Positions 1 to 51,510 of a stretch of 51,510 nt of DNA are shown here, piece after piece. The number at the start of each line of letters is the position of its first letter. The first letter of the stretch is position 1. The stretch is from Octopus bimaculoides. Its lineage: Eukaryota. The DNA lies in assembly GCF_001194135.2 (NCBI RefSeq), contig NC_068981.1, positions 72,108,142 to 72,159,651 on the forward strand, in the 5' to 3' direction. The position numbers and the translations under genes were made by a program. The notes beneath the pieces were generated by a model, which had not been told where the DNA came from, did not search any database, and saw only the letters and a program-made list of their open reading frames with translations.

Positions 1-13
1 AAACATTCACCTC

Positions 14-49
14 CCCTAACCCTAAACCCTAACCCTAATCCCTAACCCT
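14..49 (+). repeat. Degenerate telomere-like (CCCTAA)n array
   Basis: ccctaaccctaaaccctaaccctaatccctaaccctt; about 5-6 imperfect units. Confidence 0.8.
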
Positions 50-1002
50 TAATAAAATATGGGAAAAGCTGGAGATGAATGTTTTGAAAACATTCTGAAC
101 TATCTTTCAGAATGGTTTACTTTTCAATGAAATGTCATTTTGTTATTTTTCATGTTTTTATTCAATTAATCTGCAATTTTCTTCTTGTATTAGATGGATA
201 ACCCACCCTCCATTTACAGCAAGTAGCGCGCGTCTTGTTTTTTTTACCTGTGTGCTAAATTCGACTACTTACGACTAACGCAGGCGCATGCGCAAATTTG
301 TGACATGCACACTCTCAGAACTCGGATCCACACTTCTCCAGTAATGCCAAATTTTGAAACTGAGTTTGCACCCCCTAAGCAAATTTTGTTCCCGGGCCAC
401 TGTAAGTAGATGAAAGATGGCTTCAAGGAAACGTTCAGATGTATACTCACTTAAAAAGCAATTGAAAAACATGGTTTTGTATTCGAAATGTGTTGGTATA
501 TGGCGAGTAAATTGATAGAAATGATGTTCGGTTGAGTTAGAGTTATTTCATACAATGTGTTATAAATTTATACATTTTGATCAGCTTTTCACGAATATAA
601 AACGAACACCATCCATGACATATGTAGGTTAATGAGGAAGACATTAGCAAGAAAATGTGTTATAATTTATCTAGAAGAGGATCATATTTTTGAAGCATTT
701 TTATTTTGGTGAGGTCTCTGCGATTGATGTCTGAATGAGGATTCATACAAAAACAAAACAAAGGTGAGGCTAAGTGGTAGAGAGTTTCAAATCCTGGGGT
801 AGAAAAAGTGGATGAAATTTTTAGTAAAATCTTGAAGATGAGGCGATATAGCATTTAGAAAACATCGGGAGATGGGTGTATCGTGTGGTACGCAGCCTGT
901 TAGTTTAGAGGAGAAGAAACCGCTAAAATAGGGGTAGAAACAAGAGAAGTAGGCGCATTCCAGTGGTGGGCTAATAACTCAAGCTCAATGCAGAATGAAA
1001 AT

Positions 1003-1166
1003 TTATTCTTTTCTACTCTTGGCACAAGGCCCGAAATTTTGGGGGAGGGGGCCAGTGGATTAGATCGACCCAGTACGCAACTGGTACTTAATTTATCGAC
1101 CTCGAAAGGATGAAAGGAAAAGTCGACCTCAGCGGAATTTGAACTCAGAACGTAAAGACAGGCGAA
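1003..1166 (-). mobile_element. SINE family 1 (tRNA-headed), body lacking its 5' head
   Basis: Minus strand reads ttcgcctgtctttacgttctgagttcaaattccgctgaggtcgacttttcctttcatcctttcgaggtcgataaattaagtacc...ccttgtgcc, with a B-box-like GAGTTCAAAT. It matches many other copies in the window. Confidence 0.9.
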
Positions 1167-1869
1167 CAGCTGCAAATAATCAGTTCTAGGGGTTGGTGTC
1201 TCCACCAACCATATCCGTTTCGTTATTATATTTTCATCAAGTTCTTTTATGCACTCGAAGCATCTTTCAGCACATTTCTCTGGCATTTTCACTCTTATTA
1301 TTTCTTCTAACCTCTCGACCCTTCTCTCCATCTGCTCGCAATTATCGTACTTTATCAAAACCCCCTTGTATTTCACATCTTTATCCGTTCTCTCCTCCTC
1401 TTCTTGTACATTATTAGTTTCTGGCTTTTTTTATCTCTTTTTTGTTTTCTGTTGACTTATTTTTCCTTCGCTTTTTAGGGTTAGTAGCTCCATTTTCGTT
1501 CTTCTCATTTGTTTTCTCTGTTTCACACTTCTGTCTCTCTTTTATTTCCTCAATGTGGTCTACAATTTTTTCCTCCTCTGCTTGTGCTTTCTCTTGCTGT
1601 GGCTGTGTGAACTCGACTACGACATTTAACGTTTTCTCGTCCTCCACTTATATCTGGTAGGGAATTCTTTCTATGTTCTCGAATGTGGCAAAAAGCCACA
1701 TTTCGAGTCCAAATCCCACCATTTGCACACTTGATTTCGCCACTGGTCCCAATTCCGGCTCCTCCTTGGTTGCAGCCAACGCTGTTGCAACCAACCACTC
1801 TGGTTTAAGTTCTGGTGTAACTCTGGGAATTCGTATTTTCAAACTTCTTCCTCTATAGCTTGGTAGCAA
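1167..1869 (-). pseudogene. Element B: 5'- and 3'-deleted copy of the ORF1 (gag-like) retroelement at 8331-9962
   Basis: Near-identical to about 8859-9667 (e.g. KPEWLVATALAATKEEPELGPVAKSSVQMVGFGLEMWLF). It has a TAA at 1648-1650, a homopolymer frameshift near 1406-1412 and several internal deletions. Confidence 0.92.
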
Positions 1870-2081
1870 ACAGAGGTTTACACAGGACAGATGATTTCCA
1901 CAGCAGAGCATATTGTTTCGTTGTGGTCTCACATAACAATATCCGACCGGTTGTGTTTTAACTTGGTGGCTGTTTTAATTTGTAAGTTTCACTAATATTC
2001 TTTTGATCTATCGGTCTCAATATGGTCAGCTTCATCTGTAGATATTTTCTTTGTTGTTATCCTGAATGTATGTATGTGTGT

Positions 2082-2447
2082 GTGGAGGCGCAATGGCCCA
2101 GTGGTCATAGGATCGCGGTTTCGATTCCCAGACCGGGCATTGTGAGTGTTTATTGAGCGAAAACACTTAAAGCTCCACGAGGCTCCGGTAGGGGATAGTG
2201 GCGAACCCTGCTGTACTCTTTCACCACAACTTTCTCTCACTCTTACTTCCTGTTTCTGTTGTGCCTGTAATTCAAAGGGTCAGCCTTGTCACGCTGTTTC
2301 ACGCTGAATATCCCCGAGAATTACGTTAAGGGTACACGTGTCTGTGGAGTGCTCAGCCACTTGCACGTTAATTTCACGAACAGGCTGTTCCGTTGATCGG
2401 ATCAACTGGAACCCTCGACGTCGTAAGCGACGGAGTGCCAGCAACAA
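2082..2447 (+). mobile_element. SINE family 2 (tRNA-derived head, CAA-type tail)
   Basis: Starts gtggaggcgcaatggcccagtgg (A-box-like), has ggtttcgattccc (B-box-like) and ends ggagtgccagcaacaa. Matches the copies at 12299-12591 and 28426-28807. Confidence 0.9.
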
Positions 2448-2739
2448 TATATGTGTGTATGTGCGCAGATATTGTACTGTATTTTTTAAAGTGACTGGGG
2501 ATGGATACACGGAAGTTTTTTTCAGTCTAGGTACTTAAGTTTTGGAGTGTCTTCTATCTAGGTTTATCATAAGCTTATTGCGCGAAGAAATTTCTAGCAG
2601 CATTCCAAATCATCTGAATAACTCTAAACTTGTCATATTTTGATCTGGTATACATTTTGTCAATTCAAGAGGAACTAGTCAACAACTACTCTTGTCTTTC
2701 ATATTTATATCAGAATCAACACCTTTTACATACAGGCAT

Positions 2740-2990
2740 GCATAAATACTCACACACACACACACACACACACACTCTCTTTCACACGCACACACACACA
2801 TTCAAAATATCTAGTTCGCAAATTTTATTTACTTGTGAATATTCGCATCGTGATACTATTAGTTACGATGACGAAATAATAAGAATCACAGTTTATAATA
2901 TCTATCTGTCCATCTCCACATACACACACATACATATGCATACACACACATACATATGCACACACACACATACACGCACATACTCATATA
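2740..2990. repeat. (CA)n-rich microsatellite region
   Basis: Direct inspection. Confidence 0.85.
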
Positions 2991-3253
2991 TACCCTACTT
3001 GTTATGCACATATATCATTGAAAACATCTCACTTCTTCCGAAGTATTGGATTTCATCTGATGAATTTAAGTCACGTAAGAACTACAACTTACAGCGAATT
3101 TAAAATTAACTTTTTTTTTAATCTCTCAACTTATCTCTTCCTCTCAAACAAAAACACAAAATTCCAAAATCATTAAATTTAAAGATTATGTGTATATATA
3201 ACATACTCAAATTGCCTACATACTTACAGATATATTTATAAAGAAAATGTCTA

Positions 3254-3255
<2 letters not shown>

Positions 3256-3298
<43 letters not shown>
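3256..3298. repeat. (TA)n microsatellite
   Basis: Direct inspection. Confidence 0.95.
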
Positions 3299-3300
<2 letters not shown>

Positions 3301-3329
3301 AACATACATATATGCACACGTACACATGA

Positions 3330-3431
3330 AATATTAATAGTAACAGTTTACTTCAAAGTTTCGCCATTATAACTGGCTTTTTAGAACAGTTTTAATGGCG
3401 AAACGTCGAAGTAACAGTCTCTATTAGTATT
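3330..3431. repeat. Imperfect palindrome, MITE-like hairpin
   Basis: Left arm aatattaatagtaacagtttacttcaaagtttcgccatta pairs with right arm taatggcgaaacgtcgaagtaacagtctctattagtatt. Confidence 0.7.
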
Positions 3432-3621
3432 AAAATAATATTTTCGACTTTACAAGTAGTATTTGGGTCCATCATTGAGTGTATGCTTAAATGTCTAGCG
3501 TATCAAAAAATAAAAAAAAGGGTATATATATATAGTCGAATAATCCATTACTGGTTAAGACAAATAACTAGTTAGAATGTTACTGTCGGTTTTCGCACGG
3601 GCTACTGCATTCGGCAACATT

Positions 3622-3829
3622 AATTTCAAATTTTGGTACAAATCCATCAATATCGGAGGGGGTAGTGAAGTCGATTACATCAACCTCAGTGTTCAACTTA
3701 TTTATCGATCTTGGAAGGATAAAAGGCAAAGTCGACCTCGGTGGAATTTGAACTCAGAACGTGAAGGTGGATGAAATGCCGCTAAGCATTTTGTTCAGAG
3801 TGCTAGCGATTCTGCCAGCTCGTCGTCTT
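3622..3829 (-). mobile_element. SINE family 1, near full length
   Basis: Head aagacgacgagctggcagaatcgctagc, B-box gagttcaaattcc, central ctttgccttttatccttccaagatcgataa. Confidence 0.88.
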
Positions 3830-4069
3830 TGCATTTGACAACATTGACGACTCTTTAGATATGGTGGTCGGAAGCGCATAACCTCTTTGAAGTTGGAGGC
3901 ATATATAAACACCCTGGTTGTTAAAGAAAAGAACCTGAACGAAACAACGAAACAATTTTTTCCGGGAGAAAAAAGAAAGTTACCTCTCATGGATTGATGC
4001 ATGTCATGATTAAACGTGTTGGTTTTGTGTGTATACGTGTGTGTCGTTCTCTAACCCAAGAATAGGGAT

Positions 4070-4520
4070 GACTATGTTGCTAAAACGATTTTTGGTTCAT
4101 TAGATCAACATTGGAATATTTCACTTTTTGTACTCAGGAAATCACTTGGATTGTGTAAAAATAGAAGAATTCTTTTTTCCGCCATGCAAGCTTGCGACGC
4201 CTACTGACATTCAGATATAGTCTAGATCGTTATAGCAATTTCCAATTGATTTTATACGGTATTACTTCCTCTTTTGATCACCAAAACGTTTTAATACTGT
4301 GCCTTTCATTAACTCTAAAAGAGGATCTGTGATTATTCAGCCTGGCATTAAAGGAGCCCTCCGTTGTTTCGACATATTTCTGTAAGTGTCGCTCTTTTGT
4401 TGTTGGGTGAGACCACCTCTGCTTCATGGACTGCAGTGTTGCATTGACCATTCTCTGGGCACTCACTGTAAACTCAACATGAGCATCCTTCTCGTTGTAA
4501 TAAGCAGGCCGCTGTGTCAA
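4070..4520 (-). pseudogene. Penelope-like element, GIY-YIG endonuclease relic
   Basis: Minus-strand peptides KYVETTEGSFNARLNNHRSSF and CMAEKRILLFLHNPSDFLSTKSEIFQC resemble the Penelope GIY-YIG core and the C-terminal C..C.AEK...LLNKRSE motif. Confidence 0.65.
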
Positions 4521-5609
4521 AAACAAAAAAAGAAAATCTTTATTTGAGAGATGTATGTGCGCGCACACTAGTAGCTTTGTAGTTATTGTGAGAAGAAAAC
4601 TTAATTTAGTATAGAAAAGTGAATGTCTCATATATATAACTTCAATAGTTCTCAAACTTACAAATTTAATAAGTAGCGTCTTTAAAAAGTAAAGATTTTT
4701 TTATTTTTAGGATAATGTATATTAAAATCATAATTTTCTTAAGAACGTTACCCACAAAACTGAAGTGAAAATATTAAATGTAGAATCGAAATTACACAGG
4801 GACTCGCCAGGAGCTTACATTTGCCACTATCTAATTTTCGAAATTATGGATTTATCTCAGTTTTTCAATTAATAAAAATATCTTGGAATAACATTTTTGT
4901 CAAATAACACTTTTATTAGATTTAATCGTGAAGATTAAAAATTATACGATCGATTTATGATTTACTTTATATGCTACCTCAGTTTCATTTATCATAAAAA
5001 ATACATAAAAATCAGATTAGTCTTCAAAAATGTCCCAGAAGTGAAGCACTTACCGAGCATTTATGAAGTGCGTACCTATTTTATATTCCTCTAGAACATG
5101 TGATAAAAATAACAAGTGTTAGACATTTGAAGTATTAAGTACAATATTTCAATAATCAAACCATATAAAACTAAATACGTGTTTACTAGCAGAAATTTCT
5201 GTCGTCAGCTGTCTCAATACTAATATATTCTTCACGCTTAAAAGGTTATTAAAACAATTCTTCTTCACTCATATTTGCTTCACTAATATCTTTTAATTAG
5301 TTATAAATGCGACTAGTTTCAGGTTGTTCATTAGAATGTCTAGCAATACCATCCGTTTCATCGTCACCTTATAATATTTAGCTATTGATCTCAGCAGTTT
5401 CTATGAGGAAAAAATATAAGCGTCTTCACTGTTGAGTTGCAAGTTTCTATGCCGTCACTGCCCTTGTTCTGTAGTCCTTTTCCCGTTAATTGTTAGCAAC
5501 GAATGAAAACAAAGAAGGGAGGGAAGGATTTAGCTATTTATCGAATTCGGTGACAATTTCACGTATATTTGTCTATTTACATAATTATCGAATCATTTAA
5601 AAATATTCG

Positions 5610-5812
5610 TTTCAAATTTTGGCACAAGGCCAGCAATTTCGGGAGAGGTGGGTAAGTCGATTACATAGACCCCAATACTCAACTGATACTTATTTTATCA
5701 ACCCCGAAAGGATGAAATCTGAACACAAATTTGAACACAAAATGTAAAGTCGGAAGAAATGCCTCTAAGCATTTTGCCATTCACGATAAAGATTCTGCCA
5801 GCACGCTACCTT
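5610..5812 (-). mobile_element. SINE family 1
   Basis: tttcaaattttggcacaaggccagcaatt...gattctgccagcacgctacctt. Confidence 0.88.
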
Positions 5813-5864
5813 ATACATACAAAATTTTGGCTTCAAATTTTAGTACAAGGCCAGCAAACCACCT

Positions 5865-6100
5865 TCAAATAGTTGATTCACCTACAGCGTCATCACTATA
5901 AGCTTCAAAAATATTTTTGCAAGTCTTTGCAGCATTTTCTCCCTTTTTTTTTAAAAAAAAAAAGAAAAGCATTACCATGCAAATATGACATTTTTGTTTA
6001 TCCATTTCAAATGTGAATAAAGGGTAACCTGAATGAAAGATAAATCTATTTATAGTCGGGAACAAGGAAAAGATGCACTACCTCTTCAAGCAATGCTAAG
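5865..6100 (-). pseudogene. Mariner transposase N-terminal relic
   Basis: MDKQKCHICMVMLFFF...KKGENAAKTCKNIFEAYSDDAVGEST resembles the mariner HTH N-terminus. ATG at 6005. Confidence 0.7.
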
Positions 6101-6184
6101 ATTTTAATTGTGTTGCGTTTCAGATGTCTTTTCATGAAGAGCTAAAAGATTTAGCTTAAAAATGCTCAGAACTTTCCGGACAAC

Positions 6185-6308
6185 CTAATAGTTTATCGAC
6201 CCCCAAAAGGATAAAAGGCAGTCGACTTCGCCGGAATTTGAACTCATAACGTAAAGGCGGGAAGAATGCTTTGTGGCATGCTAACGATTCTGCCAGCTCG
6301 CCACCTTA
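6185..6308 (-). mobile_element. SINE family 1, 5' portion
   Basis: tttatcgacccccaaaaggataaaaggcagtcgacttcgccggaatttgaactc...gattctgccagctcgccacctt. Confidence 0.85.
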
Positions 6309-8277
6309 AGCTATTAAAATGCTAAAATATATTTAAGTTATTGGGAAGAAAACTCTGAACGTGTTCCACTTTGATTGTAGCTTTTCAGCAAAATACATAT
6401 TTCCCCGTAATTTACCGAAACAGTGTCGAGTGAATCGAAAAGTAAACCTACTAAATTTATTGGTTTATCTGTTTATTTTGTAATTTCAAATAATAATTTT
6501 AAGCAATAATGGCTGATAAAACTGAAGAAACACGTTTTTCTAAGGGTGTAGGAACTAATAATAATTTCATACATAAATGAAGAATAAAATATATTTGAAC
6601 GTAAAGCAAGATAAAATTATTTATTATTACATTTTCAAATTTTGATTCTATTCGGTTAATTTAATGGCTGGCAATAGCGATTCTTGCATTTTAATATGTT
6701 GACATGGAATGTATTTTGTTCCGTATTTGTCTTGAAGAAACAATGCTGTATTTCATAGTCGAATATCCATCCGCTCGTAATACCGATCATGCTATCGTAC
6801 CAGTTTTCACTTAATGTAACTACGCATGTAACGACCTAAGAGCCTTTACGTGTCTGCTTAACCGACTGGAAATAGAAACCAAATCTTTCGCAAGAAGGAA
6901 CATATTTGCTAATGTAGTTCTAGGTATGAAATGTCCAAGAGAAAATGCATAGTCGTATCTGGTAAACTTCTTATCATAGGTCTGTAAAATTAGAACTAAC
7001 TTGAGGCTAAACAACCCCGATGACGACAACAACAGCAACAAAAGTAAATCAAGTGGGTAATTGGGGAAATACAGACTACAATTTGGTAAATAATGTGTCA
7101 CAGTTTGTGTCAAAATTTTAATCTATTTTAAAACTGAACATCGATCTTATCACTAGCGCTGCTCCACTTCCTCTAACTTAATATCTGCCTGCAGAGGGAT
7201 GAAATTAACTATCGTTATGTATTGCCGTACTCTATCGCTTCTGTTATGGAATATTGCCAAGTTTTAATTTCTAAATTAAGAGATGTAGATATTGGTTGTA
7301 ACCAATTCATACTAATGAAATTATCGTAGCTAGGATTAAAATGACGTTGGTCACTATAGAAATAGTAGTGTAAGCCACCCATACTTTCGAGACGTTACAA
7401 TGACAGCTAAACAATTTTTCAATGCCTTATCGAAGCTTAATCAAAATTGTCTGCTGAAATTTCGTTATCCGATAGTTCAGTTTCTGGGAATTATATGTAA
7501 ACAAATTACAGTACAGAAGCAATAATTTAGATTCAAGCTGGTAAGCAACTACTAAAATATTACTGGACCGTTATAAGACTCCTGTTGCAATGTAAAAATG
7601 TTACAACAAATACAAAACGAAAAATAAGTGTTGTTTCTATGCTAATACATTGAGCAACCAAAGAATGAAGTTAAGAACACCTTCATGCTTCCAATATTGT
7701 TCCTCATTACAACAACCACACAGCAGGACGCCAAGATTTCCATTCGAGTGAGTGTAATACAATTAACTACATAATATTCTAAGGAATTACTATTAACTCT
7801 TAAATGTTATTAATGTTTGAATAACTTCCAAGCAATCATTTACTATAAACGTATGTCTTTTAACGTTAAACATAGTTATCTTTTCACGATAGACATATTC
7901 GTCTTTTATTGCGTATGTAAGGATAATGAGTTTGGAAAACAGAAAATATTTTGATGAAACATTTTTATTCTTCCAACGATATATCATCTTAGACTAAATC
8001 GATCACCGAAGCAATCAGTTCTTTGCATACGATTTTACACAAAACGTATGTTTTCCTAAGGCAATAATTTAGAAGTGAAGAAATGATGTTTATTTAATAA
8101 ACCTTTGATTTATTAAGTCAACATCCTTTTTCTAAATTACGTTTACTTTATAAACCAATTATTATTGTATCTAATTGTTTGTTAGCTGAGGTTGACAGAT
8201 ATGGATTGGAGAGGAATGTTTATCAGAATTACATTTGAGATCACAAAGAATAACTATTATAATTGTTATTTTTAATA

Positions 8278-8330
8278 AAGCGGCGAGTTGGCAGAATCGT
8301 TAGCACGCCGGTCGAACTGCTTCGCGGTAT
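8278..8330 (+). mobile_element. SINE family 1 head, left part of a SINE split by two insertions
   Basis: aagcggcgagttggcagaatcgttagcacgccggtcgaactgcttcgcggtat. The body resumes at 11744. Confidence 0.9.
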
Positions 8331-9962
8331 AACGGCTCTGTGAATTATTGTGAATACTGTTGTGTTACTTTGTGAAAACTGTCTCGGTAAATAATTGTGA
8401 TTTTTGTGGAATTATTACGGTTACGTTTCACGTGAGCTGCTACATTTTCCCCAGCTATGGCAAGTGGTAGTGTCGCCAGTATGGAGAGCTATACCAAGGC
8501 CACTGTGGTGAGGAAGCCAGTGCCGCTAGAAACCAAGTTAATCAAGTTGGATATGGAGGAGGTGACCAGAAGCAGGAATTTGATAGAAGTTGAGGGAGAC
8601 TCATAAAAATTGTGTACCCCAAAAGAAACTAAAGAAAATAAAATTCTGAGGACAGTAGTGTATGGTACACAGGCTGTCGAAACCTGTAAAATTGAAATGG
8701 TGACGGAAGAGGAAATCGAGGAGTGCCTGGGTGAAATTGTCAATGAAGCCACGTACATCAACAGAGGAAGAAAGTTTGGTACGGTTGAGGTGAGGTTCGC
8801 CACTATAGAAGAGGCAACCAAGCATGCGACCAACATTTTAAGAAGTGAAAAAATAGCATTGCTACCAAGTTATAGAGGAAGAAGTGGTGTGAAAATACGA
8901 ATTCCTAAAGTTACACCAGATATTAAACCAGAGTGGTTGGTTGCAACAGTGCTGGCTGCAACCAAGGAGGAGCCGGAATTGGGACCAGTGGCGAAATCAA
9001 GTGTGCAAATGGTGGGATTTGGACTCGAAATGTGGCTTTTTGCCACACTCGAGGACATAGAAAGAATTCCCTACCAGATAGAAGTGGAGGACGAGAAAAC
9101 GTTAAATGTCGCAGTCGAGGGAAGGAAACCAAATTGTTACATATGCGGGGAGAGAGGTCATATGAAGACCAAATGCCCCCTATATGAGTTCACACAGCCA
9201 CAGCAAGAGAAAGCACAAGCAGAGGAGGAAAAAATTGTAGACCACACTGAGGAAATAAAAGAGAGACAGAAGTGTGAAACAGAGAAAACAAAGGAGAAGA
9301 ACGAAAATGGAGCTACTAACCCTAAAAAGCGAAGGAAAAATAAGTCTAAAGAACGGTCAACGGAAAACAAAGAGATAAAAAAGCCAGAAACTAATAATGT
9401 ACAAGAAGAGGAGGCGAGAACGGATAAAGATGTGAAATACAAGGGGGTTTTGATAAAGTACGAGAATTGCGAGCAGATGGAGAGAAAAGTCGAGAGGTTA
9501 AAAGAAATAATAAGAGTGAAAATGCCAGAGAAATGTGCTGAAAAATGCATTTTGATACGTGAGGAAAGATGCTTCGAGTGCATAAAAGAACTTGGTGAAA
9601 ATATAATAACGAAACGGATATGGTTGGTGGAGACACCACCCACTAGAACTGATTATTTGCAGTTGTTAAGGACGGACGTAACAATGATTAATGGAAGAAA
9701 GGTAAGGCGAGTGTTTGAAGTTTTTGAGTTAGAAAACCGTTAAAATGTTTACATGACGTTGAACGTAAAAGTGAAAAACTGGATAAATGTAACCACCCGA
9801 CTTTGGGGATCGAGTGGACATTGCGCCTCATTTTTTTCATTCTTGCATATTATCATTTTATTTTAGTTACCCCGATTTTATGCTTGCGTTTTGTACTGTC
9901 TTTATGTTTTGTGATGTCTTAAAAAAATTCTTTGTATAGCCCTTCATGGGTAGTAAAGAAAT
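8331..9962 (+). mobile_element. Element A: 1.63-kb ORF1-only Tx1/L1-like non-LTR retroelement
   Basis: Flanked by a cggtat direct repeat (8325-8330, 9963-9968). Contains a single gag-like ORF and a roughly 220-nt 3' UTR ending gcccttcatgggtagtaaagaaat. No RT or endonuclease coding capacity and no assembly gap inside. Confidence 0.85.
8457..9743 (+). pseudogene. ORF1 / gag-like nucleic-acid-binding protein (RRM-like region, CX2CX4HX4C knuckle, charged linker, C-terminal domain), 428 codons with one in-frame stop
   Basis: ATG at 8457 is in frame with the 8610-9743 ORF, with a single TAA at 8604-8606. Knuckle CYICGERGHMKTKC at 9135-9176. RRM-like segment KFGTVEVRFATIEEA. Confidence 0.85.
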
Positions 9963-9975
9963 CGGTATTTCGTCT

Positions 9976-11743
9976 CCGTGAGTTTACTAGTCGGACGTGT
10001 TATTACTCGCTGCGATTTTTTTTTAGTATAACGCCACTATTGTTTGGTGGGCGTTGCTGAGATGGAGAAAATGAAGACGTATGCAGCAGCGACGGGGAGT
10101 CGAGCTTCCGTCGTCCCAGGTCTGCTGAAGCAATATGAAATACATTGGAATGAAGACATGGCTGAGAAAATTGAAAAATGTAAAGAAATGATAAAGAAGG
10201 AGGGGCCAAACATAAAGTTGACCCCATCAGAGGAGGAAAAGACGAAAATGGAAATTGGAGTTGTGGAATATAAATCCTTTTCAAGGAAAAATAAAAGCAT
10301 AGACAATGCAACGAAGGAGGAGGTGGAAAAGTGTTTGAAGGAATTGCAAGAAGATGTCTTTTTTTACTAGAGGCAAGACATACGCATCTGTAGAAATAAC
10401 ATATGTATCGGAGGAGGCAGCAAAAAAAAAAAAATACGCCAATAAAACACTCGCCAAAGGAAATTGGATGCTCTTTCCCAATAAGTTGGGTAGACGTCCA
10501 ACGTGGATTAGAGTGGGTAGGATCCCACCGAAAATAGAGTTGGAATGGGTAATGGCAGCAGTTTTTCATGAAAGAGAAGGAGAAGATGTAAGGATAATTA
10601 TGATAAGCAGAACCCAACAAATAAATTGTTGGGGATATGGATTGAATGTGCTTTTTATAGCAAGTCAGAAAGTTTACAGTGACATACCAGAGATACTGGA
10701 ACTGCCTAACGAGTACAAACTGGACATAATGTTGGAGGGGAGACTTCCAAAGCGCTACGAATGTGGCAAAAGAGGTCACATTAGAAGAAGGTGCCCAGAA
10801 ATAATGGAAAACAAAGAAATGGAAACGCAAGAAGGCGTGATAGAGGAGAGGAAACAGTTACAGGAAGAGGAGCAGAGAGCTGATTTTGAGGAAGCTAAAT
10901 CAAGGAAGTGAGAAAGGAGGAGCTCATCGCCGAAAGTCGAACAAGGGAAAAAAATGCAAATCGTGGGATCACTGAGGAAAGAATATAACAGCAGCAGAAC
11001 ATTACCACAGAACCATACAATCTCACAATCGCACAGACAGACAGATAGATACACAGATGCATAAACACACAGGCATACATACACTCGGAAGCGAAGAAAA
11101 TAACGCAGAGTTGCAGAAACCTAAAAGCACAGAACCTGAAAACACAGACACACAAACACAACATGCAGACTTAGTCACACAAACATGCAGAACCACAGAC
11201 AGATAAACACACATATAGTCACAAAGAAATATAGAAGAACAGACACATGGTAGTACAGAATCACAAAAACAAAAAAAGAACAGACGCAGGAGGTACATAG
11301 GAACGGCATATATTTGATGTCATATCGATACACACAAAAAATAGAGAAGATATCCAAAATAAAAGACATTGTCAAAGTGGACCTCTCGGACCGTTGCGAT
11401 AAGGAGGCGAGATGGATTTTAATNNNNNNNNNNTCCCGAGGTGAATTTCGAACCCAGTGCTCCAGTGGTGAACTACGATGAAATAAAAGATTATATAAAA
11501 TGGTGAGTAGTTTTATTTTGGATAAATTATTGAGATAATTTTGAAAAGAACTATCGAAGACTGTGAAAGGAACTACTAAGAACTGTTGAAATAATTGAAA
11601 TAACGCGCTGCTCTGGGGTGGGGCTGGGTGGCCGTCCCATCATCATTGTTTAATTTCATTGTTCCATTCTATCATGTGTTAATTGTCCCCGCATGTGTGT
11701 ATTGTCCCATCTGTGTTTAGCCCCTTGTGAGTAATAAAGAAAT
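9976..11743 (+). mobile_element. Element C: diverged second ORF1-type element of the same family
   Basis: TSD cggtatttcgtct (9963-9975) / tggtatttcgtct (11744-11756). The 3' end gccccttgtgagtaataaagaaat resembles that of element A. Contains a 10-N gap at 11424-11433. Confidence 0.82.
10062..11423 (+). pseudogene. Disrupted ORF1 homolog of element A
   Basis: TKEEVEKCLKEL..TRGKTYASVEITY..IRVGRIPPKIELEWVMAAV..EGRLPKRYECGKRGHIRRRC aligns with A (TEEEIEECLGEI..NRGRKFGTVEVRF..IRIPKVTPDIKPEWLVATV..EGRKPNCYICGERGHMKTKC). Frameshift at the T-run near 10359-10365 and stops in the linker. Confidence 0.82.
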
Positions 11744-11910
11744 TGGTATTTCGTCTGTCGTCGCATTCTGAGAACAAATTCCGCTGAGGTCAACTTTGAC
11801 TTTCATCCTTTCGGGGCCGATAAAATAAGTACTTGTGAAACAGTGGAGTCGATGTAATCGACATACCCACTTCCTCGAAATTGCTGGCCTTGTGCTAAAA
11901 TTTGGAACCA
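11744..11910 (+). mobile_element. SINE family 1 body, right part of the split SINE
   Basis: tggtatttcgtctgtcgtcgcattctgagaacaaattccgctgaggtcaactttgactttcatcctttcggggccgataaaataagtac...ccttgtgctaaaatttggaacca. Confidence 0.9.
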
Positions 11911-12298
11911 TTATTTATAACAATTAACTAGCAGGAGCTGTGGAAATTGCATGTTTATAAATGTTCTTTTTTGCATTTTAATGAATAACAATACTTCATG
12001 ACTTAAAAATTTCGATTGTACTTACTATTTCGTGCCGAAGAAAGTGCAAATTGTGAAGGCAAATTCAACATCAGTGAGATTTGAACTCAGAACATAAATG
12101 TTCCTAACCCAACACAGTAAAGCATTTAATGTTGCCGCTTCATAAAAATTTCAAATATTCGTACAAGGTAACAAATTGCAAGAGAGATCTCAGTCAATCT
12201 CACTTTTTCATAATTATTTTTATGGATGCACTGATGACAAGCAAAATCGGATAGGACGGAAAGTGAATTCAGATTGCAAAGGGTTGTAAATGAATACT

Positions 12299-12591
12299 TG
12301 TTGGCACTCCGTCGCTTACGACGTCGAGGGTTCCAGTTGATCCGATCAACGGAACAGCCTGCTCGTGAAATTAACGTGCAAGTGGCTGAGCACTCCACAG
12401 ACACGTGTACCCTTAACGTAGTTCTCGGGGATATTCAGCATGACACAGTGTGACAAGGCTGACCCTTTGAATTACAGGCACAACAGAAACAGGAAGTAAG
12501 AGAAAGTTGTGGTGAAAGAGTACAGCAGGGTTCGCCACTATCGCCTGCCGGAGCCTCGTGGAGCTTTAGGTGCTTTCGCTCAATAAACACT
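12299..12591 (-). mobile_element. SINE family 2, 5' part lost in an assembly gap
   Basis: Reverse complement of about 2150-2445, high identity. Confidence 0.9.
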
Positions 12592-13445
12592 NNNNNNNNN
12601 NNNNNNNNNNNNNNNNNNNNNNNNNNNNNNNNNNNNNNNNNNNNNNNNNNNNNNNNNNNNNNNNNNNNNNNNNNNNNNNNNNNNNNNNNNNNNNNNNNNN
12701 NNNNNNNNNNNNNNNNNNNNNNNNNNNNNNNNNNNNNNNNNNNNNNNNNNNNNNNNNNNNNNNNNNNNNNNNNNNNNNNNNNNNNNNNNNNNNNNNNNNN
12801 NNNNNNNNNNNNNNNNNNNNNNNNNNNNNNNNNNNNNNNNNNNNNNNNNNNNNNNNNNNNNNNNNNNNNNNNNNNNNNNNNNNNNNNNNNNNNNNNNNNN
12901 NNNNNNNNNNNNNNNNNNNNNNNNNNNNNNNNNNNNNNNNNNNNNNNNNNNNNNNNNNNNNNNNNNNNNNNNNNNNNNNNNNNNNNNNNNNNNNNNNNNN
13001 NNNNNNNNNNNNNNNNNNNNNNNNNNNNNNNNNNNNNNNNNNNNNNNNNNNNNNNNNNNNNNNNNNNNNNNNNNNNNNNNNNNNNNNNNNNNNNNNNNNN
13101 NNNNNNNNNNNNNNNNNNNNNNNNNNNNNNNNNNNNNNNNNNNNNNNNNNNNNNNNNNNNNNNNNNNNNNNNNNNNNNNNNNNNNNNNNNNNNNNNNNNN
13201 NNNNNNNNNNNNNNNNNNNNNNNNNNNNNNNNNNNNNNNNNNNNNNNNNNNNNNNNNNNNNNNNNNNNNNNNNNNNNNNNNNNNNNNNNNNNNNNNNNNN
13301 NNNNNNNNNNNNNNNNNNNNNNNNNNNNNNNNNNNNNNNNNNNNNNNNNNNNNNNNNNNNNNNNNNNNNNNNNNNNNNNNNNNNNNNNNNNNNNNNNNNN
13401 NNNNNNNNNNNNNNNNNNNNNNNNNNNNNNNNNNNNNNNNNNNNN
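12592..13445. other. Assembly gap (N run)
   Basis: N run. Other gaps lie at about 11424-11433, 17468-17812, 18967-18976, 32144-32955, 39324-39495, 41812-42011, 42722-43053, 46820-47632 and 49867-50180. Confidence 1.
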
Positions 13446-13599
13446 AATACGACAACTTTAACACGAAATAACTTTAAAAATATAAACTTTTCTCAACAAC
13501 ACTAAGAGTAAAATATGTTTTATATGACACATTCTACCAGTGTCCCAAGTTTGAAAGTGTTTCGTTAGAAAACAAATGGTGTCCGCCAAATCAGAAAGA

Positions 13600-13787
13600 T
13601 CCCAGATTTTGACACAAAGCCAACAATTTTACGGGAGGAGATAAATCGATTACATCGATACCCATGCTCAACTGGTACTTATTTTATCGATTCAAAAAAA
13701 TGAATGGTAAAAACGACGTTGAAAGAATATGAACTCAAAACGTAAAGATGGGCGGCGCAGTAACGATTCTGTCAGCTCTCCGCCTTA
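13600..13787 (-). mobile_element. SINE family 1 with internal deletion
   Basis: tttgacacaaagccaacaatttt...gaactcaaaacgtaaagatgggcggcgcagtaacgattctgtcagctctccgcctt. Confidence 0.8.
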
Positions 13788-13799
13788 ATGAAGAGTAAT

Positions 13800-13985
13800 A
13801 TTGGTTTCAAACTTTGGCACAAGGACTGCAATTTTGGGAGAGGGGTAAGTCGATTCATCGACCCCAGTGATCAATTGGTACTTATTTTATTGACCCCAAA
13901 AGGATGAAAGGCAAAGTCAACCCCGGCGGAATTTGAACTCAGAACGGACAGACGTGCTAAAGATTCTGCCCGGTCATCACATTAA
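13800..13985 (-). mobile_element. SINE family 1
   Basis: tttcaaactttggcacaagg...aaaggatgaaaggcaaagtcaaccccggcggaatttgaactcagaac. Confidence 0.85.
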
Positions 13986-14029
13986 GGAAGAGCAATATTG
14001 CAATTAATTAATCGAATCGTGAATTGGGA

Positions 14030-14225
14030 GAATCGCTAGAACGTACACTAAAAGGCCAAATGGTGTTTAATTATAGCTCCTTAACTTCTGAGTTCAAATC
14101 TTGCCGGTATTGACTTAAGTTTTCATCTTCCGGGCTCGACAAAATAAGTTCTGATCAAGCGAAAGGTTCGATATAATAGACTATATCACCTCGCCCCAAA
14201 TACTGTCTCTGTAACAAAATAGCAT
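14030..14225 (+). mobile_element. SINE family 1, degenerate
   Basis: ttctgagttcaaatcttgccggtattgacttaagttttcatcttccgggctcgacaaaataag. Confidence 0.65.
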
Positions 14226-14249
14226 AATATACTTAGGTTTACTTTTGGG

Positions 14250-14445
14250 GATTGGTAGACACAGTAGAGTGACAAACAAAATGCCTGGGGGTTTCTAGTT
14301 TTAGACATTTATGTTCTGAGTTCAAATCATACTGTAGTTGAGTTTGCTTGTCATATTTTTTAGGTCACTAAAATAAAGTACCAGTTAAATCCTGAAGTCT
14401 TTTTAATCGACTTATCTCACTCTTTAAATTTCTGACCTTGTTCAT
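14250..14445 (+). mobile_element. SINE family 1, degenerate
   Basis: atgttctgagttcaaatcatac...taaaataaagtaccagtt...aatcgactt...tgaccttgtt. Confidence 0.6.
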
Positions 14446-16250
14446 TCTTCCATGGTCTCTATATCAGTGAAAGACTTTAGGTTGATGTGCACCTCTCACT
14501 AAAAATAAGAAATCTATGTTTCCTTCGCTCACAATATAGATTTATAAATTTTCTCTTTTTCATTTAAAATTTCTTATTAATTACAATTTTCTTGGCTACA
14601 GTAATGTTTCATTATAAATTTATCCAAAAATGAATATCAGTTTGTACGGAAAGCCACTGTGGAAGATTAACACGTATTCCCGACTTATTCATTTACATTC
14701 ACACACTTTGAAAAGTACAAATATTTCCATATTTATGTCCGAAAGAAGCAGTTTTATTTTACATTGATTATAGTGGAGACGATTGGCTGTCGGGTTAAAT
14801 ATTTTTACTTTATCTTTCCCGGCGTCACGCAATTCGATTCCCATATGAACCGGAGTTATCTTTAACATTTATCGCTTCAGAGTAGATTAATTCAATATCG
14901 TTAATATACTTGGTTGATATTCTATCCATTACACTACATCGTAATTACAGACAGCTAACACACACACACACATAGATACATATGTATTAGTTAATTTCTT
15001 CTGAATAATATAGTGTAGTTCTCTGCTGAGAGACCATAGCTTTTAGTGAGATGGAATTTAAATATCCCCAAAGGAAGGTAACAATTATCTATCAGCTTTA
15101 AGCCTAATATATAATCATTGTAAATCATACATAGCTGTCTCTTTATTGTTTAATTAAACCCTTTAAATCATTAACCACATGAAGGGTGCTACAAGCGATA
15201 GCTAAATGTTATAGAATAATATTAAGCTGATTACCTTGCAGTTTTAAGCGTCATATAATCATTGCATTTAAGTTTTGAAAGCTCAACCATAAAATCCCCA
15301 CAAGAAACTCAGGTTAATTCATTTACTGAAGTTCTTCGTTCAAATTTTTAAATTTTTAAATTAAAATACTTCTTTTTTCATGTTATTTTATCTCTTTCAG
15401 TAGCTTATCAGAACTTGATAGGAAATACGAAATATGAAAGAACTGTATAATAAAATGATATTTTTGTAGTTTTTTATTAAGCCGCAGAAAGTTAAACGCT
15501 ATAAAAAACGAGTGAATAGTTCGAATGAGTAACTGAAGATCGAAGTTATTCTTTCAGTTGGTTGTATTAATTACAAGTCCAGTTTCAGATTACAAAAAAT
15601 ATTCAGAAAATAAGATTAGATTGTGTTTATTATGCTCAAAGAGAAGTAAAACTGAAAAATGCTTTGCGTAAGTGCGTAACGGCGTACGTAAACCGAAACA
15701 CTTTCAGCCACACCGTTTTTGTTTGCAAGGAGTTACTAAGAAAATATGTTAATATCGTTTGCCAATCGACAGGGAATGTATATGTTAAAGTGCTGTCTTA
15801 ACGCCGTTGTCACCTGTTCTAAATTTCTTGATTTCATTTACTTAGTACAGCTTAAATGTTAACAACAAATATCAATCTTAATTTGTTCTATTTGTATTAT
15901 ACTAGGAACCTCCAGCATTGTATAATTTAGTTTTCAAGAATACTTCGTGTAATGCAACTGTGGCTGCCATCAAAATATTACACCACGACTATGTAAAAGA
16001 TTTAATCCATTACTGGGATCGATTCTTCACCTCTCCCGCTTTCAGGTTTTCTCCTTTTCTCTCTCTCTACCCACTCCCCATACCTTTCAGAAAGAAACTG
16101 GCTGTGCTCAAACTTGAACAAGGAAAGACTTTATCAGGATCAGAACATTTCAGATACGGCGTACATCGTACAAAAGAGTAGCCCCCTAAATGAAGTTTAC
16201 TGACATAACACGGATTTACACCTAATTTTCCCCCCGTTTTTTTCTTTACA

Positions 16251-16281
<31 letters not shown>

Positions 16282-16403
16282 GCGGCAGAAGTAAATAGAC
16301 AACCCATAAAATATCGTTTTATGTTTATTCTAACTTATAAAGATTTATATTTTTTATTAATTGACATTTTCATGTTTCAGGTTCTATATGTGATTGTTTA
16401 ATC

Positions 16404-17270
16404 ATGCCATGTACAAAAGAAGCTTTTGAAGTGCCTGAATTTCAAAGAGGCCGTATTATGGGTCATTTTGAAAGTGGACATAGGCAGTGTAAAATCGCAG
16501 AAAACCTTGGGCTCCTGCTTTCTATAGTTAATAGAGTGATTGCGCAATTCACCAGAGAAGAAGAGTCCACGTCTACGCGCTCAGCTCAACCAGAGCCCTC
16601 TGACAGGACCCTTCTCTTTGTTAAGAGAAGTGTGGAGGCTAATCCTCGTTGCAAGACCTTTAACCTAACAGTACAAGTTGATGTCAGTCCCAGAACAGCT
16701 GTCAGGTATCCCCACAGACTTGGTTACTATGGCAGAGCAGCAAGAAGGAAGTCACTTCTTCGACCAGCCAACACCAGGCGGAGAAAAGATTGGGCCAGTG
16801 AGATGGTGGAGAAGCCAGTAGCATTTTGGAACACTGTCATATTCTCTGATAAGTTCAGATTTGCTGCATTTCCTGACAATGGTCGAGTGTGGGTCTGGAA
16901 ACTCTGTGATCAAGAATTTAATGAGAAAAGATTGCAGTCAGGAATGAAACACGGCAACTATTCTGTGATGACCTGGAGAGCAATTTAGAGCAATGGTTAA
17001 TTAGAACTGGGGGAGTATGAGGGAAACATAGACTCGGATAAATATGTGTCCATATTGCAGAAAGGACTCCTTCTAATCTTCTCCAGTGGTGTGAAATGAT
17101 TAAAGAAGACTCTTTATTAATGGAAGATAGAGCTCCTTGTCGCACGGCTAAAATGACCCAAGATTTGTTGGATGAGAATGGCATTAAAAAGCTTCCATGG
17201 CCAAGCCAGTCACCACATATGAAACCTATTGAACACATCTGAGATATAACGGACAGGACACTTCATTAAA
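16404..17270 (+). pseudogene. Tc1-like transposase, disrupted
   Basis: EFQRGRIMG HTH start, WNTVIFSDK (first D), SVMTW, EDRAPC (QDNAPC-like), and WPSQSP.MKPIEHI near 17198-17240. Stop at 16986-16988. Confidence 0.85.
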
Positions 17271-17348
17271 AGAACAAGAGAGCATCTTCAAAGTCAGATA
17301 TTTTGAGATTACTGCCTGAAACTATATATATATATATATATATATATA

Positions 17349-17467
17349 GGTGCAGGCGTGACTGTGGTAAGAAGCTTGCTTCCCAACCACATTGTTCTGG
17401 CTTCAGTCCCACTGCGTGGCACCTTTGATACGTGCCTTCTACGATAGCCTAGGGCCGATCAAAGCCT
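17349..17467 (+). mobile_element. SINE family 3, 5' part (3' part in gap)
   Basis: ggtgcaggcgtgactgtggtaagaagcttgcttcccaaccacattgttctggcttcagtcccactgcgtggcacctt; tRNA-like head, shares sequence with 35088-35423. Confidence 0.8.
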
Positions 17468-17812
17468 NNNNNNNNNNNNNNNNNNNNNNNNNNNNNNNNN
17501 NNNNNNNNNNNNNNNNNNNNNNNNNNNNNNNNNNNNNNNNNNNNNNNNNNNNNNNNNNNNNNNNNNNNNNNNNNNNNNNNNNNNNNNNNNNNNNNNNNNN
17601 NNNNNNNNNNNNNNNNNNNNNNNNNNNNNNNNNNNNNNNNNNNNNNNNNNNNNNNNNNNNNNNNNNNNNNNNNNNNNNNNNNNNNNNNNNNNNNNNNNNN
17701 NNNNNNNNNNNNNNNNNNNNNNNNNNNNNNNNNNNNNNNNNNNNNNNNNNNNNNNNNNNNNNNNNNNNNNNNNNNNNNNNNNNNNNNNNNNNNNNNNNNN
17801 NNNNNNNNNNNN

Positions 17813-17985
17813 GCACACGCACACGCACACGCACACACACACACACGCACACACACTCACTCACACACACACTCACTCACTCACTCACTCACTCACTCAC
17901 TCACATACATACATACATACATACATACATACATACATACATACATACATACATACATACATACATTCACATTCACATTCACACA
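17813..17985. repeat. Compound microsatellite (GCACAC/CA/CACT/CATA/CATTCA)
   Basis: Direct inspection. Confidence 0.95.
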
Positions 17986-20044
17986 TAATAAATTCAGGAA
18001 TCAATACCAAGTCTGAGATTCGACTTGCCAGATGCTTATTTACAATATAAAATCTCTTCACAGATACATTTTTTACCACGTAATAATACTATGAACGTTA
18101 ACCCACGCGAATCATCACGAAATGATCGATGAACAAAGAACATTAAAACGCATTTACATTTTCTCGCAGACTTATGCTATTTTGATTAAGTAATAATTAT
18201 ATGCAATCGTAGATTTGATTTCAACTTTTCAAATATAGGATTTTAATTCAATAAACCGTTATTGTCAAAAATTGAATAGGCAGCTCTCATTCAACTAAGT
18301 AATGATGATATATCGTACTGCGATAATATTTTCAATAGAAATGTATTCCGTTGTGTTCATATCGATATTTGTGAAGGTATGAGTAGTTGAACATGATTAA
18401 TTACTTTCACTGACAAGGGACGTAGTCGAATTTGAATTTACTTAATGTAATATTAATCATGTTATGAAAACATCTGACCTCATTACTCTGAATCTTTCTG
18501 CAAAGAAGATTCTTAGCACACCAATTATTTGTACTGGTTTCTAAGCTCATCGGAAAGTATTTATGACAATGAAGATTGATATTTTTGTTTATCGACGAAG
18601 CAAATAACGACATTTTATAGCTGGCTATAAATGTCATTATCAATGTTAATAAATAATACTAATGATCATAAAGGAAATAAACATGTGATAACGACAAAAA
18701 AAAAATCTGTGAGTAAACTAACGCAATCTATTATTTTGATTATAGTAACATCCGAAATATTTTCTCCTAGCAACAATCTAATTCCATAATATTTTTAATG
18801 TACACTTAATTTATATTTTTTTTATAAAATAGTCAGAGGACGAGAGTCGATGGTCATGACCTTTGCATGACTTCCGAGACTGGTATTGGTGTGGTTGTTG
18901 ATGAGTGTACGTAAAAAGAAAACAACAAACGAATCTAACCCCACCCCACAAAAAAGACCCCCCCCNNNNNNNNNNCCCCCCCCCACAAAAATAGATAGGG
19001 TAGGAATTCTATAGGTTTGCAGTTCTAAAAAGGAGTGATTAGGTGAAATATTTAATGCATAATACTGGGGTGAGTCGCGGTAAAAATGACTGGAAAAGAA
19101 AAGCGATACAGGACAAGTAGGGTTAGAGGAGGGGAATGTGGAGTTCACGAGTTCTTTAAAGGAAAGTGCAGTGGAAAGTAGTGCCTCAGTAGAACGTGTT
19201 ATACTTAGACAGGAAGCTTGACTGTTTTCAACTAAGTTAAACTATCCTAAAGGTATTCAGGTTGTGGTGTTAAACCGGAAGGCATGTTGACTTATTGCAA
19301 CATCAAAGTAGAAAAATAGAACCTTCTTTGTTATTTTACCCTGGGCTTAGCTCTGATTGAGTAGACCTATGATCAGAAATATTTCAGTTATGATCATTCC
19401 CATGTTTTAGGGATATCTAAGACTACATTATCCAAAGTGTCCTTTCCCTTTTCTAAAACGGTAGGGTGTGTTGTGATGAGAGATTTAGCTACTATTTTGA
19501 GTAGGTTGAACGACCACGTAGAGGCTCCTGTGATATTAGAACAAGACATATCTTATTGGAGTCAGATCTCAGGCATAGTTTTTTTCTTCTGCGATCTGAA
19601 ATGACTTTACTTTGGCTAAAGAAGCTCTATCTCTCCTAAGACAGTTTACTTATATATGATTGCAAGTTTGCAAGGCTACCAGTACTGTAGCTGCTCAGCG
19701 ATAGAGGTTATTGCCTTTGTCATTTTGACCAATTCATAACAATACTTTTGCTCTCTATGAACTTGAAGTCTTACCAACTATTGTTATTTCTGCTAAACTG
19801 AAATAGACTGTTTCTAAATATCTCAATTATTTTCCAGGCTATCATCTTTGTTCTGTTATTCTCTACTTAGAAGATAAACATATATTCTATTTATGAAATG
19901 AATTATCCAGAATCTATTTCCGTCTAATATTTAAAAAAATTATTTTGCTTAATTCGCATGATCTCTTTAGGAAAGATTTCTTTTCTGTAATAGAGTTGGC
20001 GTATATCTTGTAGCAATACATATTTCTAATTTAGGCACAAGGCA

Positions 20045-23000
20045 TTTTCCCCCGTTTAAGAGTGAAGATTTAATCTTCACACCCACATATATTAACCAAC
20101 GACTGACGAAGAGAGGGACCGCTTGAAATAAGCGTCAAGTAGATCGTGGGTATGTTTTGGTCAATGCAGACGAAATTTCCATCTTGGAGATGTGGAAGCT
20201 ACGGAAAGAAAATTAGTCGGGTGTAAGCAATAATAAAAATGTCAAGCCATCATCGAGTTGTTTAAATAAAAGCAGGAATGATACATGCATGCGCGCCCAC
20301 ACAAGTATACGCGCGCACACACACATACACACTTATGTATATATGTTTATCTGTATGAACGGTCGAGAAGAGGAGGCACAGTTACTACAAATGTGGGAAG
20401 CCACAAACCTCTAAGGGCTTTCTGCTAACAGTGAAATGCAAGAAAAGAACCCTTGCGGCCAACTCCATAAATACAACAGCAACAATATTAACAATGGGAG
20501 CTGCAGCAGCAGCAACAAAAAAGGAAGCACATTCTGTAGCAGCACCATCAGCATGAACAGCAACAGAAGCACCCTCAACAACAACATAACACAGCCCCAA
20601 AAGATAGTTCTACCACTACTGTAAGCAAAAAAAAAAAACAAAAAACAATCCCCCAAAATCTTTTAGACCATCAAAACACATACTCATACAAAAACTCTCG
20701 GACACACTCATAAACTCATTCTTTCCTAATACTCCGAGACTTTGTTGGAGCAAAGAGAGAGAGAGAGAGAGAGAAAATAACTTCTATTGCTATCACAACT
20801 ACAAGCAAAACCACCTAACTGCAAAAACAGAAGCAAGTGCAGGAACAAGAACAGGAAAAAACAACCAACCAAACACTGAATCATCCTCGTGAACAAATTT
20901 ACACATAGGTAGCGTAATGGACATAGTTTTGATACACTAATTACCGAAAATTAGGAAAGCGACACCTCCAATCATCACAAATGCATGGAGAGAGATTGTC
21001 ATACGAGCTAATAATATTATTAACGAAAGTTGTTTCATCAAGAAAATCAGCATAAATACATTTTGTTTGCAAACGTATTCAGCCTGTCCTTGGTTATGTA
21101 TAATCCCCTCAACAAGGAGACAAAATCAAAAGGCATGCATCGTGGAAATAGATATGTTTATGCTTCTGGAGAAACTATTGAGTGAAAAATGATGTCCTAT
21201 ATAGTCTACAAATACATCAGTTGCAAGAATAGAGAAAAGTGCTTGATAGAAGTATGGCGGGCTATATCATATGTAAGCAGACGCAAAAATTTCGAGGAGC
21301 TATATAATGATATTATACGCCTCTGAAAGTTATCTCCACTTGCTATCCTATAATTGGCGACACGTAACCAGAGTCATAATACTTGAAATTTCTCCACATA
21401 CTACTTTCTGAAAGAATATGAAGAGATAATCGAAACAAAATCGGCTACTTCCTATGACTGGTTGGTAGTCCAACTGTGGCTAAAAATGCTACTCTTCATG
21501 GCAGGCATTTTAACAGGCATTTCCGATAATATTCACCTAAAGTGTACACCAAATGAGAGTTGTAGTGGAAGGTAGATCACAAAGTGTTACAGGTATGGTA
21601 TCTCCGAACATTAGAGAGTTTTCTATTTCCTCAAGCAAGTAGGGTAAAATCACCTTACTGCCAACACCTAAACCAACAACAGTTGCAACAAGTAAGAGAG
21701 TGAAGGTGATCACTATGATCTTTTTCGAAACGGGACTCTTCACAGGACTGCGATCCCTTCCAAAATAACACCAACATAAATGACACAAATACACGCAAAT
21801 ATATCGACCAGTTTCAGCCTTTATTTTTTTGAATTCATTGCAGCAGGAGGATGCCAAAGTATGGCATGCTGTGATAAGAGCCAAGAGAAAAATAAATGAT
21901 TGCCCATCACATAACAAAACAGAACATTTGGTAGAACTTTACTGAACGTGGAAGTATGTCATCCAAAACACAACCGTTATGAACAATAAAAGCAACCAAA
22001 CTCAGCACAACCAGAACAACAACAGCAGCAGCCACAGCAGCAACAACAATAACAAAAACAGTAGGAAAACACACAAACTCAACAATAGCAGTGATACCCT
22101 CAACTACATAAATAACATCTAAACAATTTCCAAAGAAAAAGAAACAACTCAATATCATAAATTTTCAAAATTCGCTGTTGTAAACAAGTGCAACAAGGAA
22201 CTGAGGCTTTACATAATACAACATACAAGCGAAGTGCAGAGAACTTTGAGAAGATCACATTCAAGTCTCCATCAAATAAATGTTTGCTGAGGATACCGAC
22301 AAACGTTTACATGCCATTACTGAATAGTAAGTTCCTAAATCCAAGGCAAAAGCAGACGGCCTTCTGGATGAATCTTTCAAGGAACTCTGTCGACAAGACC
22401 ATCGTGTCACAATACAAAGATAAATGATTTTCCTTCTAGCATGGATGAATTAAAAGTCGGAAGTATAAATGTACGTTTTGGAGGTAAGTTTACTTTCTCA
22501 ATTGGGACATTAGATATAGATATGTGTGGTAGCCATCAACAAGACCAAGATTTTTGGAATACTTGCCTTTGTACTCACCTTTGACAACTAAAAGACAGTT
22601 AGTCTGGATTGCGAGGAGGGAAGGTAATGTTGTTAATAAAGGTTTCGATTTTAAGTCACAGTCAATCTTCTTGGATTGGGACAGTGGGTCGTTGATGTTA
22701 GGTTTGAAGAGCAGTGGTGGTATCGCTTACTAACAAGTGAACGTCTATGGGGAAGAGTGACCTAACTTTTTCAGGCATTTAGAAGCTTTTTGGAAAACGC
22801 CCCACTCTTTAATACTTGTGGGAAACAGGAATGCCATTTTAGATGCACACTGGGATAGTGTGGGACTAAGTGATAGGCGAAGAGGTAGAAAAAGTCTCAC
22901 AAGCCTGCTCAGATTGTTCCAATTGTTAGAAAGATGCCGACTAAAGTTTCCGAATGATCAGTATGGACATGGAGCTACTGCCCAATTTTCAACGCTGATA

Positions 23001-24200
23001 ATTTGTATATACGGTATTGTTAGGTTAGCGAGCTATATTAGTGTAAGTAGTCCATAATTTCAATCATTCTGCTAAACAGACCACAAGTGTGTAAACCATA
23101 TGGTCGACCTAGATAATAGACATAATTGGGACTATGACAATTGAGAGCTGACTGCATCTTATCTTACTCACAAAACCTACAATAGCCGAGTTTCGGTTGA
23201 TGTGATCTTCGGGTGACCGTAGCAACCAGCGGGCGATCCTGCAGAGAGCGATTAGAGTAGAATCAATAAGGCTTAGCAAATAGTAGTGATATAGAAAAAT
23301 AAATTATCGGAGGAACTAGTGAACAAATTTGATATTACGTCGAAAGCGGGCGCGTGCTACTCGACTTCAAGCAGATGTGTGCGGCTTTCCTGCGGGTCTT
23401 TGTTCTACAGTTTGTGGCGAGTGTTAGACTGGATACAGTGCAAAACTTTAATGTCTGCAGCGGTTGTCTGTGGAAGTTACGAAAAACCGATAAAGTATAT
23501 TAGAAACAGCATCTATATCGTAGAGAGGGAGAGTAAAAAAAAATACTAGCTTCGGTGTGGCTCTGAAAAGTTTGGATCAATCAAAAGTCTTTTATAATGT
23601 CGGCCATCGCTAGGTAACGTCTGACCCAAGACAGCTGGATAGCTTCAATATACAACGGCATTTGTTTGGGAGTCAGGTTAAATTGAAACATATCAGAACC
23701 GTTTCCAATTACATTGAATGCCTTCTCTTTTTTCTCATGACTCTCGGACAATTACTATGGAAACTGGAATTCTTGAGATGAGGGACATTCCGTTTGCGCT
23801 GGAACGTGAGAGAACCGTGTCTAGCATATGCAGATGACGTCGCTGTAATCGTGTCGGACATCATAGAAGATGAGACGGGTGGCACCATTATAGATAAATA
23901 GTCGGTGACAGGAGCAAAAAACCGAAAATGTCATCTGGCCTGTAGCTGAACACCCGGAAAAGCAATTGCGTGCCATTGTACAGCTGAGAGGCATTGGATG
24001 GGCGGATCGGACTCGTTAAGTTACTAGAAGTTCGGTTCAATTCAAGCCTCTAATGGGGAAAAATGGGATAAAAATTTCAAGAGAGGTGGCCTATGTAATC
24101 CAGAAATTGGTTGGAAGGAAGCTATCCCTGAAAGGTCTAGCACTTGTGATGAACATCGTCTCCATTACAGATTACTGCGTGACTGTCACACTGTACCCTA
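20045..24200 (+). mobile_element. Element D: decayed Tx1/L1-like non-LTR retrotransposon(s), with ORF1 relic and internally deleted ORF2
   Basis: ORF1-like FKSEDLIFTPTYINQRLTK (20055-20111) and TVEKRRHSYYKCGKP (20359-20403). ORF2 starts MDELKVGSINVR at 22441 with LILVGNRNAILD near 22810. RT motif LAYADDVAVIVSD has YADD at 23827-23838. GRKLSLKG near 24113. The interval 20600-22440 may include other material. Confidence 0.7.
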
Positions 24201-25459
24201 CTTTTTCCCCCTCTACATTAATATTTTAAGTCATGCTAGGTTTTACCTTGGTCTCTATAGGTTTTTAAAATAATTACTAGTAGTAGACTGGGATAGAATT
24301 AATGCACGATACTCTTTTCATGTGTAGTTATTTGCCAAAGTAAGAAATCATTGATTACTGTGTTATATACCGTGTGTTAGCTTTAATTGCTGTTAATGCT
24401 GTTCTGCTAGTTCACGGAAACAGTGACATAATGTCGTTTCCTGATTTTAGCTATTTGGCTTCCCTTACACAAGAAATAATAAACAAAAGAAGCACATCAT
24501 ACTATCCTTTTTATCCATTTCACTACAGTATGAAATGATTTAATCCGAAGAGGAAGAACAACGCTCATGACCCTTTTCAAGGTTTCTGAGACTAGTGATA
24601 TGAAATTATGCTTGCATCAGAGTAGACTTTACAAAAGGCCCCGAAGAAGCCACACTTCTGTTGCATAGCTTGACCTAGATGCATACTTGATGTGAAATAA
24701 CATTTTTCTAAAAGCAAAATATATAATTAATTATATATTATATAAAGCATGCTGGCATTTCTTGACCTGTTATGTATTGCTGAAGGCAACTACGAGTTAG
24801 ATACATCTATTTTGCAAAACTGCCAGGAAAATATCAGTCTCTAATATCCGCATTCTTATTTCATTGATCTCTCTGTTGTATTTGGAATAAAACACAACGA
24901 TTATTTTTATTAAGAGTTATATTCAATGTTCATTCATACATTTCTTTCTCTAACATGTCTCTCTCCTTCTATGTAAATGTATCCACCTATTCTCATACAT
25001 CTTTATATATGTACGCATTGCATTAATACTTTCATTGCAAATTGTACATGCATGCACACAGTTATTGAGTTGTATGCGTGCGATGTACAATCATTAAAAA
25101 AGAGTTAAAAAGAAAAAAAAAACAGAAAAACTTATAGTTTGAGCTATTTTCATACACCAGCCAATCTTATTCATTCATATTTTCTGTCTGGGTCAGATTC
25201 ATAATATCTTAAAAAAGAAACAAAACACAAACGCCAAAGAAAAGACATTAACGCACCTATCACTTAATTTGTTATGGGACGTCAATTTTACTCATGCATT
25301 AAACTGAATAGATGCAACATTATTTGCACCAATAACAACATAATTTTCTTATTAGATATTGTCTATAAAAAAATTATATTCCTTATGATGTATTATAAGA
25401 ATTTCCTTTTTTTAAAAATTCAAATTAATTAATTATGATGTGTATTATTACAATAGGTA

Positions 25460-25612
25460 ATGGTCTCAAATGTTGGCAGAAGGCCAGCAACTTTTTAGGA
25501 GAAGTGGTGAGTCAATTGCATCGAACCCAGCATTCAACTGGTACTTATTTTATCAATCCCGAAAAGATGAAAGACAAAGTCGACCTAGGCGGAATTTGAA
25601 CTCAGAACATCT
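25460..25612 (-). mobile_element. SINE family 1 body
   Basis: ctcaaatgttggcagaaggccagcaac...aaagtcgacctaggcggaatttgaactcagaac. Confidence 0.85.
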
Positions 25613-25679
25613 AATAATAATGATAATAATAATGATAATATATCTTGTGATCATAATATCTCGGCAAAAAAAAAAAAAA

Positions 25680-26194
25680 AAAAGAATTTGATAAGCTCAA
25701 TATAAAGATTTGCTGGTTGAAATCGAAAAAATGCGACATCTCAAGACGGTTACAATACCAGTGATTGTAGGAGCACTTGGAATGATAAAAAGTGGGTAAC
25801 TGAAAATTATTTGAGGATGAATCCTGGCTTATCATCCATGCAGGAAATACAAAAAATTGTCTTAACTTGTACGTCACACGTATTGAGAAAAGCATTGTCA
25901 CTGAATTTTCTTTCTTTTTTCTTTCCCCCCTTATTTTGCTTTATTCTTTTATTCCTTCATTTGTTTGAGCCATGCGGCTTCGGTCATGCTGGAGTACCAC
26001 CGTTTTCTTTATTCCAATTTATCTCTTTTTTTTCCTTCTTTCCTCTCTCTTCCATTTTTTCTATCACATGACTTTGTAAATGAATAATCTGGTGTGTTTA
26101 TTTTAATGGCTTACCAATGTATACAGTGAGTTTATTTGTCCTAGGTGTTGGGAAGACACTCGGCAAGAAACGGAAACAAAATTGAAAGTAGAAG

Positions 26195-26196
<2 letters not shown>
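25680..26196 (+). mobile_element. R4/Dong-like (RLE-type) non-LTR element, 5'-truncated 3' end
   Basis: KDLLVEIEKMRHLKTVTIPVIVGALGMIK and PGLSSMQEIQKIVLTCTSHVLRKALS match the RLE-clade C-terminus. Followed by a UTR and a (TAA)n array. Confidence 0.78.
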
Positions 26197-26227
<31 letters not shown>

Positions 26228-26248
26228 GTAGAAGTAGTAATAATAATA
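26196..26248. repeat. (TAA)n microsatellite
   Basis: Direct inspection. Confidence 0.95.
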
Positions 26249-26277
26249 AGGAAAAGAAGAAAAAGAAGAACAACAAT

Positions 26278-26483
26278 TGTTTCAAAATTTGAACAAGGCT
26301 AGCAATTTTAGCGGGTGGGGGTTATTTGATTACACCGCTCGCAGCACTTGACTGGTACTTTATATTATGGACCACAAAATGACGAAAGTAAAGTTGACCT
26401 CGGCGGTATTTAACTTAGAATGTGCAGAGCAGGAACAAATACCGCAAAGCGTTTCTCCGACACTAACAATTCTCTAAGCTTAC
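26278..26483 (-). mobile_element. SINE family 1, degenerate, full length
   Basis: tttcaaaatttgaacaaggctagcaattt...aaagtaaagttgacctcggcggtattt...aaataccgcaaagcgtttc. Confidence 0.78.
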
Positions 26484-26529
26484 TGTCCTAATAATAATAA
26501 TAAGAAGAAGAATAAGAATAAGAATAATT

Positions 26530-27680
26530 ATAAGTAGAGAAAAAATATAAAATACGGAAGAACGGGTTTGATGCAGTAATAGAACAGTTAAAATAGAAGA
26601 TCATGGAAAAAGCCAGAAGATCAGAAGATTTGTGAACAGAAATAAGCAGTTCGAGGGAAAAAGATTGTTCAAAAATAACCCGCAACAAATCTTCCGAACG
26701 TTAGAAAGAGACAATGGGGAAAATGTTGTTCCTGATGCAAGGAGTTCTGGAGCGGATTATGGGGAAACAATGTGGTGCATAAAAGGGATGCAATGTGGAT
26801 AGGAACTATCAAGACAGAATTACAAGGAGGAAAGAAACGGAGGAATATTGTCGTAAGCACGGGTGATGTGAAAGAACAGGTGGGTAAAGTGCCTAACTGG
26901 AAAACCCTTGGACCAGTTGGCTTTCATGACTTTTGAAGAGATGCCACGCGGTGCGTGAAAGACTAACAACCCAATTGAATAAGTGTGTCCAGAAAGGTTC
27001 AGTCCTCGCGTGGATCGTGACCGGGAGGACAACACTTATAATGAAAGATAGAAGGGGAATATTGTGGGAAACTACCGTCCCATAACATGCCTAAACAATT
27101 TACTGTTTTGTTGCTTGGACCCCCAAAAATCTTATATGGGCCATCAGGGGTCATTTGGACCCAGATTGAGAGCCACTGGTGTAAGCATACACCATAAAGG
27201 GCTTCCAAGAATAACAAAACAATAACACTCTATGATTTGCCAATGCACACAAATAGGGAGATTAAGGCTGATCGATCAGTTATTGTTGTGAAAAGCTATC
27301 TGGGGAAAATGCCTCCTAATTAACATTTCAGTTCCAACCAATGATAATGTGTTTTAAAAGAGATCGAAAAATCCTTTTAATGTAAAGATCTGGAAATAGA
27401 GAAAACATAAACGTGGGACCTGAAAACAAAAGCAATCCAAATAATAATCGATGCTTTTGGAATGATAAAAGAATATGAGACAAATACACAATCAAGACCC
27501 AAGGGCTTACAAATATACATAACACCGAAACTTGCACTGATAAGTGCCATACACATATTGTGTAGAACAGTAAAAATAACAAAACCAAACCAAGATATTG
27601 CGCGCATCCAAAGCATTGAGAGCTGTGCTCGGTAGTGTAGTGAAAACTCGTAATAAATATAAAACTACTGAACAATAATA
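26530..27680 (+). mobile_element. R4/Dong-like non-LTR element, internally deleted
   Basis: RLFKNNPQQIFRTL, EQVGKVPNWKTLGP, GRTTLIMKD, GNYRPITCLN (RT motif), HTNREIKADR and KDLEIE..WDLKTK..IIDAFGMIK (RLE). TAA repeats on both flanks. Confidence 0.8.
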
Positions 27681-27827
27681 ATTTCTCTTAGTGACACTGT
27701 ACAAAGACGAAATAGAAGAGAAAGCAATGAGCAAAATCAGTGAGGTGAGACTTACAAAACATACTGACACATTAATAAATCGATAACAAAAGCAATAGCA
27801 GTATAGAACAACACAAGAAAAAAAAAA

Positions 27828-27859
<32 letters not shown>

Positions 27860-28425
27860 AGCAAAGAGAATCCCTCAAATGACGTGGGACAATTATATAG
27901 GGATTTGAGACACGTTGCATAATCCTGCATTAATCTGACGTACAAAAGGCAAGTGCTTTTCCCCAGATCTTACCGCTAGTCACATAATTTGTGCTGGCTC
28001 TTTTAACCACACCAATGTAACAACTTCCACTTATCTTTTCATAAGCTCTGCTGGAAAGCAGCACCTCCCTCTCATGCTCATCTTCCTCTTCAAGAAGTAT
28101 TTAAAGAAATGGATGAGAACTTGTCATGAGAAGGAAAACTCTGCTCTCAAAACTTGCAAAATCGTTCGCCACACTACTTCCTTCGTCATAAACACCAGAC
28201 AGGAAGTCTATTTACTTTTCCTTACGAAAAAAGAAAAAAAAAAAAAACAAAAAACAGTGGCTTGACAACCGACCGGATCGCTTGCTCGTGAAAATTGTTA
28301 TTCAGCATAAAACACCAATAAGCAATATAGAAACACTGAATGAGAGCATACCGGATAAGTTTTTTTTGCTAGCGGCTCTACTACTACTACTACTATTACC
28401 AACAACAACAATTATAATAATAATC

Positions 28426-28807
28426 TGTTGGCACACCGTCGGCTATGACGTAGAGGGTTCCAGTTGATCCGATCAACGGAACAGCCTGCTTGTGAAATTA
28501 ACGTGCAAGTGGCTGAGCACTCCACAGACACGTGTACCCTTAACGTAGTTCTCGAGGATATTCAGCGTGACACAGTGTGACAAGGCTGACCCTTTGAATT
28601 ACAGGCACAACAGAAACAAGAAGTAAGAGTGAGAGAAAGTTGTGGTGAAAGAGTACACCAGGGTTCGCCACCATCCGCTGCCGGAGCCTTGTGGAGCTTT
28701 AGGTGTTTTCGCTCAATAAACACTCACAACACCCGGTCTAGGAATCGAAAACGCGATCCTATGACCGCGAGTCCGCTGCCCTAACCACTGGGCCATTGCG
28801 CCTCCAC
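28426..28807 (-). mobile_element. SINE family 2, full length
   Basis: Minus strand: gtggaggcgcaatggcccagtggttagggcagcggactcgcggtcataggatcgcgttttcgattcc, a tRNA-like head. Confidence 0.92.
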
Positions 28808-29499
28808 AATATTAATAATAGGAATAATATAAATAAAAACAACATAAAATTCGTGATACAGGGACAACTAGATCTGTGAAAACGAATATCAACAACTATA
28901 GTGTAAATAATAAATGTCATCCGTTTAGTACATTTTCTGAGAAAATGCACTCCACTATATCAGAATGTTTTACAGTAGTTCCGGCAAAATGTTCTTGGAA
29001 ATACATCAGCGTAGCAAGGCTGTGTTACGAACATCTCTTTACTAAATTTTAATCAGTTGATGTGAAAGCTTTCTGGTATTCATAAAAACTTCCATCTCTC
29101 GTAGAATATGGTAATATAAAAATGCTATGAAACTTGATATTACGCAGACAAACTATAAAATAGCACATAATAAACCTGACATTACTCTCCAAGCAATACT
29201 AAATTATCGTAGTGCTGCGCAGAAGTGAGTTAAAAAGCTAAAGAACAGCGTTGACCTAACTTTTAAACTGAAAGCATTATGATATTTGAGAATGTGTTTA
29301 TCATACCACTTTCTCTTAGGTCATTGAAAAATTCTCTATAAGGATAGGCAGAGGTGCGTTCCAGAAAATAGCATAACTAAGATTTACAAACATTGGGCAA
29401 CCTGTCACAGCATTTGTTAATCTTGATTGTGTTTATTAGTATACTAAACATATTTGTTAACTCAGCATTGTTGTTAATCGGAAACATATTTGTTAACCA

Positions 29500-30867
29500 T
29501 AAATAGTTCTATGCATGTTTTTCATTGAACATTCTCACTAAAGCTTCAACATCTTTGTTGACCTCGAAAATTTCCGTTAGTATAATAAATCACTGCACCT
29601 AAATAATCGAGTAAAATGCAGCTGGAAAACCGCACTTGCTTGACTGGAGTCAAATAGCACGCACATCGCGATCCGTGAAAGTACATGTGGCTTTCTTGCT
29701 ACGTCTTGTCTACAGTCCTTTTACGCCGCTTTTCTATTAATTACTCCAAAATAGTCATAACGTGTGTCCATTGTGCCATACCAGTCACCCACTAGCATTA
29801 AGGGATTGAACATCCCCATGAATGCTTAAGTCTTCAGAATATCATCTAGTCTGAGGATGCCACATTCACTGCTGTTCTTCTCCAGGTCTTATCATGGCAC
29901 GAAATCAAAATAATCTCAAAACAATGTTGCAATACTGCTCGATCTAAGTCATCTACAAGAGACGTACACCTCATTAACGCTTAAAAGTAGTGCGACTTAC
30001 TGCGTGGCGGCACCCTTGGCTTCGCTAATGGCTACTATATCTATATTTACTAACTTGAGGTCGTTAACGAAGAAAACATGTTTCCAGGCCGACTTCAGGT
30101 CTCGTGCATTTAGGCCATGTTGAGCGGAAAAATGTTGAGTGCAACAGTTTACTTGCCTTGCCCTAGAAAAAGAATGATTCGGTACTATAAGTAGAAGGGT
30201 TCTTGAGAACCCGCCAAAATTTCTTAGTTTTTTTTTTTAAATTACCTTATGCGGGTATTTTTACTGTAAATTCCAATAGACTTCTGGTATTGTTTGCACT
30301 AGAAATCTTTTGGCTGGTTTCTTTAGGATGACTTTCTAAAACCTTTTCTATTTTTTTTAAACACATCCACCAACAGGTTATTGTTTCTTCGTATGATAGT
30401 AAAAATGAAAACAAGTTTTTGAACGTTTGGCTGTTAGTGTTACTTCCATCGTTGTTCTTGTTCTAATTGTTTTCTTGTTTTGGTTGTTTTCTTTGTGGTA
30501 GCTTTGGTGGTGGGTTTTGTGATGTTTCGTCAAACCTTTCGGCTTTTAGTTTTGAGTAATTGTTATAGTTTTTTTTTCTTCCTCTTCGTCTCACCACAAC
30601 TTCTTGCCATAGTCACTTATTTTTGTCCTTTTCACCTGACGAAGTGTTGGAGGCGATGTTGGAGTGCAGGTATGTGCATAAACCGAAACAACGAAAACCA
30701 CCTGTTGTCCTTCTACCACAGTTCTCATTTGTCCATCATTAATTTAAATAAATAAACTCAAGGACCCTCACGAGATTCTCTGAAGTTCCGACCAATTCTA
30801 GTCGGAGATCGATCTGGATTCAATTATCTTCTCATGTTTCTCCAGCATGATTGCTAGGAAACTCACG
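29500..30867 (-). mobile_element. Element F: decayed Tx1/L1-like element with ORF1 remnant and APE endonuclease of ORF2
   Basis: Minus strand LNARDLKSAWKHVFFVNDLKLVNIDIVAISEAK (30113-30015) and LMLVGDWYGTMD (about 29801-29766). A K/T/N-rich linker and a possible degenerate VVEG...knuckle lie near 30725-30660. The 5' end abuts a SINE head. The 3' limit is uncertain. Confidence 0.68.
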
Positions 30868-30940
30868 TAAGCAGTCGGAACAAATACCACAACGCATTTT
30901 TTTCCCCGACGATCTAATGCTTCTGCCAGCTTACCGCCTT
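30868..30940 (-). mobile_element. SINE family 1 head only
   Basis: Minus strand aaggcggtaagctggcagaagcattagatcgtcggggaaaaaaatgcgttgtggtatttgttccgac; no B-box or body follows. Confidence 0.8.
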
Positions 30941-31836
30941 AATGATGATGATGAAAAGAGCAACAAAAGCAGCAGCAGCAACAACTACAACAACGACGAC
31001 GACGACGACAACAATCCTTTCATTTATTTTATTTCGGAGCCTCATTCATGCGTACAACAACGTATTGCAAAAAGGTGTGACAGGGATATGTGAGAATTTA
31101 CATACATAGTTATATGAAATTATGATCTGTGGTAGAATTTGCACAAATAATATATAATATAATATAGTAAAGGACGCACGAATCAAATAAGAATAATCCA
31201 CCCATATACAAATGAGAAACTTGCAGAGTTTGATCATGAAACTTAACGATCCTGTCTAGCATCTAAAAACTATGCATTTTAAGAAGAGACTTTTGAGTAT
31301 TGGAATGTTTAAAAAAAATAATCATATGCTTTTCTATTGTCTCCCACTTCTCAAGTAACAAGAAAAATTTCTATAATGTGTTGTTGATTATAATCATACA
31401 AAAGGTAGTACATTGATTATTACCAATGAAATTCTCAACAATTATTGAATCAGATTTCGAATAGCCAAAATCTGAAACCTACGTAGCAACAAAAAGAGGC
31501 GTACATCAAAGACGGACAGCAGAAAAAAATCGTTTGTACACAAATGGCAATCATCCTAAATAAACGATGAAAGTATATCTTTACATGTGCAATACTTGCA
31601 CGAACTGAATGTCCTATATATAATTATAAAGCAGATTCTGGCTTGGACAAATCCAAGCTGGAATAAATCGAACTTGGTTAGAGAGGTAGGAGCAGTAACA
31701 TTTGTCATAAAAGATCAGACGATCTTTTCAGGTTCTTTGAAATATAGTATAGTCGATAAATATCACTTGTGTTGTATATTTACCAACATGATACACTGAT
31801 ACACCATATTGTCTCATGGTATCTTACATAAACTTT

Positions 31837-31887
<51 letters not shown>

Positions 31888-32955
31888 ATTAGGGACAAAA
31901 TCCAAAATTACAGGTAAAAAACTCAATTAAAATCAATTTATAAAAATTAAAATTAAATTGAGCCTTATAGATAAAGTATATATAAAATATATAGTTTTAG
32001 TGAAAATAACCAATTTACAAGAACTCATCGATGAAAATCCACTATCACATATAGAAAAATTAATAATTAAAAGCACAATAAATGAGTATAATATAAAGTA
32101 AAGTAAATATCATAAGATAAATATAATATAATATTATTATATTNNNNNNNNNNNNNNNNNNNNNNNNNNNNNNNNNNNNNNNNNNNNNNNNNNNNNNNNN
32201 NNNNNNNNNNNNNNNNNNNNNNNNNNNNNNNNNNNNNNNNNNNNNNNNNNNNNNNNNNNNNNNNNNNNNNNNNNNNNNNNNNNNNNNNNNNNNNNNNNNN
32301 NNNNNNNNNNNNNNNNNNNNNNNNNNNNNNNNNNNNNNNNNNNNNNNNNNNNNNNNNNNNNNNNNNNNNNNNNNNNNNNNNNNNNNNNNNNNNNNNNNNN
32401 NNNNNNNNNNNNNNNNNNNNNNNNNNNNNNNNNNNNNNNNNNNNNNNNNNNNNNNNNNNNNNNNNNNNNNNNNNNNNNNNNNNNNNNNNNNNNNNNNNNN
32501 NNNNNNNNNNNNNNNNNNNNNNNNNNNNNNNNNNNNNNNNNNNNNNNNNNNNNNNNNNNNNNNNNNNNNNNNNNNNNNNNNNNNNNNNNNNNNNNNNNNN
32601 NNNNNNNNNNNNNNNNNNNNNNNNNNNNNNNNNNNNNNNNNNNNNNNNNNNNNNNNNNNNNNNNNNNNNNNNNNNNNNNNNNNNNNNNNNNNNNNNNNNN
32701 NNNNNNNNNNNNNNNNNNNNNNNNNNNNNNNNNNNNNNNNNNNNNNNNNNNNNNNNNNNNNNNNNNNNNNNNNNNNNNNNNNNNNNNNNNNNNNNNNNNN
32801 NNNNNNNNNNNNNNNNNNNNNNNNNNNNNNNNNNNNNNNNNNNNNNNNNNNNNNNNNNNNNNNNNNNNNNNNNNNNNNNNNNNNNNNNNNNNNNNNNNNN
32901 NNNNNNNNNNNNNNNNNNNNNNNNNNNNNNNNNNNNNNNNNNNNNNNNNNNNNNN

Positions 32956-33013
<58 letters not shown>

Positions 33014-34647
33014 ATACTTGTTTTCTGTGATACTCATTCGCCCTGTTCTTAAATTAAAATATATTTTTCTTAAGCTTTTGATTTTTTGATTCCTAAAAAG
33101 GATTTTTCGCTATTTTTTAGACTGTAGTTATTATACTCATTTTAATGTATATATGCGATTGATATTCAGTTTTTAATTAATTTTAAAATCATTTTGTCCA
33201 CAATGGTCGATCGTTTTCATTCAACAGATTCATATCACTTTTCGGAGTAATAATCCACTGTTCAGTCAGTGTGAAATGTTTATTTAATGAGTTACTAAAT
33301 AATTATCACTGCATCGTTTATAAAGTACAATAATAATATTAATAAAAGTGAAATTCTGTCTCTCTATCTGGAACCCCTGTATCTCAGTCTACATTTGCTC
33401 CACATAGAGACATATTATACCTTTTTGGAATCAGGATGATCCCAGGATTGAACATTTGCCCTTCATTTCGTTCTTGAGCATCCAGCATTGGGATCTGATT
33501 TAAAAGCATTTGGGTTGCTATTTCTAGCAGGTAAAGCTTGGCTGATTCATGCCATCTTGCTTGGCGTTTGTCAGATGGCATTAGAATCAAAGGGGAAATA
33601 AATGACATTTACTTCGTTACTTTTACTTTCGAGATAAGAACTTTGGGACAAATTGGCCAACAGTTGGAATTCAACTTCAGACGGGAACGATAGAATGATT
33701 GCATTACAGAATTAATTCTCTTCTGTCCTTAACCTTTGATCAAACAGCACCGGTGCATAGAGTCACTATAGACGTATTATATTCATGCTATTTAATTCTC
33801 TTTAATTTGGGGCTGCATGCTCAATTAGCCCTCCGCAGGATCTAGCTTAAAAGTCCGCAAGGAGTGTGTTTTTTAAGTTAGTTGTTAATGAAACTCACGA
33901 CTGTCTGATGATCGTTTATGTGAAACTCTAACAATTTGTGCATTGTTTGTAGCTTCGGTGAAACATTATACACATAAACGTATGTACATATACACGTACA
34001 CACATGAATGTATGCATGCATGTATGTATGTATGTATGTATGTATGTATATTTGTTCTTGGTAGGACAATAAACTGCATCCGATAGTGAGGCGCCAGTTC
34101 AGGTGTTCTGGAATTGTGGGGAATATGGAGTCATTCCTTAATTACCATTGCTCCCAGGTCTGTTCTGACACTATGGGTTAGATACATTTCGCAGGGACAG
34201 AGGAGGTTCGCCTTATTTTTAACAAGCTGTGGGGAAGAAGCGCTTATATGAGAAAGATACTCTGAGATAAAACTCGCAGTCCAAACGGTGCCAGTCATCT
34301 TGCAATGCTTGTCAGTGGAACATGCTTTGGTGGCGACTGAGAGATGGGAAAAAGTATTGTACACGTTTTTGTCATTTAAATCAAATTACGTGCAGATGTT
34401 TCACTATCATTTCATTTCTTCATCCTATGGCGATGGATGTGAAGAGTCATATCCGCGCGCACGCTGGGTTGAGAGTAAATACGCACAGTCAGGCTGAATG
34501 TGAGGCGGCTATCATCTAACAAGATGAGTCAATCACCATGTGTATGTGTGTGTGTGCGTGTGTGTGTGTTCATGCGTGCGTGTGTGTTTGTGTGTGTATG
34601 TGTATATATAAACAAACACAGACACACACACAGACACACACATAAAA

Positions 34648-34862
34648 TGAGGGGGTGCGGAAACGTTCTTAGCTTTAAAGGTGTCGCGAAAGGCCCGGTT
34701 GAAGGCCCGACCTTCCGAGTTCTTTTACAGGGCTTAGAGAGCAGAAGGACCGCTGTAATAAGTGTGTGAATCTAAGAGGAGAATATGTTGAATAAAATCA
34801 TTAAAAGCTGATCCTCCTGTATTTTCTTTTACCCGAAGCCAGGAACTTTTCAGCGCCCCTCA
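34648..34862. mobile_element. Mariner-type MITE
   Basis: Imperfect TIRs tgagggggtgcggaaacgttct...aggaacttttcagcgcccctca; about 215 bp with no coding capacity. Confidence 0.7.
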
Positions 34863-34870
34863 TACATACG

Positions 34871-34926
<56 letters not shown>

Positions 34927-35087
34927 CTTATTTGTAGTCATAATAATTTAGGAAAACCGTAAAACCGTTATATAAGCCACATACACACACGTGCACATAC
35001 ACACATACACACACACACATTTGTTATCATAAAAATATAGGAAAAGTGCTCTCTATGCAGGCCTCCTAATTACAACTCCTTAAAAAA

Positions 35088-35172
35088 AAGATTGCTTACC
35101 AACCACATGGTTCCGGGCCGACCAAGGCCTTTTGAGTGGATTTGCTAGACGGAAACTGAAAGAAGCTCGTTG

Positions 35173-35227
<55 letters not shown>

Positions 35228-35423
35228 ATGTCTGTGTTTGTCCCCCCAACATCGCTTGACAACTGATGCTGGTGTGTTTACGTCGCCGTCACTTAGCGGT
35301 TCAGCAAGAGAAACCGATAGAATGAGTACTAGGTTTACAAACAATAAGTCATGGGGTCGATTTGCTCGATTAAAGGCGGTGCACCAGCATAGCCGCAGTC
35401 AAATGACTGAAACAAATAAAAGA
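35088..35423 (+). mobile_element. SINE family 3, 5'-deleted, with internal (TA)/(TG) microsatellite
   Basis: gattgcttaccaaccacatggttcc...gagtggatttgctagacggaaactgaaagaagc...cttagcggttcagcaagagaaaccgatagaat...gtcaaatgactgaaacaaataaaaga. Confidence 0.82.
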
Positions 35424-38173
35424 AAATCAATTAAACTTAAAATGGTGATGTGATTTATTATATGGAACTCCTCTACACAGAAGGGTCACCAGATAGTTTA
35501 CACTCAGTAAAATGAAAAGCTGCAAATAGTGAAGAATTAATAAATCTGGATCCTTGCTGTGGCAATTAAATTGTATATAATGGCAATTAAATTGTACACA
35601 ATGATACAAAATCAATTGCAAAATTGATGACTCAATACAGGACATTTCAATATTCAAAGGATTCTAATAAAAGTGACGCCGATAATGATTTCAAGTTAAC
35701 TCATTCATTTGTAAGCAACTGGACAGCATTTTCAGAATTCCATTATAGTATTACACGCCTACTTTAAATTGAATGTTCATGATGTTATTATTTCTATAAC
35801 AATATTTTATGTCAAATAATAAAATCTTTACGATATATTATGTATGTTTATTCCTTTAACAAGAACATTCAAATAGATTTTTATAGATAATTTATTCCCT
35901 TATAAGAACATCTTTGTCTTTTAATATTTGTGGGTAGTGTATCTAATGGCGTGAGAGCCAAATTGTTGCTGTTACAGAAATAACATCGGAACTGGAGACA
36001 ATTTATTTCAAATTTTCAGAAAGCAACATACAAACGAATCATTATGGTGAGTAGTTTTTAAATACGGCTGTTATATAATACTTCAATTATAGTTAATAAA
36101 GCTTTTAGGAATGATAGGAACAGGAGAAAAATATTTCTACTTGATAGAATGGACCTTAAGGAAAACTAACGTTTACGTAAATACGTTTCTTTCTGTTCTT
36201 GTATATGCTTGTTAAAAATATTTGTCTTTTATTCTTTTGGGTTTTATAAAGCAAGAGCTATTTGAGTTCTTGCATCGACAATATACACTCCTCTCTCTCC
36301 CAGACTGGAGCATTTATGTCTATGTTATAAATCAATATTTACTATAAGGAGGAATAATGGCGTTTCTTTTATAACACCTGCTTAGTAAGTGGCCGATATA
36401 ACTAACATTGATATAGGAATCGTCCAAGGTGGCAACTTGATTTTTATTATATAATCTGAGAACAATAACCCGACAAAAAAAATCAATCATGAAGCATACG
36501 AAACCAACGACAAAGAAGGGTAAGTATATAATAAACATCTTAGATATATTAAAAATTCTTTGTAGAGTCTTTGAAACACTGAGATTTTAAAATAAGAATT
36601 GACAGCTATAGGATTTTCAAATTGTGTGTTGTCAGTCGTGGGATTTAAGAATAATGGTTACTAGTCGCGTAATAGAAATGTGTGGATACACCAATCGTGA
36701 GGCCAAGATTTCAAATACACTATAGTCGCCTCGCTGTCTGGATCTTTAATAAGTACACTTTTCCTAATTATATAAAGCTAAACTTGGTCGTTCGATTTGC
36801 CTTTAAACTTCACAGAAAAAATATTAATGAGTAAACATCTAAAAAAGAAAAGAAAAGAAAAAAAAATATTAACATCCCAGCACGAGATATTATTTATAGG
36901 GTAATGCAACAAAGCAGCAAAATTTCGGTTACAGTATACATATGTATCGATTTCTAAGCAAGATTTTCAAGTGGAAGATAATCAATCAGTTAGAGAATAG
37001 ATCTGATACATACTGGCAAAACAATATATTTTGAAACATCCTTCTTGTAATTTGAAAGTGATCATTTATAAGTCATACAAACAATAATATTATATATTAG
37101 TAATTTAGACGCGCTGAACGGCAAACCAAAGCCCACGAAAGTTTGGTCAGGAGTTATGACGTTGTGGTACTGGTGTTTTTGTTTTGTTAAAGCCTCTGCT
37201 TGCATACTGGGTATTCATTATAAATGCCTCAGACCCTGCCATTTGACCGTAAACCATATATTATAAATATCCTATTTGTTCACGCTGGAACTGATGGTTG
37301 AATCAGTGCTTTCATATTGAATGAAGTGAGCCAAATGTCAATAGCTTAAAATTATGTACATAGTGAGAAGAACACTTTTAGCTTAATGATTAATTCACAA
37401 TAAAGAAAGGAAGGGGAGACAATTTCTAAATCTAAGTTAATAAAACACTGGATGTGGGTATTCTGTGGGTAGCAAGGCAAATTGTATTAAGTACGGTGAC
37501 ATGTTTCGTGAATGTATAAACATGATATTCAATGCTTTACAGATTCTCAAAAGATTGTAATTTAAGGTGGTTTTCAAATAACTTTCGAAAGAAATCAAAT
37601 GTTCTTCTTTTGGAATATTTAGATAAAATCATTAAAAAAAAAAATTGAAAGAAAAATGGTCGATTAAAGAAAATAGGAAAACAATATAAAGCAGAGCTTA
37701 TTACTATCGCCTACCGATCTAAATAAAATTAAATCCATTTATGAGCATAAAACAAATGTGTACAATGGTTCTTGCTATAAATAGAATAAGGTTCAACATT
37801 AAAAATTTCTTCATTGATTAATATAGTGGTTTTAATTTAACACTTATTTCTGTCCGCATACAAAAGTAAGCTGGGAGGAGTGCGTTTTCTGCTATTTTTG
37901 AAAACATATTTTTCTGTTTAAAAGAAAGGATTTTAAATTTTCTATTTCATTGCATCTTCCAAATAAAATAAACATTCTCAGACCCTAAGCTATTAATAAT
38001 ATAAACCAAGTAGTAATGAATTCTTCAGGCTTTCACTTCGAATCATCAAAACACCCAACACACTCATTTACACATACGCACCACATGAATACATGGATGG
38101 ATAACACTATGAAACGCTATAAAGAAAATTTTGATTTTATTTTCAAATCCATATTTTAGCTGTAACTTTTATA

Positions 38174-39055
38174 TTGGATCATCCCATAAATAATGCAGTT
38201 TTTTAAATATTTCTTTTATTTTTCAAAATTAAGATAAACAAAGTTCCTTATTAATCTAAAATATACTCTCCTTGATATTATACAATGCTCTTTCATCTAT
38301 CTGGTAGACTTGTAAGGCCCTTGTTCCAAAATTCATTTGTCCGCGACGTAAAATATTCCTCCAGTACTGTTCTCACCTCGTCTACAGAATTCATATTTTT
38401 TTCCGTCCAAAGGATTCCGAAGACTGCGGAATAAATGATAATCAGATGGAGCAATGTTCGGCGAATATGGTGGGTGCGGCATCGTTTCCCATTCAAACCG
38501 CTTCAGCTTTTATAACTTCATTCTCGTTGTATGTGGCTGAGCATTATCCTGATGGAAGAACATTTTTCGTCTTGAAACCAGAGATGGTCGTTTTTCTTCT
38601 AGCGCAGGTGTTGATGAATGGTTGAATGACCAACTCCAAGCTTCTCTGCTAGTTACTCAACAGTTACGATGGGATTTTGTTCCACCAGGGCGTCCTCATC
38701 GAGCTCTATAGATCTTCTAGTACGTGGATCGTCTTCTGGTTCGGAATTTCTGGAACCACCGTTGACACTGGCTTACGCTTATTGTTTATTCTCCATGTAC
38801 TGCATTAATATTCCTCATACTTTCCGTTGCGTTGTTGCCTTTATTGAACTCATAAAGCAAAATATGCCGAATATGTCACTTCCATTATAGCTTTGAAAAA
38901 ATAACTGTTAAAATCGAACTGCACTCTCCAAAACAAGGACAAGGTAAAATTATTACCTACTTTTGCAGCAAGTTGATGCAGATAGTTTATCCCGTCCTCC
39001 TCCGACTTTTAATTCATGCAATTGAAAAAACCGCATTATTTATGGGATGGCCTAA
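38174..39055 (-). mobile_element. Internally deleted mariner with both TIRs and TA TSD
   Basis: TIRs ttggatcatcccataaataatgcagtttttt (38174-38204) and its near reverse complement (39025-39055), with TA on both sides. Peptides HIRHILLYEFNKGNNATES, SVSQCQRWFQKF, LAEKLGVGHSTIH and NMNSVDEVRTVLEEYF..LPDR. Confidence 0.9.
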
Positions 39056-39495
39056 TACATCATTGTATTATTCCTCGAAACCTGATTGTTTCTCACTTTT
39101 ATTGAGCGCTCTGCTAAAGCTTTTTGTAAAAGAAAAAAACTTTTAAAGCCAATGTTTACGTGCTATTATTTATAGCTTCATGTGCTTCGAGATCTTCTGT
39201 CCCTCCCCCCCAAAAAAAGGAAAAGAAAGATTTCACTTCTCCCGAAAGTTTATAAATTCGTATGACGTCAACAACAAACAATTCTTTATGGTAAGAATAC
39301 ATTTTCTAAAATGGATAAAAAAANNNNNNNNNNNNNNNNNNNNNNNNNNNNNNNNNNNNNNNNNNNNNNNNNNNNNNNNNNNNNNNNNNNNNNNNNNNNN
39401 NNNNNNNNNNNNNNNNNNNNNNNNNNNNNNNNNNNNNNNNNNNNNNNNNNNNNNNNNNNNNNNNNNNNNNNNNNNNNNNNNNNNNNNNNNNNNNN

Positions 39496-39530
<35 letters not shown>

Positions 39531-39534
<4 letters not shown>

Positions 39535-39780
39535 GCACGTGGGTTAGCGGTTAGGGTGTTTCGCTCACGACCGCTAGAGCGAAGGTTCAATACCCGAACC
39601 GGGTGGCGCGCTGTGCTCCTGAGCAGAGCACTTCACGTTGCTTCATTCCATTCATCTGCAACGGAATTACCTTCCGATCAGGAGGTATGTTGGCCTGCTT
39701 GCCTAGCCAGCCGGGTGACATCATCCGAAAGCTAAAACTATGCGAAGCGCATTGTGACCAGCGATGTGCAAGAACATCCG
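39531..39780 (+). mobile_element. SINE family 4 (tRNA head, CORE-like segment)
   Basis: gcaggcacgtgggttagcggttagggtgtttcgctcacgacc...ggttcaatacc, then ctgtgctcctgagcagagcacttcac. Confidence 0.65.
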
Positions 39781-39789
39781 ATACACAGA

Positions 39790-41270
39790 TCGATACTGTC
39801 ACATACACTCCCTGGTTGATCTGCCGCGGCTCTCAGCGCAGGAGGCAGAGTGCTGTGAAGGGCCGATCGGCCGATCACAGCCGCGGAGGTAGAAGAGGCA
39901 CTATCGGGCTGCGTTGGGGGAAAGTCACCGGGTCTAGATGGTCTTTCCTACGAGTTTTATTGTAATCTGGTCGTCCTGGACGCGACACATAGAAGTGGTT
40001 GCGCCTTCAGACTGGTCCCAGATTGTGCCCCAAACGACATAGGGCAACCCGACTACTTCAGACGGCTAGAAACTTTCCTTGGAACGTCGCGTACGTTAGG
40101 TGACTTTAATACAATCCTAGATGCACGTGTGGATTGTGTTGGCTCAATTCCAAATAGAAAAGGGAATACTTCCCTCACTAACCTGCTCAGTCGCTTTCAA
40201 CTGGCTGACAGGTTTAGAATGGATCACCTGGATACTCCTACGTGGACATGGACCAACAGCTTCGGGTCTCCCAGATTCTACTTTGATAGAGTATTCATTA
40301 GGTTAGGTGGCAAATCTAGCGTTAGTTATCCACAATTCCAGATCGTCAGCTATACGGGTCACAAGTTTGTGATCTGCAAGCTTGACTTAGATAGATTTTG
40401 TAGATACGTCACTCCTGGTGCGCAAAGCCTACAATGACCAGATTAGAGAATTAGTGAAAAGGGCGTTAATAGAAGCCATCATCAATTACTGGTGCGCCCT
40501 AAAAAGAGCCATTAAATTTTGAGTCACGTAGATATAGCAAAGCTCTAGCATTAGAAAAGAATAGTATAGAATAAGACTTATTTAGCACACTAGAAGAGGC
40601 ACTAAAATCTGGCAATGTTTCTAACGTGCTGGCAGGGAGAGTAGCCCTAGACCAACACTTCAGTGCCAGGCAGAAGGTTGTATTGTCACAGCTAAGTTAC
40701 GTGCTATGAGACAAGAGGGAATCAACGTCGCGAGATGGACCCGCTTAGTTGAGACCCAACGTGGCAATAAAGCCATAATATGGTCTTTGGTCAACCAAAA
40801 TGGATGCACGGTGAACGAACTCGACAAAATGTGTAAGGTCCTCCACCAGTATTTCGCTGTTCGGGACGAGTGGTGGGCCAGATCGCGGGATGGCTTTCTC
40901 GTCCTTGAAATGGAGGGCGGAGGTAGCAAACGTGTTTATCGCATCCGTCATCACCTACCGCCTAACTGTTGTGCCTTGCCTAGATTCGTGTCTAGTCAAG
41001 CTGGAGCGCCTGCTTTTCGCTTTTTGTGGAGAAACAGAGGTCTACTGGTCAGACGCTCTATTTGCTGTCAAATGCCGCTAAATGGAGGGCTGGGCATGCC
41101 TTGGCTGAAAATGCGCAGACGTGCGATAAGGCTAAGACATCTCCTGTTCTACTTAGACGGTGAACAGGTGTGGTGGCCCTTCGTGAAACTCGTCTTCCCA
41201 CAGTTCAACTAATTTAATGAACTAAACTGGTGGAGCATGATTGCGAAATCGTGGGTTTGATTTCCAGACC
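39790..41270 (+). pseudogene. Element E: Tx1/L1-like ORF2 relic with rearranged segments
   Basis: KSPGLDGLSYEFY (39922-39960). APE motifs GDFN (40099-40110), WTWTN, FDRVF and SYTGHKFV. Tether KMCKVLHQYFA. Post-RT GGLGMP near 41084-41101. Confidence 0.85.
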
Positions 41271-41283
41271 TGGTTAAGCCATG

Positions 41284-41361
<78 letters not shown>

Positions 41362-41766
41362 ATGTGTGTGTAGAAATATTCTGTTATTTTATTGGCTTGC
41401 TCATAAGTTATGTGTATTAGATGTCATTCGCAAATCGTAATAAGGTAGATCAAATAATTACATTAACAACAACATACCACCACGCTGAAATTGCATATGG
41501 ATTTGTATGAAATCATAAACTGCCTAACATTGATTCTGAGGAGACCAATGTCCGATACAAAGTGAGATATAATTACCAATTCAACTTTTTCTCCAATTTC
41601 ATAGATATTTATTGATCTTTCTACTTTTTCATTACCTTGCCGAGAAAAAAAAAAAGAAACAAAGAGGATAAGACAATACAAAAATATGTAGTTTGTCCGT
41701 ACACCCACACTTACACACCAGCACACATTTAAATGCTTAAACATAAAAACATATGTGTGTTTATAT

Positions 41767-41811
<45 letters not shown>

Positions 41812-42011
41812 NNNNNNNNNNNNNNNNNNNNNNNNNNNNNNNNNNNNNNNNNNNNNNNNNNNNNNNNNNNNNNNNNNNNNNNNNNNNNNNNNNNNNNNNN
41901 NNNNNNNNNNNNNNNNNNNNNNNNNNNNNNNNNNNNNNNNNNNNNNNNNNNNNNNNNNNNNNNNNNNNNNNNNNNNNNNNNNNNNNNNNNNNNNNNNNNN
42001 NNNNNNNNNNN

Positions 42012-42063
<52 letters not shown>

Positions 42064-42081
42064 TGTATGTATGAATGTATG

Positions 42082-42122
<41 letters not shown>

Positions 42123-42682
42123 TTACACACACACACATATAACACGCTTAAATAATTGGAAGAAAAAAAATCAAATATTTGTAGGAATGTTTAACATTGA
42201 ATGTATTTGAGATTAGCTCACAGAGAATCCTATTACTTGCAATTAACTTTGAAAAATAATCCAAAATTAAGTGAAAATCCGGTATCCACAAGAATTAATT
42301 ATCATTAAAGTGGGAGCATAGAAGCTGTGGAGCGTATTACGAACTATTTATTATATTTGCATAATTATTCATACTTCAATATATGCAATTATATGATGTC
42401 CTTCTACAATGACTTATTCAAATTACTTTTTCTCTATTTTCTTTCTCTTCTTCTCCAAATCGTTTTACGCATATTTAGGTATGCACAGCTATTAGTCGGT
42501 GAGGACGTCGCTGTGCATGCCAGAGATATGATGAGAATATTGTTTAAGTGTTTTGGCGGATGCAAACATAAAATATATTGTAAAATATAGATATAAACAT
42601 GTGTAAATATGCCCCATTTTGAACATTTCTGCTTGCAGCTTTCCATACGTTTTCCCACAAATGATATGATAAACGTAAATAC

Positions 42683-42721
<39 letters not shown>

Positions 42722-43249
42722 NNNNNNNNNNNNNNNNNNNNNNNNNNNNNNNNNNNNNNNNNNNNNNNNNNNNNNNNNNNNNNNNNNNNNNNNNNNNNNN
42801 NNNNNNNNNNNNNNNNNNNNNNNNNNNNNNNNNNNNNNNNNNNNNNNNNNNNNNNNNNNNNNNNNNNNNNNNNNNNNNNNNNNNNNNNNNNNNNNNNNNN
42901 NNNNNNNNNNNNNNNNNNNNNNNNNNNNNNNNNNNNNNNNNNNNNNNNNNNNNNNNNNNNNNNNNNNNNNNNNNNNNNNNNNNNNNNNNNNNNNNNNNNN
43001 NNNNNNNNNNNNNNNNNNNNNNNNNNNNNNNNNNNNNNNNNNNNNNNNNNNNNGAGAGTGAATGCCCGACACGGCATTGGTGAATAAAATTTCGTCATTT
43101 GTGTTTTACGGCTATCATTCGTTTCATGTTAAGAACATATCTTAAATTTTTAAGCGGATCTCGTAGAGGAATGGTGTTCGCCTCCAATTTGGATTTTTCA
43201 TATATATGTGTATATATGTGTGTGTGTATATACATACATATACATACAT

Positions 43250-43297
<48 letters not shown>

Positions 43298-43301
43298 GTA
43301 T

Positions 43302-43745
43302 TTATTTTCCATCATAGTATACCTTGCGGTCCACACACTTCTTCCATCAGAGTTACAGCGCTTGGATCCCATTTGATGAAGAAACTTCAATCTTGTTTGT
43401 CGCACACCAGATATGACGTCACCATCACTGCAACATTGATTCCAGACAAGTGCTTTTTCGTGTTAGGGAGCAGGTGAGAGTCATATGGGCCCAATTCAGG
43501 AGAATAGGGCTGCTGACCAATCAGTTCAAAGCCACAACCATGCACAACAGCGATTGAAACGAACATTGAACATTGTCCTGATGAAACGAGACTCCTTTCG
43601 TCAGTTTTCCTGGGAGTTTAGGCTCGATAGCCTTTCGTAACTGCCTCAGCAAGTTGGCATAATACTCTCCATTGATGGTGTGGTTCTTCTGAAGTTAGTC
43701 AATAAACACATGCCTTTTGTATCCCCCAAAACTGAGGCCATCACT
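43302..43745 (-). pseudogene. Mariner transposase C-terminal relic
   Basis: INGEYYANLLRQLRKAI, KLTKGVSFHQDN and a QPYSPELGPYD (PYSPDLAPSD-like) motif, ending near KKCVDRK. Confidence 0.85.
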
Positions 43746-43849
43746 AATTAAAGGCCATCACTGTATTAAAGAACAATGACACTTAAGTTTGATTACATTT
43801 TTATTTAACTAAGACCAATAAAAATCTTTCCCTAACTTTCCATAAAAAT

Positions 43850-43925
43850 CTTTCCGTGACTGGGCTCAATGTAATCGATTTATTCCCTCCTCAAAATTGT
43901 TTGTGCCAAAATTTGAAACCATCAT
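43850..43925 (+). mobile_element. SINE family 1 3' tail fragment
   Basis: tgggctcaatgtaatcgattt...tgtgccaaaatttgaaacca. Confidence 0.6.
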
Positions 43926-44574
43926 TTACTTATGTTAATTTTGTTTGTTGGTTTTAAGTTTCAATTGCATAGGCTTTGGAAAGCATTTTAGAGAAATTTC
44001 GATATCGATAAACAACTGCAGTTTACTTTGTTGAATAGATTTAATATATATTTCATAAATTCGTTTCTGGTGTTATTAGAAGACACACATTCTCATATAT
44101 TTCATACATACACACACATGCACACGCGAACACACACATACACACGCTCGCGCGCGCGCACACGTACACGCAGTGCCATCCGGAGCCCTTGAGTTAGCTG
44201 CCCATCATCCCTCCTCCTATACAAGCTTATACAGCTGACCCATAAAAACTCCGCCCGTAGCAGAACGCTTCCTCCCACTAGCTATGCTACTGCACACACC
44301 CACACCCACACACCCACACCCACACTCACCCCCAAGTAAATTTACACAAAACACATACCAAGTCATTTTCACTATACGGTTACACTAGGTTTTCTCTGAT
44401 TTCTGCTTATTGGTTAGCCTGATGAATTACATGTCTGAATGTGTAATATAATGTGCATACAAATGAGCAAGAAAATATACGCTTTTTGTAAGGTTATTGT
44501 TATGGAAATGAATTTCCTAGTGAACTCGCTGGGAAGTTGGCCTTATTTAATGTCTTCGTAATATTTTCATGTGA

Positions 44575-44770
44575 CCTAAGGCGATGAGCTGGCAAAATTT
44601 TTAGCATGCTGGACAAAATACTTAGCAGTATTTTTCCGGCTTTAGGTCGATTTTACCTTTCATCCTTTTAGGATCGATAAAATAAGTACCAGTTGAGCAC
44701 TAAGGTCGATGCAATCGACTTAACTCCTCCGCTGAAATTGCTGGTTATGTGCCAAAATTCGAAACTAATA
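44575..44770 (+). mobile_element. SINE family 1
   Basis: aaggcgatgagctggcaaaatt...cctttcatccttttaggatcgataaaataagtaccagttgag...gtgccaaaattcgaaac. Confidence 0.85.
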
Positions 44771-45784
44771 TTTTCATGTGACTTCACAGCCAGCGACAGA
44801 AATGTGTTTTGGAAACTAAAGGTACGCTAAGATATACGAAATAGAGATAACGGATTAGAGGTATACGTACGCTATACGCTTTCTCACTCGGTGAGTTGAG
44901 AAAGTGAAGAACCATCGTCTTTCTGCCTATCCATCTTATTTCTATCATTGTTTTGCTGTTATTCAGATCCGTGTAGATTAAACAAACAATTATATAGACG
45001 AATATCTTCAATGACTGCTTGCTTGATACGTTACGTAAATCACTGACCAAAAAAAAAAAAAAGGTATGAAATTGTTTACTGGATATGTTCTATAAAACTT
45101 GAGGTAATGCTTAGCATTAAAAGCAACTATGAGAAGGCTAATTCTTTTGTACTTGATTAAGCATGATTAATGTGTTTATGAATGAGTGTGAGTGTGCGTC
45201 AGCGCTAGATTAACCCATTAAGCAAAATAAGCACGTTCTTAGGGCATCAAGGGACAGGGGCAACACAAAAATGAAAATGGTTTACGGCACGAAAGAAATC
45301 ACTTTAAACTTGATAAAACAATATTCGTAATGTCTTATGTCTACTAAGTTTAGTAGCAGAAGTTTTACGTAAAATTAATTTTAACGATATCATCGAAGAC
45401 TTTGAAATAAAAAAAAAAACGAAAGAGAAAACATTTGAAATATAAATAAAGTGGAAGCATACAAAAATAAGCATTATTTTCTATGTTACTGTGAATTTTG
45501 TTTCATTTTCAAAAATGAAAAATTATTTTATGGTTTATTATCGTTTACATTTTGAACCATTTACATATACTTGAGGGCACCAAAATCTTTTAAGTGCTTA
45601 GAGTCTCTATGGGTCTTAATCCGATTCTGGTGTACGCATTCATACACACACACACATATTGGAATATGATATAGAGATTATTTATCCCCTAGAATTTATC
45701 CCCTGTAAAGAGTCTAAGTCTGAATTATTGGAGCACTACTAAGTGTCTTCTATACTGAGAATTCTTGTTACTCATCAGTTGACA

Positions 45785-45858
<74 letters not shown>

Positions 45859-46244
45859 GGAGAGAGAGAGAGAGAGACGCAGTGGGGGAGAGAAAGAGAG
45901 AGAAAGTGGGAAAGAGAAAGAGAAAGGGGCAGGAGAAGAGGAGAGAGTAGTTGAGAGATAATGATCCCTTATTACATATGTCAGACCTTACTGCATTTGT
46001 ACTTAACATACCGAAAGCTCTCCTTCCTAAAGTAGTTTACCTCGGCTATATTCTTGGTCAGTGTTTAGATTGATCAGTGTTATTCAAATAGCTAAACAAT
46101 GAAACATCTAAACTTCTCAAGTGCTAGTTTTATTCAAAAAGGAACTTGCTAAATACACTATCCTGAAAACATGAAATTATTTAGACGCCATTTACATTTT
46201 TAGTAACCGATCGCATTTTAATAAGTTAAAAATAAGCTACTAAC

Positions 46245-46410
46245 AAGGCACAGACATGGTTGCATGGTTAAAAAGTTCCCTTCTCTAACCATATGCCTTC
46301 AGATTCAGTTCTACTGCGTTACACCTTGGGCACTGTCTTCTGTAGTGGCGAAACCGACTTAATGTCTTGCGAGTAAATTTGATAGGTGGGAACTTAGTAG
46401 AAGACTATTG
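46245..46410 (+). mobile_element. SINE family 3, degenerate
   Basis: aaggcacagacatggttgcatggttaaaaagttccc...ctactgcgttacaccttgggcactgtcttc. Confidence 0.55.
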
Positions 46411-46414
46411 TTAC

Positions 46415-46627
46415 TGTAAGACGAGGAGGCTGGATATCTACGTGTGAGCCAGACTTCGTTGTTGGTGACTCGGTCAGATGTCCAGGATTCTTTTCGAGCA
46501 CTTCTCTGGAGTAGATGCTCCAGGCCTCACCGTCCTAAAACAGTGTGTTGCGGACACAAGCACTATCGATAGACGGTGACCTTGGGGTACGTTAGCTAAT
46601 TGTTTTCCCAGACACTCTTTGTCTGGG

Positions 46628-46630
<3 letters not shown>
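46415..46630 (-). pseudogene. RTE-clade LINE fragment
   Basis: Minus-strand KSVWENN, KVTVYR and GEAWSIYS resemble the RTE post-RT motif R..KRVW.N...TKV.VYRACVL..LLYG.E.W. Confidence 0.6.
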
Positions 46631-46662
<32 letters not shown>

Positions 46663-46718
46663 AAATTAAGGGATCAGCAACAGTTGCTTCACCACATACC
46701 GAAGTTCAGAAATAGCAG

Positions 46719-46817
46719 CTAAAATGCTGAAACTCCAACAGATAACATTACCTGCAACTCACACAGGCAAAGTGTGAGTTGCAGGTAATGCTATCTGTTG
46801 GCGTTTCAGCATTTTAG
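46719..46817. repeat. 46-bp inverted repeat with 7-nt loop
   Basis: Arm ctaaaatgctgaaactccaacagataacattacctgcaactcacac, loop aggcaaa, then the reverse complement with 2 mismatches. Confidence 0.95.
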
Positions 46818-47632
46818 TTNNNNNNNNNNNNNNNNNNNNNNNNNNNNNNNNNNNNNNNNNNNNNNNNNNNNNNNNNNNNNNNNNNNNNNNNNNNNNNNNN
46901 NNNNNNNNNNNNNNNNNNNNNNNNNNNNNNNNNNNNNNNNNNNNNNNNNNNNNNNNNNNNNNNNNNNNNNNNNNNNNNNNNNNNNNNNNNNNNNNNNNNN
47001 NNNNNNNNNNNNNNNNNNNNNNNNNNNNNNNNNNNNNNNNNNNNNNNNNNNNNNNNNNNNNNNNNNNNNNNNNNNNNNNNNNNNNNNNNNNNNNNNNNNN
47101 NNNNNNNNNNNNNNNNNNNNNNNNNNNNNNNNNNNNNNNNNNNNNNNNNNNNNNNNNNNNNNNNNNNNNNNNNNNNNNNNNNNNNNNNNNNNNNNNNNNN
47201 NNNNNNNNNNNNNNNNNNNNNNNNNNNNNNNNNNNNNNNNNNNNNNNNNNNNNNNNNNNNNNNNNNNNNNNNNNNNNNNNNNNNNNNNNNNNNNNNNNNN
47301 NNNNNNNNNNNNNNNNNNNNNNNNNNNNNNNNNNNNNNNNNNNNNNNNNNNNNNNNNNNNNNNNNNNNNNNNNNNNNNNNNNNNNNNNNNNNNNNNNNNN
47401 NNNNNNNNNNNNNNNNNNNNNNNNNNNNNNNNNNNNNNNNNNNNNNNNNNNNNNNNNNNNNNNNNNNNNNNNNNNNNNNNNNNNNNNNNNNNNNNNNNNN
47501 NNNNNNNNNNNNNNNNNNNNNNNNNNNNNNNNNNNNNNNNNNNNNNNNNNNNNNNNNNNNNNNNNNNNNNNNNNNNNNNNNNNNNNNNNNNNNNNNNNNN
47601 NNNNNNNNNNNNNNNNNNNNNNNNNNNNNNNN

Positions 47633-47676
<44 letters not shown>

Positions 47677-47698
47677 TACAAGCTACATATATATAGTT

Positions 47699-48450
47699 TA
47701 TTGTATTTTATGATGGTCCTTTTACCAATGAAACACACACTCTAATTCTTTCACTGCTTTACGTTATTAGTGGGCAGATAATTATCCAATTAACCAATGA
47801 AGTACTCGATTGTTTAATTATTCGTTCAATCAGTCAGTCAATTATATGGTTTGTTTGAGCTCTTTTGTCGCTATGCACGACTTCATGAATATTGTGCCCT
47901 TATCATTCCAGGCCTGTCCTGTTGTATCCAAAATGGGTCATTTGGCTTTTGTTGCTCTCTCTGTATATATTGTTTGCAAATATGTGTAAATGAAATTGTT
48001 ATTGTAGGTATGTAAAGTGGCATCTGAGTAGGTGTATATATGTGAGTATATGCGAGTCGGATTTGATTCTCTCTCTTTTATTTCTACGAATAAGGTTTGC
48101 ACAAGCAGAATGTGTGTGCGTCCGTGTGAGTGTGTGTGTGTGTTTGCGTGTGTGTTTGCGTGTGTGTATGTGTGTGTGTGTGTGTATGTGTGTGTGTATG
48201 TGTGTGTGTGTGTATGTGTGTGTGTATGTGCGCGCGCGCGCAGATTTGCGTGTGTATGCACTAGCCGTCTAATAGCTACGTCACTGTTTTTAACTTTGTC
48301 TTTTTTTATTCATATCTTACAACGGAATAAATAATAAGTTCAACCACAAAACCTATTTATTTCTGTTATAGAATGCTATTCATTCACACACATGTGCATA
48401 CATATATATAAGCAGCCATACAGAAACATACACAGATATGTGTATGCGTA
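47699..48450 (+). repeat. Direct repeat, copy 1 (copy 2 at about 50865-51460)
   Basis: Shared tattgtattttatgatggtcc...ttatatggtttgtttgagctcttttgtcgc...ggcctgtcctgttgtatccaaaatgggtca...gaataaggtttgcac...cacagatatgtgtatgc. Confidence 0.88.
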
Positions 48451-48468
48451 CGTACATACATGCATACA

Positions 48469-48504
<36 letters not shown>

Positions 48505-48649
48505 TACATATGCGTATAAATATATACAGGTATGCACATATATATATATATATATACATACATACATACATACGCACATACATACATAGAGACACACAGA
48601 GGCACACACATATATACATACATACAGATATATGCATGTATATTTATAC

Positions 48650-48720
<71 letters not shown>

Positions 48721-48835
48721 CACACACATACATACACGCACAGACTCACACATATATACATACATATAGATGTATATATATATATATATGTATATACTCA
48801 TCTGAACATGCACCTGTGTACAGAGTATTCATACA

Positions 48836-49060
48836 TACAGCGTGTTCAGGCTAAATTTGACACCTTGCATAAAAGGAAAGGGAAACACAATATCCCATTA
48901 AAAAATAAAAGTATTAAAAATAATCCAAAGAATATGAACTGAATTATAGCTGGGAGATAACCGTTTACTGAAAGTTCCCGCCCTCAGCTTCCACCACAGC
49001 CTCAAGACGACTCCTGAACTGGGCGCGTGCTTTTCTCACCTGAGAAGATCTTCGAACACC
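48836..49060 (-). mobile_element. Tc1/maT-like transposon 3' end with probable TIR
   Basis: Minus-strand ARAQFRSRLEAVVEAEGGNFQ* resembles the Tc1-superfamily C-terminus. TA followed by cagcgtgttcaggctaaatttgacacc near 48836. Confidence 0.65.
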
Positions 49061-49109
49061 TTGATTTTCGAATACCTTCCCGATCTTCGAACAACTTCTT
49101 GATCACTGT

Positions 49110-49425
49110 CCAAAAGCAGTGTCTTGAGGACGCAAGCTCTATAAATAAACGATTACCTTGGTGTGTGTTAACTACTAGTTTTCTCTTTGTCAGCCTAGTT
49201 AATGTTGAGACAGCTATTCAATACGCCTGTTGATCTAGGACCCAAGAGATAGTTTATCCAGCTCGTAAATGTTGATGTAATAGTACTACTTCAGCTTTGA
49301 CAGACTCTTTTGAAACTGTCCATGATTTGCTGCAGTTGCTCCTCTGATGGTGTTGCTGGTGCCTCATCATCTGCAAACAGCATGTCTCTGATGGGTACTT
49401 CACGTATTTTGATTAGCTTGCTTGC
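49110..49425 (-). pseudogene. RTE (BovB-like) RT fragment
   Basis: IRDMLFADD..ATPSEEQLQQIMDSF (LFADD catalytic motif), followed downstream by a TKV..YRACVLKTL-like segment. Confidence 0.78.
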
Positions 49426-49589
49426 ATGTGTACATACATACATAGTATATACAGACATACATACATAGTACATACAGACATACATACAGACATACATACA
49501 GACAGACAGACATACATACATACATATATTATTCTTAATGTATTGTACTCTACCAAAAGTAAACCTACGGTTTAATGTAAGATTGATTT

Positions 49590-49725
49590 ATATTCCACAA
49601 AGTTTGACTTCGTCCACATTCTTTTGGGGTCGATAAAATAAATACAAGTTGAGTACTGGTGTCAATGTATTTGTCTTACTCTTCCCCAAAATTACTGGAC
49701 TTGTGTCAAAATTTGAAACCAATAC
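49590..49725 (+). mobile_element. SINE family 1, degenerate body
   Basis: aaagtttgacttcgtccacattcttttggggtcgataaaataaatacaagttgagtactgg...tgtgtcaaaatttgaaacca. Confidence 0.75.
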
Positions 49726-49730
49726 ATATG

Positions 49731-49792
<62 letters not shown>

Positions 49793-50180
49793 TTAAAAAT
49801 GAGGAAGGTCAGTTTTTTTGGATTACCTCAGTCTTCCCGTCCATTAACAGTTTAGCTTTATGACGTNNNNNNNNNNNNNNNNNNNNNNNNNNNNNNNNNN
49901 NNNNNNNNNNNNNNNNNNNNNNNNNNNNNNNNNNNNNNNNNNNNNNNNNNNNNNNNNNNNNNNNNNNNNNNNNNNNNNNNNNNNNNNNNNNNNNNNNNNN
50001 NNNNNNNNNNNNNNNNNNNNNNNNNNNNNNNNNNNNNNNNNNNNNNNNNNNNNNNNNNNNNNNNNNNNNNNNNNNNNNNNNNNNNNNNNNNNNNNNNNNN
50101 NNNNNNNNNNNNNNNNNNNNNNNNNNNNNNNNNNNNNNNNNNNNNNNNNNNNNNNNNNNNNNNNNNNNNNNNNNNNNNNN

Positions 50181-50580
50181 GACACAGCTGCCCTAAACTG
50201 CGTCTCATTACGAGCCATTGGTTCGTCTGGTATCGTGGAGAGGAAAGCGTCAAGTTTTGTCTTGAAGACCTCCGCATCCATGTCTTGCATGTCTCTCAAA
50301 TGTTTTGGCAGGGCATTGAAGAGCTGAGGTCCTCTGAAACCGAGGCTGCTGCAGTATCTCGTTCTTATGTGAGATGCAGTGGACGGTACCTTTGGCACCA
50401 TGCAGTGGCGACCCGTGCGGGCATTCCTGTAGTACTTGATACCAAAGTTTGGCACCAGTCCTTCCAGTATTTTCCATATGTATATTATTACATATCTCTC
50501 CCGCCTGCGCTCCAGGGAGTAGAGACCTAGTGCCTTCAGTCGCTCCCTGTAGTTCATCTGTTGGACTGTGGCGATCTTAT
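50181..50580 (-). pseudogene. CR1-like LINE ORF2 C-terminal fragment
   Basis: YRERLKALGLYSLERRRERYVIIYIWKILEGLVPN...GPQLFNALPKHLRD...FKTKLDAFL..IPDEP, typical of the CR1-group post-RT region. Confidence 0.85.
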
Positions 50581-50864
50581 ATACATATATATATATGTAT
50601 ATAATTAATTCAATAATAGGATAAGATCTGTTACAAGAATTAATCAAGTAGCTAGCGTGAAAAAAACTTCATAAGGGAAAAAATCCATCCATTATTCCCT
50701 GGAATATATTTATTTATATTTATATAAGGGCATTACTATATAAGAATGCCTCACGCTAAACTATCATAAACACACACACACGCACACACACACACATATA
50801 TATTTATATATATATATTTATTTATTTATACATACATACTACAATACACACACACCAGTACGAG

Positions 50865-51460
50865 TATTGTATTTTATGATGGTCCACGCACTCTTATTGT
50901 TTCACTCCTTTACGTTATTATAGGAGAAATAATTTACCAATTAACCAATGATTATATGGTTTGTTTGAGCTCTTTTGTCGCCATGCATGACGTCATGAAT
51001 ATCGTGCCCTTATTATTTCCGGCCTGTCCTGTTGTATCCAAAATGGGTCACTTGGATTTTGTTGCTTTATATATAATGTTTGTGATATGTGTAAATGAAA
51101 TTGTTAGTGTATGTATGTAAGGTGGCATCTGAATATATGTGAACATAGGTGTGTGTATATACGTGTATATGTGAGTATATGCGAATCGGATTTGATTTTC
51201 TCTCTTTTATTTCTATGAATAAGGTTTGCACCAGCAGAATGTGTTTGAGTGTGTGCGTGTGTGTTTGGGCGCGCGTGTGCGCATTTGCGTGTGTACACGC
51301 TAACCGTCTAATAGCTTCTCATGGCTACGTCGCTGTTGTTAACTGCGTCTTATTTTATTCATATCTCACAGGGGAATAATGAATTCATCCACATACATCT
51401 GCATAAATCTATAAGCATTCACACAGACACATACACAGATATGTGTATGCATACAGGCAT
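50865..51460 (+). repeat. Direct repeat, copy 2 of 47699-48450
   Basis: See copy 1; offset 3166 bp at the 5' anchor. Confidence 0.88.
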
Positions 51461-51477
51461 ACATACATATGCGTATG

Positions 51478-51510
<33 letters not shown>

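What the first reader, a model, noticed from the sequence alone, without database searches (positions are those of the whole stretch)
8278..11910. Two diverged retroelements inserted at the same nucleotide of one SINE: a SINE-targeting non-LTR system
Seen: the SINE head (8278-8330) and body (11744-11910) rejoin into one ordinary family-1 SINE if 8331-11749 is removed. Element C is bounded by cggtatttcgtct / tggtatttcgtct (13-bp TSD, 1 mismatch). Element A lies in the left copy of that TSD with cggtat / cggtat. Both 3' junctions read ...TAAAGAAAT|YGGTATTTCGTC, while the 5' junctions differ. Established: a fixed 3' junction with a variable 5' junction is typical of sequence-specific target-primed reverse transcription, and Tx1-clade elements target multicopy sequences (transposons, U2 snRNA, tRNA loci). 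Inference: this family uses an abundant SINE as a safe-haven target, cutting between the A- and B-box-like motifs and so probably inactivating the SINE's Pol III promoter. I do not know of a description of this for a mollusc SINE.
Basis: partly seen in the sequence, partly recalled or inferred. Interest (0 to 1): 0.88.

Follow-up and report, generated by a model that had tools for sequence, protein, structure and literature searches.

The report
Octopus LINE family that targets a SINE
Two related octopus jumping genes inserted at exactly the same nucleotide of one short repeat (a SINE), and other copies in two octopus species use the same spot, so this retroelement family prefers that SINE site; this adds a new target to a known kind of site-specific element.

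Summary
The window is Octopus bimaculoides. A SINE head (8278-8330) and body (11744-~11909) are split by two elements:
- A (8331-9962), flanked by CGGTAT.
- C (9976-11743), flanked by a 13-bp duplication matching at 12 of 13 positions.

Both 3' ends read ...TAAAGAAAT|YGGTATTTCGTC. GGTATTTCGTC belongs to the SINE consensus, not to the elements.

The same junction occurs in three further copies: one in O. bimaculoides (L003) and two in O. vulgaris (L002). One of these is a ~20-nt stub flanked by SINE head, SINE body and a ~22-nt duplication. Chance probability for these three of six outside 3' ends is about 6e-12. Host SINEs are no more alike than random copies, so the insertions were independent.

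A and C carry only a CCHC-knuckle ORF1 (30% identical, E=3e-27). Full-length relatives encode an APE endonuclease, a reverse transcriptase and zf-RVT, and share the same ~40-nt 3' tail. An O. vulgaris SINE subfamily carries that tail too.

The best reading is a target-preferring APE-type LINE family of the L1/Tx1 group: a fixed first-strand nick in the SINE and a variable second nick. The preference is not exclusive, because other copies lie in tandem arrays or other flanks. Tx1 membership could not be tested. This is a new member of a known kind, of moderate interest.

The parts
8278..8330 (+). Head of the host SINE (profile positions about 1-45). An A-box-like motif TGGCAGAATCG lies at 8289-8299. 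The last 6 nt, CGGTAT (8325-8330), are the left copy of A's target-site duplication.
8331..9962 (+). Element A, an ORF1-only non-autonomous LINE derivative. 5'UTR 8331-8456; ORF1 8457-9743 with one in-frame TAA at 8604-8606; CCHC knuckle at about 9132-9179; 3'UTR 9744-9962; conserved tail ending GTAGTAAAGAAAT.
   Evidence: The same 1.6-kb ORF1-only architecture occurs in L003 at 84% identity.
9963..9975 (+). CGGTATTTCGTCT: SINE positions 40-52. This is the left copy of C's 13-bp target-site duplication. Its first 6 nt are the right copy of A's duplication.
9976..11743 (+). Element C, an older and more decayed ORF1-only relative. ORF1 remnants 10062-10911 (frameshift near 10354-10370; CCHC at about 10753-10797). 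ACA-rich degenerate linker 10912-11300. C-terminal domain remnants 11314-11423 and 11435-11506. 3'UTR and tail ending GTAATAAAGAAAT. The length is an estimate because of the gap.
   Evidence: (30% identity to A ORF1, E=3e-27)
11424..11433 (.). Assembly gap inside C's ORF1 C-terminal domain. The flanks are collinear with family homologues. The true length is unknown and is probably more than 10 nt.
11744..11909 (+). Body and family-1 tail of the host SINE (profile positions 40-204). 11744-11756 TGGTATTTCGTCT is the right copy of C's duplication. A degenerate B-box-like motif lies at 11770-11783.
1165..1869 (-). A2, a third copy of the A type, 90-94% identical in BLAST blocks. It is 5'-truncated at the position equivalent to A 8859. 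It lacks the 3'UTR and is joined directly to a different SINE copy.
1010..1166 (-). SINE body attached to A2. It starts at about profile position 47 (TCGCCTGTC...), 7 nt past the shared site. It is only 76% identical to the host of A and C, so it is a separate SINE copy.

Best explanation
A and C are two diverged, ORF1-only (non-autonomous) members of an octopus APE-type LINE family of the L1/Tx1 group.

Autonomous relatives encode ORF1 plus an ORF2 with an apurinic-type endonuclease, a reverse transcriptase and a C-terminal zinc finger. All members share a conserved ~40-nt 3' tail (...TCTNTGTTTAGCCCCTTGTGGGTAATAAAGAAAT). That tail is presumably what the reverse transcriptase recognises, so ORF1-only elements are copied in trans.

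Proposed mechanism, by target-primed reverse transcription:
1. The first (bottom-strand) nick falls preferentially at one phosphodiester bond of an abundant SINE, between consensus positions 39 and 40 (...GCTTAG^CGGTATTTCGTC...).
2. cDNA synthesis starts exactly at the last T of the tail, without microhomology.
3. The second (top-strand) nick falls 6 to ~22 bp downstream. This gives target-site duplications of 6 (A), 13 (C) and ~22 bp (the L002 stub) and variable 5' junctions.

Order of events: C probably inserted first. A later hit the left copy of C's duplication, which still has the SINE head upstream.

What is shown: the junction anatomy, its recurrence in independent SINE copies of two species, the domain content, and the shared tail.

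What is inferred: that the specificity lies in the endonuclease (possibly helped by read-through RNA), trans-mobilisation of the ORF1-only elements, and the order of insertion.
For: Anatomy and duplications.

The SINE consensus contains GCTTAGCGGTATTTCGTCTG, and 20 uninterrupted copies span the site in 191 kb.

Five exact junctions, tail|NGGTATTTCGTC, all in SINE sense orientation:
- window A
- window C
- L003 (O. bimaculoides CM046624, 84% copy of A)
- L002 13536 (O. vulgaris, 5'-truncated RT-bearing element)
- L002 18728-18545 minus strand: SINE head + ~22-nt duplication + 20-nt tail stub + SINE body

Statistics: binomial chance of at least 5 of 8 is about 8e-20. For the loci outside the window alone, at least 3 of 6 is about 6e-12.

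Independence: host SINE bodies are 76-80% identical to each other, as expected for unrelated copies each 85-89% from consensus. A versus A2 is 90-94%.

Homology and domains:
- A and C ORF1 are homologous, each with a CCHC knuckle.
- The full-length relative L005 has Exo_endo_phos, RVT_1 and zf-RVT.
- The RT is closest to human L1 ORF2p among solved structures.
- The tail is conserved across ORF2-bearing elements, ORF1-only elements and SINE copies.

Literature: Tx1-clade LINEs are known to target specific sites in other transposons and to give tandem insertions sandwiching a duplication (PMC4494074). L1-Tx1 families are recently active in O. vulgaris (PMC13282606).
Against: - The sample is small (8 family 3' ends) and the loci were chosen through ORF1 homologues, not at random.
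- Three of the 8 ends are not at the site. L002 9449 abuts another element, L002 10927 an unrelated flank, and L002 17453 is 12 nt off.
- The related O. vulgaris/O. sinensis subfamily with AATAATAAAAT tails lies in tandem arrays with no SINE.
- Two O. vulgaris SINE copies that carry the same tail have non-SINE 3' flanks. If the same machinery moved them, the specificity is loose or specific to a subfamily.
- Only two events (window, L002 stub) show both the head and the body of the SINE. The L003 5' junction is lost in a gap.
- No empty allele, no endonuclease assay and no RT phylogeny are available.
Confidence: 0.8

Rival explanations
1. Homology-guided rather than endonuclease-guided targeting. 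Master copies that sit in SINEs are transcribed past the AATAAA in their tail (6 nt from the element end). Their RNAs would then carry GGUAUUUCGUC... at the 3' end. This read-through segment would pair with nicked or broken SINE DNA and set the junction, as proposed for co-transcribed R1/R2-type elements. The endonuclease itself would have little specificity.
For: The poly(A) signal lies only 6 nt from the element end, so read-through into the SINE is expected. PMC4494074 notes that co-transcription with the target can strengthen target-specific integration. Non-SINE insertions exist, as expected if only some source copies sit in SINEs.
Against: There is no poly(A) or other extra sequence at any exact junction. 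The nick position is identical to the nucleotide in five events, while the duplications vary, which fits a protein-defined first nick. The two models are not mutually exclusive and cannot be separated from sequence alone.
Confidence: 0.12
2. Composite propagation. One ancestral element landed in a SINE once. The unit 'element + SINE body' was then retrotransposed as a whole through the SINE's own 3' tail. The repeated junction would be inherited, not re-created.
For: A2 is 5'-truncated and has no SINE head upstream. L003 and L002 13536 lack a demonstrable head. 3' transduction is common in LINEs.
Against: - The window locus and the L002 stub have SINE head, duplication and body.
- A carries only 13 nt of SINE before C begins.
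- Host SINE bodies are as diverged from each other (76-80%) as random SINE pairs, while A and A2 are 90-94% identical.
- The hosts belong to different SINE subfamilies: the family-1 tail in O. bimaculoides and the LINE-type tail in O. vulgaris.
- The duplication lengths differ (6, 13 and ~22 bp).
Confidence: 0.05
3. Coincidence or artefact: SINE abundance, a fragile site in the SINE, gene conversion between SINE copies, or misassembly at repeats.
For: SINEs make up 11.6% of the O. vulgaris genome (PMC13282606). The window assembly is full of gaps, one of them inside C.
Against: - The chance probability is about 1e-11 or less, even when the window is excluded.
- The same junction occurs in three assemblies, including the chromosome-level O. 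vulgaris assembly (GCA_951406725.2; the stretches read here contain no N).
- A's two junctions and C's 5' junction lie in gap-free sequence.
- The differing duplication lengths exclude copying of a single event.
Confidence: 0.03

Closest known systems
Tx1L in Tx1D (Xenopus), and crocodilian Tx1-Mar / SINEU-3 in Mariner-N4_AMi (Kojima 2015, PMC4494074)
   Same: These are APE-type LINEs, with dependent short elements, that insert at one defined site of another interspersed repeat. Tandem insertions 'sandwiching a TSD' are typical, exactly like A-[13 bp]-C here. ORF1 has a CCHC motif, and ORF2 has APE + RT + a C-terminal zinc finger.
   Different: The target here is a SINE (a retroposon with Pol III-type boxes), not a DNA transposon or an LTR element. 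The inserted copies in the window are ORF1-only. Clade membership was not tested by phylogeny.
Small-RNA-gene-targeting LINEs: Keno and Utopia (U2 snRNA) and others (PMC4640811; Kojima and Fujiwara 2004, as cited in PMC4494074). That Mutsu targets 5S rRNA genes and Dewa is a further Tx1-clade target-specific family is from my own recall, not read in the papers here.
   Same: They make sequence-specific insertions within a short, multicopy unit of the kind that carries a Pol II or Pol III small-RNA promoter. They follow the safe-haven logic and show a fixed junction.
   Different: Those targets are functional host genes kept by selection. The target here is itself a selfish, decaying repeat, present in far more copies and dispersed through the genome.
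R2/R1 rDNA elements
   Same: They show a fixed 3' junction set by the first-strand nick and variable 5' junctions. Reverse transcription starts precisely at the 3'UTR end without poly(A). Very short abortive (5'-truncated) copies occur.
   Different: R2 uses a restriction-like endonuclease and a single ORF. Its target is rDNA.
Dictyostelium TRE/DRE and yeast Ty3, which target tRNA genes (PMC5006619)
   Same: They are associated with Pol III-type promoter units.
   Different: Those insert at set distances outside tRNA genes by binding Pol III factors. Here the insertion is inside the SINE at a fixed nucleotide, which points to DNA sequence recognition.
HAL1 'half-L1' ORF1-only elements of mammals (from my own knowledge: Bao and Jurka 2010; not checked here)
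   Same: They are multicopy LINE derivatives that keep ORF1 and the 3' end but lack ORF2, so they depend on ORF2 supplied in trans.
   Different: They belong to a different LINE lineage with a poly(A) tail, and no target specificity has been reported.

Membership tests
Non-LTR (LINE) retrotransposon, APE type | Reverse transcriptase of the non-LTR type | tested here: met
   RVT_1 E=8e-31 in the L005 ORF2. The L002 RT is closest to human L1 ORF2p, E=4e-23. The RT is present in relatives that share the tail, not in A or C themselves.
Non-LTR (LINE) retrotransposon, APE type | N-terminal apurinic/apyrimidinic-type endonuclease | tested here: met
   Exo_endo_phos E=1.9e-15 at residues 10-228 of the L005 ORF2.
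Non-LTR (LINE) retrotransposon, APE type | Hallmarks of target-primed reverse transcription: variable-length target-site duplications, 5' truncation, no LTRs | tested here: met
   Duplications of 6, 13 and ~22 bp. 5'-truncated copies: A2, L002 7255-9449, 9450-10927, and the 20-nt stub.
Tx1 clade | RT-domain phylogeny placing the element with Tx1 reference families (RTclass1/Repbase) | not testable with these tools
   No Tx1, Keno, Kibi or other reference sequences were available. Database homologues are unnamed cephalopod and echinoderm RTs at 52% identity or less.
Tx1 clade | ORF1 with RRM plus CCHC zinc knuckle | tested here: inconclusive
   zf-CCHC is found in A (E=2.4e-4) and weakly in C (E=5.8e-3). 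Pfam detects no RRM.
Tx1 clade | ORF2 = APE + RT + C-terminal zinc-binding domain | tested here: met
   Exo_endo_phos, RVT_1 and zf-RVT (E=5e-9) are all found. This architecture is shared by the whole L1 group, so it is not specific to Tx1.
Target-specific LINE (operational criterion of PMC4494074: the same sequence in more than 20% of flanks) | The same sequence flanks a large fraction of copies at the same position | tested here: met
   5 of 8 family 3' ends with ...AAAGAAAT tails abut SINE position 40, and 2 more lie within 12 nt. The sample is small and not random.
tRNA-derived SINE (SINE2), for the host repeat | Detectable tRNA-related head | tested here: not met
   Rfam finds no tRNA match at E<=1 on three intact copies. 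ARAGORN finds none. Only A-box-like and B-box-like motifs are seen by eye (consensus). tRNA-derived octopus SINEs are reported by Ohshima and Okada 1994, cited in PMC3531059.
SINE with a partner-LINE tail | The 3' tail is shared with a LINE | tested here: met
   O. vulgaris SINE copies L002 13539-13706 and 17465-18318 end in the same ~41-nt tail, 93% identical to C's tail. This was not seen for the family-1 host SINE in the window.
ORF1-only non-autonomous LINE derivative (HAL1-like) | Several copies with ORF1 and the 3' end but no ORF2 | tested here: met
   A, the L003 copy (collinear over 1.6 kb at 84%), C, and the 1.78-kb units in L001, L006 and L007.

The most novel reading that the evidence does not exclude
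The LINE family and the SINE may form a closed loop. The LINE's reverse transcriptase would amplify a SINE subfamily through the shared 3' tail. The growing population of SINE copies would in turn supply the precise landing site for the LINE and its ORF1-only parasites. In that case the LINE would manufacture its own safe havens.
Probability: 0.3. Interest if true: 0.75.

Novelty: new member of a known kind. Interest (0 to 1): 0.5.

Why it matters
Site-specific LINEs are models for how endonucleases read DNA, and they are starting points for targeted gene insertion. Almost all known targets are host multicopy genes, microsatellites or DNA/LTR transposons.

A LINE that lands at one nucleotide of a SINE, a repeat class that makes up about a tenth of the octopus genome, would have a very large number of neutral landing sites. 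That would explain how it and its ORF1-only dependants persist at low cost to the host.

The finding also affects repeat annotation in cephalopod genomes, where split SINEs and nested or tandem elements need to be recognised. It also gives a concrete LINE-SINE partner pair to test.

In the papers I could search, I found no description of a SINE as a specific LINE target. Repbase entries could not be checked.

Tried and rejected
- **Element consensus versus SINE.** I tested whether GGTATTTCGTC is part of the element consensus. It is not: 20 uninterrupted SINE copies carry it next to the head.
- **tRNA origin of the SINE.** Rfam (E<=1) and ARAGORN found nothing.
- **More O. bimaculoides copies.** Look-ups of P0001, P0002 and P0003 were not on record. 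Only L003 was obtained.
- **RT search for close octopus relatives or named Tx1 proteins.** Hits were at most 52% identical, unnamed or uninformatively named. No clade assignment was possible.
- **Tandem Repeats Finder on L001.** It returned nothing because the period exceeds 500. The arrays were found by BLAST instead.
- **3'-tail hairpin.** Only a 3-bp CCC/GGG stem with one compensatory change was found. That is too weak to claim a structure.
- **SINE body as the elements' own 3' end.** Rejected, because A is followed by only 13 nt of SINE, because the head and duplications are present, and because the B-box-like motif lies in the 'body'.
- **Inverted segmental duplication linking A2 and A/C through the 2090-2444 / 12298-12591 repeat.** Rejected, because the order of parts differs.
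- **Gap continuity.** Only weak homology evidence was obtained. No second copy of C exists in the data.
Full report
**Source and anatomy**

ORF1 homologues identify the window as Octopus bimaculoides.
- A SINE head, 8278-8330, ends in CGGTAT.
- Element A, 8331-9962, ends GTAGTAAAGAAAT.
- Thirteen nucleotides, CGGTATTTCGTCT (9963-9975), follow.
- Element C, 9976-11743, ends GTAATAAAGAAAT.
- TGGTATTTCGTCT (11744-11756) then runs on into the SINE body up to about 11909.

A is therefore flanked by a perfect 6-bp repeat and C by a 13-bp repeat matching at 12 of 13 positions. Both 3' junctions fall at the same nucleotide.

I built a profile from 40 SINE copies in the window and seven fetched octopus loci. 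It matches 8286-8336 as positions 1-51 and 11744-11908 as positions 40-204. Head plus body therefore make one ordinary SINE, with the overlap equal to the duplication. A possible duplication of the SINE itself (TTATTTTTAATA / TTATTTATAACA, 10 of 12, AT-rich) flanks the whole structure.

**The assembly gap (11424-11433)**

No second copy of C exists in any sequence I could reach, so continuity is unproven.
- The left flank encodes a peptide (QKIEKISKIKDIVKVDLSDRCDKEAR) that aligns with the start of the family's ORF1 C-terminal domain (hhalign E=9e-4, probability only 23%).
- The right flank, 11435-11506, encodes PEVNFEPSAPVVNYDEIKDYIKW*. This resembles the C-terminal end of a relative (E=0.02). 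The family 3'UTR and tail follow it.
- The flanks are therefore collinear and correctly ordered.
- They are out of frame for a 10-nt gap. Relatives have 24-60 residues between the two segments, so the gap probably hides more than 10 nt.
- C's frame is already broken upstream.
- A's two junctions and C's 5' junction lie in uninterrupted sequence. The finding therefore does not depend on the gap, apart from C's length and the assumption that 9976 and 11743 bound one insertion. The 13-bp duplication supports that assumption.

**What A and C are**

A has a 126-nt 5'UTR, an ORF of 428 codons with a single in-frame stop (8604-8606), a CCHC knuckle (Pfam E=2.4e-4) and a 219-nt 3'UTR. It has no ORF2.

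C encodes a homologous but frameshifted protein (30% identity over 244 residues, E=3e-27).

The ORF1-only layout is heritable, not a one-off deletion.
- A copy in another O. bimaculoides chromosome (L003) is collinear with A over 1.6 kb at 84% identity.
- O. vulgaris has 1.78-kb ORF1-only units.

Full-length relatives exist.
- L005 (O. vulgaris) has ORF1 followed by a 1132-residue ORF2 with Exo_endo_phos, RVT_1 and zf-RVT.
- The RT is closest to human L1 ORF2p among solved structures.

All of these share a ~40-nt 3' tail. This is an APE-type LINE family of the L1/Tx1 group with ORF1-only dependants. Tx1-clade membership needs reference sequences that I did not have.

**Is the SINE site a real preference?**

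The consensus of uninterrupted SINEs reads ...AATGCTTAGCGGTATTTCGTCTG..., so the motif is target sequence, not element sequence.

Beyond A and C, I found three more exact junctions.
- L003, O. bimaculoides...GTAACAAAGAAAT|CGGTATTTCGTCCG plus SINE body. Its 5' side is lost in a gap.
- L002 13536, O. vulgaris: a 5'-truncated RT-bearing element...AATAAAGAAAT|TCGTATTTCGTCTGCCG.
- L002 18728-18545, minus strand: a complete SINE in which a 20-nt remnant of the tail (TTGTGGTTAGTGAAGAAAT) sits at the same bond. A ~22-nt duplication of SINE positions 40-61 flanks it. This is an abortive insertion with both the head and the body present.

Two cases are imprecise.
- L002 17453 has the tail, then 12 nt, then the SINE from position 42.
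- A2 (window 1165-1869, minus strand) is a 5'-truncated copy of A. Its 3'UTR and the first 7 nt of the SINE segment are missing.

All cases are in SINE sense orientation. With 26 sites in 191 kb, the chance of at least 5 of 8 junctions at this bond is about 8e-20. For the loci outside the window alone, at least 3 of 6 gives about 6e-12.

The host SINE bodies are 76-80% identical to one another. That is what unrelated copies at 85-89% from consensus should show. A and A2 are 90-94% identical. The O. bimaculoides hosts carry one SINE tail and the O. vulgaris hosts another. These are therefore independent hits on different SINE copies, not a propagated composite.

**Mechanism**

In target-primed reverse transcription the 3' junction marks the first (bottom-strand) nick.
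- That nick is fixed between SINE positions 39 and 40.
- The second nick varies (6, 13 and ~22 bp downstream). This explains the constant 3' junctions and the variable 5' junctions.
- There is no microhomology between the tail end and the primer strand, and no poly(A). Initiation therefore looks protein-positioned, as in R2-type elements.
- The AATAAA 6 nt from the element end means that transcripts of SINE-resident copies will read into the SINE. RNA-target pairing may reinforce the precision; I list this as a rival or adjunct.

C is more decayed, and its duplication has a mismatch. C therefore probably inserted first, and A later re-used the left copy of the duplication, which retains the SINE head. 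Kojima reports 'tandem insertions sandwiching a TSD' for Tx1-Mar/SINEU-3 (PMC4494074), and the A-C arrangement matches that pattern.

**Limits**

- The preference is not absolute. L002 9449 abuts a 5'-truncated ORF1 element, and L002 10927 has an unrelated flank.
- A sister subfamily in O. vulgaris and O. sinensis, with AATAATAAAAT tails, forms head-to-tail arrays without any SINE.
- The sample is small, and the loci were found through ORF1 homologues.
- The 'promoter inactivation' idea is of little weight, because the host SINE is already degenerate.

**An extra point**

O. vulgaris has SINE copies with the same head and body that end in the LINE's own tail, 93% identical to C's tail over 41 nt. 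This LINE family is therefore a candidate partner of a subfamily of the very SINE it targets. Two such SINE copies have non-SINE 3' flanks, so the link between mobilisation and targeting remains open.

**Comparison and novelty**

- Target-specific APE LINEs of the Tx1 clade are known to hit DNA transposons, LTR elements, snRNA genes, 5S rRNA genes and microsatellites (PMC4494074, PMC4640811).
- L1-Tx1 families are recently active in O. vulgaris (PMC13282606).
- My searches found no report of a SINE as a specific LINE target. Repbase notes could not be checked.

I rate this a new member of a known kind. It is real and well supported, and of moderate interest (0.5).

Noticed in passing
L001 4270-18505; L006 9300-14645; L007 1-12856 (O. 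vulgaris): ORF1-only relatives form head-to-tail tandem arrays of 3 to 8 or more units, with a period of about 1780 bp. Many units keep intact 379-380-aa ORFs. Units abut as tail|CAC(A/G)TG..GGAAAT.., with a variable 10-25-nt 5' segment and no SINE. L001 and L006 share the same left flank, and L001, L006 and L007 share the same right flank, so whole arrays were duplicated as blocks.
   Followed up: partly
L005 9708-14985 (O. vulgaris OX597840); L004 9759-13332 (O. sinensis): L005 holds a full-length autonomous relative: ORF1 plus a 1132-aa ORF2 with APE, RT and zf-RVT. It is itself repeated in tandem with a period of 5277 bp. O. sinensis has a version with an internally deleted ORF2, repeated with a period of 3572 bp.
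   Followed up: partly
L002 13539-13706, 17465-18318, 18728-18470(-): An O. vulgaris SINE subfamily has the same head and body as the host SINE. After position ~168 it ends in the LINE family's 3' tail (...TGTTTAGCCCCTTGTGGGTAATAAAGAAAT). It is a candidate LINE-SINE partner pair.
   Followed up: partly
L002 17453-18340: A 5'-truncated SINE that starts at position ~42 is flanked by ATATAGATTAG on both sides. It sits exactly at the 3' end of a resident ORF1-type element. It was then amplified into four tandem units of about 225 bp with (AT)n spacers.
   Followed up: partly
L002 7255-13536: Three family elements lie head to tail with no target sequence between them: a 5'-truncated ORF2 element, a 5'-truncated ORF1 element, and a second decayed ORF2 element. 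Only the last one abuts the SINE site. This suggests repeated use of one site.
   Followed up: no
window 2090-2444, 12298-12591, 28426-28779: Three copies of another, unrelated repeat family at 92-97% identity. Two of them lie within 400 bp of the A2 and A/C loci. The order of the parts rules out a segmental duplication.
   Followed up: partly
window 39812-40858: A decayed ORF2 fragment of a related LINE, 42-63% amino-acid identity to the region upstream of the RT in L002. It is cut off by a microsatellite and gaps, so no 3' end is available.
   Followed up: partly
window 16404-16988: A 194-aa ORF that, by eye, looks like a fragment of a DNA-transposon (Tc1/mariner-like) transposase. No tool was run on it.
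   Followed up: no
window 30860-30931 (-): The same SINE head (profile positions 1-70) continues into unrelated sequence. It may be another SINE family sharing the head.
   Followed up: no
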